From assembly GCA_900770945.1 (NCBI GenBank), contig CAAGME010000037.1, forward strand, positions 78,336 to 142,335: a stretch of 64,000 bases of DNA, written 5' to 3'. The first letter of the stretch is position 1, and the number at the start of each line of letters is the position of its first letter. Positions 1-64,000 of this stretch are shown in pieces. The stretch comes from Clostridia bacterium (GTDB taxonomy: Bacteria > Bacillota > Clostridia > Christensenellales > Borkfalkiaceae). The translations under genes were made by a program, and so were the position numbers. Below the pieces are notes generated by a model. The model ran no database searches, had not been told where the DNA came from, and worked only from the letters and a program-made list of their open reading frames with translations.

Positions 1-485
1 AGAACGATTGTTTTTGCAAGCGTGTAAGCAAGTTCGAAAACCGAGCTTCTCGCTATCGTTCCGATTATTCCGCGCAAGAAAGGCAAGCGGGAAATTGAGG
101 ACATATAACCGTTCAAAACGTAAGAAACGACGTAATTGCAAATACCGAGCAAGTACGAACGGATAAACAAAATCACCGCCACAAGCACGAGCGCAAGACG
201 AATTTCGGACATGTGCGCGCCGATGAATTCCATAAGCGCGGTAAAGCATTCTTTTATGTTGCCTGTTTCGGTGAAGTTGCCGGTTATGAAAGCGTGAACG
301 GTATCTTGCAAAGCCTTAAGGAACGCCGAAAAGCTTTGGCTTTTTACGATAACGTCAAGCGGACCTTTGCAGACGGCGACAATCGCGAAAAAGGAAAGCA
401 TAGTTACGACAAGCCTATACATCATGGTTTTAAGCGACAAATTTATATTATTAACGAATAACTTGAATGCGTTTTTCAAAAACAT
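1..485 (-). CDS. Partial polytopic membrane protein of unknown function; the gene runs off the window start
   Basis: Minus-strand frame is open from the ATG at 485 (AGGTGA RBS 7 nt upstream) to position 1. Translation MFLKNAFKLFVNNINLSLKTMMYRLVVTMLSFFAIVAVC...LALVLVAVILFIRSYLLGICNYVV is strongly hydrophobic. Not in the ORF track because it is truncated by the window edge. Confidence 0.4.
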   Translation of the reverse strand, partial: MFLKNAFKLFVNNINLSLKTMMYRLVVTMLSFFAIVAVCKGPLDVIVKSQSFSAFLKALQDTVHAFITGNFTETGNIKECFTALMEFIGAHMSEIRLALVLVAVILFIRSYLLGICNYVVSYVLNGYMSSISRLPFLRGIIGTIARSSVFELAYTLAKTIV

Positions 486-584
486 TGTTGTTCACCTTGT
501 TTCGTTTTGCCCGCAATAACCGAGCTTTATATTATTAAGTATACAATAAAATGCCGAACATTGCAAGCAAACGAGTAATAAAAA

Positions 585-700
585 GAAAATATGCGTGCGC
601 TGCACGCACGATATTTGCGCAAAAGGCGCAAACGATATGCCTTACGGCTCGATATTTGCCTATCGGCAATCGATATTCGCGCAAGCGCGAGAGGTTTTTA
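585..700. repeat. Array of five different perfect mini-palindromes (stems 3-7 bp, loops 3-5 nt) separated by a fixed CGATAT(T) hexamer
   Basis: Plus strand reads tgcgtgc-gct-gcacgca CGATATT ttgcgc-aaaag-gcgcaa ACGATAT gcc-ttac-ggc TCGATATT ttgcc-tatc-ggcaa TCGATATT cgcgc-aag-gcgcg agaggttttt. A near-consensus sigma-70-like promoter (TTGCCC-17-TATTAT, 507-535) points into it on the plus strand. Confidence 0.5.
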
Positions 701-998
701 CAAGGACGAATTGAAAGTTGAAAGATAACCGCCAAAAACTTTTAACTTTAACCTTTCAACTTCCAATTAAAAAAATCCCCTCATCCACCGCCGACGCGAC
801 GGCGGTCCCCCTTCTCCACAAAGCTCGGCAAAGCCGAGCGGGCGAAGGTCGGTATGGGTGACGAACCACCGCGGCGTAACGGTCTGCTTTTACGCAAAGC
901 CTGCCGATTTGTGGCTCTGCGGGCGAAGGTCGGTGTACGATTTCAACTTTTCGGTCACAAAAAAAAAGACCCTTGCGGCTCTTTTTAATCGTATTATT

Positions 999-2360
999 TT
1001 AGTTTTTGGAACCAGATTTTGTTTCAAGCTTGACTTCTTCCTTCGGTTTGATGCACAAAAGCACGATTATCGCGATAAAGCATGCCGCGCTTATGGAAAG
1101 GAAAATAATCGAAGTGGTGTTGTACTTGAAAAATTCTTTTTCCTGCTTAACTCTCGTGAATTGCTTGGTGCAGTCGATGGGTTTGGAAATTACTTTGTCT
1201 TCCATATTGTAAGCGTCCACAACGCGAAGCCCTACGTAATAGTAACCTTTGGTATCGGGCGTAAAGGTGAGCGAGCCGGTTTTGAATTTTGCGTAATCTT
1301 TGTCGTCCTCGGTAAGATTCTTAAAGCCCTTTGCCGCCTTGATTTTAGCAAGGTAAGCTTCCGTCGATTCGCCCTCGGTGTACTCTACTAATTCGGTGGT
1401 AAAGTAAAGGCTGTACTCCGACTTATAATCGGTAGCGGTAATCGTGAAGCAATCGCTTACCTTGGTGTATTCGAGGTTAAGATATGCCTGTTTGGAATTG
1501 TTGACGACAATCTGCGGGTTGGTAGAAGATGCGACGGTGAACTTGAAGGTCGGGATAATAACGTCACCGGTAGCGTTGCCGTCGTCGTCCTTTTTATACC
1601 AGCCGCCCTCGCCTTCGACAAGTTCGTCGGTACTTAGCGTTCCGGAGGGGTTGGGGCAAACGTAAGTAACGTAGAACGAGTAAGTGCCGACCTTGTCGAG
1701 CTTAAAGGAGCTTGACGAGGTGGTGGAATAGGTGGAAGAAGAAGGTACGCAATAGTGGATTGTAGCGTCGAGATCGTCATAAGCAAAGTACTTGCTCGAA
1801 ACGATTGCGGACATACCCTTTTCGTCGTTCAATTCGATATCGGAAACGGAAAAACTGTCGCCCGTTTTTTTGTTCTCGGCGGCTTTTTCTACTGCGGACT
1901 GAAAATCGGCGGTTTTCGCGATATCGTAAGATACGTCGACTTCGTCGACTTGCTCGTAATTTTTAGTTAAAACGTCAACGGTTTTTTCGACCGTTTCACC
2001 CTTTTTTACGGTGAAAGTATAAGTACCCTCGGCAAGGAAAACCACTTTGTCAACGCCCTTGGAAAGGGTTTTTGAGTAAGCTTCCTCGTCTTTTTTATCG
2101 TCGCCGGTGACTTCCGCGACAGCCGCGCCGGACTTATCTTTCGTCCAACGATAAGTTGCCGTTCTGCCGTCGAAGATATCCTTACCCTCTTCCGCAACGA
2201 TTCCGAATTCTTTCATCAAATATTCGGCGGTGTATTCGTAACCCATAATTTTAACAATCGGGTCGCCCTCCGCGTTGGCGGCGGTCGTTACGGGAACGAA
2301 GGTGAAGCAAATTGCAATTATAAGTAAAACTGCAAGGCTGAAAATAGTTTTGCGTTTCAT
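999..2360 (-). CDS. Cell-surface protein: N-terminal signal peptide, C-terminal transmembrane anchor, no recognisable catalytic domain
   Basis: N-terminus MKRKTIFSLAVLLIIAICFTFVPVTTAANA is a signal peptide. C-terminus SIIFLSISAACFIAIIVLLCIKPKEE is a TM helix plus basic tail. Body is Thr/Ser/Tyr-rich and beta-like. Start moved to the ATG at 2360 (AGGAG upstream). Confidence 0.55.
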   Translation of the reverse strand: MKRKTIFSLAVLLIIAICFTFVPVTTAANAEGDPIVKIMGYEYTAEYLMKEFGIVAEEGKDIFDGRTATYRWTKDKSGAAVAEVTGDDKKDEEAYSKTLSKGVDKVVFLAEGTYTFTVKKGETVEKTVDVLTKNYEQVDEVDVSYDIAKTADFQSAVEKAAENKKTGDSFSVSDIELNDEKGMSAIVSSKYFAYDDLDATIHYCVPSSSTYSTTSSSSFKLDKVGTYSFYVTYVCPNPSGTLSTDELVEGEGGWYKKDDDGNATGDVIIPTFKFTVASSTNPQIVVNNSKQAYLNLEYTKVSDCFTITATDYKSEYSLYFTTELVEYTEGESTEAYLAKIKAAKGFKNLTEDDKDYAKFKTGSLTFTPDTKGYYYVGLRVVDAYNMEDKVISKPIDCTKQFTRVKQEKEFFKYNTTSIIFLSISAACFIAIIVLLCIKPKEEVKLETKSGSKN

Positions 2361-2514
2361 GTGAGCCATACTCCTAAGTATGCGGGCATAGTTTCCCGCT
2401 TGTAATCCTCTTAATTTTACTTCTTTACGGGCGTTTTGTCAAGACTTCTTTAACGCCTATAAAGTTTTTTTTTAAAATTTGACGTTATTTTTGCAAAAAT
2501 AATTCTAAAAAAGC

Positions 2515-3225
2515 TTATTTACCGTAAACGAGAACGTCGTCGGTAATATCAAAGTACTTCCAGGGCGTGTTTTCGACGGGCGGAAAAACTTTGAACGTTA
2601 GCCGCTCTTTGGACACGGGGTGGGAAAACGAAAGGGAAGCCGCCCACAAGGCTATGCGACCTTTAACGGCTTTTTCGCCGCCGTAACGCATATCGCCGTA
2701 GACGGGAGTGCCGCGCGACGAGCTTTGAACGCGTATCTGGTGAGTTCTGCCCGTGTGCAGTTCTATCATAACGAGAGATAAGCCCTTCTTTTCGTCTATA
2801 ACGCGATATTCGAGTTCCGCAAGTTTCGCCCCCTCTACCGTGGACGGGCAGACGTAAACCATATTGTTGACGGTGTTCTTTTTCATGTAATCCGTCCATA
2901 TTCCGCGTTTTTCTTTCGGGCTGCCGACAAGTACCGTGAGGTATTTTTTTGAAAAGTCGCCCTCGCGCATTTGCTCGGAAAGCCTTGCCGCCGCTTTGGA
3001 ACTTTTAGCGTACACCATGACTCCGCCCGTAACCCGGTCGAGCCTATGCACCAAGCCGACGTAAACGTTACCGGGCTTATCGTACTTTTCCTTGATGTAC
3101 TCTTTTATCACGGTGAGCAGGTCTTTATCCCCCGTCGCGTCTTCGCAGCACGGAACGTTTTGCGGTTTGAAAACGACGATTATGTGATTGTCCTCGTATA
3201 AAACTACCAAATCTTCTTTAGTCAT
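2515..3225 (-). CDS. RluA-family pseudouridine synthase
   Basis: HRLDRVTGGVMVYAKS catalytic Asp motif and a HQIRVQ-type C-terminal motif; 236 aa. Confidence 0.8.
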   Translation of the reverse strand: MTKEDLVVLYEDNHIIVVFKPQNVPCCEDATGDKDLLTVIKEYIKEKYDKPGNVYVGLVHRLDRVTGGVMVYAKSSKAAARLSEQMREGDFSKKYLTVLVGSPKEKRGIWTDYMKKNTVNNMVYVCPSTVEGAKLAELEYRVIDEKKGLSLVMIELHTGRTHQIRVQSSSRGTPVYGDMRYGGEKAVKGRIALWAASLSFSHPVSKERLTFKVFPPVENTPWKYFDITDDVLVYGK

Positions 3226-4075
3226 TGATGAAAATTCCTCCCGCGCCGCACGGCAGAGCTATGCCCTCTTCCGTCGGCAAACCCACTTCGTAGGCTTCTA
3301 TTCTGCCGCGACCGTTCGCAACGGCGAGCGTAAGCACGTTTTTAAGTACGCACGGTTGAAGCCCCGTGGTGTAGCTGTTTATAAGGAAAAACAACGGATT
3401 GTCGCTTAAAACCTCGGAACAGAGTTTAACGAGGTCGTAAAGCTGGTCTTCGATTTTCCACATTTCGCCGTTAGGTCCTCTGCCGTAGCTCGGCGGGTCC
3501 ATGATAACGGCGTCGTATCTTCTGCCGCGTTTTATTTCGCGCCTGACGAATTTTACGCAATCGTCGATGATAAACCTCACGGGCTTGTCCGAAAGCCCGG
3601 AAAGCCTTACGTTTTCGCCCGCGCGCTCGACCATGCCTTTGCTTGCGTCCACATGGCAGACGGACGCGCCCGCATTAAGGCATGCGCACGTTGCCCCGCC
3701 CGTGTAAGCGAAAAGGTTCAAAACCGAAATAGGTCTGCCGGCGTTTTTGATAAGAGCCGTCATTTTATCCCAGTTTGCGGCTTGCTCCGGGAAAAGCCCG
3801 GTGTGCTTAAAACCCATAGGCTTAACCTTGAATTTAAGCGAGCCGTATGATATAACCCAATCCTCGGGTACTTTTTTGAAGTATTCCCAGCCGCCGCCCC
3901 CTTTGTCGCTGCGAGTGTAGCGCGCGTGGACGGGATAGGAAAACAAATCAATCGAGCTTTTCCAGATAACCTGCGGGTCGGGGCGGAGAAGAATTATATC
4001 CTTCCACCGCTCTAATTTGTACCCGTCGCCCGTGGCTATTACGGAATAATCGTTCCATTTGTCCGCTATAAGCAT
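3218..4075 (-). CDS. Class I SAM-dependent (likely rRNA) methyltransferase, RlmI/RlmK-like
   Basis: DAVIMDPPSYGRG (DPP[FY] motif) and a Rossmann fold GxGxG-like region FAYTGG; overlaps the rluA-like stop by 8 nt. Confidence 0.65.
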   Translation of the reverse strand: MLIADKWNDYSVIATGDGYKLERWKDIILLRPDPQVIWKSSIDLFSYPVHARYTRSDKGGGGWEYFKKVPEDWVISYGSLKFKVKPMGFKHTGLFPEQAANWDKMTALIKNAGRPISVLNLFAYTGGATCACLNAGASVCHVDASKGMVERAGENVRLSGLSDKPVRFIIDDCVKFVRREIKRGRRYDAVIMDPPSYGRGPNGEMWKIEDQLYDLVKLCSEVLSDNPLFFLINSYTTGLQPCVLKNVLTLAVANGRGRIEAYEVGLPTEEGIALPCGAGGIFIND

Positions 4076-4086
4076 AATTTTTACCG

Positions 4087-7000
4087 TTAAATCTTTTTTA
4101 CGCCGACCGTCGCTTTTTCGCCGTTGACGTCAAGTTCCTTGACGAAGCCTTGCGGCTCGGCATTCTCGTAAGTTTCCGCAAGAACGGCTTTCTTTATGCC
4201 GTCTTTACGCGTTTCGAACGTTTTTAAAACTTCGCCGTCCGCCTTATAAGTCACGGCTATTCTGTCGGTCACGACAAAGCCGGCTTCCTTGCGCATGTTC
4301 TGTATTTTGGAGATGATTTCACGCTCTATTCCTTCATAAATAAGTTCGGGCGTGAGCGTTACGTCGAGAACGACGGTGTTGCCGTTTTCGCTTGCCGAAA
4401 CGTAACCTTCCTTGCTTTCGGTGGAAACGAGCAAATCGTCCTCGGTGAGTTCTACTACTTTGTCGTCGAAAGTTATCTTGTAAACTTCGCCTCTTCTGAC
4501 CGTTTTTACGACTTCGGAAGCGTCGCAAGTTTCAAAATACGCTCTTATCTTACCCAAAAGCGCGCCGTACTTGGGTCCGAGCGTTTTGAGCTGCGGCTTT
4601 ATCTTATACGAAATAAAGTCGGTAGCGTCCGTTAAAACTTCAAATTCTTTTACGTTGAGTTCGCCCTGCGCTATCTCGTAAAATTCGCCCGCAAGCGGTT
4701 TGCCGCCGCCCACCGAGAAGTAAAGTTTTTGCAGCGGTTGACGGTTTTTTATCTGCGAAGCGTTTCTCGCCGCTCTGCCGAGGACTACTATATCTTCGAC
4801 TTCTTCCATATCGGATTCAAGCTCGGTATCGATATATTTTTCGTCCGCCGTCGGGAAAGCGCAAAGATGTACCGATTCGGGCGCGTCTTTGAAAAACTCC
4901 GGCACGAGGTTCAGATAAATGCTTTCGGCGATGAACGGCGTGAACGGAGCCGTGAGTTTTGCAAAAGTTACGAGAGTGGTGTAAAGGGTGGTGTAAGCCG
5001 CCTTTTTGTCTTCCGTCATTCCTTCGCCCCAGTATCTCTCGCGCGAACGGCGGATATACCAGTTGGAAAGCTCGTCCACGAAGCTCTGCATAAGCCTTGC
5101 CGCCTCGAAAGTCTTGTACTCGGAAAGATATCCGTCCACCGCCTTAACGAGCGAATTAAGCTTAGACAAAAGCCATTTATCCATAATGGTAAGTTTGCAG
5201 TCGTCAAGCGTGTACTTTGACGGGTCGTATTTGTCTATTTCGGCATAAAGCACGAAGAATGCGTAAGCGTTCCATAGCGTACCCATGTACTTTGCCTGAC
5301 ATTCGCTGACGGCTTTCTCGTAAAATCTCGACGGAAGCCAGGGAGCCGAAGAAGTATAGAAATACCACCTTACGGCGTCCGCGCCCTGTTTGTTCAAAAC
5401 GGTCCACGGGTCGACTACATTGCCGAGGTGTTTTGACATTTTCAAACCTTTTTCGTCGTTGACGTGTCCCAAAACTATGCAGTTTTTGAACGCCGCTTTG
5501 CCGAAAAGCAAGGTGGAAATGGTCAAAAGCACGTAGAACCAGCCCCTCGTCTGGTCGATTGCCTCGCTGATAAAGTCCGCGGGGAAGTGCTTTTCGAAAA
5601 GTTCTTTGTTTTCGAACGGATAGTGGAACTGCGCAAAAGGCATGGAGCCCGAATCGAACCAGCAGTCGATTACTTCCTTTACCCTCTTCATTTTGCCGCC
5701 GCAATGGGGGCAGGTCATAGTCAGATTGTCGAGGAACGGGCGGTGAAGCTCTACGTCCTCTTTTAAGCCGCATTTTTCTTTTAATTCCGCGCGGCTACCG
5801 ACAACGTGGTACTTGCCGCAATCGGGGCAGACCCACACGGGAAGCGGCGTTCCCCAGTATCTCTCGCGCGAAAGACCCCAGTCTACGACGTTTTCGAGGA
5901 AGTTACCCATTCTGCCCGTTTTTATTGTCTCGGGCATCCAGTTGACGGAATCGTTTGATTTTAAGAGTTGTTCTTTTACCGCCGTCGTTTTTACGAACCA
6001 GCTCGAACGCGCGTAGTAGAGGAGCGGAGTGCCGCAACGCCAGCAGTGCGGATAGGAGTGTTCGTAAAGCATATCCTTGAAAAGAACGTTTCTTTCTTTC
6101 AATTCTTTTATAATAAGTTTGTCCGCGTCCTTAACGAACATGCCTTTATAAAGCGTTACTTCGTCCTTAAATCTGCCGCGGTCGTCTACCATCTGAACGA
6201 ACGGAAGATTGTATTTTTGACCGACTCTGCCGTCGTCCACGCCGAACGCCGGGGCGATATGGACTATGCCCGTGCCGTCGGTAAGCGTGACGTAATCGTC
6301 GCAAGTGACGAAAAACGCCTTTTCGCGGAATGAGCCGAGCGCGCAGTCGTACATAGGCTCGTATTCGGTGTACTCGTAGTCCGCGCCTTTCTTTACGCTC
6401 TTTACTTCGTAAGTTCCCTCTTCGAAAAGGGTCGGGATAAGGGCTTGGGCGAGAATGTACGTTTCGCCGCTCGATACTATTTCCGCATAATCCTCTTTTG
6501 CGTTCATACAGAGCGCGACGTTAGAAGGAAGCGTCCAAGGCGTCGTTGTCCAGACAAGAAAATACTTGTCTTCGCCTTTAAGCTTAAACTTGACGAAAAC
6601 AGATTTTTCCTTTACGTCCTTATACCCTTGCGCTACTTCGTGACTTGCGAGCGCGGTGCCGCAACGCGGGCAGTACGGAACGATTTTATAACCCTTATAT
6701 AATAAGCCCTTTTTGTCGATTTCCTTTAAAGCCCACCAGACGGACTCGATATAATCGTCATGGTAGGTAACGTACGGATGTTCCATATCCACCCAGTACG
6801 CGAGCCTTTCGCTCATTTCTTTCCATTCGTTGGAATATTTCCAGACGGATTTTTTGCATTCTTCGATGAACGGTTCTATTCCGTACTTTTCGATATCCTG
6901 CTTGCCGTCAAGTCCGAGTTTCTTTTCGATTTCAAGCTCCACGGGAAGCCCGTGCGTGTCCCAACCGGCTTTGCGGAGAACGTGCATGCCCTTCATCGTT

Positions 7001-7215
7001 TTGTAACGCGGGAAAATGTCCTTCATAACGCGCGTTAAAACGTGACCTATATGCGGCTTGCCGTTCGCCGTAGGCGGTCCGTCGTAGAACGTAAATTCTT
7101 GTCCGCCCTCGGTGTTCTTTATTGACTTTTCAAAAACCTTTTCTTCGTCCCAAAACTTCAAAACCTCTTTTTCGCGGTCTAAAAAGTTAAGAGAAGCGTC
7201 AACCTTTTTATACAT
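4087..7215 (-). CDS. ileS: Isoleucine--tRNA ligase
   Basis: 1042 aa; HIGH motif PPTANGKPHIGHVLTRV; KMSKS motif KMSKHLGN; zinc-binding CPRCG and CPHCGG motifs. Confidence 0.95.
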   Translation of the reverse strand: MYKKVDASLNFLDREKEVLKFWDEEKVFEKSIKNTEGGQEFTFYDGPPTANGKPHIGHVLTRVMKDIFPRYKTMKGMHVLRKAGWDTHGLPVELEIEKKLGLDGKQDIEKYGIEPFIEECKKSVWKYSNEWKEMSERLAYWVDMEHPYVTYHDDYIESVWWALKEIDKKGLLYKGYKIVPYCPRCGTALASHEVAQGYKDVKEKSVFVKFKLKGEDKYFLVWTTTPWTLPSNVALCMNAKEDYAEIVSSGETYILAQALIPTLFEEGTYEVKSVKKGADYEYTEYEPMYDCALGSFREKAFFVTCDDYVTLTDGTGIVHIAPAFGVDDGRVGQKYNLPFVQMVDDRGRFKDEVTLYKGMFVKDADKLIIKELKERNVLFKDMLYEHSYPHCWRCGTPLLYYARSSWFVKTTAVKEQLLKSNDSVNWMPETIKTGRMGNFLENVVDWGLSRERYWGTPLPVWVCPDCGKYHVVGSRAELKEKCGLKEDVELHRPFLDNLTMTCPHCGGKMKRVKEVIDCWFDSGSMPFAQFHYPFENKELFEKHFPADFISEAIDQTRGWFYVLLTISTLLFGKAAFKNCIVLGHVNDEKGLKMSKHLGNVVDPWTVLNKQGADAVRWYFYTSSAPWLPSRFYEKAVSECQAKYMGTLWNAYAFFVLYAEIDKYDPSKYTLDDCKLTIMDKWLLSKLNSLVKAVDGYLSEYKTFEAARLMQSFVDELSNWYIRRSRERYWGEGMTEDKKAAYTTLYTTLVTFAKLTAPFTPFIAESIYLNLVPEFFKDAPESVHLCAFPTADEKYIDTELESDMEEVEDIVVLGRAARNASQIKNRQPLQKLYFSVGGGKPLAGEFYEIAQGELNVKEFEVLTDATDFISYKIKPQLKTLGPKYGALLGKIRAYFETCDASEVVKTVRRGEVYKITFDDKVVELTEDDLLVSTESKEGYVSASENGNTVVLDVTLTPELIYEGIEREIISKIQNMRKEAGFVVTDRIAVTYKADGEVLKTFETRKDGIKKAVLAETYENAEPQGFVKELDVNGEKATVGVKKI

Positions 7216-7620
7216 AAGAGTTCTGCTCCTTTTTCGTTTTTAACGAATTGTTACAAGTTTTTTTTTGCTTTTTTCGGGCGGAACGCTTTTTTTACTATAA
7301 AAAACAAAAAAATCCGCCTCCTTACAGAGACGAAAAAATCCGCGGTACCACTCTGTTTCGGCTTTCCTTTTTCGTAGCTTTTGCGCCTTTAAGTACGGGT
7401 TTTGTACTTTTTGCGTTTTTGTACGGGGAAGCCGCTCTTATCAGCCCTTTTTTGCGGTTAAGGCTCACCTCTTTTTATTCCGCCCGCTTTTCCTTCGCCT
7501 TTTGTTCGCGCGGTTTTCGCCGCCCATGCGAACGCTTGCGGGGTTTTGCCGCAAACGAGAAAGAAAAAGCCACGTCTTGAAAGAAAGCAAACGGAAGGAT
7601 ACCCTTAAAGAATTAGCCTT
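7216..7620 (-). promoter_or_regulatory. T-box riboswitch leader of ileS (antiterminator/terminator)
   Basis: Minus strand at ~7329-7347 reads AACAGAGUGGUACCGCGG, one mismatch from the T-box consensus AAnnnGGGUGGnACCGCG. It is followed by a GC stem and a U-run (…GGAGGCGGAUUUUUUUGUUUUUU) about 100 nt upstream of the ileS ATG. Stem I and the specifier were not resolved by eye. Confidence 0.55.
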
Positions 7621-7829
7621 GCGGACTCCCACCGTAACCGCTCGCTTGAAAGGACTCCTTTAAGAACTTGTTTCCGTTTATGGCTTGACTTGCCCGAAAG
7701 CTCGGTTTGCACCGCTAAAAATTCGGACTATTACTATTTTACCAAACAAAACGAACTCTGTAAAGCGAATAAACGCGAAAACGCGTAAAAAAGAGTTGCT
7801 TTTTTTCTTTTATTATAGTAAAATATCGT

Positions 7830-8152
7830 TACTGCGCTAAGCGGGGAGATAGCGGTGCCCTGTACCAGCAATCCGCTACAGCTGGGCTGAAGGTCCCCCG
7901 AGGCGGCGCGCATGGAAGGCAGGTTTCGGTAAGGAGCGTTGATATTAAGGTCTTATGCAACGGGCGGTCGCGAACCGCGTCAGGATAGGGATATAGCAGC
8001 GCTAAACGATTTTTGCCCGTGTGCCATAAGGAAGCTTTGAAGGAGCCGCCTGTCGGAATATCGCTTCGGTGTTCGCCGTCGACGGGGAATGCGCAGTATT
8101 TTTGAATATTTTTCCGCCGTGGAGGCATTCACCCCCACGGCGGTTTTTTTGT
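7830..8152 (+). ncRNA. ffs: Long (Bacillus-type, Alu-domain-containing) signal recognition particle RNA (scRNA)
   Basis: GCGCUAAGCGGGGAGAUAGCGGUGCCCUGUACCAGCAAUCCGCU aligns almost base-for-base with the 5-prime Alu domain of B. subtilis scRNA (GUGCUAAGCGGGGAGGUAGCGGUGCCCUGUACCUGCAAUCCGCU). Domain-IV-like GUCAGG…AGCAGC is present. Promoter TTGCTT-17-TAAAAT at 7796-7824. Rho-independent terminator ccgccgtgg…ccacggcgg plus T7 at 8118-8152. No downstream plus-strand CDS. Confidence 0.8.
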
Positions 8153-8220
8153 ACTATCAATTTCAGTTGCCGACAAATTGTAATCAACTCGCTTTTTTTG
8201 TTTTCTCCCCTCTTAAAACT

Positions 8221-9462
8221 TTAAAACTGCGCGATTATGCCCGTAAAGATAGGTAAGGAAGAAGAATCGAGTATCATGTAGACGAAAGGTCTATTTAAAA
8301 TTACGGACGGAACGTCCGGAACACTCGTTGCCTTGCCGCCAATCTCCGTAACCGCGCTTGCCTTCGTTTTCTGCTCGTTTACGGTGATATGCGTTTTATG
8401 CACCGCTTCGCCGATATAGAGGTTGCCGCGCGCGGTTTTGCCGAGAGCGGTAAAGTCCGCGTCAGCCGAAAAAGCTTTGTTTACGCCGAGCTTTTTCAGC
8501 GTCGGGATAAGGTCGAAGCGGTTTTCGAAATCGAATTTAGGCAAGCCGATTTTAACGGAAGTATTTTTCGCGCCCGACAAAATTTTCGTCAAGCTTTCGC
8601 CCGTAAGAGAGCTTAAAAAATCGTCGATAGATGTATCTTCGTCCGGCAAAATCGCCGCGAATTTATATTCGCCGCCGACGTACGGCTTGATAAAGCCTTT
8701 CGCCTTTTCCGTTTCGATATAGCTTTGTTCCGTCGCGTACATCATCGTGACCTCGGCTTCGTTTTTCACGCCGTAAAAAGTCCCGCTTCTAACGGAGTTT
8801 TTCTCGAATTTATCTTTCCATTCGGCTTCGAAGTCGAGCGCGTTCAAAAGGTACAAAACGGTGTCGGCGTCGATATCGTCAATGATTTTATCTATGCCGC
8901 CGCGCGTGTTGTTGTATACCCAATTGTTTATATCTTTAACCGTTTCGCCGTCAAAGGAAGCGGAATAAAGCCGAGCGAGATAGTTGTTTTTTACGACGTT
9001 CAAAAAATCGTTTTCTATCGTGACGGCGTTTTTTCTGCTCCAAACGGAGTTTGCGACATGTAACTCTTTGCTTTCCGAGCTTTTTTGCATAAGCCGGGCA
9101 AAGTATGCGTTTATCGTTTGTACGTCCGCACCGAGCAAGGCTTCAAGCTCCGTCTTAGTTTCGCCTTTCGCGCCGTTCGTCACCATGCCGAATGCGGCGG
9201 CAATCGAAAGCGGAGAAATGCAAGCGTTTTCGTTTTTATACAGTGCCTTAGTCATTTTCACGGCGAAGTTATTGTAAATAACCGAAAACTTTTCGTCCGC
9301 GTTTTTGCTTTCGACCGTTTGCGCGGCAACTTTTGCGGTAAGTTCTTCCGCCACTACTTTTTTTGCTCTGAAGCTCCTCGATGCGGGATTACACCCCGCA
9401 AGAGCGCAAAAGCACACGGCGGTAAGCAACAAAAAGCTAACTGTTTTCTTGAAAAATTTCAT
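8221..9462 (-). CDS. Serpin-family serine protease inhibitor, lipoprotein
   Basis: Lipobox LAGC after the signal peptide. Serpin C-terminal signature ILNRPFVYMILD. Hinge-like TVNEQKTKASAVTEIGG precedes the reactive-centre loop. 413 aa. Confidence 0.8.
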   Translation of the reverse strand: MKFFKKTVSFLLLTAVCFCALAGCNPASRSFRAKKVVAEELTAKVAAQTVESKNADEKFSVIYNNFAVKMTKALYKNENACISPLSIAAAFGMVTNGAKGETKTELEALLGADVQTINAYFARLMQKSSESKELHVANSVWSRKNAVTIENDFLNVVKNNYLARLYSASFDGETVKDINNWVYNNTRGGIDKIIDDIDADTVLYLLNALDFEAEWKDKFEKNSVRSGTFYGVKNEAEVTMMYATEQSYIETEKAKGFIKPYVGGEYKFAAILPDEDTSIDDFLSSLTGESLTKILSGAKNTSVKIGLPKFDFENRFDLIPTLKKLGVNKAFSADADFTALGKTARGNLYIGEAVHKTHITVNEQKTKASAVTEIGGKATSVPDVPSVILNRPFVYMILDSSSLPIFTGIIAQF

Positions 9463-9592
9463 AAAATCACCTCACTTGTCTAAAATTTTAAAAAGCTGCG
9501 CTTTTCAATTATAATTATAGACGATTTCAGATAGCTTTGTCAATACTTTTAACAAAATAAAATTCAGATAAAGAATCCCTATACTTATGCTT

Positions 9593-10855
9593 TTACCAAA
9601 TATCTTTTTCGTTTATAAATTTTGCTAAGTTAATAAGGGCTTTTGCGGAATGCGATTTTTTGACGATATAAATAAGCTTGTCTGAATACGGTAAAACGCA
9701 ATATACTTTTACGCCGCTTTCAAAAAGTCTGCGGGTTATTTTTCTTTCGGAAACTTCCGTAAACGAGCCGACGAGCGACAGCGCGAAAAAACCGTCCTCG
9801 GCGGTGACGAAAAAGTCGCCCGAGGAGCGTAATGCTTGGATTGCTTCCGGGATTTTATCGTTGTCCTCGTCGATATAAAAGGCTAAATCGTTTGTTGATA
9901 AATAAAGCGCAAGCGGCTCGCCCAAAACCGTAAAAAGCTTACTTAATGCCGTAAAAGTATTAGAAAAACCGCCGATTTTTAGCTTTACTGAAATTTTCAA
10001 AGTGCATTTGCCCGCAACGGCTTTCGGCTTGTTTTTATTGCAAAAAGCGTTTTCCGAAACGAGCGTGGAACGAGATGACGAAACAAAAGACGAGCAAACG
10101 ACGAGCGGAATATCCTTGCCGACAAGATACTTAACAACCGACGGACAAACAACCTTTGCGCCGAAACGAGAAAGGGCTTCAAGACCCCTGTAATTTAGCC
10201 TTTTGACAGTTTTCGCCTTATCGAAAATGCGCGGGTCCGCCGATAAAACACCCTCTTCGTCCGTAAAGTTTTCATACATATCCGCTCCGAAAGCTTCGCT
10301 TAAAACAGCGCCCGTGATATCCCCGCCGCCGCGCGGAAAAAGCCTTACTTTGCCTTGCTCGTCCGCACCGTAAAACCCGGGGACGACTATTCCGCCGTCA
10401 ATATCCGTTTTTTCGGCGGCGGCACGGCATTTTGCTCTGTCAACTTCGCCGTTATTATCGAAAAATATCAGTTCGAGCGCGTCTTTAAAAACAAAATCGA
10501 GCCTTTTTGCCACTATCGACGCAGTGAGATATTCCCCGCGCGATATAAATGCTTGCTCGTTGTTTGCGCACGCTAAAAGAGCGTTATAAGCAATCTCAAA
10601 AAAGTTTTCGTCCTCAGCATACTCTGCAAATTTTCGCGCTAAAAAATTCAGTGATTGTTCCTTTTCTTTTTCGTCTTTAATTTTAAAAACATTTCTCAAA
10701 AAATCCGTAGTTTTTTCTTCCGAACAAAAGCCTTTACCGGGCGCGGAAACGACCACTATTTTTCGGCTGTTATCCTCTTTCACTATTCTTAAAACGTTGT
10801 TTAGCCTTTCGAGAGTCGCAAGCGAACTGCCGCCGAACTTACTTAACCTTAACAT
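9593..10855 (-). CDS. Aspartate kinase (monofunctional, with C-terminal ACT domains)
   Basis: N-terminal KFGGSS. RGGGDITGAVLSEAFGA matches the aspartokinase RGGSDTTAV motif. GVLSADPRIF motif present. 420 aa. Confidence 0.75.
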   Translation of the reverse strand: MLRLSKFGGSSLATLERLNNVLRIVKEDNSRKIVVVSAPGKGFCSEEKTTDFLRNVFKIKDEKEKEQSLNFLARKFAEYAEDENFFEIAYNALLACANNEQAFISRGEYLTASIVAKRLDFVFKDALELIFFDNNGEVDRAKCRAAAEKTDIDGGIVVPGFYGADEQGKVRLFPRGGGDITGAVLSEAFGADMYENFTDEEGVLSADPRIFDKAKTVKRLNYRGLEALSRFGAKVVCPSVVKYLVGKDIPLVVCSSFVSSSRSTLVSENAFCNKNKPKAVAGKCTLKISVKLKIGGFSNTFTALSKLFTVLGEPLALYLSTNDLAFYIDEDNDKIPEAIQALRSSGDFFVTAEDGFFALSLVGSFTEVSERKITRRLFESGVKVYCVLPYSDKLIYIVKKSHSAKALINLAKFINEKDIW

Positions 10856-10946
10856 ACAAAAAAGGAACGATTTGTTGTCGTTCCCCTACTCCCGATATAT
10901 TATATCGGCAAAAATTTTAATTTATGCGGAAAAACCGCGCAAAAAC

Positions 10947-11378
10947 TTACTCGATTGCCATTATCGAAGCGTTTTTAACGTTTTCAGTATTGCGTATCGC
11001 CTGAACCAAATCGGACACGTCGATGGCTACGTCCGTAACGTCGACGGTGAGCGTAATAAACCCTACTCCCCTCACGCTCATGGCTTGGTTAATCGCAATG
11101 ACGTTCGCGCCGAAGTCGTAAACGATATCGAGAATCGCGCCCAAAACGCCCTTTTTGTCGGCTGTTTTGACGGTGATTATGCTTTTTTTGCCGTACTGCT
11201 CGGTCGCGCGGAAAATTTTGTCTTTATACTTATAAAACGTGGAACGGGAAATATCTACTTCCTTGCAAGCTTCGCAAACGCTCATCTTGCTGTCTTCGAC
11301 CAAACTTTTTGCTTTGAGAACCGATTCAAAATAATCGGGTAATATCGATTTATAAACTATGAGTAATTCGTCTTTCAT
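10947..11378 (-). CDS. ACT-domain protein, UPF0735/PheB-like (N-terminal HTH-like plus C-terminal ACT)
   Basis: 143 aa; the ACT-like stretch ITVKTADKKGVLGAILDIVYDFGANVIAI; lies immediately upstream of the aspartokinase gene with a ~90-nt gap. Confidence 0.55.
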   Translation of the reverse strand: MKDELLIVYKSILPDYFESVLKAKSLVEDSKMSVCEACKEVDISRSTFYKYKDKIFRATEQYGKKSIITVKTADKKGVLGAILDIVYDFGANVIAINQAMSVRGVGFITLTVDVTDVAIDVSDLVQAIRNTENVKNASIMAIE

Positions 11379-11608
11379 TCGGGTAAATTCTAATGCGGAC
11401 CAAATATTTCCGCCCCTTTGCTTTTATATCGTTTATTATATTATGTTTTTCGTTAAAAGACAAGTGTTTTTGAGACAAAAACAAATATAATTAAAAAAAT
11501 CTTAAAAATTTATTGATTAAACGAGAAAAATACTCCGTAGGCATAGTTAAAGGCTAACGAAAACTCGTTAGCCATACTATTATATGAATTTCCGCTGACC
11601 GACTGGCT

Positions 11609-12973
11609 TTACGCGACTTCGGTTAAGCAGTCGGAAGTTACGGCGATGTCTACGGAAAGCGTTTCGCCGCCGCGCATTACTTTTGTAGTGACGGTGTCGC
11701 CCGCTTTTGCGCCCATAACGGTATCGATGAGAACAAAGCTCCTCGTGACATTTTTCTCCCTGCCGTTTACCGCGACGGAGATTATTTTGTCGCCGACTTT
11801 AAGCTTTCCGTCGGCTTTTGAGCCGGAAGTTATCGCTGCGATTTCCACTTCTTCGACAATCTTCAAAAGCCCCGTTTCGCTATCCAAAACGGCGGAAGAG
11901 GAATTGGATTTGACCTGAACGCCGATAAGCGGCTTTTTGAACGTCGTGTCCGACGTGCCGAGGCAATATTCGACTATGTTTTTAACTACCGGCTCGACCT
12001 GAGCGGACGGAAGGGCGTAATACATGCCCTCGGTGTTTTCCTCGATGTTTTTGGCGTTGACGATGCCGAGAAGTTTGCCTTGCGAATTAAAAAGTCCGCC
12101 GCCCGAGTTGCCCGAGTTGATAGCCGCGTCGAAGCGCATTACGCGGTAAGTAGTGGAGTTGCCGCGCGGGTCGTTCATCGTGATGTATTCGCTGTCAACC
12201 GACAAAACGCCGCTTGTGAGCGATATGCCGTTAGCCCTCGAGTTGCCGACGGCGTAAACCGTTTCGCCCACGCTCGCTTCGTCGGAATCGGCAAAACTTA
12301 CGGCTTTGACGGAAGAATTTTTAATAACTTCGCTTCCGCTTACCTTTAAAAGCGCGATATCGTAAGTCGAAGTTCCGCCGACGTATTCGCAATCGATGGC
12401 GTACTCGTCGCTCTGTTTGCCGTAAATATAAACTTTTATTGATTCTGCAATCTTGTCGGATTTTACCGCCGAAGAGTTGTAAACGACGTGGAAGTTTGTC
12501 ATGATGAGCGCGTTGCCGGCTTCCTTATCGACCGAATAGAAAACGCCCGTTCCGGAAGAAGTAGACTTGCCCGTAGTGGTGCCGCCTCCCCAAAAACCGC
12601 CGCCGGTGCTTGTTCTCACGGTAGAAGTAGCAACGACGTCAACGACCGAAAAAAGCGTGTTGTTGGCGACTACTCCGCTACTTGTCGAGCCGAAGTATTC
12701 CTTTACGAAGTCGGCAAAACTGCCCGTATACGAGCCTTTTTCTACCATTTCCGTATACAGCTCGTAAGCGGTGTAATCGACGTTGAAGTTTTCGCCGTCC
12801 TTGCCGTTAGCGCCTTTTAAGCTCGCAAGCCATTCCTGTTCGGTGCCGGTGAAGCCGTTTCTCACGGCGATATCGTATGCGGAAAGCCCGCTAAGAGAGC
12901 ATGCCGAAAACGTTAAGCTCATAGCGATAACGAGAGCCGTAACTACCGTTAAAACGAAATATTTTTTCTTCAT
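11609..12973 (-). CDS. Secreted trypsin-like serine protease (HtrA/S1C-like) with C-terminal PDZ-like domain
   Basis: Signal peptide MKKKYFVLTVVTALVIAMSLTFSAC; catalytic His (TNFHVV), Asp (DIALLKV) and Ser (GNSGGGLF); C-terminal KVGDKIISVAVNG PDZ-like segment. Confidence 0.8.
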   Translation of the reverse strand: MKKKYFVLTVVTALVIAMSLTFSACSLSGLSAYDIAVRNGFTGTEQEWLASLKGANGKDGENFNVDYTAYELYTEMVEKGSYTGSFADFVKEYFGSTSSGVVANNTLFSVVDVVATSTVRTSTGGGFWGGGTTTGKSTSSGTGVFYSVDKEAGNALIMTNFHVVYNSSAVKSDKIAESIKVYIYGKQSDEYAIDCEYVGGTSTYDIALLKVSGSEVIKNSSVKAVSFADSDEASVGETVYAVGNSRANGISLTSGVLSVDSEYITMNDPRGNSTTYRVMRFDAAINSGNSGGGLFNSQGKLLGIVNAKNIEENTEGMYYALPSAQVEPVVKNIVEYCLGTSDTTFKKPLIGVQVKSNSSSAVLDSETGLLKIVEEVEIAAITSGSKADGKLKVGDKIISVAVNGREKNVTRSFVLIDTVMGAKAGDTVTTKVMRGGETLSVDIAVTSDCLTEVA

Positions 12974-13073
12974 AATCGCTCCTTTAAAGGTTAAAACCTT
13001 TTTTGCTTTTATTTTTTATTTTTCCCGAGCCGAAAAGTTGACAAGCCTTGCGGTTCGGTATTATACTTTTTAT

Positions 13074-13760
13074 ATGGTAAACGATGACTTGTTGATAGAA
13101 AACAACGTAAAAACTCTTTTGGCGACGATTCCGAAAGTAAACGATTACGGCGAGAAAATAACGATTGCCGCCGCCTCGAAAACGCGGACGATAGAGGAAA
13201 TGCACCGAGCTTTAAGCTCCGGAATCACCGTTTTCGGCGAAAACAAAGCACAGGAATTCAGAGATAAATACCCGTTTTTCAAGGGCGCAGACTATCGGTT
13301 TTTCGGAAGGCTTCAATCAAACAAGATAAAATATCTTATCGGAAAATGTTCGCTTATAGAATCCGTGGACAGCTTACGCCTCGCCGAGGAAATTTCGGAA
13401 TTATCAAAACGCGCGGGGGTTACTACCGATATTTTAATCGAAGTAAACCAGGGCGAAAAGGAAAAGGGAGGCGTTTGCTTTCAGGGCGTTTTTGAGCTGT
13501 TTTCAAAGGCAAGTTCGCTTGAAAACATTCGCGTGAAAGGCTTGATGACGGTAATGCCCGAGTTAAGTTTTGAGATAATACAAGAAAAATGTTTGCAAAC
13601 GCGCAACTTATATGATATAATTAAGAATGAATTTGACGGCGTTTCCGTTCTTTCGATGGGAATGTCGCACGATTACGAAATCGCCGTAAAGTGCGGTTCT
13701 AACTGCGTTCGCCTCGGCGAAGCGATATTCGGAAAAAGAGATTACAGCAAAATAAACTAA
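13074..13760 (+). CDS. YggS-family pyridoxal phosphate homeostasis protein
   Basis: Start reset to MVNDDLL at 13074 (the upstream in-frame stretch overlaps the protease gene). FGENKAQE and SMGMSHDYEIAV are YggS/alanine-racemase-N motifs. Conserved ylmE-sepF synteny. Confidence 0.85.
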   Translation: MVNDDLLIENNVKTLLATIPKVNDYGEKITIAAASKTRTIEEMHRALSSGITVFGENKAQEFRDKYPFFKGADYRFFGRLQSNKIKYLIGKCSLIESVDSLRLAEEISELSKRAGVTTDILIEVNQGEKEKGGVCFQGVFELFSKASSLENIRVKGLMTVMPELSFEIIQEKCLQTRNLYDIIKNEFDGVSVLSMGMSHDYEIAVKCGSNCVRLGEAIFGKRDYSKIN

Positions 13761-13777
13761 CGAAAAGGAGTTTTACT

Positions 13778-14119
13778 ATGGGAGTATTCGACAGCTTTAT
13801 TAAGCCGGAAAGCGAAAGAAAACCGAAAAAGGACTTAAACAAACCGTTTAATATGTCGGAAATGCCTAAGTCCACCGTCGCGGGGACTTTTGACAGGTAT
13901 TATCCGAGGAGTTTTGCCGACCTTTACCCCATTATCGACGCATTGCGGCTCGGGCGTTCTGTTATCGTTTACTGCACGGAACTCAAAGAAGCGACCGCCG
14001 TGCGCGTACTCGATATCTTAGCCGGCGCAACCTACGCCTTAAAGGGCAGCTGGCAACCTATCGTGAACGAAGTTTTCGTTTTCACTCCTAACGCGGACGA
14101 CGCCGCGCCGAGATTTTAA
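13778..14119 (+). CDS. sepF: Cell division protein SepF
   Basis: PRSFADLYPIIDALRLGRSVIVYCTELKEATAVRVLDILAGATYALKGSWQPIVNEVFVFTP matches the SepF core; directly follows yggS. Confidence 0.85.
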   Translation: MGVFDSFIKPESERKPKKDLNKPFNMSEMPKSTVAGTFDRYYPRSFADLYPIIDALRLGRSVIVYCTELKEATAVRVLDILAGATYALKGSWQPIVNEVFVFTPNADDAAPRF

Positions 14120-14254
14120 GCGAAACTTACTTATCCCTATTTATTCAGCCGTCGCAACAACCTCTTTTCAAGCGTTATTATGCGACTTAAAGCTAAAGTT
14201 TACCTAAACGAGCAATTTATTTTTATAAAATTAGGGATAATGAATGTAAGACCT

Positions 14255-14282
14255 AACGAAAAGAGCGCGTCCCGCGCTCCTT
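14255..14282. terminator. Bidirectional rho-independent terminator between convergent sepF and cpsB-like genes
   Basis: aaaagagcgcg-tccc-gcgctcc-ttttttt: GC stem flanked by an A-run and a T-run. Confidence 0.6.
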
Positions 14283-14285
14283 TTT

Positions 14286-14966
14286 TTATTCGAAAATTTT
14301 GTCGGCGTTCAGTTTGAAAAGCTTTTCGGCTTTCTCCGTGCCGTATCTTTTTTTTATCGCCTCGTAAGCCCTTTTCATATTATACTCACGCGTAAAGTGA
14401 ATATCGCTCGATATAACGTCGATAAAGTCTTTTTCGAGGTATTTATGCGCGCGACGGCGAAACGAAGCGAGCGGAGAAGCGAAAAACGACGAGGCGTTGA
14501 CCTGAATAAGGGCTTCCATCGACCGTATTTCGGCAACGTCTTCCACGGAAAGATATTCGTACCTTTCTATATGCGCTATTATAGGCTTAAACCCCGCAAG
14601 TTTAAGCTCATAAACGGAGCTTGCAACGTCGAAAGGTTTGGTGTAAGGATATTCGCAAAGAACGTACTTACCGCCCGCCATTGTCGAAAGTTCGCCGCTT
14701 TTTAAGGCTTTATACACGCCTTTGTCAATCGTTATTTCTCTGCCTAAAAAAAGCTCGACCCCCGTCGGATTGTTTTCGACGAGGGTGGTAAAAGCTTGTT
14801 CGATATCCGCCCTCGTCGCCTCGTAAACGCCTCTTCGAAAATGGGGAGTGCAAACCAAGCGGCTTATCCCCTCCTTTTCCGCTCTTTTTAAAAGCGAAAT
14901 AGAATCTTCAAGGCTTTTACTGCCGTCGTCAACGTTCGGCACGACGTGAGCATGAATATCCGTCAT
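14286..14966 (-). CDS. PHP-family manganese-dependent protein-tyrosine phosphatase (CpsB/YwqE-like)
   Basis: MTDIHAHVVPNVDDGS…CTPHF, a PHP-domain metal-binding start typical of CpsB/YwqE. Confidence 0.8.
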   Translation of the reverse strand: MTDIHAHVVPNVDDGSKSLEDSISLLKRAEKEGISRLVCTPHFRRGVYEATRADIEQAFTTLVENNPTGVELFLGREITIDKGVYKALKSGELSTMAGGKYVLCEYPYTKPFDVASSVYELKLAGFKPIIAHIERYEYLSVEDVAEIRSMEALIQVNASSFFASPLASFRRRAHKYLEKDFIDVISSDIHFTREYNMKRAYEAIKKRYGTEKAEKLFKLNADKIFE

Positions 14967-14967
14967 T

Positions 14968-15708
14968 TTATTTTTCTTCTCCGTAATAATAATATTTATT
15001 ACCGTAATATCCGCCGGAGCCGGATTTGTAGAAGTTCATTACGCTGCCCAAAACGCGCGCGCCGCTACGTTTTAAAAGTTCGGAAGCTTCGTGGATTTCT
15101 TTTTTCTGAGCTTTGCCGTACGCGACGACAAACAACACCCCGTCCGAAACCTTGGAGATGTGTATGTACTCGGAAACCTGTAAAACGGGAGCGGCATCAA
15201 GGAAAATATAATCGTACTTTTCTCTTAAAGACGAGATAAGCTTAGCGAACTTTTCGCTCGTTAAAAGAAGCGACGGGTTGAAAATTTCAGACCCTCTCGT
15301 TATTATATCAAGACCGGCGTATTCGGTGTGCTTGATAACTTCTTCGATTTTTGCTTTGTCCGACATATAATCGACCAAGCCGACTTCGTTTGAAAGCGAA
15401 AAGAATCTGTTTATGCGCGGACGGCGGAAGTCAAGGTCGATAACGAGAATCCTTTTTTCGTTAAAGGAAAGCGAAACGGCAAGGTTGGCGCAAACGGTCG
15501 TTTTACCCTCGCCCTCGACGGAGGACTCGAACTGAATAACCTGCGGCTTGTTTTCGCCGGACATAAACAAAATGTTGTCTTTTAGTGTGTTGTAGCACTC
15601 GTTAATAGCGTTCATTTCGTCTTTTTTAACGACGATTTCGTCCTTTCTCACTATCTTTGAGTGACGGGTTTTTCCGCCGAAAAGGCGTTTGAAAAAATTA
15701 TCGCTCAT
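14968..15708 (-). CDS. BY-kinase (CpsD/YwqD-like protein-tyrosine kinase)
   Basis: Walker A GEGKTTVCANLA, Walker B ILVIDLD, and a tyrosine-rich C-terminal tail GGYYGNKYYYYGEEK. Confidence 0.85.
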   Translation of the reverse strand: MSDNFFKRLFGGKTRHSKIVRKDEIVVKKDEMNAINECYNTLKDNILFMSGENKPQVIQFESSVEGEGKTTVCANLAVSLSFNEKRILVIDLDFRRPRINRFFSLSNEVGLVDYMSDKAKIEEVIKHTEYAGLDIITRGSEIFNPSLLLTSEKFAKLISSLREKYDYIFLDAAPVLQVSEYIHISKVSDGVLFVVAYGKAQKKEIHEASELLKRSGARVLGSVMNFYKSGSGGYYGNKYYYYGEEK

Positions 15709-15709
15709 A

Positions 15710-16477
15710 TCACTTGCTCCCCTTTGTTTTTACGGAAACGTCCTGCACGTAGGCGATAACGTCGAAGCCCGTAGAGTATTCAATGTCCTTTTTGGAATTA
15801 ACGGTGTCGTCAAGACGAGAAGCGATAAAGAACGCGAGATACGAAAGAACGAGCGCGACGAGAGCCGCTATTATCGTATACGTTTTCCATTTGTTTGTCG
15901 CAACGGCTTTATCCTTAGAAGAATACTGAACAACGAAAACGGTGTTTGCGACCGGATACACGTCGTAACCGTCCATGTTTTTTTCAAGCGAAACGTCTAC
16001 GATTGTATCGGCAATCGCATTGACGGTCGCGGCGGCGTGTTCTTTCGACGATAAAGTGGTGTAAGTTATGGTGACAAGCAACTCTTCTTCCTTATAGGAA
16101 ACGCCGATAGCTTTTTTATTAACCTTCTCGATTTTTTTATCCGCCGATGTTTTCTTGTTAACGGCGTCGCTTACGACGTCCGTTTTTGTAACCATGCTCG
16201 AAAGCACGGGGATTACGTTTTTGCCGAAAGTAATGGCAGCGTTGTCGTAGCTTACGTTAACCCCGCTCGGTTCCTCATAAAGGTGCTTTGCGTTTATGAT
16301 AAGAATAGCCGAAGCCTTGTATTGCGTTTTGACAAAAAGCTTTGATACAACGCCGGCGCAAACCGCAACGACGAGAGTTATCCCTATTATCGCCACAATG
16401 TTTTTGACGAAAACGTTCCAAAGCTCGCCGAGGGTAACGCCGTCGTCGGCATACTCGTTTTTGGTCTTTTCTTCCAT
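15710..16477 (-). CDS. Wzz/CpsC/YwqC-like transmembrane kinase modulator (chain-length determinant family)
   Basis: Two TM helices flank a periplasmic-type domain; start reset to MEEKTKNEY at 16477 (GGAGAA RBS); sits immediately upstream of the BY-kinase. Confidence 0.65.
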   Translation of the reverse strand: MEEKTKNEYADDGVTLGELWNVFVKNIVAIIGITLVVAVCAGVVSKLFVKTQYKASAILIINAKHLYEEPSGVNVSYDNAAITFGKNVIPVLSSMVTKTDVVSDAVNKKTSADKKIEKVNKKAIGVSYKEEELLVTITYTTLSSKEHAAATVNAIADTIVDVSLEKNMDGYDVYPVANTVFVVQYSSKDKAVATNKWKTYTIIAALVALVLSYLAFFIASRLDDTVNSKKDIEYSTGFDVIAYVQDVSVKTKGSK

Positions 16478-16731
16478 TTGTTTCTCCGTTTTTGTGTTTA
16501 GTCGACGAATAAAAACGCTGTTTTTACAACGATTCAAAAAAACCGAAAAAACCTCGCTTTTAATCGTTATGAGTATTTTACCATATTTAGCCGAGATATT
16601 CAACCTTTTTTAATGCAAAACGGAAAATTATTGCGGCGCGTTTTTTTGCTTGTCGCTTGAGAGTGTCGGAATTTGGTTTTTAAGACACAAAAATCCTCAT
16701 TTTTTGATAAGTTTCGACTTTTTCCCCGGAG

Positions 16732-18066
16732 CTAATCGTCAACGCCCTTTTTTTTGCGTATCTTTTTTATTTCCGCTTCATAACCGTTGTTGCCGGGGCG
16801 ATAGAAAACCGAGCCGACGAGCGCGTCCGGCAGATACTGCTGTTTAACGTAGCCGCCGTAATCGTGCGGATAAAGATAGGGCTTTTTAGTTGCAAGTTGC
16901 TCCTTACTCATATACGGCGTGTTTCTTAAATTTGTCGGAACAAAGTCGTCCTTTACGTTTTCGGCGGCTTGTTTTGCCGCGTCGAGAGCAACGACGACGG
17001 AATTTGATTTTTCCGCTTCGCAAACGTAAATTATGGCTTCGGTTAAAGGAATCATTCCCTCGGGATAACCGAGGTTTTGAAACGCCGTGAGCGCGGAAGT
17101 GGCGACGACGAGGGCGCGAGGGTCGGCAAGTCCCACGTCTTCCGCCGAGTGGACTATCAGGCGACGGGCTATAATGAGCGGGTCGCACCCGCCCGAAACA
17201 AGGCGGTTGGCGTAATACAAAGCCGCGTCCGGGCTGCTGCCGCGAAGGGACTTGCAGAACGCGCTGAGTAAGTCGTAAAACATATCCTCGTCATAGGAAA
17301 GAGCCTTTTTCTGAATGGACTGTTCTGCGTCTTTTAGCGTTATATGCACCTTGCCGCTACTATCGGGCGTGGTCGTGAGCGCGGCGAGTTCGAGCGCGTT
17401 GTACGCCACTCTCATATCCCCCGCAGCCATAACGGCGATATGCCTGCAAGCGTCTTCGTCGATTGTTACATCCATATTCGGAAATCCCCTTTTTTTGTCG
17501 TTAATCGCTTTATAGAGGGCTTTTTCGATAATATCGTCCGAAAGTTTTTTAAGCTCGAACACCCGACAGCGAGAAACTATTGCCGGGGTCATTGCGGCAA
17601 AAGGGTTCTCCGTTGTGGAGCCGATAAAGATAATCGTTCCGTTTTCGATTAAAGGAAGCAATGAGTCCGACTGCGTTTTTGAAAAACGGTGACATTCGTC
17701 GAGAAAAAGATATGTCTTTTTTTTGAAAATCCTCAAATCTTCTTTCGCTTTGTCCGCTACCTTTTTAACGTCGGCAACGCCCGCGGAAACGGCGTTAAGC
17801 TTAACGAAGTTAGCTTCCGTAGAGTTTGCTATTATGTTTGCAAGCGTAGTTTTTCCGCACCCGGGGGGTCCCCAGAATATGCAACTGCCGAGCCTGTCCG
17901 TAGAAATCGCGCGGCGAAGAAGCGAACCTTCCTCTGCGATATGCGACTGCCCTAAAAACTCCTTTAACGTAACGGGGCGCATGCGGTCGGCAAGCGGCGC
18001 GGTGTTTTCTTTTTCGCTTTCGTTTAAAACGTCGAATAAATCGTTCATAAAAAAATCCCTCTGCAA
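16732..18066 (-). CDS. rarA: Replication-associated recombination protein A (AAA+ ATPase)
   Basis: FWGPPGCGKTTLANIIA Walker A, DECHRFSK Walker B/sensor, MgsA C-terminal domain. Confidence 0.9.
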   Translation of the reverse strand: MQRDFFMNDLFDVLNESEKENTAPLADRMRPVTLKEFLGQSHIAEEGSLLRRAISTDRLGSCIFWGPPGCGKTTLANIIANSTEANFVKLNAVSAGVADVKKVADKAKEDLRIFKKKTYLFLDECHRFSKTQSDSLLPLIENGTIIFIGSTTENPFAAMTPAIVSRCRVFELKKLSDDIIEKALYKAINDKKRGFPNMDVTIDEDACRHIAVMAAGDMRVAYNALELAALTTTPDSSGKVHITLKDAEQSIQKKALSYDEDMFYDLLSAFCKSLRGSSPDAALYYANRLVSGGCDPLIIARRLIVHSAEDVGLADPRALVVATSALTAFQNLGYPEGMIPLTEAIIYVCEAEKSNSVVVALDAAKQAAENVKDDFVPTNLRNTPYMSKEQLATKKPYLYPHDYGGYVKQQYLPDALVGSVFYRPGNNGYEAEIKKIRKKKGVDD

Positions 18067-18079
18067 TTATATATAGATT

Positions 18080-19102
18080 ATGCAAGAACGTTGTGTATGT
18101 AAAAATAAAAGTTTAAGCGCGGGCAAAAAAAGGTTACGCTCGATTGAAAAAGGGTTAAGCGACGGCGCGAAAATACTTTTCGGGGTTTTACTGTTCTTTA
18201 TAGCCGCGTATATAGCCGCAAACGCAAAAAGATACTCGAAAATCGCATTAGACGGCGTAAAGCTGTGGGCTTTGTCCGTTCTGCCGCCTCTTTTTCCTTT
18301 CTTTTTTCTATCGTCTTTAATTACCGGAACGGGACTGACCGAAAAGCTTGCGAATGTTTTTTCGCCGTTTACGCGCTTTTTTTATAAAACGGGCGGCGTT
18401 TCGGCATATCCGCGCATTATGAGCCTGATTTCCGGCTATCCCGTAGGCGTCAGAGTGATAAGCGATTTGTATCTTTCAGGGGCGATAACAAGCGACGAGG
18501 CTTCCGATTATGCCGTAATTTGCTCTACTTCGGGACCTAATTTTATAGTAGGGTGCGTCGGAACTTGCTTCGGCGGCTACGGGCTTACGCTGTTTTTCGT
18601 CCATCTTTTTTCGTCCTTTTTAACGGGCGTTATATTCGGATTTTTCGTAAAAACAAAACCGAAAAGCAAAGCCGTAATCGGTAAAAAGACAAATCTTTCG
18701 CTCGGGGACTCCGTATACTCCGCCGTTGTTTCCGTGCTAACGCTCGGCGGGTTTGTGACGATTTTTTACATGCTTACGCATATTTTTTCGGACTTAAAAG
18801 TCTTTTATCCGCTCGTCAAAATTTTAACGCCCGTTCTCGGCGCGGCAAAAGCCGACGGACTTGTCACGGGCTTAATCGAATGTACTTTCGGGTGTAAAAA
18901 GCTTGCGGAAAGCGGGGTTGACGCCATGTCTTTCTCGCTCGCCTCGCTCGTGATTTCTTTCGGCGGACTGTCCGTCTGGGCGCAGAGCAAAACGTACTTA
19001 AAACGCGCAAACGCAAGTTTTTTGAAGTTTGCCGCCGCCAAAACCGTACAAAGCCTTGTTTCCTTTCTTGTCGCTTTCGTCGTGTTTTCGATTATTTTAT
19101 AA
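18080..19102 (+). CDS. YlbJ-like sporulation integral membrane protein (nucleoside-recognition-domain family)
   Basis: Polytopic membrane protein positioned divergently next to coaD-rsmD, as ylbJ is in Bacillus; the true start may lie downstream of 18080. Confidence 0.55.
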   Translation: MQERCVCKNKSLSAGKKRLRSIEKGLSDGAKILFGVLLFFIAAYIAANAKRYSKIALDGVKLWALSVLPPLFPFFFLSSLITGTGLTEKLANVFSPFTRFFYKTGGVSAYPRIMSLISGYPVGVRVISDLYLSGAITSDEASDYAVICSTSGPNFIVGCVGTCFGGYGLTLFFVHLFSSFLTGVIFGFFVKTKPKSKAVIGKKTNLSLGDSVYSAVVSVLTLGGFVTIFYMLTHIFSDLKVFYPLVKILTPVLGAAKADGLVTGLIECTFGCKKLAESGVDAMSFSLASLVISFGGLSVWAQSKTYLKRANASFLKFAAAKTVQSLVSFLVAFVVFSIIL

Positions 19103-19574
19103 ACTCTTTTAAAAGGGGCAAAGCTTCGCGCGGAATGTATTTTTCGAAAGGCTTACCGTCCTTTATAAGCTGTTTTACGAGTGTGGAACTTACGTTTTTC
19201 GTTTCCTTCGAGCAATTGACGAAAAGCGTTTCCATTTCGGGAAAAAGCTTAACACTGAACTCGAAAGACTTTTCTTCGTAATCCATATCCTTGCCGTCGC
19301 GTATGCCGCGGACGTAATACTTTGTGTTTTCCTCTTTCAAAAAATCGGCAACGTACCCGTCGAACGACTTAACTGTGACGGACGAGTACTTTTCGCAAGC
19401 GGCACGGAGCATTCCGAGCCGAACTTCGAGCGGAAAAACATATTTTTTTTGATTGTTGACGCCTATCGCGACGACTACCTCTTTAAACATCATGGCGCAC
19501 TTTCCGATTATGTCCATGTGTCCCGTCGTCACGGGGTCGAACGACCCGGCAAAAACGCATTTTTCGTTAAACAT
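19092..19574 (-). CDS. coaD: Phosphopantetheine adenylyltransferase
   Basis: AGSFDPVTTGHMDII nucleotidyltransferase H-x-G-H motif; 160 aa. Confidence 0.9.
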   Translation of the reverse strand: MFNEKCVFAGSFDPVTTGHMDIIGKCAMMFKEVVVAIGVNNQKKYVFPLEVRLGMLRAACEKYSSVTVKSFDGYVADFLKEENTKYYVRGIRDGKDMDYEEKSFEFSVKLFPEMETLFVNCSKETKNVSSTLVKQLIKDGKPFEKYIPREALPLLKEFIK

Positions 19575-20100
19575 TTTTCTTTTTGTAAAAGGTAAAGACA
19601 GCCTTACCGTATTTTTTTATTTTTTGCTTGTCTAATCCGCATATATCAACGCCCTCTCTGTCCTTTTCAAGCACGGCAAAGCCCTCTTTCGAGAGAATAT
19701 CGCGCTCGGCGATTATTTTAAGAGCAAGTTCGCCGTCATCCTTTTTATAGGGCGGGTCGAGAAAAATTATATCGAATTTTTCGTCCGTCGAACTTAAAAA
19801 CGAAACGCAGTCCACGTTTAAAATAGTCGGGGTTTCCTTTAAAAGCGCGGCGTTGGCTTTTGTAAGCTTCACGCTTTCGCTTGAAACGTCCGTCAAAACC
19901 ACCTTTTTTGCGCCGCGGGACAAAGCTTCCAAGCCCACCGCGCCGCTGCCCGCAAAACCGTCGTAAAAAACGCTGTCGCAAATCTCGTTTTGCAAAACGT
20001 TGAACAACGCTTCGCGCGCTCTGTCGGAAGTCGGTCTTACCGCTTCTCCCTCAAAGGTTTTTAATACTCTGCCGCGGTGTTTGCCGCCTATTATCCTCAT
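19567..20100 (-). CDS. rsmD: 16S rRNA (guanine966-N2)-methyltransferase
   Basis: DGFAGSGAVGLEALSRGA SAM-binding motif, LDPPY motif; overlaps coaD. Confidence 0.85.
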   Translation of the reverse strand: MRIIGGKHRGRVLKTFEGEAVRPTSDRAREALFNVLQNEICDSVFYDGFAGSGAVGLEALSRGAKKVVLTDVSSESVKLTKANAALLKETPTILNVDCVSFLSSTDEKFDIIFLDPPYKKDDGELALKIIAERDILSKEGFAVLEKDREGVDICGLDKQKIKKYGKAVFTFYKKKNV

Positions 20101-21980
20101 TCTTCGTCCTCGCTTTCGCCTGTTTCGTCTTTTGTTTGCTCGTCTGTTGCTTGCTCGTCTTTATTAGTATGGAAAAAATTATAAAGCGTTTCGGCTCGTT
20201 TTTCTCCGAAGCCCTCTATTCTTAAAAAATCCTGCTTTTCGGCGCGAGCCATGTTCTCCACGCTGCCGAAAGCCTCTAACAAAAGTTTTTTGTATTTTTT
20301 GCCTATTCCGGGTATTTCGTCGAGCGCGGAAGCAATGTTGCGCTTGTTGTGCAGACTCCGAAAATACGTTATCGCAAAGCGGTGCGCCTCGTCGCGGATA
20401 CGCTGCATAAGCCTTAAAACGTAGTCGCTGTGCGGCAAAACTACGGGTTCCAAAGAGTGTACGGTGAAAATTTCTTCCTCTCTTTTTGCAAGAGATACAA
20501 GGTCGATATCGGTTACGCCCATCTCGTCGAAAACTTCCTTGACGGACGAAAGCTGACCTTTACCGCCGTCGATTATGATGAGGTCGGGCTTGGGGAATTT
20601 TTCTTCTTCGTCGGTACCGAGCTTACTTAGTCGCCTTGTCAAGGCTTCTTTAAGCGATGCGAAGTCGTTTGCGTCCTCTACGGTTTTTATCATAAAGCGG
20701 CGGTATTCTTTTGCATCCTTTTCGCCGTCCGTGAAAACAACCATGGAAGCGACTTTGTCCACGCCGCTGACGTTGGAGATATCGTAACATTCCATTCGGC
20801 GCGGATATCGCGAAAGAGAGAGTATTTTTTGAAGCCTTTCGCAAGCCACGGTCGTCATGTCTTCCTTATGTTCGATTTTTTGTACGGTTTTTTCGAGATA
20901 GTCCTCGGCGTTCTTCTCCGCCATCTCGGAAAGCCTTTTTTTAACGCCCTTTTCGGGCAGCACGATATTGACGGCTTTATTGAAGTTTTTACGGAAAAAC
21001 CCCTCTATAACTTCTTTATCGTCGATTTTTTTATTTACGACAATCTCGTGCGGCAACAACTTTCCTTCGCCGTAACAAGCGCGGATAAACTCCGAAAGAG
21101 CTTCCGATATATCGCCCGTGGGGGCGGAAACGGAATAGTTTTTTCCGCCCTGCATTCTGCCGTTTCTCAGTATCAACATCGAAACGGTATAATAAATGCC
21201 GTCGGTAACTATTGAGATTACGTCAAGGTCGATAAAGCGGTTGAGGTCCGTTATCTTGCGTTCTTTTATCTTTTCGAGCATTTTGAGCTTGTCGCGAAAG
21301 TCGATTGCAAGCTCGAATTTACCCTCATCCGCAAGGCTCCTCATGCGCTCGGTTAAAATTTCTTCTGCGGCTAAGTCGTTGCCGGACAAAAAATCAATGG
21401 CTTTTTCGACTTGCTCGCGGTAATCCTCTCTGCCGATTTTGCCCGTGCAAGGCGCGCTGCATCTGCCGATATGGTAGTTTAGGCATTCGCGTTTTATTTT
21501 GGAATTAGGCAAAACCTGTGTGCATGTGCGCAAAAGGTAACATTCGTTGATTATTTCCGCAACGTCCTTTACACTCACCCCGCCCATGAACGGACCGAAG
21601 TATCTTGCGCCGTCGCTTTTGGGCTTACGCGTTACTTCAAACCGAGGGAAAGGGTCTTTGAGCTTAACCTTTAAGTAAGGGTAGGTCTTGTCGTCCTTTA
21701 AAAGAATGTTGTATCTCGGCTTGTACTTTTTGATAAGGTTGTTTTCAAGGGACAGCGCGTCGATTTCGCTATCGGTCATAATATAGTAAAAATCGGCTAT
21801 ATTCATAACCATTGCGGCGACTTTTTCAGTCTTAAACCCGGAGTAAAAGTATTGTTTTACGCGGTTTTTAAGTACTTTTGCCTTGCCGACGTAAATGACT
21901 TGCCCGTCCGAGCCGAGCATTACGTACACGCCCGGGGAAGAGGGAAGCATTTTTATTTTTTGTTCTATAATCTCGTTCAA
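20097..21980 (-). CDS. uvrC: Excinuclease ABC subunit C
   Basis: GIY-YIG N-terminus (PGVYVMLGSDGQVIYVGKAKVLKNRV), UvrBC-interaction region, C-terminal HhH; 627 aa with an acidic tail. Confidence 0.9.
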   Translation of the reverse strand: MNEIIEQKIKMLPSSPGVYVMLGSDGQVIYVGKAKVLKNRVKQYFYSGFKTEKVAAMVMNIADFYYIMTDSEIDALSLENNLIKKYKPRYNILLKDDKTYPYLKVKLKDPFPRFEVTRKPKSDGARYFGPFMGGVSVKDVAEIINECYLLRTCTQVLPNSKIKRECLNYHIGRCSAPCTGKIGREDYREQVEKAIDFLSGNDLAAEEILTERMRSLADEGKFELAIDFRDKLKMLEKIKERKITDLNRFIDLDVISIVTDGIYYTVSMLILRNGRMQGGKNYSVSAPTGDISEALSEFIRACYGEGKLLPHEIVVNKKIDDKEVIEGFFRKNFNKAVNIVLPEKGVKKRLSEMAEKNAEDYLEKTVQKIEHKEDMTTVACERLQKILSLSRYPRRMECYDISNVSGVDKVASMVVFTDGEKDAKEYRRFMIKTVEDANDFASLKEALTRRLSKLGTDEEEKFPKPDLIIIDGGKGQLSSVKEVFDEMGVTDIDLVSLAKREEEIFTVHSLEPVVLPHSDYVLRLMQRIRDEAHRFAITYFRSLHNKRNIASALDEIPGIGKKYKKLLLEAFGSVENMARAEKQDFLRIEGFGEKRAETLYNFFHTNKDEQATDEQTKDETGESEDEE

Positions 21981-22076
21981 ACGCCGTCACCTCCCGTCGA
22001 GCTTTCTTAAAGACAATGTTTGGTAAAACTTGATAAAAAAGGCGGCAAACCCTTAAAAAGGTCGTCGCCTTTGTAA

Positions 22077-23681
22077 TTATTTTGCGTATTCGACTGCTCT
22101 CCATTCCCTGATGACGTTTACTTTAATCTGCCCCGGGTATTCGAGTTCCGATTCTATCTTCTTCGCGATGTCTTTTGCGAGGAACATAGCCTGGCTGTCG
22201 TCTATCTGTTCGGGCTTGACCATTACGCGGATTTCTCTTCCCGCCTGAATGGCATAGCTCTTTTCGACGCCCTTAAAGCTCGTGGCGATGTTTTCAAGCT
22301 GTTCGAGCCTCTTGACGTAGTTAGTAGTCGTTTCTCTTCTCGCGCCCGGTCTTGCGCCCGAAATGGCGTCCGCGGCTTGTACGAGAACAGCTTCGATTGT
22401 TTTCGGTTCCACGTCGCCGTGGTGAGCCTGAATGCAGTTAATGACGTTCTTGCTCTCTTTGAACTTTTTGGCGAGGTCTACGCCGATAGAAACGTGCGTA
22501 CCCTCCACTTCGTGGTCGACGGCTTTACCGATATCGTGCAAAAGCCCGCCGCGCTTTGCGAGGTTAACGTCCACGCCGAGCTCCTGAGCCATAAGACCCG
22601 CAAGGAAAGCGACTTCTATGGAGTGTTGCAAAACGTTCTGACCGTAGCTCGTTCTGTACTTTAATCTGCCGAGGAGCTTGATAAGCTCGGGGTGAATGCC
22701 GAAAAGACCGACTTCGAACATAGCTTCCTCGCCGTTCTGCTTAATCTGAGCGTCAAGTTCTTTTTTGACTTTTTCAACCGTTTCTTCTATTCTTGCCGGG
22801 TGAATTCTTCCGTCGGCGATAAGCTTTTCGAGCGCGATACGCGCGACTTCTCTTCTCACCGGGTCAAAACCCGAAGCGATAACGACTTCCGGCGTATCGT
22901 CGATGATGAGTTCTATGCCCGTTGCGTTTTCGAGCGCGCGAATGTTCCTGCCCTCTCTGCCGATTATACGAGCCTTCATATCGTCGTTGGGGAGCGCGAT
23001 AGTGGTAACGGTTATTTCCGAAGCGTGGTCGGTGCAACAACGCTGAATGGCAAGGCTGATGATGTCTTTCGCCTTTTTGTTGGCTTCTTCTTTTGCCTCC
23101 TGTTCGATGTTTCTTACCGTAACGGCGGCGTCTTTACGCGCGTCGTCGAGAATGGCTTCGGTTATTTGCTGTTTTGCTTCTTCTTTGGTCAGTTGCGCTA
23201 CTTTTTCAAGCTCGGCGAGCATAAGCTCCGTCTGACGGTCGAGTTTTTCTTTTGTCTTGCGGATTTCCTCGTTCTTTTTTTCGAGGTCTTTTTTCATCTG
23301 CTCGACTTCTTCGTTTTTCTTTAAAAGGTTGGAGTCTTTTTTGCTTAAAACTTCGTCCTTTTGGTTGAGGCGTTGCTCCATTTTTTGAAGTTCTACGCGT
23401 TTTTCTTTCGATTCGCGCTCGAATTCGTTACGGATTTTAAGATTTTCTTCCTTCGCCTCTAAGATTGCTACTTTTTTGAGTTCTTTACTCTCCTGTTCGG
23501 CTTTATCTTTCATTTTTTTGATTTCTTCTTCGGCAGAGCCTAACTTTTTGTTTCTTGCCTTAGAAGATATCACGCTACCGACGAATCCGCCGATAATCGC
23601 GAAAACCACCGCAGCCGCGGCTATAAGACCTATGGACAAAGCGTCCACAGCCAAGAACAGGGAGCTTAATAAGTTGGACAT
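22077..23681 (-). CDS. rny: Ribonuclease Y
   Basis: N-terminal TM helix, long coiled coil, KH domain, HD domain (LLHDIGK); 534 aa. Confidence 0.9.
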
Positions 23682-23837
23682 ATAAGCCTCCCGGAATTAT
23701 GATTTATAAAAATATATATTCGACGGTGATATGCCTGCGCCTATGCGCTCTGTCCGCATACCCTCCGAACACTTTATATAGTTTTATACTCTATTATTTT
23801 ATACTATATATCGTAGTTTGTCAATAGTAATTTTAAA

Positions 23838-23868
23838 AAAACGAAAAAAAGCCGTAAAAAAACGGCTC
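23838..23868 (-). terminator. Rho-independent terminator downstream of the cysE-like gene
   Basis: agccgt-aaaaaaa-acggct stem-loop with a U-run on the minus strand. Confidence 0.55.
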
Positions 23869-23928
23869 TCCGCTTGTTTTTAAGCGCGGAAAACCTTTTT
23901 TTACGGTTCGATTCAAGCCGATTCGTAT

Positions 23929-24819
23929 TTATTTTTTTCTTTTGATGAGTTTAAGCGCGGGTTTTTCGAGAAGCACGCTCGTATAAGGAGGAACGCTTTC
24001 AGTTAAAAACACGCTGCTGCCGATAACAGACCCTTTGCCGATAACCGTTTCGCCGCCTAAAACCGTCGCGCCGGCGTACACGGTAACGTCGTCCTCGATG
24101 GTCGGGTGACGCTTTTTACCGACGAGCGAACGAGCGTTTTTGAGCGATATCGCGCCGAGCGTTACGCCTTGATAAATATTGACTCTTTTGCCTATTTTTG
24201 TAGTTTCGCCTATTACTATGCCCGTGCCGTGGTCGATAACGAAGCTTTCTCCTATCTTTGCACCCGGGTTAATGTCTATACCCGTCTTTGAGTGAGCGAT
24301 TTCCGTCATCATGCGCGGAATAAGCGGAACGGATTGCTCGTAAAGAACGTGAGCGAGCCTGTACGTAAAAGTCGCTTCTATCCCGGGGTAAGTCAAAATT
24401 ATAAGGTCGGGGTCGGTTGCGGCGGGGGCGCCGGCAAGCGTTGCCATAACGTCCTTTTTGAAAACTTCGAAAACAAACTGCAGAGCGGAGAAAAATTCGT
24501 CGGATATTCTTTCGGCTTTTTCTATAGCCTTTTTGCAGTCGCTTTTTTCGCCTTTTGCCTCGCACAGATACGAGAAAGCCGAGGCTATAAGTCGTTTAAG
24601 CCGCTCTTTTATGCTTTCGGCTTGTCTTACGCAAGCGTCGTTATCCGCTTCGCATGAAAAACAAAAAGGATAAATCAGCTTTTTTAGCTCGTCTAAAAGG
24701 GCTTTTACCTCGTCTTTATCGGGAAGGTCGAAAATACGCGCCTTGGAGAGCTTTTCTTTGCTTTTATCGATAAGTCCCTCTATACATTCGTTAACGACGC
24801 TTTTTTCCTTCTTTTCCAT
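23929..24819 (-). CDS. cysE: Serine O-acetyltransferase (left-handed beta-helix hexapeptide-repeat acyltransferase)
   Basis: Hexapeptide repeats GTGIVIGETTKIGKRVNIYQGVTLG plus a SATase-like N-terminal helical domain; 296 aa. Confidence 0.7.
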   Translation of the reverse strand: MEKKEKSVVNECIEGLIDKSKEKLSKARIFDLPDKDEVKALLDELKKLIYPFCFSCEADNDACVRQAESIKERLKRLIASAFSYLCEAKGEKSDCKKAIEKAERISDEFFSALQFVFEVFKKDVMATLAGAPAATDPDLIILTYPGIEATFTYRLAHVLYEQSVPLIPRMMTEIAHSKTGIDINPGAKIGESFVIDHGTGIVIGETTKIGKRVNIYQGVTLGAISLKNARSLVGKKRHPTIEDDVTVYAGATVLGGETVIGKGSVIGSSVFLTESVPPYTSVLLEKPALKLIKRKK

Positions 24820-24836
24820 GAAAAAACTTCCTTTGA

Positions 24837-25856
24837 TTATTCTTGCGGTTTTACTTCTTCGTTGTTTTCCGGCATCAGTTTTTCTCTGATTTCTTTGTCA
24901 AGGCGTTCGAAAACTTCCGGGTTGGAAGCAAGATATTCTTTCGCCTTATCTCTGCCTTGCGCAATCTTGTCGCCGTTAATCGCGAACCACGAGCCGCTCT
25001 TGTCGATAAGCCCGAGTTCCACGCCCAAATCAAGCACGCAACCGGTGTTGGATATACCGCGACCGTAGATAATGTCGAATTCGGCGGTACGGAACGGAGG
25101 GGCAAGCTTGTTCTTGACGATTTTTGCTTTCGTTCTGTTACCTATCATGCCCGAAGAATCTTTGATGGCGTCGGCTTTTCTGACGTCTATACGAATGCTC
25201 GAATAGAATTTTAACGCTTTTCCGCCCGTCGTCGTTTCGGGGTTGCCGAACATAACGCCGACTTTTTCGCGAAGCTGGTTAATGAATATCACGCAAGTTT
25301 TACTCTTGTTTGTGATTGCCGTGAGCTTTCTTAAAGCCTGGCTCATAAGGCGGGCTTGCAAACCGACGTGATTGTCGCCCATATCGCCCTCTATTTCCGC
25401 CTTAGGCGTGAGAGCCGCTACCGAGTCGATAACGATAAGGTCAACCGCGCCGCTGCGGACTAAGCTGTCGGTGATATCGAGAGCTTGTTCGCCCGTGTCC
25501 GGCTGGGAAACGTAGAGATTGTCGAGGTCGACGCCGAGGTTTGCGGCATAAGAAGGGTCGAGCGCGTGTTCCGCGTCTATAAACGCAGCAATACCGCCCG
25601 CTTTTTGCGTTTCGGCTATAACGTGAAGCGCGACCGTGGTTTTACCGGAAGATTCCGGTCCGTAAATTTCGATAATTCTGCCGCGGGGCAAGCCGCCGAT
25701 ACCGAGCGCAGCGTCGAGAGTAATACAGCCCGTGGAGATAACTTCCACGCCCATATCTTTCGCTTCGTCGCCGAGCTTCATGATTGCGCCCTTACCGTAC
25801 TGTTTTTCTATCTGACCGAGTACCTGGTCAAGAGCTTTTTTCTTGTTTTCTTCCAT
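24837..25856 (-). CDS. recA: Recombinase A
   Basis: GPESSGKTT Walker A and RecA L1/L2 loop regions; 339 aa. Confidence 0.97.
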
Positions 25857-25926
25857 TGTTCCCTCCGAAGTATGGTTTTGTTATTGTTTTATGTTTTCGG
25901 TTTGTTATCGTTTGCGTTTTAACGCG

Positions 25927-26312
25927 AATATCGATTGCTCGCTAATGAGTTGAAAATTGAAAATTACGGTCGAAATAAATATATAAAAAGTCAAATCCAA
26001 ATCTTTCAACTTTCATCTTTCAACTTTAATCTACGGCACTGCCGTAGCGGCGCAGGCGCGTTGTTTGCCCCGAAGCCGTAGAGTGCGTGCATGCGGCGCA
26101 ACAGGGCGATGAGTGTCGACGGGCGCATACTAAGCGTATGTAACCGAGACCGAAGAGCCACGTAGCGACGCAGGCGCGTAGCTTTTTCCGAAGCCGTAGA
26201 GTGCGTGCATGCGGCGCAACAGGGCGATGAGTGTCGACGGGCGCATACTATGCGTATGTAACCGAGACCGAAGAGCCGCGTAGCGGCGCAGGCGCACGCT
26301 ATACGGCTTCGA
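25927..26312. repeat. Intergenic repeat element in the recA leader: AT-rich TTGAAA inverted-repeat module plus a 118-bp GC-rich unit in 2.2 tandem copies
   Basis: Tandem units begin at 26044, 26162 and 26280 (period 118 bp, ~95% identical). Core …agagtgcgtgcatgcggcgcaacagggcgatgagtgtcgacgggcgcatacta… Distal end gcacgctatacggc. Proximal module gagttgaaaattgaaaatt…ctttcaactttcatctttcaacttt. Confidence 0.8.
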
Positions 26313-27344
26313 CTAAGCGGACTCTAAAATATCCTTTAACGCTACGAAAATCGCCGTATTCGCCGCTTTCTTGATTACATCTTCTCGGTCTCCCGAAAAT
26401 TTGTATTTGTAAACTTTTACGTTTTTATCCACGGAAACGCCGATGAAGCATAAGCCGTCCGTATCCGCCTTTTCCTTGCCGCCCGCGTAACCGGTTATGG
26501 TTATCGCAACGTTTGCAAAGCCGAAGTCGGTAATGCCCTTTGCCATTTCGTACGCTACGGGCGCGCTGACTACGCCGTTTTCCTTAATTGTTTGCTCGCT
26601 CACGGAAAGCCTGCCGATTTTCGAGCGCGTATCGTAAGTAATAAAGCCCTCGTAAAATATTTCGCTTGCGCCTTTTACGCTCACGATGTTTGCGGCTATT
26701 CTTCCGCCCGTCATCGATTCGGCGGTGGAAACGATTTTTCCGCGGAGCTTTGCCGCCTGGTAAAATCTTTCGTAAAGCGATGTGTCGTCTTCGGCGTAAA
26801 GCTCTTGTCTAAAAGCCCTTATAAAGTTTTTCACTGCGTCGTCCACAATCATTTTAGGCGTTGAATCGCTGTAAAAAACCGTTACTTTAACGTCGTCGTC
26901 AATTACTATATAATCGAAGAAAACCCCGCTATAAAGCGATGTAATGGCTTTTATGGTTTCTTTGAGCCGACTTTCGTTCGCGCCGAAAAGCTTAAACGTA
27001 AGCGTGCCGACGTTCTTTTTCAAAACATTTTTTACTTCCGAGGCAATGTCCGTGTTTTCGCCGAGAACGACGAGCGGATATTTGCCCTTGAAAAGGTTTT
27101 CGTCCGTCTGCTTGAAACCGTTATCGACAAGCGTTTTTACAAAATCTTTTTCCTTGTCGAATCCCGAAAGAAAACATATATCGCATTTTTCGCTTAAAAC
27201 GGACGGAAGCTCTTTAGTAGAAGTAACTATCGAAACGCGGTCTGCAAACAAGCCCGTGGCGCGTATCTTTTCGATTATGTTTTCCACCGCTTTAAGATCC
27301 GAGCTTTTGCGCCTTTCCGAAAGGTATGCAAGATGCGTTTTCAT
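26313..27344 (-). CDS. cinA: CinA-family protein (C-terminal CinA/PncC-like domain; divergent N-terminal domain)
   Basis: C-terminal half TAESMTGGRIAANI…GASEIFYEGFITYD…ANVAITITGYAGG matches CinA_C. The cinA-recA arrangement is the Bacillus-type operon. The N-terminal 170 aa lack the canonical MocF GGLGPT motif. Confidence 0.7.
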   Translation of the reverse strand: MKTHLAYLSERRKSSDLKAVENIIEKIRATGLFADRVSIVTSTKELPSVLSEKCDICFLSGFDKEKDFVKTLVDNGFKQTDENLFKGKYPLVVLGENTDIASEVKNVLKKNVGTLTFKLFGANESRLKETIKAITSLYSGVFFDYIVIDDDVKVTVFYSDSTPKMIVDDAVKNFIRAFRQELYAEDDTSLYERFYQAAKLRGKIVSTAESMTGGRIAANIVSVKGASEIFYEGFITYDTRSKIGRLSVSEQTIKENGVVSAPVAYEMAKGITDFGFANVAITITGYAGGKEKADTDGLCFIGVSVDKNVKVYKYKFSGDREDVIKKAANTAIFVALKDILESA

Positions 27345-28003
27345 TCCTCGATCGCCTCGTTTTCGATTTTTTCTTCGCCGACGGAAGAATCTTCCTTATG
27401 TTCGACCTTGCTGACCGCTTTGCTTTCGTCAAGAGCATGAGCGTTGATGTAGAAGTAATGAACGGCGGAAACGATCGCCATTATTATCGAAAGAGCAAAG
27501 ATTATAAGCCCTGCGTAATAAACCACGCGGAGCGTGTGTTCGCCCCAGATACCTTCGAAGCCTTCGTAGATTATGAGAATAAAAATCGATATATCCTGGA
27601 GCATCGTCTTTGTTTTGCCGAGCTTATCCGCCGCCATGACGTAACCTTTAGCCGCGGCGACCATTCTTAAACATGATATAAGGATTTCCCTTGCGATGAC
27701 GACTATCGTACAGATACCGCCCAACATGGAATACGGCGAAAAAACGCCCGTATCAACCATTAAAACGAGTGCAGAAAGGACCAGAACCTTATCGGCGGTC
27801 GAATCGAGGAATTTGCCTAAGTCCGTAACGAGATTATACTTTCTCGCAATGTAACCGTCGAGAAAATCCGTGAACGCCGCAAATGCGAATATAGCGGCGG
27901 CAACGATAAAATGCGCGGGGAATTCCCAATAGAATGCCGCAACGAAAAACGGAATAAGCGCAAGTCTTAAAATAGAGAGTTTGTTCGGTAAGTTAAGTTT
28001 CAT
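27341..28003 (-). CDS. pgsA: CDP-diacylglycerol--glycerol-3-phosphate 3-phosphatidyltransferase
   Basis: CDP-alcohol phosphatidyltransferase motif region DFLDGYIARK…TDLGKFLDSTADK; multiple TM helices. Confidence 0.85.
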   Translation of the reverse strand: MKLNLPNKLSILRLALIPFFVAAFYWEFPAHFIVAAAIFAFAAFTDFLDGYIARKYNLVTDLGKFLDSTADKVLVLSALVLMVDTGVFSPYSMLGGICTIVVIAREILISCLRMVAAAKGYVMAADKLGKTKTMLQDISIFILIIYEGFEGIWGEHTLRVVYYAGLIIFALSIIMAIVSAVHYFYINAHALDESKAVSKVEHKEDSSVGEEKIENEAIEE

Positions 28004-29321
28004 TTTCTATTTCTCCGTACAAGTCGTAAGAGGTAGCGGAAATTATTTTTACTTTATACGTTTCGCCTTCGTTTATAACGCCGTCGGATCTCAAATAAAC
28101 TTTTCCGTCTATATCCGGCGCGTTGAAGTAGGCTCGCCCGTAAAATAATTGTTTGTCGTAATCCAAGCCGTCGCACACGACGTCGAAAGTCTTGCCGACG
28201 AGAGAAGAAGTTATTTCTTCGACGATTGCTTGCTGAACGGCGTAAAGTCGTTTTACGCGCTGTTTTTTAACCGATTCCTTTATCTGCCCTTCTATCTTGT
28301 ATGCGGGCGTGTCCTTTTCCCGCGAATAGGCGAAAAAACCGGCGTTCATAAGCTTTGCTTCTCTTAAAAAGTTTTCAAGAGTGATAACGTCCTCTTCCGT
28401 TTCGGTCGGAAAGCCTGCGATAAAGGTCGAGCGAATGACAAGCGACGGAATTTCCTCTTTTAGCTTATTCACGAGCGCGACGTAACTTGCATAACTTCCT
28501 TTTCTGTTCATCAGTTTTAAAATTCTGTCGGAAGCGTGTTGAAGCGGAATGTCAAGGTATTTTATAACTTTTTCGTTATCCCTTATCTCCGCGATAAGCT
28601 TATCGTCGATAAGCTCGGGATAACAGTACATTAAGCGAATATGTTTGACCGTTTCGAGCGCGGAAAGCGCGCGGATAAGCTCAACGAGCCTTATTTCTCC
28701 GTACAAATCCTCGCCGTAACGAGTGGTATCCTGCGCAACGAGAATAAGCTCTTCCACCTCGCCCAAACCCTTTGCCTCTTCTACTAAGCTCTCTATCGGG
28801 CGGGAAACGAATTTTCCTCGAATTTTAGGGATAAGGCAGTATGTACAGTGGTTGTTGCAACCGTCGGAAATTTTAAGATAAGCAAAATGCCCGGGGGTGG
28901 TGACTATTCTCGAACAGCCGAGTTCTTTGCCTTTGCCGACGAGGTTTAGTCTTTTGCCTTTGTAAACTTCGTCGATAGCCTGCGTGATGAGCGAGCCGTC
29001 CTTAGTGCCTAAAAACGCGTCCACCTCGGTAAAATCGTCGAACATGTCGGCGACGAATTTTTGCGGAAGGCAACCCGTCATTATTATTTTTTCAAGGTTG
29101 CCGTCTTGCTTGTACGGCAAATACTCGAAAACGGTGTTTATCGCCTCTTTTCGTGCGGAGCCTAAAAACGCGCAGGTGTTCACTATCAGCACGTTTGCGT
29201 CCTCTATCGAAGAAGTTATGTCGTAGTGCTTTGCGACCTCGTATAAAAGTTTTTCGCCGTCAACTCTGTTCTTGTCGCAACCGAGCGACACGAGTCCGAC
29301 CTTTTTTCTGTGTGTAGTCAT
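27993..29321 (-). CDS. rimO: Ribosomal protein S12 methylthiotransferase (MiaB-like radical SAM)
   Basis: Start reset to MTTHRKKVGLVSLGCDKN at 29321. Radical SAM CNNHCTYC motif; TRAM C-terminal domain. The track's N-terminal 29 aa (FQFSIFNFQF) are translation of the AT-rich repeat. Confidence 0.85.
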   Translation of the reverse strand: MTTHRKKVGLVSLGCDKNRVDGEKLLYEVAKHYDITSSIEDANVLIVNTCAFLGSARKEAINTVFEYLPYKQDGNLEKIIMTGCLPQKFVADMFDDFTEVDAFLGTKDGSLITQAIDEVYKGKRLNLVGKGKELGCSRIVTTPGHFAYLKISDGCNNHCTYCLIPKIRGKFVSRPIESLVEEAKGLGEVEELILVAQDTTRYGEDLYGEIRLVELIRALSALETVKHIRLMYCYPELIDDKLIAEIRDNEKVIKYLDIPLQHASDRILKLMNRKGSYASYVALVNKLKEEIPSLVIRSTFIAGFPTETEEDVITLENFLREAKLMNAGFFAYSREKDTPAYKIEGQIKESVKKQRVKRLYAVQQAIVEEITSSLVGKTFDVVCDGLDYDKQLFYGRAYFNAPDIDGKVYLRSDGVINEGETYKVKIISATSYDLYGEIENET

Positions 29322-29324
29322 ATG

Positions 29325-29734
29325 TTTGAATTGAAAATTGAAAATGGAAAATTGAAAGATGTGGATATAAAAATATATCTTACAATATTTCTCGTCCTTA
29401 ATTTTCACCTTTTAACTTATAGTTGCAAGCCTTTTTAGGCTTCAGAGTGCGTAGCATTGCCGCAACAAGGGCTGTGAGTGTCGAAGGGCGCAATAAAAGC
29501 TGCAAGCTTTTTGCCCTTGCAAGCCTTTTTAGGCTTCAGAGTGCGTAGCATTGCCGCAACAGGGCTGTGAGCTATCAAGCTGTCGGTTTGCTATACTTGC
29601 AAGCCTTTTTAAGGCGGAGAGTGGTGCAGTTTGGCACAGCTGGTGACGGCGACCGACAGGCGCGTACTCTAACGTACGTAACTGAGGGCGCCGGCGCACG
29701 CAGTGGCAAAATGCGCCGCTATACGCCTTAAAAA
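29325..29734. repeat. Second copy of the intergenic repeat family (rimO leader): TTGAAA module plus ~90-bp GC-rich subrepeats
   Basis: ttgaattgaaaattgaaaatggaaaattgaaag…ttcaccttttaactt, followed by gcaagcctttttaggcttcagagtgcgtagcattgccgcaacagggctgtgag at 29427 and 29518, ending …gcgccgctatacgcc. Confidence 0.8.
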
Positions 29735-32700
29735 TCAAAAATCTTCGGTGAAGTCGCCGTAAAGCTCCTCATATTGTTCGCGAGTTATTAAGACGGTGCG
29801 GTCTTTATTGTCTAAGGAAGCGGAAACGTACTTCATTTTCGCCATCCATTCGACGATAGTCGCGGCGCGGTTGTAACCGATAGCGAGCTTAGTTCTTAAT
29901 GCGGAGTTGGAAACGCGGCGTTGGTCGATTACTATGCGCAAAGCCTTTTTCATAACCTCGTCAACTTCGCCGCCGGGGGCTTGCGGCGCGGAATCTTCGT
30001 CGTCGCCGCCCTCGTCCGCCGTAGCGTAAGCGTTGATAAGTTCGAGAACCTTATTGTCATAGTAACTCTTGTTGTTCTTTCTTATATAGTCGAGAACGGA
30101 ACGGATTTCGAGGTTGTCGACAAACGCGCCCTGAGCGCGCTGTAAAAAGCCCTCGTCGCTCGTTTTGTAGAAGCAATCGCCCTTGCAAACGAGCTTTTCC
30201 GCGCCGTTTTCATCGATAACGACTCGGCTGTCCATAGCGGTTGCCGTTTTAAAGCAGATACGCGACGGAACGTTGGTTTTGATAGAACCGGAGATGACGT
30301 TGACCGACGGGCGTTGGGTGGCAAGTATAAGCGAAATACCCGCGGCACGCGCCTTTTGCGCGATTCTGCCGATATAGTTTTCAATCTTCTTTTTGTTCTT
30401 TTCGTCCGCCATTATAAGGTCGGCAAACTCGTCTATCAGGATAACGATATACGGCACGCGCTTAACCTTGGTCGTGTCTATCATGGCGTTGTATTCTCCG
30501 ATATCCTTGCAACCGTTTTCGGCGAGGAACTGATATCTTGTTTCCATTTCGCCAACCGCCCATTCGAGAACGGCGAGCGCGCGCTTGTCTATACCGATTA
30601 TGTCGTTGAACACAAGGTGCGGTATGCCCTTGTACATATTGAATTCAACGACCTTAGGGTCGATGATGATAAGGCGCATTTCCTCGGGAGAATAGCGGTA
30701 CAAAAGGCTGATTAAAAGCGAGCTTAAACATACGGACTTACCCATACCGGTTGCGCCGCTCACCAAAAGGTGCGGCATTCTGGCGAGGTCCAAAACAACC
30801 GATTTGCCGAGAATGTTTTTGCCTAAAACGAACTGCAAGCCTTTCTTCTTTAAAGTCTTGTATTCGGGGGAAGAAAGCACGGACTTTAAGCCGACGATTG
30901 AAACGACTTTGTTTGCAACTTCTATACCGATAAGCGATTCGTTGGGAACGTTGTACATTCTAAGGTCCGAAACCTTTAAACGGAACGCCAAATCGCCTTT
31001 TGCGTGGAATACATCCTTCGGGCTTACGTCGTCCGGGATAGCAATGTCGTAACGAGTAACGGAAGGTCCCGCGATTATGTTTTCGACTGTGACGTCAATG
31101 CCCGTAGACTGTTTGATAACCCTGACAATCGTTTCGGCGTTGGCTTTGCGTTTTTCGTTTTCGACAAGCAAAGCCTGTTGGTCTGCGCCGTATTCTTTCA
31201 ACAAGTCGAGCGGCGGAGCCTTGTACCTATAGTTGACGGGCATGTCATCTATGGAAAGCGAGCCGTCGTCCGGGATTGTATATTTAGGTTTAGCCGAAGC
31301 AGCGACGCCGTTTGCGACGTTCGTTGCCGCCGGGCGCGACACAGCACCGGGTTGAACGGGTCTTGCGGGAGAAGCCGAAGCAGCCGTCCCCATCGGCGAA
31401 GTTTCCACTCTCGGCGTAAAAGCCGGTTCCTTTTTTTCTTCCGTCGGCGCGCTTTCCGTGAAAGAAGCTCTGCTTGTCGCGACATGCGTATCCGCCCTTA
31501 AAGCGGAAGTATCGCGAGCAGACGAAGAAAAGCTCGGCGTGACGGGCTTTCTCGTAGAAGAAAAATCGTCCTCCGTCGTTTTAATTTCCGTGGTTTCGCG
31601 CTCAACGGTGCGAGCCGTTCTCGTTTCGCCTGCTCTCTCGTCCGCTGCGGGGCGAGTGAAATCGCGACGAGTATCGGTATCGAAAGAAGATGTGCGGGAA
31701 TACGAGGAAGCTTCGGGCGTTCTTTTCGCCGCACCCTCTCTCGTTCTGTCGTAAACGCCGTAATCGGCGGAACGCGCGTCGGACTCTTTTCCGTAATTAT
31801 CTCGCGCCGTTCTGTCCACTACGGGTACCCCGCGGGAAGTTTCGTTGACGACGTAAGCCGAGCGGCGTGAAAAATCGATATCTTCGCTCTCTCGCGAACG
31901 GTCCTTGGTCGTGTCGCCGAAAATGGGAGAAACGCCTATGTTGTCAAGGTTGACTTTACCGACGGGCTTGCCGTCGCGAATAACGTCCGAAACACCCGCG
32001 CCGCTCCTGTCCAATGCCGATTTAGGCGGCGTGTAAGACGAAGCTTCGCCTTTTTTGCCCGTGTAATCTTCGGAATAACTCCTTTTCACGTCCGGGCGAA
32101 CGGGTTCGCGGCTCGACAAACCGTTTTGCGACGGATTCTTAAATTCAAATCTGCCGTCGAAAACGCTGAGCCTCGACGGAACGCCGCTTGCGGCTTCCCT
32201 CTTGGTTTTAAACGTAAACGGGGATTCCTCGTCTAAAAAGTAGCCGTGAGGAGGAACTTCTTTCTCCTCGTTTTTCGTGGTTTTTGCGACCTTTTCGCCT
32301 TTGGCTTCCTCTGCGGCGTATTTTCCCGTAAACGAGTCTTTATCGGCTTTTTGCTTTTCGGGCGCGGGGATTTTGGGCTTGGTTTCCTTTTTTTCGAAAT
32401 TGAATTTGCCTCTGAACAAAATCGCGACGACAACGAGTAAAGCTATCGAAAATATAACGAACGCACCGGCGTACGAAGCGATTTTCGCAACGGGAGCGGT
32501 AAGCAGAGTAGCTATCGCGCCGCCCGGGGTAGTCGTCGAAAAACCGCCTTCGCCCTTTGCAAAGGAGGACGACATATGTTCGCCGACGGACAAGGAATTG
32601 TCAAAGCCGACGGCAAGATGGACTATGAGAAAAATAATGGCGACGGCAAGCGAGATTAAAAACGACGTGAGCCGTTTATCTTCGGGAATCGCGCTGCGCC

Positions 32701-32935
32701 CCGATACGAGAGCAAAACCGAAAAGCCCCGTATGCAGAAGAAAAATAAAAGAGTACACGCCGAAAGAGCCGAGCAGAAACGACTGAACGCCGCCGCCCAG
32801 CGGATACACGAGAGCGTTGCCCGTGACAAGGCACAAAAATGCCAGCACGGCAAACAATATGAGAGCCATTCCGAAAACTTCTTTCGCAAACGAACCCGCT
32901 TTTTTCCCGTTTTTAGAGCTTACCCCTTTACCCAA
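29735..32935 (-). CDS. ftsK: DNA translocase FtsK/SpoIIIE
   Basis: N-terminal TM helices, long low-complexity linker, motor domain with GATGMGKSV Walker A, C-terminal gamma winged-helix; 1066 aa. Confidence 0.9.
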   Translation of the reverse strand: MGKGVSSKNGKKAGSFAKEVFGMALILFAVLAFLCLVTGNALVYPLGGGVQSFLLGSFGVYSFIFLLHTGLFGFALVSGRSAIPEDKRLTSFLISLAVAIIFLIVHLAVGFDNSLSVGEHMSSSFAKGEGGFSTTTPGGAIATLLTAPVAKIASYAGAFVIFSIALLVVVAILFRGKFNFEKKETKPKIPAPEKQKADKDSFTGKYAAEEAKGEKVAKTTKNEEKEVPPHGYFLDEESPFTFKTKREAASGVPSRLSVFDGRFEFKNPSQNGLSSREPVRPDVKRSYSEDYTGKKGEASSYTPPKSALDRSGAGVSDVIRDGKPVGKVNLDNIGVSPIFGDTTKDRSRESEDIDFSRRSAYVVNETSRGVPVVDRTARDNYGKESDARSADYGVYDRTREGAAKRTPEASSYSRTSSFDTDTRRDFTRPAADERAGETRTARTVERETTEIKTTEDDFSSTRKPVTPSFSSSARDTSALRADTHVATSRASFTESAPTEEKKEPAFTPRVETSPMGTAASASPARPVQPGAVSRPAATNVANGVAASAKPKYTIPDDGSLSIDDMPVNYRYKAPPLDLLKEYGADQQALLVENEKRKANAETIVRVIKQSTGIDVTVENIIAGPSVTRYDIAIPDDVSPKDVFHAKGDLAFRLKVSDLRMYNVPNESLIGIEVANKVVSIVGLKSVLSSPEYKTLKKKGLQFVLGKNILGKSVVLDLARMPHLLVSGATGMGKSVCLSSLLISLLYRYSPEEMRLIIIDPKVVEFNMYKGIPHLVFNDIIGIDKRALAVLEWAVGEMETRYQFLAENGCKDIGEYNAMIDTTKVKRVPYIVILIDEFADLIMADEKNKKKIENYIGRIAQKARAAGISLILATQRPSVNVISGSIKTNVPSRICFKTATAMDSRVVIDENGAEKLVCKGDCFYKTSDEGFLQRAQGAFVDNLEIRSVLDYIRKNNKSYYDNKVLELINAYATADEGGDDEDSAPQAPGGEVDEVMKKALRIVIDQRRVSNSALRTKLAIGYNRAATIVEWMAKMKYVSASLDNKDRTVLITREQYEELYGDFTEDF

Positions 32936-33079
32936 GATTACATTCCGCCTTATATAGATTTATATTCCGTATAAGTATAACATGTTAAGAGTTATAACGC
33001 AACTTTTTTAACGGCACACGGCGTAGACTTTTTATTAAAATTTTGTGAGAATTTTGCGTTGTTGTCAGAAATCGAACCG

Positions 33080-33118
33080 AGAAAAAAAGCGACGGAACAA
33101 AACCGTCGCTTTTTTGGA
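33080..33118. terminator. Bidirectional rho-independent terminator downstream of acpP
   Basis: aaaaaaagcgacgg-aacaaaa-ccgtcgct-ttttt. Confidence 0.55.
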
Positions 33119-33159
33119 AAAACAAGAATTAAGTTTCTTTAATCGAATTTAATCGAAAT

Positions 33160-33390
33160 TCAGCCGACCTTCTTTTGAAGAACCTTGAAAACGTCGCCCA
33201 CGGTGGACATTTTAGCGGCTTCGGCATCGGAAATCGATACGCCGTATTCTTCCTCGATGTTCATGATGAGTTCGACAACGTCGAGAGAATCGGCTCCGAG
33301 GTCCTCTATAATGCGGCTGTTTGCGGTAATCTTTTCACGCGGGATACCGAGCTGCTCGGAAAGCGCGTCGATTATTTTATCAATAGTCAT
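33160..33390 (-). CDS. acpP: Acyl carrier protein
   Basis: LGADSLDVVELIMNIEEEYG, including the phosphopantetheine-attachment DSL serine; 76 aa. Confidence 0.9.
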   Translation of the reverse strand: MTIDKIIDALSEQLGIPREKITANSRIIEDLGADSLDVVELIMNIEEEYGVSISDAEAAKMSTVGDVFKVLQKKVG

Positions 33391-33539
33391 TTTTTAATCC
33401 TCCATACCCGCCGTAAACGGCGAAACGTTTATACGATTATACATTAAATTATTCGCTTTGTCAACGAAATTTTAAGTCTTTGAAATATTTCGGTCGCCTC
33501 TTACCCCCTCTTAAAGGGGCAAAGCTTCACTCTTTTTCG

Positions 33540-35720
33540 TCAGGAAGCCGAAAGCTTGGGGTTTTTGCGCAGAGAAAGAGAGATTCTGTTCTTTTTAACG
33601 TCTACGCCGATAACCGTTACGGTGACGATTTGCCCCACCTTCAACGCCTCGTTGGGGTGACGGATATAGTTGTCGGAAATTTCCGAGATATGCACAAGCC
33701 CGTCCTGATGAACGCCGATATCGACGAACGCGCCGAAGTCTATAACGTTCCTTACCGTTCCGGTAATCTTCATTCCCGGTTTAAGGTCCTTTATGTCCAT
33801 GATGTCGGAGCGGAGCATGGGCTTGGGCAAGCTGTCGCGAACGTCTCTGCCCGGTTTTAAAAGTTCCGAAACGATGTCGCGCATCGTAAGAACGCCAAGT
33901 CCCGTATCCTTTGCTGCTTTTTCCTCGCCGTAAGCTTTGATTTTAACGGGTAACTCCTTGATTTTTCCGTTTGCGACGTCCTCTTCGGTATACCCGAAAA
34001 GTTTTAAAAGTTTTTCGGTCGCGTCATAGCTTTCGGGGTGAACGCCCGTGTTGTCGAGGACGTTTTTGCCGTCCGCGATGCGCAAAAATCCCGCGCACTG
34101 TTCAAAGGCTTTCTCGCCGAGCTTGCTAACCTTTAAAAGTTCTTTTCTCGTCTTGAATTTGCCGTTGTCTTCCCTATACTTTACAATATTTTTGACAATT
34201 GCGGCGTTAAGCCCCGAAACGTAAGAAAGGAGGGACGCGGAAGCCGTGTTTAAGTTGACGCCGACTTTGTTTACGCAATCTTCGAGAACGCCTTTTAAAA
34301 CTTCGTCAAGCCGTTTTTCGGGCATGTCGTGCTGGTACTGACCTACGCCTATCGATTTGGGGTCGATTTTTATAAGCTCCGCAAGCGGGTCTTGCAAACG
34401 CCTTGCGATTGACACGGCGGAGCGCTCGGAAACGTCGTAATCGGGGAATTCTTCCGCGCCGAGCTTGGATGCGGAATAAACGGACGCGCCCGCTTCGCTC
34501 ACGACTATATAGCTTACTTTATGGTCTAATCTCGCGTCTTTTATAAGCTCGGAAACGAAAATTTCCGACTCCTTGGAAGCCGTGCCGTTACCGATGGAGA
34601 TAACGGCTACTTTATGCTTGTTTATGAGTTCGATGAGCTTTGTTTTAGCCTCTTCGACTTTGGACTGAGGGGGCGTCGGGTAAACGACGGTTTTGTCGAG
34701 AACTTTGCCCGTTTCGTCAACGACGGCTATCTTGCAGCCGGTGCGGTATGCGGGGTCAAAACCCATTGTTACTTTGTCCTTGACGGGCGGTTGCATTAAA
34801 AGCGGCTCTAAGTTGACTTCGAACATTTTTATGGCTTGCTCGTCGGCGATATCGGTTAAGTACGAACGGATTTCACGCTCGATGGACGGGTAAATCAAGC
34901 GTTCGTAGGCGTCGTCGCAAGCTTCCTTTACGGCTTGGGTCGTCACCGAGCCTTCTTTAACGTACGGCGCGGCGCAAACGCGTTGAGCAAACTCCTTATC
35001 AAGCGATACTTTTACCTTTAAATATCCTTCCTTTTCGCCGCGGTTCAAGGCTAAAACTCTGTGGCTTTTAATCTCGGAAACGGGTTCCGCATAGTCGGCG
35101 TAAGTTTCGTACGTTTTTGCTCCTTCGTCCTCGGTCTTTGCCATTTTGGAAGAGATTTCGCCGTTGCGAAGGAATATTCTGCGAAGTTTTTTTCTGAGTT
35201 CCGCGTCGTCGCTTACGCGCTCGGCGATGATGTCCTTTGCGCCGGCTATCGCTTCGGCTATCGTTTTTACTTCCTTTTCCTCGTCTACGTACGGCGCGGC
35301 TAAATCTTCGATAGTACCCGTTTTTTCTTCCTGCGCGAGAATGATATCGGCAAGCGGAGAAAGACCTTTCGCTATCGCGACGGTCGCTCTCGTTTTCTTT
35401 TTCTGCTTATACGGTCTATATATGTCCTCGACCTCGGTAAGCGTTTCGGCGGCGGAAAGAGCGGCGACTATTTCGTCGGTTAATTTGCCCTGTTCCTCTA
35501 TCGCGGCTTTAACGTCTTCCTTTCTCTTTTCAAGGTTCCTTAGATACGTCAGTCTGTCGGCGAATTCGCGTAAAAGCTGATCGTCGATGTGTCCCGTCAT
35601 TTCCTTGCGATACCTCGCGATGAAAGGTATAGTGTTGCCTTCGTCGAGAAGTTCGACGACGTTCTTTGCGTGTGTCGGATTGAGTTTGAACTCTTCCGTC
35701 ACTCTCTGTAAAATGTCCAT
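33540..35720 (-). CDS. tex: Tex-family transcription accessory protein (YqgF/RNase H-like, HhH, S1 domains)
   Basis: 726 aa; C-terminal S1 domain GMKITGTVRNVIDFGAFVDIGVHQDGLVHISE; Tex N-terminal helical and YqgF domains. Confidence 0.9.
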   Translation of the reverse strand: MDILQRVTEEFKLNPTHAKNVVELLDEGNTIPFIARYRKEMTGHIDDQLLREFADRLTYLRNLEKRKEDVKAAIEEQGKLTDEIVAALSAAETLTEVEDIYRPYKQKKKTRATVAIAKGLSPLADIILAQEEKTGTIEDLAAPYVDEEKEVKTIAEAIAGAKDIIAERVSDDAELRKKLRRIFLRNGEISSKMAKTEDEGAKTYETYADYAEPVSEIKSHRVLALNRGEKEGYLKVKVSLDKEFAQRVCAAPYVKEGSVTTQAVKEACDDAYERLIYPSIEREIRSYLTDIADEQAIKMFEVNLEPLLMQPPVKDKVTMGFDPAYRTGCKIAVVDETGKVLDKTVVYPTPPQSKVEEAKTKLIELINKHKVAVISIGNGTASKESEIFVSELIKDARLDHKVSYIVVSEAGASVYSASKLGAEEFPDYDVSERSAVSIARRLQDPLAELIKIDPKSIGVGQYQHDMPEKRLDEVLKGVLEDCVNKVGVNLNTASASLLSYVSGLNAAIVKNIVKYREDNGKFKTRKELLKVSKLGEKAFEQCAGFLRIADGKNVLDNTGVHPESYDATEKLLKLFGYTEEDVANGKIKELPVKIKAYGEEKAAKDTGLGVLTMRDIVSELLKPGRDVRDSLPKPMLRSDIMDIKDLKPGMKITGTVRNVIDFGAFVDIGVHQDGLVHISEISDNYIRHPNEALKVGQIVTVTVIGVDVKKNRISLSLRKNPKLSAS

Positions 35721-35778
35721 ATTTTCCTCTTTTTAAAATTATAATATCTCGGGCTATAATGCGATTATCGCCCGTTAT

Positions 35779-37560
35779 TTACTCAAAAAAAATCTCTGCG
35801 GAGTCGCTTTTCAAAACGTGAATATCGCTCTTTTTTCCGCCGGCAAGCATTGCCGTTAAGGGACGGGAAAATTTGAGCTTTACGTCCGCGTTTTCCCTCG
35901 AAGCGGCAACTACAACCGACTTATTATTAAGCTTTCTTTCGAAAATCACAATCTTTTCATCGGTGTGAATAAATCGGAAAGTCCCCGCCGTAAAGACTTC
36001 GTTTTTACGGATTTTGCCTAACTTGCGGAAAAACTCCAAAAGCTCGTTATCTTCCTTGCCCCACGGATAGCAAAGGCGGTTATACGGGTCCAAATCTCCG
36101 AAAACGCCCGCTTCGTCGCCGTAATATAAGGACGGCGTACCGTAGACGGTATAGACTAAAACGTAAGCGATTTTAGCAAGATTTTTGCCCTTTTCGTACT
36201 CTTCCTCGTCAAGTGTTTCTTCTCTCATCAAATCCTTGTCGACTACAACTCGACTTCTGCCTAAAACCGTTATAATGCGCGAAGTGTCGTGAGTGGACAA
36301 AACGTTCATCAAAACGTCGAGAGAAGCTTTGGGGTAATTGTTTATCTGTTCGCGCGCGACCTTGACGAAAGAAGAGGAGTCGGCGTGAAGCAAAAAGTCG
36401 ATAACGGCGTTTTTGAGCGGGTAATTCATTACGGAATCAAGCTCTTCGCCCAAAAAATATTTTCGCCTTACGCCGTAAGCGATTTTGTTCGTGGCGTCCT
36501 CCCACACTTCGCCTATCACGGCTCCGTCCTCGTCCGCTTCTTTTACGGTTTTTCTGATATCCTTGACGAACTCGTCGGGGATTTCGTCCACCACGTCGAG
36601 CCGTACGCCCGAAAAGCCGAGGCTCATATACTTGGGGATAACCTCTTTTAAAACGAATTTACGAAAAGAAGAATAAGGATTGAGCTTAGGCAAGCATTTA
36701 AAACCCCACCAGCACTCGTAATCGTCGGGGTAATTATCGAAGTAATACCAGCCGAGATACGGGCTTAAAGGGGAATTGTACGCCCCGCAGGAGGGATACG
36801 TTCCGTACTTGTTGAAGTACGTACTGTCCGCGCCCGTGTGGTTGTAAACGCCGTCGAAAATTACTTTTATGCCCGCTTTTTTAAGTTCCGAAAGCATTGT
36901 TTTAAGCTCTTCTTCCGTGCCGAGCTGCATATCGGGCGTTAAGTAATCGCCCGTGTCGTAACGATGCGAAGAGTACGCTTCCGCAATGGGGTTTAAGTAG
37001 ACAGCGGTAACCCCGAGCGATTTTAAGTAAGGTATTTTGGAACGTATTCCGTCGAAGTTTCCGCCGAAAAATTCGTTGTTCAAAACCTCGCCCTTTTCGT
37101 TTTTATAGGTCGGTAATCCGCCCCAATCCTCGCGCTTTATTTTTCCGCTTTTTATCGGCTTTTCGCCGACTTTACAGAATCTGTCGGGGAATATCTGATA
37201 AATAAGCCCGCCCTTTAAAAACTCCGGCGTTTTATAATCGCTATCATAAACGCTTAGTTGAAAATTTTTAAGAGAACCTTTAACAAGCCTCAAACAGTCG
37301 CTCGCGCCGTAGCGTTCGCCGTCGATTATAAAGTAATAAAAGAAAAGCCCCGTTTTTTTTGTATCGAGCGACACGCAAAAACCCCCCGAGGATTTTTCCA
37401 TAGGGTAAGTTTTTTTCTCGCCGCCGTCCGACTCCGTAGCGAGAAAAGCCTCGTTAAAGGAATCGGATGCGGCAACGAAAATATTAAGCGCGGAATTTTG
37501 TTGCACTGCGCCCGTTACGGACTTAAAGCGCGTATCGAGCGGGTCGAAATAAGGTTGCAT
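35779..37560 (-). CDS. GH13 alpha-glycosidase, neopullulanase/cyclomaltodextrinase-like
   Basis: QIFPDRF, YLNPIAEAYSSHRYDTGDY, GFSGVRLDVVDEI (catalytic Asp region II), GEVWE (region III), LSTHDTSR (region IV), and an N-terminal beta domain. Confidence 0.8.
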   Translation of the reverse strand: MQPYFDPLDTRFKSVTGAVQQNSALNIFVAASDSFNEAFLATESDGGEKKTYPMEKSSGGFCVSLDTKKTGLFFYYFIIDGERYGASDCLRLVKGSLKNFQLSVYDSDYKTPEFLKGGLIYQIFPDRFCKVGEKPIKSGKIKREDWGGLPTYKNEKGEVLNNEFFGGNFDGIRSKIPYLKSLGVTAVYLNPIAEAYSSHRYDTGDYLTPDMQLGTEEELKTMLSELKKAGIKVIFDGVYNHTGADSTYFNKYGTYPSCGAYNSPLSPYLGWYYFDNYPDDYECWWGFKCLPKLNPYSSFRKFVLKEVIPKYMSLGFSGVRLDVVDEIPDEFVKDIRKTVKEADEDGAVIGEVWEDATNKIAYGVRRKYFLGEELDSVMNYPLKNAVIDFLLHADSSSFVKVAREQINNYPKASLDVLMNVLSTHDTSRIITVLGRSRVVVDKDLMREETLDEEEYEKGKNLAKIAYVLVYTVYGTPSLYYGDEAGVFGDLDPYNRLCYPWGKEDNELLEFFRKLGKIRKNEVFTAGTFRFIHTDEKIVIFERKLNNKSVVVAASRENADVKLKFSRPLTAMLAGGKKSDIHVLKSDSAEIFFE

Positions 37561-37965
37561 TCGTTTAAAATTTTTGTTGTGGTAATTTTGTTTATCGAGC
37601 TGAAAATATAAGGGTTTCCATTCGTCATCTACTTAATATTTTTGCGGGAATAAATGAGTTTTTGCGAAGCCATAAAGGGACCGAGCTCGTTGTTGTTTGT
37701 GCGGCGCAAAATCGGTTACTTAGGCGTTAAACAACCTTCAACGTATGTCATACTGTTTCGGTTGTTTGCCTTGCAAAAACTAAGCCTCAAGACGGCGATT
37801 TCTTCTCCGCAAAAATGCGAAGCACCTAAAAGAGCGTATTTTTAGATGATTTTTCGCGAGCGCGAGGCAGCCGTACTCTCGTCGTACGGCAATCGAGCGG
37901 TCACGGAAAAGGGGTAAAAAGACGCCTTTTCGGTATTGAGTAGATAAGGAATGGAATCCCTACCT

Positions 37966-40395
37966 TTACTTGACCGATTTTAAGTGCCAGATTTTGTCTA
38001 CGTATTCGCCTATCGCCCTGTCGGCGGAGAAGTATCCGCTTGCGGCAATGTTTCTTAAAGCCATAACGTTCCACTTCTTTTTGTCTTGATAATCGGCGTC
38101 GATTCTGTCCTTTGTTTCCTTGTAAGAATGGAAGTCCGCCATGCACATATAGGGGTCCGCAACGGGCGAGTTGGTCGTGAGATATTGTGCGAACAACTCA
38201 AAGCTTACGCCGTTAAAGCCGCGGCGCATGCTGTCGATAACGCGGTGAATGCGATAGTTGTTGTTATAGTACGACGACGCGTCGTAACCGTTCTTCCAGA
38301 TGTCCTCGACCTCGTTTGCGCGCAAGCCGAAAATGTAAATGTTATCCATTCCGACTTTTTCGCTCATCTCGACGTTTGCGCCGTCCATAGTGCCGACGGT
38401 AAGCGCGCCGTTTATCATGAACTTCATGTTGCCCGTGCCGCTTGCTTCTTTACCGGCGAGAGAAATCTGCTCTGAAAGCTCGGTTGCGGGCATCAAAAGC
38501 TCGGCGACCGTGACGGAATAGTTTTCAAGATACACTACCTTTATTTTGTCCCTTATCCTCTTGTCGGGATAATTGTCTATCTCGGCGGCAAGGCAGCAAA
38601 TAAGCTTGATGACCTGCTTTGCGAGAATGTAGCCGGGCGCGGCTTTCGCGCCGAAAATAAAGGTCTTGGGCTGCATTTCCATGTTCGGGTTGGCTTTTAA
38701 CTCTTCAAAGAGGTCGATTATATACATGGCGAACAAAAGCTGACGCTTGTATTCGTGCATACGCTTAGCCTGAACGTCGAACATAGAGGACGGGTCGATG
38801 ACGATATCGTTGTGTTTTTTGATGTATTCGGCGAGCTGCGTTTTCTTCTTTTTCTTTATCGCCTCTAACTTTTTAAGCACTGCGGCGTCGGTTTCGAAAG
38901 CCTTGAACTTTGCAAGCTCCTCGGAATTTTTAACAAAGCCGTCGCCTATGCACTCGGTCAAAAGCGAAGTGAGTTCCGGGTTAGCCTGGCACAGCCAGCG
39001 GCGGTGCGCGATGCCGTTGGTGACGTTAAGGAATTTGTCGGGAGTAAGCTCCGCAAAGTCCTTAAAGATACTCGTTTTGATTATGTCGGTGTGGAGCGCG
39101 GAAACGCCGTTTACCTTATGGCTGCCCAAAACGCTCAGATTAGCCATTCTTACTCTGCCGTAGCTTATTATCGACATGTGTTCGATTTTATCCCAATTGC
39201 CGGGGTATTTTTGCCAGAGTTCGGCGCAGAATCTCTGATTGATTTCTCTTATTATCGAATAAATTCTCGGCAATCTTCTCTGGATTAAGTCCTCGTTCCA
39301 TTCTTCCAAAGCTTCCGCCATAACCGTGTGGTTGGTGTAAGCTATCGTTCTCGAAGTCAAATCCCAAGCCTTTTCCCACGAATAGCCGTGTTCGTCCATA
39401 AGTAGGCGCATAAGTTCCGGCACGGAAAGCGCGGGGTGCGTGTCGTTGATGTGAATGGCGACTTTTTCCGGGAGATTATCGAACGTCTGATACCTGTTAT
39501 AATGATCTGCAAGAATGTTTTGCAAGGACGCCGAAACGAGCAAATACTGCTGTTTGAGCCTCAAAGACTTGCCCTCGAAGTGGTTATCCGACGGGTAAAG
39601 AACCTTGCTCAAAAGCTCGGCTTCGTTGTTTTCCTGCATGCAGCGCGCGTAATCGCCTTGCGAGAACCTATGCATATCGAATGTTTTAGTAGAGCGAGCC
39701 GCCCATAGCCTCAACACGGAAACGGCTTCGCTGTCTTTGCCGGAAATCATCATGTCATACGGCACGGCTTCGACTTCCGTTGCGTCTACGTGGTTAATTT
39801 TTACGCCTTTATCAGTCCAATTTTCTTCTATTCTGCCGTCGAATTTGACTTTGAAGGTTTTATCCGTTCTCTGTGTTAACCAGACTTCGCCGCCCGGGAG
39901 CCATTCGTCCGGAAGTTCCGTCTGCCAGCCGTCTACGATTTTCTGCTTGAAAAGCCCGTATTCGTATCTTATGGAGAAACCGTAAGTAGGATAGTTGCCC
40001 GTTGCGAGCGCGTCCATATAGCAAGCGGCAAGTCTGCCTAATCCGCCGTTTCCGAGACCCGCGTCCGGCTCCATTTCGTAAAGGTCGTCGAGCGTTACGC
40101 CGAAGCTCTTTAATGCCCCCGTAACAGCCGCCTCGATGCCGAGGTTGTATACGTTGTTTTTAAGCGATCTGCCGAGCAAAAACTCCATGCAGAGATAGTA
40201 TACCTTTTTGGATTTGTTCTTTTTTGTAATGTTGTGATAATTGTTGCGTTTTTCGAGGAGAATGTCTCTCACCGTCATAACGACGGCTTTGTAGAGTTGT
40301 TCCTTTGTACATTCCGCGGGAGCTACTCCGAAGTATCTCGTGAGCTTGCCCGTTATCGCTTCTTTGGCTTCCTTTTTAGTAAAATTTTCGTACAT
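37966..40395 (-). CDS. glgP: Glycogen/alpha-glucan phosphorylase
   Basis: EASGTGNMKFMINGALTVGTMDGANVEM PLP-binding signature; 809 aa. Confidence 0.95.
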   Translation of the reverse strand: MYENFTKKEAKEAITGKLTRYFGVAPAECTKEQLYKAVVMTVRDILLEKRNNYHNITKKNKSKKVYYLCMEFLLGRSLKNNVYNLGIEAAVTGALKSFGVTLDDLYEMEPDAGLGNGGLGRLAACYMDALATGNYPTYGFSIRYEYGLFKQKIVDGWQTELPDEWLPGGEVWLTQRTDKTFKVKFDGRIEENWTDKGVKINHVDATEVEAVPYDMMISGKDSEAVSVLRLWAARSTKTFDMHRFSQGDYARCMQENNEAELLSKVLYPSDNHFEGKSLRLKQQYLLVSASLQNILADHYNRYQTFDNLPEKVAIHINDTHPALSVPELMRLLMDEHGYSWEKAWDLTSRTIAYTNHTVMAEALEEWNEDLIQRRLPRIYSIIREINQRFCAELWQKYPGNWDKIEHMSIISYGRVRMANLSVLGSHKVNGVSALHTDIIKTSIFKDFAELTPDKFLNVTNGIAHRRWLCQANPELTSLLTECIGDGFVKNSEELAKFKAFETDAAVLKKLEAIKKKKKTQLAEYIKKHNDIVIDPSSMFDVQAKRMHEYKRQLLFAMYIIDLFEELKANPNMEMQPKTFIFGAKAAPGYILAKQVIKLICCLAAEIDNYPDKRIRDKIKVVYLENYSVTVAELLMPATELSEQISLAGKEASGTGNMKFMINGALTVGTMDGANVEMSEKVGMDNIYIFGLRANEVEDIWKNGYDASSYYNNNYRIHRVIDSMRRGFNGVSFELFAQYLTTNSPVADPYMCMADFHSYKETKDRIDADYQDKKKWNVMALRNIAASGYFSADRAIGEYVDKIWHLKSVK

Positions 40396-40539
40396 ACAAA
40401 CTTTTGATACCCTTGAATACGGGCAAGATTAAAGCGCGCGCAAACAGGCTTTTTAAAAAGCCCGATTGTTCGTCTTCATTCTTGCCCCTAATCTTTCCTT
40501 ATATCCTGATTCAAATATTCTAAAACTTAATTTTTTAAC

Positions 40540-42555
40540 TTACTTAAATAAATCGTATAATTTTTCGTATTCCGCGGCGGATTTTTTCCAGCTGAAATCG
40601 GTCGTCATGGCACATTTTACGATTTTGTTCCATTCTTCCTTGTTGCCGTAAGTATAAATGGCGTCTTTCAAAACGTAAAGCATTTCATGCGCGTTGTAGT
40701 TTGAAAAAGCAAACCCGTTGCCGCCTTTTCTGTCGGTATTGTAAGCGGTTATACTGTCGTTCAAACCGCCCGTTCTTCTGACAACAGGAACGGTGCCGTA
40801 ACGGCAAGCTATCATCTGCGAAAGCCCGCAAGGCTCTTGCTTTGACGGCATTAAGAATATATCCGCGCCCGAGTAAATTTTAGACGAAAGGTCCTTGTTG
40901 TAAGCTATTATCGTCTTGCATTTTCCTCTGTAATTATCGGCGATATAACCAAAATAACCTTCGTAATAAGCTTCGCCCTTACCGAGTATAACGACCTGAA
41001 CGTTTTCCGCCAAAAGTTCTTCGAGAATGCATTTTACGAGGTCAAGCCCCTTGTGCGCGACGAGGCGGGAAATTATCGCGATGACGGGAACGTCCGCCCT
41101 TTCCGGGAGACCGAGCATTTTTTGAAGTTCGGCTTTGCAGACGGCTTTGCCGCTCATATCGCTCACCGAGTAGTTTTTAAAAAGAGCTTTATCCGTTTCG
41201 GGGTTGTAAACTTCTTCGCTTATGCCGTTCAAAATACCTATTATCTTGCCCGCGTTGTCGTTAATCGCGTACTGAAGTCCGTGCGCAAAATATTCGTTTT
41301 TAATCTCTTCCGCATAAGTTTTAGAAACCGTGGTGACGTAATCGGAAAGCTGAATCGCACCCTTCATGAGGTTCAAACAGCCGTCGTAATCGAGCGCGGG
41401 TTCGACGTCATAGGGAAGCCCGAACAAATCTTCCAAAATTTCCTTGCCGTACTTTCCCTGATATTCTATATTATGAATAGTGAAAATCGCTCTGATATGG
41501 TCGAAGCCCCAACGGTTAGCGTATATGGTTTTAAGGTATATAACGGCGAGCGCGGTCTGCCAATCGTGGCAATGCATGACGTCCGGATACCAATTCATAT
41601 ACTGCATAGCTTCAAGCACCGCGCGCGAGAAGAAAGCAAACCTTTCGCCGTCGTCATAGTGACCGTAAAGAGTCGGGCGACGGAAGTAATATTCGTTGTC
41701 GATGAAAAGATATGTTACGCCCTTTCTCTTATAAGAGAAAAGCCCGCAATACTGATTTCTCCAACCGACGGGAACGTTGAAGTTGCCGATATACGTAAGG
41801 TGATTTCTGTACCCCTCGTCCATTGTTCCGTAAAGGGGCAAAATAACCCTGACGTCGTAGTTGCCGCGTTCGGAAATGGCTAAGGGGAGAGACCCGATAA
41901 CGTCCGCAAGTCCGCCGGTGCCGACAAAGGGATTACATTCGGAAGCTACAAACAAAAGCGAACGCTTGCGAACAACTTCCACCTCTATATCCTTTTGTTG
42001 ACTTTCGGCTTGTTCTTTATTCTCTTCGGGAACGATTTTTTCCGCTTCCTCTTCTTTTAATTGCTTTTCGGCAAGCTTTTCTTCTATCTTTTCGTTTTCC
42101 TTTTCGGCTTTTTCAACGGCTTTTTCTTCGAGTTTTACCTCTTCCTTATCCGTCTTTTCAAGCTTCTTTTGAACCTTTTTCGCTACCTTTTCGGCTGCTT
42201 TTTTCTGTTTTTCGTCCGTCTTTTCAACAGTCTTTTTCTGCTTTTCGGGCGCAAGAACGACCGTGGCTTCTTCCTTTTTTGCCGCTTCTTTCTTTTGAAC
42301 TTTTTCTTCGGTTTTTACCTTAACTTCAGCCGCTTTTTCAATCTTTTTTTCTTCCTTTTTAACGGCAGCCGCTTCTGAATTCTTTGCTTTTTTGACTTCT
42401 TCTTTAACTTCTTCTACCGCTTTCTCTGTTGCCTTTTCGACCGCTTTAACGGTCTTTTCTGCCTGTTTTTCGTCCTTTTTGACTTGTTTTGCTTTTTTAA
42501 TAGACATTTTTTTACCTCTCTTTGGCTTTTTTGGAGCCGTATTTTTTTTATGCAA
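40540..42555 (-). CDS. glgA: Glycogen synthase with a ~190-aa Lys/Glu-rich low-complexity N-terminal extension
   Basis: Core begins RSLLFVASECNPFVGTGGLADV (the GlgA KTGGL motif). In-frame upstream are 190 aa of K/E/A/V low complexity starting at ATG 42555. An alternative GTG at ~41988 preceded by AAGGA would give a canonical-length GlgA. Confidence 0.85.
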   Translation of the reverse strand: MHKKNTAPKKPKRGKKMSIKKAKQVKKDEKQAEKTVKAVEKATEKAVEEVKEEVKKAKNSEAAAVKKEEKKIEKAAEVKVKTEEKVQKKEAAKKEEATVVLAPEKQKKTVEKTDEKQKKAAEKVAKKVQKKLEKTDKEEVKLEEKAVEKAEKENEKIEEKLAEKQLKEEEAEKIVPEENKEQAESQQKDIEVEVVRKRSLLFVASECNPFVGTGGLADVIGSLPLAISERGNYDVRVILPLYGTMDEGYRNHLTYIGNFNVPVGWRNQYCGLFSYKRKGVTYLFIDNEYYFRRPTLYGHYDDGERFAFFSRAVLEAMQYMNWYPDVMHCHDWQTALAVIYLKTIYANRWGFDHIRAIFTIHNIEYQGKYGKEILEDLFGLPYDVEPALDYDGCLNLMKGAIQLSDYVTTVSKTYAEEIKNEYFAHGLQYAINDNAGKIIGILNGISEEVYNPETDKALFKNYSVSDMSGKAVCKAELQKMLGLPERADVPVIAIISRLVAHKGLDLVKCILEELLAENVQVVILGKGEAYYEGYFGYIADNYRGKCKTIIAYNKDLSSKIYSGADIFLMPSKQEPCGLSQMIACRYGTVPVVRRTGGLNDSITAYNTDRKGGNGFAFSNYNAHEMLYVLKDAIYTYGNKEEWNKIVKCAMTTDFSWKKSAAEYEKLYDLFK

Positions 42556-42605
42556 CCGGCTAAGACTTTTTTAGCCTTAGCCGAATGTAAACGTGTTAAA
42601 ATGTA

Positions 42606-43718
42606 CTAAATTATAGTATCTTTGGATATGTAGAACGGGTGAGTGTCCGCGCCAGAAAGCACGCGCTTATCTCTCACGACTACGTTTTTGTCCGTAACCA
42701 CGCAGTTAAGCGTAACGTTTTCGCCCGTAAAGGTGTTCTTCATTATAACGCTGTCGCGTATAACCGTTCCTCTGCCTACTTTTACGCCGCGGTATAAAAC
42801 GCTGTTGTAAACTTCGCCCTCGATGACGCAACCGTCGGATATGAGCGAGTTTTTAACGATGGCGTTTTCGCCGTAAACGGTAGGCGCGGAATCTTTAACC
42901 TTAGTGTAAATCCCCGCTCCGCCGAAAAGCTTTTGCATGACTTTTCTGTCCAAAAGCCCCAAGTTGACCTTGTAAAACCTTGTGAGCGACGAGATTTCTT
43001 CAAAGTAACCGTCGTGGCGATAACCCATGATTTTGAGTTCGCCGAGCTGATTGACTATCATATCCTTAATAAAGTGCCTTTGCCCGTGCGCTATTGCGTC
43101 GCTGACGATAGAAACGAGCAAATCCTTTTTCATGAGTATTATGTTGCCGTAAAGGTTGACCGTGCCTTGCATTCTCGGGTCGGTCAAAATCTCTTTTACG
43201 TTGTCTTCCCTGTCGAGCTTTAAGACAACGTTGTTTGTCCCCGAAATATCCGCGCTCTGCTTTTTGCAATAAAGCATGGTAATATCCGCGCCGGAAAGTT
43301 CGTGCTGACGGAACATCGGCGTGTAATCTACGGAATAAACCGCGTTGGAATCGGACAAAAGTATGTACTTTTCTTCGCAACGCATGATGAAACCGAGAAC
43401 GGTTTTCAATGCTTCCAATCTCGTTCCGTAAAGGGAAGTGGATTCCTTTTCGCCGAACGGAGGAAGGAGAACGAAGCCGCCGTTTCTGCGCGCTAAGTCC
43501 CAATCCTTACCGCTGCCTACATGGTCCATCAGCGAACGATAGTTGCGCTTAGTGATAACGCCGACATGCGTTATTCCCGAGTTGACCATTGCGGAAAGCG
43601 GAAAGTCTATAAGGCGGTATCTGCCGCCGAACGGTATTGCCGCAACAGTTCTGTTCATCGTTAGTTCCGGCACGTTGTTATCGTGTATGTTTGAAAAAAT
43701 CAATCCTAATGCGTTCAT
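42606..43718 (-). CDS. glgD: Glucose-1-phosphate adenylyltransferase, GlgD regulatory subunit
   Basis: Homologous to GlgC but lacks the catalytic N-terminal GGxGxRL motif; C-terminal left-handed beta-helix; sits between glgC and glgA as in Bacillus. Confidence 0.85.
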   Translation of the reverse strand: MNALGLIFSNIHDNNVPELTMNRTVAAIPFGGRYRLIDFPLSAMVNSGITHVGVITKRNYRSLMDHVGSGKDWDLARRNGGFVLLPPFGEKESTSLYGTRLEALKTVLGFIMRCEEKYILLSDSNAVYSVDYTPMFRQHELSGADITMLYCKKQSADISGTNNVVLKLDREDNVKEILTDPRMQGTVNLYGNIILMKKDLLVSIVSDAIAHGQRHFIKDMIVNQLGELKIMGYRHDGYFEEISSLTRFYKVNLGLLDRKVMQKLFGGAGIYTKVKDSAPTVYGENAIVKNSLISDGCVIEGEVYNSVLYRGVKVGRGTVIRDSVIMKNTFTGENVTLNCVVTDKNVVVRDKRVLSGADTHPFYISKDTII

Positions 43719-43789
43719 ATATTTTTACTCCCTGATTTTTTAGGTGGGCTATTTTGAGAATACTCTTAACAAGCAAGCAGAGCCGTGCG

Positions 43790-43934
43790 GCAAGCGAGTT
43801 GAAAATTGAAAATGGAAAATTGAAAATTGCGGATACAAATATTATATAAAAAATTCGTCCTTAATTTTTAACTTTCAACTTTCACCTTTCAACTTACGCC
43901 GCGTAAGCGCATTGCCGCTATACGCACTCAAAGC
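43790..43934. repeat. Third copy of the intergenic repeat family (glgD leader), AT-rich TTGAAA inverted-repeat module
   Basis: gagttgaaaattgaaaatggaaaattgaaaattgcgg…tatataaaaaattcgtccttaatttttaactttcaactttcacctttcaactt, then …ttgccgctatacgcact. Confidence 0.75.
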
Positions 43935-45113
43935 TCAAAGTTCTACCATTTCGCCTTTTTCGATGACCGCGTTGTCTTCCACTTTGTATTCGCGCCCGAC
44001 AACGGCGATATCCTTTTCGTCGTTTAAGCTTCCGACTACTGCCTTTTTGCCGACCGAAACCTGTTCGTCGATAATGGCGCATTCTATTCTCGCATCCTCT
44101 TCGATAACGGTATCGCTGAAAATAACGCTGTTTTTGACTACCGCGCCTTTCTTTATCACCACGTTATTGGAAAGCACGGAATTTTCCACTTCGCCCTCGA
44201 TGACGCAGCCGAGCGAAACTATGCTGTTTATGACCTTGCCGTTTTCGCCGATGTAATGCGGAGGCGCGATAGGATTGCGGGAATGAAGTCTCCAACCGGT
44301 ATCCGTAATGTCAAATTCCGGTCTTTCGCCCAAAAGGTCCATGTTCGCGTCGTAAAGCGAAGCGATTGTACCTACGTCCTTCCAGTATCCCGAAAAACTG
44401 TACGCAAACATCTTTTCGCCGGCGTTGAGCATTGCGGGAAGCACGTTTTTGCCGAAATCGTTCTGCGAAGCGGGGTTTTCGTCGTCCTCTTCGAGATACT
44501 TATAAAGTTTTTCGGCGGTGAATATGTATATGCCCATAGAAGCAAGAGTACTCTTCGGCTTTTTGGGCTTTTCTTCGAATTCGTAAATACTGCCGTCCGC
44601 ATTAGTGTTTAAGATGCCGAAGCGGGAAGCGTCCGCAAGAGGAACTTCGTATGCGGCGATGGTGCAAGCCGCGCCCGTTCTTATATGCTCGGCAAGCATT
44701 TTGGAATAATTCATTTTATAAATGTGGTCGCCCGAAAGGATAAGCACGAATTCCGGGTTATACATTTTTATGAAGGGCAAGTTCTGATAAATGGCGTTTG
44801 CCGTGCCTTTATACCAATCGCTTCCCCTTTTTGCCTGGTACGGCGAGAGAATATGCACGCCGCCGAAAGAGCGGTCGAGATCCCACGGCTGACCGTTACC
44901 AATGTACTCGTTTAAAACGAGCGGCTGATACTGCGTAAGCACGCCTACCGTATCTATGCCGGAATTGATGCAGTTTGAAAGAGGAAAATCGATAATTCTG
45001 TACTTTCCGCCAAACGGCACCGCCGGCTTTGCTATACGGCTTGTAAGCGCGTAAAGTCTGGAACCTTGCCCACCGGCAAGGAGCATTGCTACACATTCTT
45101 TTTTCATTGACAT
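43935..45113 (-). CDS. glgC: Glucose-1-phosphate adenylyltransferase
   Basis: [13 protein letters not shown] nucleotide-binding motif; [14 protein letters not shown]. Confidence 0.95.
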
Positions 45114-45149
45114 AAAATATCACTCCGATTTATTTTATCATATATTTTA

Positions 45150-45295
45150 TCTTTGCATTTCTCGTAGCTTGCTGTCAGAGCCTTGAGCGCGGAGAGTGGT
45201 GCATAGACGGGCAACAGGTGACAGCGAACGACAGGCGCGTACTAAAACGTACGTAACTAAAGCGGCGTTTAAGCACGTAGCCCGTATATGGGCCG
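45150..45295. repeat. Fourth copy of the intergenic repeat family (glgC leader), GC-rich module only
   Basis: gcggagagtggtgcatagacgggcaacaggtgacagcgaacgacaggcgcgtactaaaacgtacgtaact…gggccgctatacacg is near-identical to 29619-29727. Confidence 0.75.
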
Positions 45296-47200
45296 CTATA
45301 CACGTTCAAGATACATGAAAGATAAGGGTACGAGGTTAACTTTTATACTTTTCTTTTTGCCGTGCATAGGTTTGCGGTTGGCTACAAATTCCTTTTTGCG
45401 GAAGGTGCCGTCGCCGCCGTAAAACTTGGAGTCGGAACTGAATCTGACGACATATTGTCTGCCGTCCACGCCTACGCGGTAATCGCGCAAGGTAAGCCCC
45501 GAAAAGTTGATTATGCACAAAAGTTCTTTTCCGCTTACGCCCCTGCGGACGAAAGCCAAAACGTTGTTGGTCGAATCGTCGGCGATAGTCCATTCGAACC
45601 CGTCCCACGATTTTTCTATCGACCAAAGCTCGTCGTTATCGCGATAAAACGCATTGAGTTCTCTGAAAAATCTATTGGCGAGCGCGTTTTCTTTACGTTT
45701 TAAAAGCTCGAATTCAAGACCTTTTGCAAAATTCCATTCGTTGTACTGGTCGAATTCCTGCCCCATGAACATAAGTTTTTTGCCGGGGTGAGCCATCATA
45801 TATCCCATGAACGCGCGTACGCCCGCATGCTGCATTTTTTCGTCGCCCGGCATTTTGTTGAAAAGCGAACGTTTGCCGTAAACAACTTCGTCATGCGAAA
45901 CGGGGAGAATAAAGTTTTCGCTGAAAGCATACATCATGGAAAAAGTGAGCTTATTGTGGCAACCGCCTCTGAACAGGGGGTCGGTGGAAACGTAAGAAAG
46001 TACGTCGTTCATCCAACCCATGTTCCATTTAAAGTTGAAGCCCAAGCCGCCGATTGAAGCGGGCATCGTAACCATCGGGAAAGCCGTGGATTCTTCGGCA
46101 ATCATTAGCGCGTACGGATACTGAGCGAAAACCGCGCTGTTCAACTGTTGCAAAAACTCAACCGCTTCGAGGTTGATGTTCGTACCCTTTTCGTTGGGCT
46201 TCCATTCGCCATTTTTTCTGTCGTAATCGAGATAGAGCATGGAAGCGACCGCGTCCACCCTTATGCCGTCGATGCCGTAAACGTCGAAGTAGAAAAGCGC
46301 AGACGAAATAAGGAAAGACCTTACTTCCTTTTTCCCGAAGTCGAAAACACGCGTACCCCACGATTTGTGTTCCTTTTTAAACTCATCGGCATACTCGTAC
46401 AAACAGGTCCCGTCAAACTCGTAAAGACCGTGTTCGTCTTTCGGGAAGTGCGCGGGTACCCAATCGAGAATAACGCCTATTCCGCTGTTATGGAAAGCGT
46501 CTATAAGGCTTTTAAAGTCCTCGGGAGTGCCGAATCGCGAAGTCACGCCGAAGTACCCCGTCACCTGATAACCCCACGAGCCGTCGTAAGGATATTCCGA
46601 AACGGGCATAAATTCGACATGCGTATAGTTCATGCGCTTAACGTAAGGAACAAGTTCTCTTTCGAGTTCTTTATACGAAAGATACGAGCCGTCCTCTTTC
46701 CTTTTCCAGGAAGCGAGGTTGACTTCGTAAATATTGACGGGCGAAGCGTAAGGGGTGTAATTTTTGCGCTGTTCCTCGTACCAGACCGCCTTGCTCGTAA
46801 GCTTTTCTACGTCGTAAAGTTTTGAAGCCGTTGCGGGCGCGGTTTCCGCATGGTATGCGTAAGGGTCAGCTTTAAGGACCGTCTTTTTGCCGCAAGTGAC
46901 GGCGTACTTATAGTTGTCATACTTGCGCAAGCCTTTAACGGATATTTCCCAGGTTTCCCCGTCCTCCGTTTTGTGAAGCGGGTTCTTTCCGACACCCCAG
47001 TCGTTAAAGTCCCCGACTAAGCTTACGGCGTCGGCATGCGGCGCCCAAACCCTGAAAACGACGCAACTTTCCTTGCGGTCGAAGTGCGCGCCGAAATACT
47101 TATAAGCGCGATAGTTTGTACCCTGATGAAAAAGGTAAAGCGGCAAATCGGGACTTTCCGCGGAGGGATTATTCATTTTGAGAGTGCGCTTTGAAGCCAT
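45296..47200 (-). CDS. glgB: 1,4-alpha-glucan branching enzyme
   Basis: GH13 regions ILDWVPAHF, GIDGIRVDAVASMLY, AEESTA. Start set to MASKR at 47200 (GGAG RBS, 5-nt spacer). Confidence 0.9.
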   Translation of the reverse strand: MASKRTLKMNNPSAESPDLPLYLFHQGTNYRAYKYFGAHFDRKESCVVFRVWAPHADAVSLVGDFNDWGVGKNPLHKTEDGETWEISVKGLRKYDNYKYAVTCGKKTVLKADPYAYHAETAPATASKLYDVEKLTSKAVWYEEQRKNYTPYASPVNIYEVNLASWKRKEDGSYLSYKELERELVPYVKRMNYTHVEFMPVSEYPYDGSWGYQVTGYFGVTSRFGTPEDFKSLIDAFHNSGIGVILDWVPAHFPKDEHGLYEFDGTCLYEYADEFKKEHKSWGTRVFDFGKKEVRSFLISSALFYFDVYGIDGIRVDAVASMLYLDYDRKNGEWKPNEKGTNINLEAVEFLQQLNSAVFAQYPYALMIAEESTAFPMVTMPASIGGLGFNFKWNMGWMNDVLSYVSTDPLFRGGCHNKLTFSMMYAFSENFILPVSHDEVVYGKRSLFNKMPGDEKMQHAGVRAFMGYMMAHPGKKLMFMGQEFDQYNEWNFAKGLEFELLKRKENALANRFFRELNAFYRDNDELWSIEKSWDGFEWTIADDSTNNVLAFVRRGVSGKELLCIINFSGLTLRDYRVGVDGRQYVVRFSSDSKFYGGDGTFRKKEFVANRKPMHGKKKSIKVNLVPLSFMYLERV

Positions 47201-47407
47201 ATCTTCTCCAGTAAGCGTCCGACCGGGGTTGCCGGGCAAACGCATTGTAATTTAGTAATCTTTTTTTGTTTTTTGTGTTTATTTTTTTAGCCGTTACTGT
47301 GTACTTAAGTATACACGAAACGGCGGAAAAATTCAAGACGTTTTGCGAGATTTAACAGCCGAAAAGCGAATTTTTGGTTATTTTACACATAAAATCCGCC
47401 GTTAATT

Positions 47408-48115
47408 TTACATGCCGCCGTCAACCGAGAGTATCTGCCCCGTGACGTACGCGTTTTCGAGCAGAAACAACACTGCGGAAGCGACTTCCTCCGCCGTGCC
47501 GACGCGCGGAATGCTAAGACCTTCGCAAAATTCTTTCACGTCATTTTCGGAAAGATGAGCGTTCATCTTTGTGTCGATAAACCCGGGAGCAACGGCGTTG
47601 ACGGTAACGTTCGACAAGCCGACTTCCCTCGAAAGGGCTTTCGTCAAGGCGTTAATCGCGCCCTTCGTTGCCGAATAAGCAACCTCGCACGAGCCGCCTA
47701 CGACTCCCCACACGGAGGAAACGTTGACTATGCGCCCGCGCTTTTCGCTTATCATATCGGGCAGGGCTTGCTTTATGCAATTGAACGTCCCCGTGACGTT
47801 GACAGCGAAAAGGTTTTCAAGCTCTTCCGTTTTTACGTCGGTTATGACCTTTTGCGGCAAGGCTATCCCGGCGCAGTTTATAAGCGCGTAAATTTTGCCG
47901 AATTTTTTACGAACGGTATCGAAAGCTTCTTTCACGCTCTGCTCGCTTTTAACGTCGCAATAAACAGCGAAAAACCCGAAGTCTTTTTCAAGTTCTTCGG
48001 CGGCGGTTTTATTTGAAAAGTATGTGATAACGACGTTATAGCCCGACTTTTGCAAAACTTTTGCTATCGCCGAGCCCAAGCCGCCGTTGCCGCCCGTAAC
48101 AATTACGTTCTTCAT
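47408..48115 (-). CDS. SDR-family oxidoreductase, FabG-like 3-oxoacyl-ACP reductase
   Basis: Start reset to MKNVIVTGGNGGLGSAIA at 48115 (AAGGGG RBS). TGGxxGxG, NAAG, YxxxK (YSATKGAI) motifs. The 86-aa Arg-rich N-extension in the track is antisense of the efp terminator region. Confidence 0.8.
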   Translation of the reverse strand: MKNVIVTGGNGGLGSAIAKVLQKSGYNVVITYFSNKTAAEELEKDFGFFAVYCDVKSEQSVKEAFDTVRKKFGKIYALINCAGIALPQKVITDVKTEELENLFAVNVTGTFNCIKQALPDMISEKRGRIVNVSSVWGVVGGSCEVAYSATKGAINALTKALSREVGLSNVTVNAVAPGFIDTKMNAHLSENDVKEFCEGLSIPRVGTAEEVASAVLFLLENAYVTGQILSVDGGM

Positions 48116-48132
48116 TTCGTAAGCCCCTTTCG

Positions 48133-48172
48133 AGTTTTTAAAAAAGGCAAAAGCCCGACGCAAAAGTCGGGC
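48133..48172 (-). terminator. Rho-independent terminator downstream of efp
   Basis: gcccgac-ttttgcg-tcgggc followed by a U-run on the minus strand. Confidence 0.6.
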
Positions 48173-48180
48173 GTATAAAC

Positions 48181-48741
48181 TTACTTTTTGACGCGTTCCA
48201 TGTATTCGCCGGTACGGGTATCGATTCTGATAACGTCGCCTTCGTTGACGAACATCGGCACCTGAATGGTAACGCCCGTTTCGAGAGTTGCGTTCTTGGT
48301 GGCGTTGGTTGCGGTGTTGCCCGCTACGCCCGGTTCGGATTCGGTAACTAAAAGTTCGACGAAATTTTCGCAATCTACGGAGAAAGCTTTACCCTTGTAG
48401 AATTTGACGGTAACGGGGTCGTTTTCCTTAATCCACTGCAAAGCGTCTTCCACCTGTTCGTAGCTAAGCGGCTCCATGTTATATTCTTCGTCCATAAAAT
48501 AGTAAAGACCGCCGTCGTTATAGGAATAAGTCATCTTTTTGGTTTCGATAACCGCATTTTCGACTTTTTCGGTCGGGTTGAAAGTTTTTTCCAAAACGGC
48601 GCCCGTAATGATGTTTTTGAGCCTTGTTCTTACGAAAGCCGCGCCCTTGCCCGGTTTAACGTGCTGGAAGTCTACTATAACGTAGATGTTGCCTTCGTAT
48701 TCGATGGTGACGCCTTTTCTGAAATCGCCTGCTTGTACCAT
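48181..48741 (-). CDS. efp: Elongation factor P
   Basis: [43 protein letters not shown]; 186 aa. Confidence 0.95.
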
Positions 48742-48820
48742 AATTTATCTCCTGATAAGTAAAATGTTTTTATTTTTGCGGCGCGGCGCGCCGACTTTTT
48801 AATAGTTTTTAGTGTAAAAA

Positions 48821-49843
48821 TCAAAGGGTAACGAGTTTTTTCGTCGTCTTCATGAACGGAACGACTTTGCCGCCTCTTAGCGTAACGGTGTTTTCGATTC
48901 TTATACCGAACTTACCGTCGAGATAAACGCCCGGTTCAATCGAGAAAACCATTCTGTTTTCGAGCGTTCCTTTGCCCTTGGGCGAAAGCGCGGGCGGTTC
49001 GTGGATATTGACGCCGATGCCGTGACCTAAGGAATGAGTGAAGTATTTTCCGTAACCCCTCTCTTCGAGAATATCGCGCGCTATCTTGTCGGCGGCGACG
49101 CATTCTATGCCGGCGTAAATGCCCTTTTCGGCGGCAAGATGAGCTTCAAGCACGGCTTCGTACGCCTTTTTGAATTGCTTATCCGGCTTTCCGTAAAAGA
49201 AAGTCCTTGTCATATCCGAGCAGTAGCCCTTATACAAACAACCGAAGTCTATAAGCACGCATTCGTTGTTTTTGAGCCTCGTACTCCCCGTTTCGTGGTG
49301 CGGGACGGCGGCGTTTTTGCCGAAAGCGACGATTGTTTCGAAAGACGGATTGCTCGCGCCGTGCTTTTTGAATTCGGCTTCTAAGGCGGCGGCAAGCTCC
49401 AATTCGCTTATCCCCTCTTTTATGAGCGGCAAAACGCATTTGAGCGAAGCTTCCGCTATGGCACAGGCTTTTTTGATGTTTTTAAGCTCTTCGTCCGACT
49501 TTATCTTCATCGAAGCGACCATGTCCTTAGAACAGTCTTTGAGCGAAAAACCCAGCTCTCCGTACTCTTCCGCTTCGGAAATACTCGTCTTGGTGTAGTC
49601 GATATAAAGGTCCTTTTTGCCCGTGGACTTCAAAAATTCAAACGCCTCGTTTTTAAAGCCTTTCACTACCGTAACGTCGGAATTTTTCAATGCTTTTTGA
49701 GCGGCGTAAAAATACCTCGGGTCAACGAAAAGGAACTTCTTTCCGTCCGACACGACAACGTACCCGTCGGTTGCGAAAAAGCCGGTCAGGTACAATCTTT
49801 GCTTTTCATTCGTCAACAAATAAAGGTTGTTTTCGTTAAGCAT
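48821..49843 (-). CDS. M24-family Xaa-Pro aminopeptidase (YqhT-like)
   Basis: HSLGHGIGVNIHEPP metal-binding motif; conserved position upstream of efp. Confidence 0.8.
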   Translation of the reverse strand: MLNENNLYLLTNEKQRLYLTGFFATDGYVVVSDGKKFLFVDPRYFYAAQKALKNSDVTVVKGFKNEAFEFLKSTGKKDLYIDYTKTSISEAEEYGELGFSLKDCSKDMVASMKIKSDEELKNIKKACAIAEASLKCVLPLIKEGISELELAAALEAEFKKHGASNPSFETIVAFGKNAAVPHHETGSTRLKNNECVLIDFGCLYKGYCSDMTRTFFYGKPDKQFKKAYEAVLEAHLAAEKGIYAGIECVAADKIARDILEERGYGKYFTHSLGHGIGVNIHEPPALSPKGKGTLENRMVFSIEPGVYLDGKFGIRIENTVTLRGGKVVPFMKTTKKLVTL

Positions 49844-50012
49844 AATTTCACCTTCTTATTTACCCTAAATATAATAGCACACTTCGACTGCAAAAGTCAA
49901 TACAAATCAAAAGATTTTTCGTCTATTTTTACCGTTTTCGCCATTATAAGCCCCCTAATTTTACCCGATTAAAAAAATTACGGACAAATTTACGCTAATT
50001 GCGAACATACGT

Positions 50013-50041
50013 TTGACATACGAAAAAGAGCGGTGTATAAT
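50013..50041 (+). promoter_or_regulatory. Consensus sigma-A promoter for the radical SAM / DNA-metabolism gene pair
   Basis: TTGACA - 17 nt - TATAAT, a perfect match to the consensus, ~35 nt upstream of the RBS AAAGGAG and the ATG at 50074. Confidence 0.65.
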
Positions 50042-50073
50042 ATACGAGCAATAAAAAACGTTGCCGAAAGATT

Positions 50074-51348
50074 ATGCGGGCGGCAAAAAGGAGCGTAAAT
50101 ATGATTGACGAAAGAAAACTCGAAATCTTAACGGAAAGCGCGAAGTACGACGTTTCGTGTTCGTCGTCCGGCTCTTCGAGAAAAAACGTTAAGGGCGGGG
50201 TCGGCAACGCAAGCTACGGCGGAATTTGCCATTCGTTTACGCAGGACGGGCGGTGCATATCGCTACTTAAAATCCTTTCGTCGAACAAATGCGTGTACGA
50301 CTGCTTATATTGCGTAAACCGCCGCAGCAACGACGTTCCGCGCGAGTCCGCCTCGCCCGAGGAGATTTGCGAGCTTGTCATGAATTTTTACAGGCGAAAC
50401 TACATAGAAGGGCTTTTCTTGTCCTCCGCGGTGGAACGCAGCCCCGACTACACTATGGAACGGCTTTTAGAAGTCGTAATGCGGCTAAGAAAGCTTTACT
50501 GTTTTCACGGGTACATTCACTTAAAAGGCATACCCGGGGCGAGTAAATATCTCTTAAACAAAGCCGCAAAATACGTTGACAGAATGAGTTGCAACATAGA
50601 GCTTCCGAGCGAGAAAAGCCTTAAACTTTTAGCTCCGCAAAAGTCAAAAACCGCGCTTATCGAGCCGATGGGAATGTTAGCGGAAAATTTGCGGCAAGCA
50701 AAAACGGAGCGCAACAAAAAGTTTTTGCCGGCAGGACAGACAACGCAAATGATTGTCGGGGCATCGCGCGAGACGGATGGGCAGATAATAAGGCTTACGC
50801 AGGCTTTATACAAAAAATTCGATATGAAGCGAGTGTATTTTTCATCGTATATCCCGACTAATTTTACTTCAAACCTCCTGCCCGCCCGCCCCGCCGGGCT
50901 TTTGCGCGAACACCGCCTTTATCAAGCCGACTGGTTAATGCGGTTTTACGGGTTCAGAGCCGACGAAATTTCCGACGAGAACGAAGACCTCGATTTAACG
51001 ATGGACCCCAAGTGCCGCTGGGCTTTGCGCCACCCCGAGTTTTTCCCGGTGGAAGTAAACGCCGCCCCGCCGGAAGTTTTGCTACGCGTTCCCGGGATAG
51101 GGTTCAAAAGCGCGTACAAGATAGTTTCCGCGCGGAGGTATTCCAAGCTTGATTTTTGCGACCTTGTCAAGCTCCGCGTGGTTTTAAAGCGAGCGGCGCA
51201 TTTTGTCACTTGCGGCGGCAAGTTCATCGGCGACGAAAAAAACGCTCAACGGCTTTTGCTTCTACCCGAAGCCGAGCAAAAATACGAACAACTGTCTCTC
51301 TTTTCTTCGCCGGAAATAAGCTTAAGCGCGTTAACGGGGCAGTTATGA
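50074..51348 (+). CDS. Putative DNA modification/repair radical SAM protein (TIGR03916-like)
   Basis: CVYDCLYC (Cx3Cx2C) radical SAM cluster motif; 424 aa; stop overlaps the start of the partner gene (ATGA). Confidence 0.75.
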   Translation: MRAAKRSVNMIDERKLEILTESAKYDVSCSSSGSSRKNVKGGVGNASYGGICHSFTQDGRCISLLKILSSNKCVYDCLYCVNRRSNDVPRESASPEEICELVMNFYRRNYIEGLFLSSAVERSPDYTMERLLEVVMRLRKLYCFHGYIHLKGIPGASKYLLNKAAKYVDRMSCNIELPSEKSLKLLAPQKSKTALIEPMGMLAENLRQAKTERNKKFLPAGQTTQMIVGASRETDGQIIRLTQALYKKFDMKRVYFSSYIPTNFTSNLLPARPAGLLREHRLYQADWLMRFYGFRADEISDENEDLDLTMDPKCRWALRHPEFFPVEVNAAPPEVLLRVPGIGFKSAYKIVSARRYSKLDFCDLVKLRVVLKRAAHFVTCGGKFIGDEKNAQRLLLLPEAEQKYEQLSLFSSPEISLSALTGQL

Positions 51349-52091
51349 TTTATTTCACAAAAAGCGGGCGCGACGGAATTTTGTGCGCTCTATACGAAAG
51401 CTTCACTCAAAAAGAATCCCCTTCCGCCGTGTATTCGTCAAGCTTTGCTCCCGTTATCGGTGAAGAGGTAAAAGAGATAGTTTTTGACAAAGAAAACGCC
51501 GTCAGAGTAAAAAAAGGCATTATCAAACACGGGGGTATAAGCCTGTTATCGGCACTTTTTTATCCTTTGCGTTCATATTCGGACGATAAAGAAACGGTGG
51601 TTTTCAAAGCCGCCGAGCGGTGCCTTGACATGCGGAAAAACGTCCTCGATAATTTTTCCGATAGGTTCGTTTTAAGGCATTACGAGCTTACAAAGCAAAT
51701 AAGTTACGAGGTTCACAGAATGGAAGGTTTTTTGCGTTTTGAAGAAGCCGAGGGCGGATATTATGCGCGCTTTACTCCCGACAACGACATTATAGACCTT
51801 GTCGCCCCGCACTTTAAAAGAAGATTTTCCGACGAAAAATTCATCATTCACGACATAAAGCGCAACAAGCTTTGCTTTTTCGACGGCGAAGCCCTGCATT
51901 TTTTAAAACCCGATAAGCCCGTCACGGTGTATTTGACGGCAAACGAGCAAGCTTATTCTTCGCTTTGGAAAAAATATTTTAAGGCGGTAAGCATAGCGGA
52001 GCGCAAAAACGAACGCTTACAAGACAATTGGCTTCCTCGCCGCTACCGCGCCACCATGTTGGAATTCTCCCCTCCCGAAAACTTTAACTAA
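51345..52091 (+). CDS. Probable DNA metabolism protein, uracil-DNA-glycosylase-superfamily (TIGR03915-like) partner of the radical SAM protein
   Basis: Start reset to MIYFTKSG at 51345 (4-nt overlap with the upstream stop); 248 aa; conserved pairing with the TIGR03916 radical SAM. Confidence 0.65.
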   Translation: MIYFTKSGRDGILCALYESFTQKESPSAVYSSSFAPVIGEEVKEIVFDKENAVRVKKGIIKHGGISLLSALFYPLRSYSDDKETVVFKAAERCLDMRKNVLDNFSDRFVLRHYELTKQISYEVHRMEGFLRFEEAEGGYYARFTPDNDIIDLVAPHFKRRFSDEKFIIHDIKRNKLCFFDGEALHFLKPDKPVTVYLTANEQAYSSLWKKYFKAVSIAERKNERLQDNWLPRRYRATMLEFSPPENFN

Positions 52092-52524
52092 AAAAATTTT
52101 CGGTCGATGTTTTTTTAGAGCCGGCTTTCGCCCCTCCACTCAAAAACAATCGACCGATTTTTTTTGGTTTTTAATCGTTCGCCCTTTGTCCGCTTATAAG
52201 CAACTCCGGCATAATGGTAGCATTTAAAATTACTTAGACCTAAAACCTCAAATCCGAGATTTCGGTAACGGAAAATAGCGATTCCGATAACTTTAAACAC
52301 TTAAAAGGTATAACCACAAGTATATTTTATCGTTAATTTTGTTGTTTAACAAGCAAACCGATTTAAAAACATATTCAAAAAAAATCTTCATCAACGCACA
52401 AGAGCGTTTCGTCCGAGATTTTTTCTTTTGTGACGATGTTATCGACAAGCACCATCGAAACACCGATTTATCTTGCGAATCGATTTATGGTTCACAACCA
52501 TTTTTTCTCTATCAACAAATATTA

Positions 52525-52620
52525 ACGTAAGATATGCAGGAATCGTTTGGCAAACGCCTCCTGCGTAATGTCTATCGGGTTATCGTCCCACATTGTATCA
52601 AGTATCTTATTTTTGCTCAT
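52525..52620 (-). CDS. Candidate 32-aa small ORF downstream of the ASCH gene
   Basis: MSKNKILDTMWDDNPIDITQEAFAKRFLHILR, preceded by a strong RBS AGGAGAG with an 8-nt spacer, 44 nt downstream of the ASCH stop; no homology recognised. Confidence 0.25.
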
Positions 52621-52664
52621 TTATAAAACTCTCCTGATGATTTTTCTACTTTCAATTGATGTTT

Positions 52665-53036
52665 TTAAATGTATACGAAGGATTGCGGCGCGGATTTAAT
52701 GCCGTATTCCAATAAAGTTTTAGGCTCATCATAAACTTTAATTTTGCCTAATTTATAAGCGTAGGCAATTTCTTTTCCCTCAAAATACTCATCGAAAAAT
52801 GCTTTGCTGATGCCGGATTCTTCTTTTGTAAGTTTCCACAATTCTTCAGGCGAATACATTAAAACGTCTATAATTTCTGCTTCTGCAACAATTCTTTTTA
52901 CGGGAGTGGTTTCGTAAATAACGATGGAAGTAATATCTTGTTTTGCTGCAATTTTTCTATATTCGTATTTCTTGATGCCTTTAATAATATTTTGCACGTG
53001 CTCAGGGTTGATGGATATTAATATTTTCTTTTTCAT
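52665..53036 (-). CDS. Standalone ASCH (PUA-like) domain protein, YqfB-like
   Basis: 123 aa. ILISINPEHVQNIIKGIKKYEYRK matches the ASCH N-terminal G-x-K-x-x-E-x-R signature. Start codon sits 3 nt after the stop of the 618-aa gene, with its GGAGG RBS inside that gene's end. Confidence 0.7.
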   Translation of the reverse strand: MKKKILISINPEHVQNIIKGIKKYEYRKIAAKQDITSIVIYETTPVKRIVAEAEIIDVLMYSPEELWKLTKEESGISKAFFDEYFEGKEIAYAYKLGKIKVYDEPKTLLEYGIKSAPQSFVYI

Positions 53037-53039
53037 TTT

Positions 53040-54896
53040 TTATTCCTCCATTCCTAATTTATAAATAGTGTCAAATTGCTCTTGGGTTATAAACGTAAAC
53101 GGGCGCGGTCCTGAATACTTATCTAAAACACCGTAATCTCTTAATTCGTTTAATGTAACCTTATGATTAAATGGTTTGTAATCTAAAATCGTTACTACGG
53201 TAGAATATTTACTATATACAGCTCGGATATCTTTTTCATTGAAAATTGATTTATCCTTACAAATACTTATACACTCTTCGACGTTCTTAGTTTTTATGAC
53301 TTCTTGAACAATCGCCATACCGGTAACCACCGAAGAGTAATTTTTGTACAACCCTTCTCCCATTCTATAAATTAAAACCATGTCTCCCACTTTTGCCGGA
53401 ATATTAAACGCTCCCGTTAAATATATCTTCTCGATTGCATATCTATGAGCAAGGTTATCTTCATATAAATGCATATCTTCGTTCTTCAAAATATTATCAG
53501 GAAATAAATCCGTATGATATTTAGCATAAATAGGAAGAAAGTAATGATTTCGATCCTTTTTCAAAATAGGATAATTGAACTTTGGCGTTTCAGCATCGTT
53601 ATACTGTTTCATATCTTTTACAAGCACTAATTCGCCGTTCGATTTCTTATAGCCGTGCTTAACAAAACCCCATTGTTCCATTATACTTTTTAATGCGCAA
53701 ACTTCCTGCCTTTTATCTTCAAAAAGCGTTACATACGCTTCATCAACATTCCACTTGACAGCATTCTCAAAAATAATCTTTAAGAAACGTTCTCCCAAAC
53801 GGAAACCTGTGCGCTCGATCTTAAAAGTTCCAACTTTTAATCTTCTTTTCGGAGATAATATGGGCTCTATATCAGAATAGTTTTCGTTTTCATCTTCTAT
53901 TTTAAGATATAAAAAGCCTTTTAATTTTTCGTCATTATCTTCAAAAACGTATGCTTTTTCATTGCCTTTTTTCTTAAACCAATCATCAAACTTTTTTCCT
54001 TCATAATCTTCTCTTAGAGTATCAAAGAAAGAGCTGTTTATATCCACCTCGTCGAATCGTTTTAATTTAACCGCAAGCATTTTGTATTCAATGTTTTTTG
54101 GATACGTCCTTTCAAAATACTCTAACAGTTCAGCAGATGTAACGACTTTATCTCTGATAAACAAATCTTTTGCTTTTTTCAAGATTGCGTTATCATCGGT
54201 AAGCAGAATACCAACATTATCATTATATACTTCTAAAAGTAAAGCATTATCAATTTTGCTATTTGCATCTTGCGAATATTGATTCACAATATGTTCAAAG
54301 TAATCATCTTTTTCTGAAGTGAACGAAGGCAAGATGTCATAAGAACTTGCTTTAGCAAGCATTGCATTTTTTACTTTCTCGTCTTTATGCGATTCCAATT
54401 CCCCTATAGTGCTTTTATGTAGATATTTCTTTAATTGTTTTTTATCGAACCATTTAAACAAGTTGCTTATCTCGAACGAAACATTATTACTGCTTTCTCT
54501 TTTAATAAAAATATTTGTATCAAGCAAAATACTTGATTTTGAATAGTCAATATATAACGGCTCTATTTCAAATGCGACGATTCCGTAACGGTCAACTTCA
54601 TCTTTAGAATAAAATTTATAACACTCTTTTAAAGTAGCGTCTAATGAAGTGAAAATGTTTTTAAAATCTTGTTCCCAATTTTCAATTAAAGCTTCATTCC
54701 ACGAACTATAAACTTTAATTCCTTTTATAGTTGCTCTAACGAAGTAATCTTTATTTTGATTTGATATCAAAACGAAAGTGTCGCCCACTTTTGCCTGCAT
54801 CCTTTCAGGCGACGCTAACCGATATTCGTGTTTTTTTACTCTGTTTTTAATGTCGCTTATAAATTTATCTCTAATTTTTAAATAATATGTTTTCAT
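53040..54896 (-). CDS. Multidomain fusion protein: ASCH (aa 1-115), PIN nuclease (~120-265), GNAT acetyltransferase (~305-430), C-terminal PUA-like/EVE-like beta-barrel (~440-618)
   Basis: N-terminus LKIRDKFISDIKNRVKKHEYRL (ASCH-like). SILLDTNIFI…GELES…GILLTDDNAIL (PIN acidic quartet). VGTFKIERTGFRLGERFLKIIFENA and ALKSIMEQWGFVKHGY (GNAT motifs A and B). C-terminal KVGDMVLIYRMGEG…VVTGMAIVQEV (EVE/PUA-like). AT-rich codon usage unlike the neighbours. Confidence 0.6.
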   Translation of the reverse strand: MKTYYLKIRDKFISDIKNRVKKHEYRLASPERMQAKVGDTFVLISNQNKDYFVRATIKGIKVYSSWNEALIENWEQDFKNIFTSLDATLKECYKFYSKDEVDRYGIVAFEIEPLYIDYSKSSILLDTNIFIKRESSNNVSFEISNLFKWFDKKQLKKYLHKSTIGELESHKDEKVKNAMLAKASSYDILPSFTSEKDDYFEHIVNQYSQDANSKIDNALLLEVYNDNVGILLTDDNAILKKAKDLFIRDKVVTSAELLEYFERTYPKNIEYKMLAVKLKRFDEVDINSSFFDTLREDYEGKKFDDWFKKKGNEKAYVFEDNDEKLKGFLYLKIEDENENYSDIEPILSPKRRLKVGTFKIERTGFRLGERFLKIIFENAVKWNVDEAYVTLFEDKRQEVCALKSIMEQWGFVKHGYKKSNGELVLVKDMKQYNDAETPKFNYPILKKDRNHYFLPIYAKYHTDLFPDNILKNEDMHLYEDNLAHRYAIEKIYLTGAFNIPAKVGDMVLIYRMGEGLYKNYSSVVTGMAIVQEVIKTKNVEECISICKDKSIFNEKDIRAVYSKYSTVVTILDYKPFNHKVTLNELRDYGVLDKYSGPRPFTFITQEQFDTIYKLGMEE

Positions 54897-54973
54897 TTAT
54901 TATTCTCTCAATTTATCCTAAAAAGTATAAGTTTCTTTTTCTTCTCTAAGTTCTTTCAATATAAGCATATTTT

Positions 54974-55192
54974 TTAAACTTTAAAATAATCGTCAAGCCC
55001 TAAAAGGTAATCCGCGCTTTCGTTGAGCAATTTGCATAGGTTAAACAACACTTCGACCGACGGCAAGTTTTCACCGTTTTTCCAATTCGTAATATTGCTT
55101 TCGGAAATATTCAACTTTTCGGCGATTTCCTTTTGAGAAAGCCCGCTGCTTTTTATCGCTTCTGCAATTCTTTCGCTAAACTTCATAATCAC
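54974..55192 (-). CDS. XRE-family helix-turn-helix transcriptional regulator
   Basis: 72 aa; LSQKEIAEKLNISESNITNWKNGENLPSVEVLFNLCKLL is a canonical HTH_XRE. Confidence 0.8.
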   Translation of the reverse strand: MIMKFSERIAEAIKSSGLSQKEIAEKLNISESNITNWKNGENLPSVEVLFNLCKLLNESADYLLGLDDYFKV

Positions 55193-55293
55193 AATTACAC
55201 CTCATTTTTAATTCAGTTTAACAGAATTAAATGCGAAATTGTTGACATTTCAGTCTTACTGAAGTATAATTAACACACACAGGGAGATTTATT

Positions 55294-55650
55294 ATGTTTT
55301 GTAAAAATTGCGGAAAGGAAGTTGACGAAAAGGCTTACGTTTGCATACATTGCGGGTGCAAGATAGAGAGCAAAGAAGAAAAAACGGAAAATAACGTTTT
55401 TGAGAGTTTATCGCAAGCGTTTTCGGTTATCGCGCTTGTAGGGATTTTAGTTTATATTATTTTTTCCGACGCAAAAAACGCCTTGCTTGTTTTAAAAATA
55501 GCGAGCTTGGGCGGCACTATTGCGGCTTTTATCGGCGCGGTTTTCGGGAAAATAAAAAACGACGACGATAGCAATTTTTTCCACAATATCGTTGAATTTC
55601 TTATTTGCATAGCTTTGATTTTTAAAACTTTAATAAATTTTTCGGAATAA
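55294..55650 (+). CDS. Zinc-ribbon membrane protein (N-terminal CxxC…CxxC, then 2-3 TM helices)
   Basis: MFCKNCGKEVDEKAYVCIHCGC followed by hydrophobic helices; divergent from the HTH gene; terminator ctcggg…cccgag plus a T-run at 55654-55700. Confidence 0.55.
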   Translation: MFCKNCGKEVDEKAYVCIHCGCKIESKEEKTENNVFESLSQAFSVIALVGILVYIIFSDAKNALLVLKIASLGGTIAAFIGAVFGKIKNDDDSNFFHNIVEFLICIALIFKTLINFSE

Positions 55651-55701
55651 AAAACTCGGGAATCATTAGCGACGAAACCCGAGTAAATTATTTTTTTCTT
55701 T

Positions 55702-56829
55702 TTACTTTTTCAAGTGCGAAAGGTGCGTGTAGTAAAAGCATTCTATGCGACCGTTGTAGACTTTGCGCTTTTTGTCGGCTTTTCTGCCGAAGAGCCGCTC
55801 GAAGTCGGTAACGGGGGTGAGCGTGTAAAAACACCAATCTTCGTTGCGGCGGGCGACCTTGCCGAGGAGCGAATACAACCGCTCTATATCGGCGCGTTCG
55901 CTCAATCTTTCGCCGTACGGCGGGTTGGAAATTACTACGCCGCGCTTTAAGTCGGAGTTGAAGTCTGCCATATCCGCGCAGGAAATTTTCAAAAAGTCGG
56001 CAACCCCTGCGGCTTTGGCGTGGCGGCGGCAAAGGGAAAGCTGCTTTTCGTCAATGTCCGAAGCAAAAATCGGGGTAGTTACCTTTTCAACGCGCTTAGC
56101 CATCGCTTCGGCTCGGCTTTGCTCAAAAACCTTTTTGTCGAAGTACTTATGAAAAGTAAAATCGAATTCGCGTTGAAGCCCGGGCGCAATACCGGCGGCT
56201 TTGCGCGCGGCCTCGATGGCAATTGTCCCCGTGCCGCAGAAAATGTCGGCGAAAGGTCTGTCCTTATTCCAGACCGACAAATCGATTAGCGCGGCGGCGA
56301 GAGTCTCTTTTATCTGCGCCTCGCCCGCAAGCGTTCTGTATCCGCGCTTATGAAGCCCTTCGCCCGAAGTATCGAGTGAAACGGTGGCAAAATCCTTGTG
56401 AACGGAAATTTCTATTCTGTATCTTTCGCCGCTTTCGGGGAGCGAAGAAAGCTTGTACGCCTTACAAAGTCGTTTTACAATCGCCTTTTTCGCTACCGAC
56501 TGAACGGCTGTGAGTGCGTGAAGCTTGCTTTCGAAAAGCTTGATATCGAAGAACAGCTTGCAGTCCGCGGAAAGATAGTTTTCCCACGGGATAGCGGAAA
56601 CACCGTCGAAAATCGAATCGAAGTCGGGTGCTTTGAATTCGGCAAGTTTTATGTAAACTCTTCCCGCGGTGGAAAGGTTGATATTGCAATCGGCAATGGT
56701 TTTTAAGTCGCCCTCGAAAGAAATTCTGCCGTTGATTGCGGGAACGTTGTCTTTTGTAATTCCTAAGTCGAAAAGCTCTCTTTTTGTTACGGCTTCAAGC
56801 CCCGCCGCAGCGGAAACTGTTATTATCAT
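55702..56829 (-). CDS. THUMP-domain class I SAM-dependent RNA methyltransferase (RlmL/YpsC-like)
   Basis: N-terminal THUMP; methylase motifs DIFCGTGTIAIEA and ISNPPYGERL (NPPY). Confidence 0.8.
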   Translation of the reverse strand: MIITVSAAAGLEAVTKRELFDLGITKDNVPAINGRISFEGDLKTIADCNINLSTAGRVYIKLAEFKAPDFDSIFDGVSAIPWENYLSADCKLFFDIKLFESKLHALTAVQSVAKKAIVKRLCKAYKLSSLPESGERYRIEISVHKDFATVSLDTSGEGLHKRGYRTLAGEAQIKETLAAALIDLSVWNKDRPFADIFCGTGTIAIEAARKAAGIAPGLQREFDFTFHKYFDKKVFEQSRAEAMAKRVEKVTTPIFASDIDEKQLSLCRRHAKAAGVADFLKISCADMADFNSDLKRGVVISNPPYGERLSERADIERLYSLLGKVARRNEDWCFYTLTPVTDFERLFGRKADKKRKVYNGRIECFYYTHLSHLKK

Positions 56830-56881
56830 AATTGAAAAAGTCCTTATATAAGTCGATTATCGCGTGTTTTTTTGAAAAAAA

Positions 56882-57499
56882 TCACACGAAGTTTTTGATG
56901 AAGGTTTTACGGTGAATCGGGCAAGGACCGTATTTTTTTATAGCGTCTATATGCGCTTTCGTACCGTAACCTTTATGTTTTTCAAAACCGTATTCGGGGT
57001 ATTCTAAGGCGTAACGTTCCATAAGCGTATCCCTGTACACTTTTGCGATTATCGAAGCCGCGCCCACGTTGTAGCTTTTTGCGTCGCCTTTTATGACGGA
57101 CAGCGACGGAACGCAAAATTCCGTTTTAACCGCGTCAACGATAACCGAGTCGCACTTTTCAAGTCCCTTTACGGCGTCTTGCATGCACTTTATCGTGGCG
57201 TTTAAAATGTTGAGTTCGTCTATTTCGTCGGCTTCTACTTGGCAAATCTTATAAGAAACGGCGCGTTTTTTTATTTCTTCGGCAAGAATTTTACGCTTTT
57301 TTTCGGAAACTTTTTTGCTGTCGTCAATGCCATCGATTAAAATATTTTCGTCAAGCGGCATAACGACCGCCGCACACACGACGGGACCGGCAAGCGGACC
57401 TCTGCCCACTTCGTCCACGCCCGCTATTAGCTTATAGCCCTGCTCTTTAAGTTCGTTTTCGTATAAAAGTTTTTCGTGAATATCAATTATTTTTTTCAT
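56882..57499 (-). CDS. rnhB: Ribonuclease HII
   Basis: AGVDEVGRGPLAGPVV catalytic DEVGRG motif; 205 aa. Confidence 0.9.
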   Translation of the reverse strand: MKKIIDIHEKLLYENELKEQGYKLIAGVDEVGRGPLAGPVVCAAVVMPLDENILIDGIDDSKKVSEKKRKILAEEIKKRAVSYKICQVEADEIDELNILNATIKCMQDAVKGLEKCDSVIVDAVKTEFCVPSLSVIKGDAKSYNVGAASIIAKVYRDTLMERYALEYPEYGFEKHKGYGTKAHIDAIKKYGPCPIHRKTFIKNFV

Positions 57500-58335
57500 A
57501 TTTTCTCTCTTTCAAGGCAGATAAGCCCTAAGCGTTGTTTGCGGAAATCGTCGAAAACGGCTTTGGCGCAACGGGAATAATCGTATTCGCCGCCGCGGAT
57601 TAAAAACCCGCGTTTTTTGCAAATATTTTCGTAAACTTCAATCGGCGTTCCTCGTTCGACTCCGTATTTTTGAGTTAAAACTTCGGGATAAAGCGAAGAA
57701 AGTTCTTCGATAAAGTCAAGGCAAAGCGTTTCCTTGTCTAAAATATCGTCGTTTATCGCGCCGATATATGCTAAGTGGTGCGCGTAAGTCTGGTTTTCAA
57801 AGCTCGGCGGCATCGTTCCCGGGGTGTCGAGAAGTTCTATGTTTTCAAGCTTTATCCATTGCTTCCCCTTGGTAACGCCCGCCTTGTCCCCCGTGGCGGC
57901 TTGCTTTTTGCCCGACAGCGAGTTTATAACCGAGGACTTGCCCGTGTTAGGTATTCCGCAGACCATAACCCGCAAAGTTTTTTTGATTCCCCTTGCGGCT
58001 TTCGATTCGATTTTATCCTTAAACATATCGATAATCGCCTTATAGACGGCTTTTCCGTCCTTTTGGCTCGTGCCGACGGTAGTTAAAACTCGCTTGCCGT
58101 CACTGATAAACGCCGAACGAAGTTTGTCCGCGTCGCGAGCTTCTATCGTGTCGATTTTATTCAAAAGGTATAAAACGGGCTTGTTGTTGAAAAGCTCGTT
58201 AAGCTTGAAGTTTATGCACGCAAACGGAGCGCGCGCATCGAGAACGTATATAATGCCGTCGCACAGTTTTATGTTTTCTTCCATCATTCTCAGGGCTTTT
58301 GTCATATGCCCGGGGAACCACTGTATCGGCTGCAT
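57496..58335 (-). CDS. rbgA: Ribosome biogenesis GTPase A (YlqF)
   Basis: Start reset to MQPIQWFPGHMTKA at 58335 (1-nt overlap with the trmD stop). Circularly permuted GTPase motifs NKIDT…GIPNTGKSS…DTPG. Confidence 0.85.
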   Translation of the reverse strand: MQPIQWFPGHMTKALRMMEENIKLCDGIIYVLDARAPFACINFKLNELFNNKPVLYLLNKIDTIEARDADKLRSAFISDGKRVLTTVGTSQKDGKAVYKAIIDMFKDKIESKAARGIKKTLRVMVCGIPNTGKSSVINSLSGKKQAATGDKAGVTKGKQWIKLENIELLDTPGTMPPSFENQTYAHHLAYIGAINDDILDKETLCLDFIEELSSLYPEVLTQKYGVERGTPIEVYENICKKRGFLIRGGEYDYSRCAKAVFDDFRKQRLGLICLEREKI

Positions 58336-59015
58336 TATTCGTTTTCTCCTTTCTTTATTAGGTCCGGGCGCATCTTCTTTGTGAGAGCGAGGCTCTCCTT
58401 TTTGCGCCATTTGTCTATTTCCGCATGGTTGCCGCTTAAAAGAACTTCCGGGACGGTAAGCCCCATAAATTCGCGCGGGCGGGTGTACTGCGGATATTCG
58501 AGCGTATCGCCCGTAAAAGTTTCGTCGGTTAAAGAATCGTTGCTCAAAACACCGTCGATATAACGGCAAACGGCATCGGAAACGACCATTGCGGGCAGTT
58601 CGCCGCCCGTTAAAACGTAATCGCCGATTGAGATTTCTTCGTCGATATAGAGGTCTATTACGCGTTGGTCAACTCCCTCGTAATGTCCGCACAAAAGGAG
58701 CAGACGCTCGTATGAAAGCAACTCAGGCACCATTTTTTGAGTGAACGTTTTGCCTTTAGGGGACATGTAGATGCGGCGGGCTTTATGTTCGGGGTCAATC
58801 GCCTCGATTGCAGACGCCACGGGCTGGGGCATAAGCACCATTCCCGCGCCGCCGCCGAAAGTGTAATCGTCGCATTTTTTGTGTTTGTCAAGCGTGTAGT
58901 CGCGGATATCCGTCACGCGGATTTCCACCTTTTCAGCCTTGACCGCTCGCCCGATAACGCTTTCTTTAAGCGGAGTGAACATATCCGGAAAAAGCGTCAA
59001 TATGTCGATTATCAT
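58335..59015 (-). CDS. trmD: tRNA (guanine37-N1)-methyltransferase
   Basis: MIIDILTLFPDMF N-terminus; SPOUT-fold motifs. Confidence 0.9.
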   Translation of the reverse strand: MIIDILTLFPDMFTPLKESVIGRAVKAEKVEIRVTDIRDYTLDKHKKCDDYTFGGGAGMVLMPQPVASAIEAIDPEHKARRIYMSPKGKTFTQKMVPELLSYERLLLLCGHYEGVDQRVIDLYIDEEISIGDYVLTGGELPAMVVSDAVCRYIDGVLSNDSLTDETFTGDTLEYPQYTRPREFMGLTVPEVLLSGNHAEIDKWRKKESLALTKKMRPDLIKKGENE

Positions 59016-59518
59016 TAGTTTTTCTCCCTGTATGATATTACTTCGGTAAAGCGCGACGCGTCTACCGTTACCCTCTTTTCTTCTAAGTCTACTTTAGCGT
59101 TAAGGTCTTTTAGAAACGGCAAATACGCTTCGCCCTCGGACGTTTCGAGAGTGAAAATATCGACGTTCGAAGAAAAAACGTCTACAATTTTGCCTATCAT
59201 TTTACCGCTTGAAAGATACAAATCCGAACCGACTATATCCTCTATAAAATAGCTGTCGTCACTCTTTAAAATCTCTTCCTTTTCGCAATAAACTTCCTTT
59301 CCGCGCAAACATTCCGCGGCGTTTCTGTCAAAAATTCCGCCAAGACGCAAAAAGAGCGCGTTATCTCGCCCGGAAAGATTTAAAAGCGGATATTCGTTGC
59401 CGCCGATGTAGACTTTGTTTATGTTTTTAAGCGATTTTTCGCCGTCGGTATAGTCGGAGATTTTAACTTCTCCGTTTATGCCTTGCGGGCGTAAAACAAT
59501 TCCTATAAGAATTTTCAT
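59015..59518 (-). CDS. rimM: Ribosome maturation factor RimM
   Basis: IVLRPQGINGEVKI N-terminal motif and PRC barrel; conserved position between the KH protein gene and trmD. Confidence 0.85.
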   Translation of the reverse strand: MKILIGIVLRPQGINGEVKISDYTDGEKSLKNINKVYIGGNEYPLLNLSGRDNALFLRLGGIFDRNAAECLRGKEVYCEKEEILKSDDSYFIEDIVGSDLYLSSGKMIGKIVDVFSSNVDIFTLETSEGEAYLPFLKDLNAKVDLEEKRVTVDASRFTEVISYREKN

Positions 59519-59547
59519 AAGCCTTTTTAGGGGGAAAAAGGAGAAAT

Positions 59548-59793
59548 TTATGCAATTTCTCCCCTTTCCTTAATTTCGATATTGTACTTTTTGCCGCTTC
59601 TCGCGCTCGCGGATTTGACGATTGTTCTCAGTGCCTTTGCGATTTTGCCCTGGCGACCGATAACTTTGCCCATATCCTCGGGGTCGAGAGTAACGGTGAT
59701 GGTGGTAACGTTACCCTTTTCCGTTTCGACGAATTCAATCGCGTCCTTTTTTTCGGCGAATTGAAGTACGACGTATTTAACAAGATCTAACAT
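59548..59793 (-). CDS. KH-domain RNA-binding protein (YlqC-like)
   Basis: 81 aa; GKVIGRQGKIAKALR KH GxxG loop. Confidence 0.8.
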   Translation of the reverse strand: MLDLVKYVVLQFAEKKDAIEFVETEKGNVTTITVTLDPEDMGKVIGRQGKIAKALRTIVKSASARSGKKYNIEIKERGEIA

Positions 59794-59811
59794 TTAAGCC
59801 TCCCTTAAAAG

Positions 59812-60108
59812 TTAACCCTTCTTCTTTTTGGGGTTGGTTTTAGCGGGCGAAAGCTTTGCGGGTTTTTCGATGATACCCTGGTTCAAAAGCAAAGCTCTTA
59901 CCGTTTCGGTCGGCTGAACGCCTTTCGCAAGCCAATCTTTAGCTTTCGCTTCGTCGATTACGACCTCGGCGGGGTTAGAGATAGGATTGTAGTGACCGAT
60001 TTTATCGATGTACTTACCGTCGCGAGCAACCCTCGAATCAACGATAACGATACGATAGAAAGGAGATTTTTTGTCGCCCATTCTGGTCAATCTCATTTTT
60101 ACTGCCAT
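59812..60108 (-). CDS. rpsP: 30S ribosomal protein bS16
   Basis: [42 protein letters not shown]. Confidence 0.95.
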
Positions 60109-60188
60109 TTGTATTTACCTCCGTAAAATATTGTCTTTTAATTGTTTTTTATGCGATAACCGCCTTATAGGCGGACTTATCTTTAATT

Positions 60189-61505
60189 TTAAAATTTGAA
60201 AGGCATCTTTTTGCCGTTCTTCATTTGCTTCATCATCTGCTTGGATTGTTCAAAGCCTTTTAGAAGCTTGTTTATTTCCTGCAAAGAAGTTCCGCTGCCT
60301 TTTGCTATGCGCATTTTGCGCGAATAGTTCAATATCGACGGGTTTTTGCGTTCCTTTTCCGTCATCGACTGTATGATTGCCTTGGTGCGGTACAGCGCCT
60401 TTTCGTCGATATCGCTTTCCTTTATTTTTAGCTTACCCATACCGGGGAGCATACCGAGTATTCCGCCCGCGCCGCCCATCTTTTTAACCATATCGATTTG
60501 CTCGATATAGTCGTTCAAATCAAAGCTGTTTTCGCGGAGCTTTTTCTCCATTTTTTTGGCTTGTTCTTCGGTGACGGCTTCTTGCGCCTTTTCGATAAGC
60601 GAAAGCACGTCCCCCATACCGAGTATTCGGTTAGCCATTCTGTCGGGGTAGAACGGTTCAAGGTCGGTGAGTTTTTCGCCCACGCCGCAGAACTTAATGG
60701 GTTTGCCCGTTACGGCTTTTACCGAAAGGCACGCGCCGCCCCTCGTGTCGCCGTCAAGCTTGGTTAAGATAACGCCCGTAATTTCAAGGCGGCGGTTGAA
60801 TTCTTCCGCAACGTTTACCGCGACCTGACCGGTCATGGAGTCAATCGTGAGCAAAATTTCCGTCGGCTCGACTGCGGCTTTGATGTTTTCAAGCTCCTGC
60901 ATGAGTGCGTCGTCGATTTCAAGTCTGCCCGCGGTATCGATTATAACCGTATCGAAGCCGAATTTTTTTGCGTGTTCGATAGCGGCTTTCGCGGTGATAA
61001 CGGGGTTTTGCGTACCCATTTCAAAAACTTCCGCGCCCGCGTTTTTGCCAACGACTTGCAGCTGTTTTATCGCTGCAGGGCGGTATATATCGCCCGCAAC
61101 CAAAAGCGGCTTTTTGCCTTGCTTTTTGAGATAGACGGCGAGCTTTCCGCAAAGCGTCGTTTTGCCCGCGCCCTGAAGCCCGCACATCATAATGACCGTC
61201 GGTAGCTTAGGCGAAACTTCTAACTTCGCATTCGTGCCGCCCATAAGCGCGACAAGTTCGTCGTTTACTATTTTGATAACTTGTTGAGCGGGGCTTAAAC
61301 TTTTTAAAATTTCTTGCCCCTTAGCCTTTTCGGAAACGGTGTTCACAAAGTCCTTTACGACCTTGATGTTGACATCCGCCTCTAAGAGCGCGATACGGAT
61401 TTCGCGCATTGCTTGCTTTATTTCAAGCTCGGTAAGCTTGCCGCGGTTGGTAAGCTTTGAAAAGGCGTGATTGATTTTTTCGCCGAGTGATGAAAAAAAT
61501 GCCAT
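60189..61505 (-). CDS. ffh: Signal recognition particle protein Ffh
   Basis: NG domain GLQGAGKTT, DTAGR, and a Met-rich M domain; 438 aa. Confidence 0.95.
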   Translation of the reverse strand: MAFFSSLGEKINHAFSKLTNRGKLTELEIKQAMREIRIALLEADVNIKVVKDFVNTVSEKAKGQEILKSLSPAQQVIKIVNDELVALMGGTNAKLEVSPKLPTVIMMCGLQGAGKTTLCGKLAVYLKKQGKKPLLVAGDIYRPAAIKQLQVVGKNAGAEVFEMGTQNPVITAKAAIEHAKKFGFDTVIIDTAGRLEIDDALMQELENIKAAVEPTEILLTIDSMTGQVAVNVAEEFNRRLEITGVILTKLDGDTRGGACLSVKAVTGKPIKFCGVGEKLTDLEPFYPDRMANRILGMGDVLSLIEKAQEAVTEEQAKKMEKKLRENSFDLNDYIEQIDMVKKMGGAGGILGMLPGMGKLKIKESDIDEKALYRTKAIIQSMTEKERKNPSILNYSRKMRIAKGSGTSLQEINKLLKGFEQSKQMMKQMKNGKKMPFKF

Positions 61506-61514
61506 TTTCCTATT

Positions 61515-61805
61515 TTACTCCAGAATTTCGATAAGACCCTTCCTTTCTCCTTCGGGAAGCGTTTGGGCAAAATCCGCAATAGCTTTTTTGAGCTTTAAAA
61601 CGCCGATTATGCTTTCGAACTTATCCATTTGCGCGCGCGCCTTTTTCAACGCGTCAGCCACAGCCTGACGGGTAACGCCCTTTTCCGCGGCGATTTCCGA
61701 AAGGCTCAAATCAAGCCCGTAATAGCTTTCCGTTATATCCGCCTGCGAATCGGTAAGCAAGCCGCCGTACACGGCGTAAAGATTAGCGTAATATAAATCT
61801 TTCAT
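61515..61805 (-). CDS. ylxM: YlxM/UPF0122 putative DNA-binding protein (sigma-70 region-4-like HTH)
   Basis: 96 aa; conserved position immediately upstream of ffh; LSLSEIAAEKGVTRQAVADALKKA HTH. Confidence 0.8.
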   Translation of the reverse strand: MKDLYYANLYAVYGGLLTDSQADITESYYGLDLSLSEIAAEKGVTRQAVADALKKARAQMDKFESIIGVLKLKKAIADFAQTLPEGERKGLIEILE

Positions 61806-61910
61806 TACAACACCACGCTGTCAAGCAAAAATGTTTTACACCTAATATTATACATAAATAAAAAACTTCGTCAAGCGTTTTTCAAGCCTTTAAAGAAAAA
61901 AGCCCGCGTT

Positions 61911-62471
61911 TTAAACGGGTTTTCGCTTTTTTGTTTGATTTTTGGAACTTGAAAGGCTTTCCAACTCGTCGGGAGTCGGGTCGACTTTAAAATGCGCTGA
62001 GAATATATATAATCTTTGCGATTGATAAATCATTCTTGCAACTCTTACCCTGGTTACCAACTCATCCATAGGCACGCGAAGTCCTTTTTGATACCATTCA
62101 TAAGGCTCGCTTAGATTGTAAAGATATTTAGAATCGATAGGACTGTATCCGTCAAAACTCACTGCTTTTCTATCATTTACGGCACTTTCAAAGTCGTCGC
62201 TTTTCGTGGCAGAAAAGTCCTCAAAAAACTCATCGTCACGTTCGGTTGTTTGGAAAACATAGTATTCCGTGCCGTCACCGTCAAACCCGACTGTTGTTCC
62301 TCTATTATGATATATGCATTCCCATTCTTCCGGAATATTTATTTTTAATTCTTTATTAGCTTTCGAGCGATAATCTATATTTCGATGACTACAACGATAA
62401 GAACAAAAGCCACAAAGAGAGCAAACGGCAACAACTAATACAATAATAGTTACTATCTTACCTTTTTTCAT
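61911..62471 (-). CDS. Membrane-anchored hypothetical protein, paralog A (signal-anchor with Cys-rich juxtamembrane segment)
   Basis: MKKGKIVTIIVLVVAVCSLCGFCSYRCSH… start at the ATG at 62471 with AAAGGAGAGG RBS. Shares N- and C-termini (…HFKVDPTPDELESLSSS) with the adjacent paralog. Confidence 0.6.
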   Translation of the reverse strand: MKKGKIVTIIVLVVAVCSLCGFCSYRCSHRNIDYRSKANKELKINIPEEWECIYHNRGTTVGFDGDGTEYYVFQTTERDDEFFEDFSATKSDDFESAVNDRKAVSFDGYSPIDSKYLYNLSEPYEWYQKGLRVPMDELVTRVRVARMIYQSQRLYIFSAHFKVDPTPDELESLSSSKNQTKKRKPV

Positions 62472-62553
62472 TATCACACCTCTCCTTTTGTAAACAGTCG
62501 TTTTAGGCAGTTATCCGAAAATCAACGGATAACTGCCGTCAACTGTTGCGTGT

Positions 62554-63120
62554 TTAGTAAATTTTTCTATACGGCAATTTTCTTTCGGAACTTGAAAGGC
62601 TTTCCAACTCGTCGGGAGTCGGGTCGACTTTAAAATGATCCGCAAATATATACAATCTTTCCGATTGATAAATCATATATACTTTTCTTAAGCACGTTAC
62701 GAGTTCGTGTTTTGGTACACGCACATCTTTTTGATACCATTCGTAAGGTTCGCTAAAATCAAAAAGGTATTCCGAATCTATGTACATATGTTTATCAAGG
62801 TGAATACCTTCATCAAAGTTGATTCTCTTTTCTTCGATGACTTCTTCTTCAAAGTCCGTATCCGGTATCGCTGAAAAATCTTTGAAAAATTCTTCATCAC
62901 GCTCGGTTGTTTGAAAAACATAGTATTCCGTACCTTCGCCGTTAAAATAAGTACCACCATTATAATACGGGCATTCCCATTCTTCGGGTATATTTAATTT
63001 AAACTCCATATTAGCCAGTGAGCGATAGTCCGTATGGCTACAGCGATAAGAACAAAACCCGCAAAAAGCGCAAACAGCAACAACTAATACAATAATAGTT
63101 ACTATCTTACCTTTTTTCAT
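62554..63120 (-). CDS. Membrane-anchored hypothetical protein, paralog B
   Basis: Identical RBS and leader to paralog A; MKKGKIVTIIVLVVAVCAFCGFCSYRCSH…EWECPYYNGG…YEWYQKDVRVP. Confidence 0.6.
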   Translation of the reverse strand: MKKGKIVTIIVLVVAVCAFCGFCSYRCSHTDYRSLANMEFKLNIPEEWECPYYNGGTYFNGEGTEYYVFQTTERDEEFFKDFSAIPDTDFEEEVIEEKRINFDEGIHLDKHMYIDSEYLFDFSEPYEWYQKDVRVPKHELVTCLRKVYMIYQSERLYIFADHFKVDPTPDELESLSSSERKLPYRKIY

Positions 63121-63217
63121 TATCACACCTCTCCTTTTGTAAACAGCCGCCTTAGGCGGTTATCCAAAAATCACGAATAGCAAGCCTAAGACGGTTCCGT
63201 TAAAAACTTATGAAAAA

Positions 63218-63922
63218 TTATTCCTTTATAAAGATAAGGCGGCGGCAGTTTTCACACTCTATCATTTTGTCCTTTTGGAGTTGCGAAACTTGCAATTTGG
63301 AAAGCTCCGTGCCGCAAGCCGAACAGTGCGTGTCCTTGGCTATAACGACCTCGTAGACAATCGGGAATTTGTTATCCTTGCGTTTTTCCTTGTATTTTGC
63401 CATATATTCGGGCGGAACGTCCTTGGCGATATCGTCAAGCTTTTTTGTGATTGCAGACTTTTCCGCTTCCTTGGATTTTAAAAGTTCCTCGTACTTTTTC
63501 TTGTTCTCGTCGCGAACAGCCATCATTTCCTTGGTGTTTGCGGAGAGCTTTTTGTATTGGCGCAAAAGCTCGTCCATGTTCTTTTTGAGCGAATCGAGTT
63601 CCGATTCGAGCGAGGAAAACTGCGCGGCAAGTTCCTGCGATTTTTTCTTCAAAAACGCAACCGTGCTTTCTTCTTCGGCGTTGGTTGCCTCGTCGAATTC
63701 GCCCTTTTCCTCAACGAGCTTGTTGTATTTTTCGGTTAAATCGTCCATAGCGGACAACAAGGACTTAGCCCTGTCCTCTATCTGAGCCTTTGACTCGTTC
63801 ACAGTTTTTAAAAATTTGGTGGCTTTCGCATATTTTTTGAATTCCTCGCTGCCGCGGAGTTCGTCCTCTATTGCTTTAAGCTTTCTGTCCTCGGACTGGT
63901 ATTCCATCAATTTTTCAAACAT
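63218..63922 (-). CDS. Coiled-coil protein with C-terminal C4 zinc ribbon (COG1579/DUF164-like)
   Basis: Long heptad-repeat region, then HCSACGTELSKLQ…CENCRRLIF (two CxxC pairs). Confidence 0.65.
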   Translation of the reverse strand: MFEKLMEYQSEDRKLKAIEDELRGSEEFKKYAKATKFLKTVNESKAQIEDRAKSLLSAMDDLTEKYNKLVEEKGEFDEATNAEEESTVAFLKKKSQELAAQFSSLESELDSLKKNMDELLRQYKKLSANTKEMMAVRDENKKKYEELLKSKEAEKSAITKKLDDIAKDVPPEYMAKYKEKRKDNKFPIVYEVVIAKDTHCSACGTELSKLQVSQLQKDKMIECENCRRLIFIKE

Positions 63923-64000
63923 CGTCTGCTCCTTTTTTCGTTCGTTTCCGCGTTAAATAAAACGCGGGTCGTCGAAATAATATATTTTGATATTTTGCGC

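Follow-up and report, generated by a model that had tools for sequence, protein, structure and literature searches.

The 64,000-nt stretch of DNA analysed here (the window) carries on its minus strand a conserved triad of genes, in the order XRE-type HTH regulator, effector and 123-aa ASCH protein, that profile matching identifies as the (PIN)-GNAT-EVE + ASCH system, equal to the candidate PDC-M11 of PADLOC. The PADLOC profile PDC-M11A matches residues 123-615 of the effector over profile positions 3-492 of 501 (E = 5e-152), and PDC-M11B matches the adjacent ASCH gene (the partner, Table 1). As in the (PIN)-GNAT-EVE + ASCH system, a PIN fold with conserved acidic residues lies N-terminal to the GNAT domain, and as in PDC-M11, the GNAT fold occupies the middle of the effector and an EVE domain its C-terminus. 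The family itself has already been described, and the only new feature of the window system, as judged from sequence, is the extra ASCH domain at the effector N-terminus.

Bell, Wolf & Koonin (2020, BMC Biol 18:159) described the family computationally as a putative toxin-antitoxin or defence system, with PIN-GNAT-EVE proteins found near type I restriction-modification (RM) genes and GNAT-EVE proteins in prophages; at that date no module of the class had been characterised. PDC-M11 comes from the “guilt-by-embedding” approach of Payne et al. (2024 preprint), whose list of untested candidates numbers 145. The text of Bell et al. makes no mention of an ASCH-PIN-GNAT-EVE fusion, and the literature searched yielded no experimental work on the family. 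The window module resembles PDC-M11 in its PIN-GNAT-EVE order, in the ASCH gene immediately downstream and in its mobile and type I RM settings. It differs in the N-terminal ASCH domain, which is of the PH0355 type and precedes the start of the profile match, and in the absence from the window of the AAA_17 P-loop gene that is frequent in unfused operons; a small XRE HTH gene stands upstream instead.

Table 1. Features of the module and its surroundings (positions in the window; residue numbers refer to the effector).
Feature	Position	Strand	Evidence
XRE/Cro-type HTH regulator, 70-72 aa, start ATG 55186 or GTG 55192	54974..55192	-	Pfam HTH_3 E=1.8e-14
Effector, 618 aa, ASCH-PIN-GNAT-EVE (PDC-M11A-like)	53040..54896	-	ORF, ATG start; PADLOC
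Domain 1, residues 1-115, ASCH, PH0355/PF0455 type, octapeptide R19-x-K21-x-x-E24-Y25-R26	54552..54896	-	
Domain 2, residues 120-265, VapC-like PIN nuclease domain, acidic residues D126, E166, D216, D234/D235	54102..54539	-	
Domain 3, residues 274-430, GNAT-fold acetyltransferase domain	53607..54077	-	
Domain 4, residues 436-618, EVE-like PUA-superfamily beta-barrel	53043..53591	-	
Partner, 123 aa, stand-alone ASCH (PDC-M11B; GevA-/ZmASCH-like)	52665..53036	-	PADLOC E=6e-40; Pfam ASCH E=1.6e-5
hsdM remnant (type I RM), 32 codons, downstream of partner	52522..52620	-	Similarity to HsdM of related locus L022
Divergent control region	55193..55293	.	Promoter scan and direct reading
Low-GC island carrying the module, GC 0.28-0.39 vs 0.43-0.55 in flanks	52170..55690	.	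Composition profiles

The effector gene is a genuine, full-length coding sequence. Given the local base composition (GC about 0.32), the chance of 618 consecutive sense codons is about 4e-24. Protein searching identifies at least 1,222 relatives, and the best 120 of these are nearly all full-length (611-636 aa, 62-100% identity), while an uninterrupted ORF of about 618 aa is present in 52 species-level loci; a search of NCBIfam with the effector gave no match. A preliminary description of the sequence had named a frameshifted composite of separate genes as a finding that would overturn its reading, and such a composite fails on the uninterrupted loci and full-length relatives. Together with the open frame and the identification of all four folds described below, these data allow an artefact, whether a composite or a chance likeness of motifs, to be set aside with near certainty.

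Profile and structure comparisons confirm all four folds of the ASCH-PIN-GNAT-EVE architecture that the preliminary description had proposed. The motifs it had singled out lie where it placed them, namely SILLDTNIFI (residues 122-131), GELES (165-169) and TDD (233-235) in the PIN domain, RTGFRLGERFL (362-372) and WGFVKHGY (409-416) in the GNAT domain, and VGDMVLIY (503-510) and VVTGMAIVQEV (523-533) in the C-terminal barrel. Its ASCH octapeptide, GxKxxExR, needs partial correction: the stretch VKKHEYR is present at residues 20-26, but the “G” position is Arg19. This residue is Arg in the window protein and Gly in most relatives of 62-69% identity, and K21, E24, Y25 and R26 show at least 95% conservation. 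The AlphaFold2 (AF2) model of the full-length effector has a mean pLDDT of 78.8 and a pTM of 0.45, a value at which the relative packing of the domains can not be read from the model.

The N-terminal ASCH domain is 33% identical to PH0355. The nearest structures to the PIN domain in structure searches are the tRNA-cleaving VapC toxins. In the GNAT domain, the β4-α3 loop (R362-L372) corresponds to a deviant motif A, with T363-G364-F-R366-L-G368 in place of Q/RxxGxG/A, and this deviation makes the use of acetyl-CoA by the effector uncertain. The GNAT residues rank among the most conserved of the effector, and catalytic-type residues are conserved at 95% or more in the PIN domain, the GNAT domain and both ASCH domains of the system. 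For the C-terminal domain, structure searches place ZmASCH above EVE structures. The candidate explanation that this domain is a third ASCH has no sequence support (Pfam ASCH is matched in 0 of 52 sequences, and the hhalign probability is 2-3%). Searching PDB sequences with the profile of the C-terminal domain gave no match, and the full-length effector profile retrieved ASCH entries only.

The partner gene begins immediately after the effector. Its ATG lies 3 nt past the effector stop codon and its GGAGG ribosome-binding site sits within the 3′ end of the effector gene; the partner is translationally coupled to the effector. Its closest solved relative is ZmASCH (PDB 5guq, E = 1e-7), and residues G20, K22, E25 and R27 are 99-100% conserved among 76 sequences, the Lys and the Glu at 100%. 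In both the fused ASCH domain and the partner, the octapeptide (GKER type) retains its Lys, Glu and Arg. Beyond this the two are remote: the BLASTP match is confined to the octapeptide (E = 0.022), and homology is recovered by comparison of profiles with hhalign (90% probability, E = 1.7e-6). Since the two are homologous at the profile level only, the system can be said to carry two distinct ASCH subtypes plus an EVE-like domain. Two other readings of the fusion were considered and ruled out. The fused ASCH is not a duplicate of the partner gene, the two belonging to different subfamilies (PH0355-like and ZmASCH-like, respectively), nor does it replace the stand-alone ASCH, as both are found in nearly all fused loci; it is thus an addition.

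The distribution of the family was examined by scanning one genome per species, which gave 80 species-level loci. The ASCH-fused form accounts for 52 of these, and the remaining 28 encode an unfused PIN-GNAT-EVE protein of about 500 aa, in many phyla and one archaeon. Those ASCH-fused loci that carry a taxon name are nearly all from Bacillota or Mollicutes-like organisms, mostly of gut or rumen origin, and the N-terminal fusion appears to be a Bacillota-specific variant. A search of 1.84 billion representative proteins recovers three architectures, of about 618, about 500 and about 350 aa. In nearly all fused loci and most of the unfused ones, the next gene downstream is the small ASCH gene, separated by -29 to +15 nt, and an HTH gene lies directly upstream of the effector in most of the fused loci. 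In four independent lineages (63-80% identity) the order HTH, effector and 123-125-aa ASCH is kept amid mobile-element genes (integrases, relaxases, serine recombinases or TnpV), and in one of the four the module sits beside a type I hsdM/hsdS shufflon. An hsdM-like gene occurs within 6 kb in 16 of the 80 loci. Carriers of the family include integrative or conjugative elements, phages and plasmids, its distribution is patchy, and comparison of the 80 loci found the flanking genes of the window in no other species-level locus. These patterns indicate that the module is horizontally mobile and associated with RM genes and mobile elements.

In the window, the module occupies a low-GC island of about 3.5 kb between a DUF4130/radical-SAM gene pair and rlmL. 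No direct repeats were found flanking the ends of the island, and there are no tRNA genes within the 64 kb; the identical sequence is found in assembly GCA_902463295.1. Downstream of the partner is a remnant of a type I hsdM gene, the first 22 residues of which share 91% identity with the N-terminal end of a 422-aa protein with HsdM_N and N6_Mtase domains that is encoded at the equivalent position of a related locus. The stump shows that the RM neighbour has been deleted and the triad left intact, and a guard-type link of the module with RM, if there is one, would no longer operate here. At the other end, the HTH gene lies 77 nt upstream of the effector and is preceded by a divergent control region. 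The promoter scan identifies a perfect plus-strand TTGACA-17-TATAAT promoter at 55242-55270 (12 of 12 matches), with the palindrome TTCAGTCTTACTGAA within its spacer and an additional TTCAGT half-site in the control region. The region of the palindrome and half-site is probably the operator of the HTH protein.

The GNAT-EVE core and the partner have phage-borne homologues. The GNAT-EVE part of the effector (residues 269-615) matches a lambdoid coliphage gene at 34.7% identity (E = 1e-40, tblastn against phage records), and in GenBank PV340567.1 a phage gene pair between cI and kil is annotated as “GevT toxin” and “GevA antitoxin”. GevA (125 aa) and the partner share 41% identity (E = 4e-33). 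The literature search found no publication behind these names, which are the depositor's label. The two systems are alike in the homology of both partners, in gene order and in their overlapping or closely coupled genes; GevT (357 aa), however, consists of GNAT-EVE only, and the window effector has both a PIN and an N-terminal ASCH domain in addition. The window PIN domain is 7-16% identical to the VapC-family toxins (e.g. VapC21 and VapC15 of M. tuberculosis and VapC of Shigella), and whereas VapBC pairs a stand-alone PIN toxin with VapB, the effector carries its PIN domain within a 618-aa chain, and a VapB-like gene is absent from the window. In type II GNAT systems (AtaT/TacT/ItaT), the GNAT toxin is paired with an RHH or HTH antitoxin that binds it; the conserved coupled partner of the window GNAT effector is instead an ASCH protein, and the HTH gene is upstream and separate.

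Both ASCH domains of the module keep the catalytic Lys and Glu and the Arg of the ASCH enzymes (the ac4C amidohydrolases YqfB and TthASCH, as well as ZmASCH and PH0355). In a February 2026 preprint, tRNA is stripped of ac4C in vitro by 19 ASCH proteins, members of GKER type included, in a deacetylation that requires the Lys and Glu of the octapeptide. ZmASCH was active on tRNA in vitro only; it left free ac4C unhydrolysed, and in vivo the level of ac4C did not fall. The combination of ASCH with GNAT was not found in the ASCH enzymology literature searched.

We put at about even the probability that the mobile triad is a toxin-antitoxin-like or abortive-infection defence, in which the ASCH-fused effector attacks modified nucleic acid and the ASCH partner restrains it. 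The target, chemistry, direction of antagonism and defence phenotype that we infer for such a module would be as follows. The effector would use its PUA-like domains (EVE and ASCH) to recognise a modified base and so dock on nucleic acid, and would damage the target through GNAT acetylation and/or PIN cleavage. The most probable target would be tRNA or another RNA, given the precedents for action on tRNA among VapC-type PINs, GNAT toxins (on charged tRNA, according to Bell et al.) and ASCH enzymes. The stand-alone ASCH would restrain the effector either by hydrolysing an acetyl mark or through binding, to the effector itself or to its substrate, hydrolysis being entertained because the K/E/R octapeptide of the partner is intact. 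The HTH protein would repress the operon.

A GNAT-writer/ASCH-eraser acetyl circuit is a plausible candidate mechanism. Its fullest form would be a self-contained immunity circuit in which the GNAT domain acetylates a nucleobase, the EVE domain reads the mark, the PIN domain cuts, and the fused and free ASCH amidohydrolases erase; this we consider unlikely. N4-acetylcytosine is one candidate for the mark, placed on tRNA, other RNA or DNA; the PIN domain would cut either the marked or the unmarked molecule, and erasure by ASCH would protect the host. DarT and DarG form a reversible nucleic-acid-modifying toxin-antitoxin pair that uses ADP-ribosylation. The analogy to the acetyl circuit is one of logic (a writer toxin with an eraser antitoxin), as the window module would use acetylation instead and the folds are unrelated.

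The main rival to a toxin-antitoxin-like defence directed at RNA is restriction-modification-like acetylation of an exocyclic amine of a DNA base, where the GNAT domain would mark self or damage the invader, EVE and ASCH would read or erase the mark, and the nuclease would cut DNA in the wrong state. Acetylation of DNA bases was proposed by Iyer et al. (2013, NAR 41:7635), as credited in Bell et al. (2020), and the latter authors noted HTH-ASCH fusions and an ASCH-HsdS fusion that suggest DNA binding; the fusions, and the proposal in the form in which Bell et al. relay it, indicate DNA and so speak against the RNA-targeting defence. The 16 of the 80 loci that lie close to type I RM and the hsdM remnant of the window are also in keeping with DNA as the substrate, as are the EVE domains of known restriction enzymes, which read modified DNA bases, and an ASCH-fold 5hmC DNA glycosylase serving defence (2026 preprint). 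Against this, the PIN domain is nearest to the VapC RNases, and Bell et al. took the PIN domain to imply RNA. Further, the module is intact in the window where RM genes are gone, and it includes no helicase or translocase. On balance we regard DNA-base acetylation as rather improbable.

Another rival, to which we attach a low probability, dispenses with toxin-antitoxin logic: the EVE and ASCH domains would sense hypermodified phage nucleic acid and the PIN domain would degrade it, with the GNAT domain regulatory or inactive and the small ASCH an extra specificity subunit. Three PUA-like modules per system do suggest broad sensing of modified bases, and fusions of EVE with nucleases are an established architecture of type IV restriction. 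The known EVE restriction enzymes (VcaM4I type), however, carry HNH, PD-(D/E)XK, PLD or GIY-YIG nucleases and not PIN. The high conservation of the GNAT residues argues for catalysis, and in phages a GNAT-EVE core lacking any nuclease bears a toxin annotation.

Very unlikely is a housekeeping enzyme of RNA modification or turnover that takes no part in conflict, such as one that writes and erases an acetyl mark on tRNA and acts as a quality-control nuclease. PUA-like domains, GNAT (as in TmcA/NAT10) and PIN are all known from RNA maturation, and rlmL, trmD, rimM and rnhB are among the neighbouring genes in the window, but these neighbours differ in every other species, and the low-GC island, carriage on mobile elements, phages and plasmids, patchy distribution and match to a PADLOC defence-candidate profile are all at odds with a housekeeping role.

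Computational work has recognised the family since 2013; its members occur widely in bacteria, archaea, phages and plasmids, and PADLOC includes it. The window system is a recognisable member and not a new kind of system. The ASCH-fused variant places a putative writer (GNAT), reader (EVE), nuclease (PIN) and ASCH domain in one polypeptide beside a second ASCH protein, and it would be a sound choice for initial biochemical work, especially on the GNAT-writer/ASCH-eraser relationship. With the 2026 report of ac4C removal from tRNA by ASCH proteins, the family offers a concrete test case for reversible nucleobase acetylation in defence or toxin-antitoxin systems. If the module is an ordinary toxin-antitoxin pair, one further family would be added. 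If the acetyl circuit is true, it would be a DarTG-like reversible base-modification toxin-antitoxin system that works by acetylation, and the first case in nature of one operon uniting a nucleobase acetyl writer and an ASCH eraser.

The low-GC island that carries the module is bounded on one side by genes for a radical-SAM protein and a DUF4130 protein and on the other by rlmL, rnhB, a ylqF-like GTPase gene, trmD and rimM, which is an ordinary translation-related neighbourhood. Directly after the DUF4130 gene, where the GC content falls, lies an imperfect inverted repeat that may be a bidirectional terminator or may mark the island boundary.

Features of the island, its flank and related loci
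Feature	Location	Strand	Remarks
Radical-SAM protein (424 aa) and DUF4130 protein	window 50074-52091	+	one flank of the island
Imperfect 27-nt inverted repeat	window 52092-52165		78% complementary, 20-nt loop
32-codon ORF, apparent hsdM stump	window 52522-52620	-	sequence identity to HsdM N-terminus
Control region with predicted promoter and palindrome	window 55193-55293	+ (promoter)	sequence
118-aa zinc-ribbon protein	window 55294-55650	+	within the low-GC island
Conserved ~332-345-aa protein	L076, L079, L083, L087, about 4990-5995	+	unfused-form loci
GNAT-EVE/ASCH pair, annotated GevT/GevA	L092 (PV340567.1), 3001-4429		lambdoid coliphages
ORFD, "inserted fragment IFa", Methanothermobacter phage psiM100	8239-9417		phage matches H12/H13

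Within the island, residues 1-22 of the 32-codon ORF share 91% identity with the N-terminal end of the type I restriction-modification methyltransferase HsdM of L022, and HsdM occupies the equivalent position in the relatives L022 and L012-L014. The restriction-modification neighbour of the module thus appears to have been deleted here, leaving only this stump.

The zinc-ribbon protein, with its N-terminal ribbon and two predicted membrane helices, is encoded beside the module in none of the other species-level loci compared. Its gene is predicted to be driven by a perfect sigma-70 consensus promoter (TTGACA-17-TATAAT, 55242-55270), the spacer of which contains the palindrome TTCAGTCTTACTGAA. 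Together with a further TTCAGT at ~55213, the palindrome looks like an operator common to this gene and the divergent HTH gene. In four unfused loci (Bacteroidota and Elusimicrobia), the gene for the conserved ~332-345-aa protein shares 4 nt with the beginning of PIN-GNAT-EVE. This protein, which matches no Pfam family and ends in a hydrophobic C-terminal region, may represent a fourth component that has so far gone unrecognised.

Homologues of the effector are also carried by phages. The archaeal phage psiM100 encodes a PIN-GNAT homologue, ORFD, with 26.8% identity across effector residues 123-511, and the GevT/GevA pair of lambdoid coliphages is flanked by cI and kil. In lambda this position is the site of rexAB, a parallel that would suggest a prophage-encoded exclusion function for GevT/GevA.
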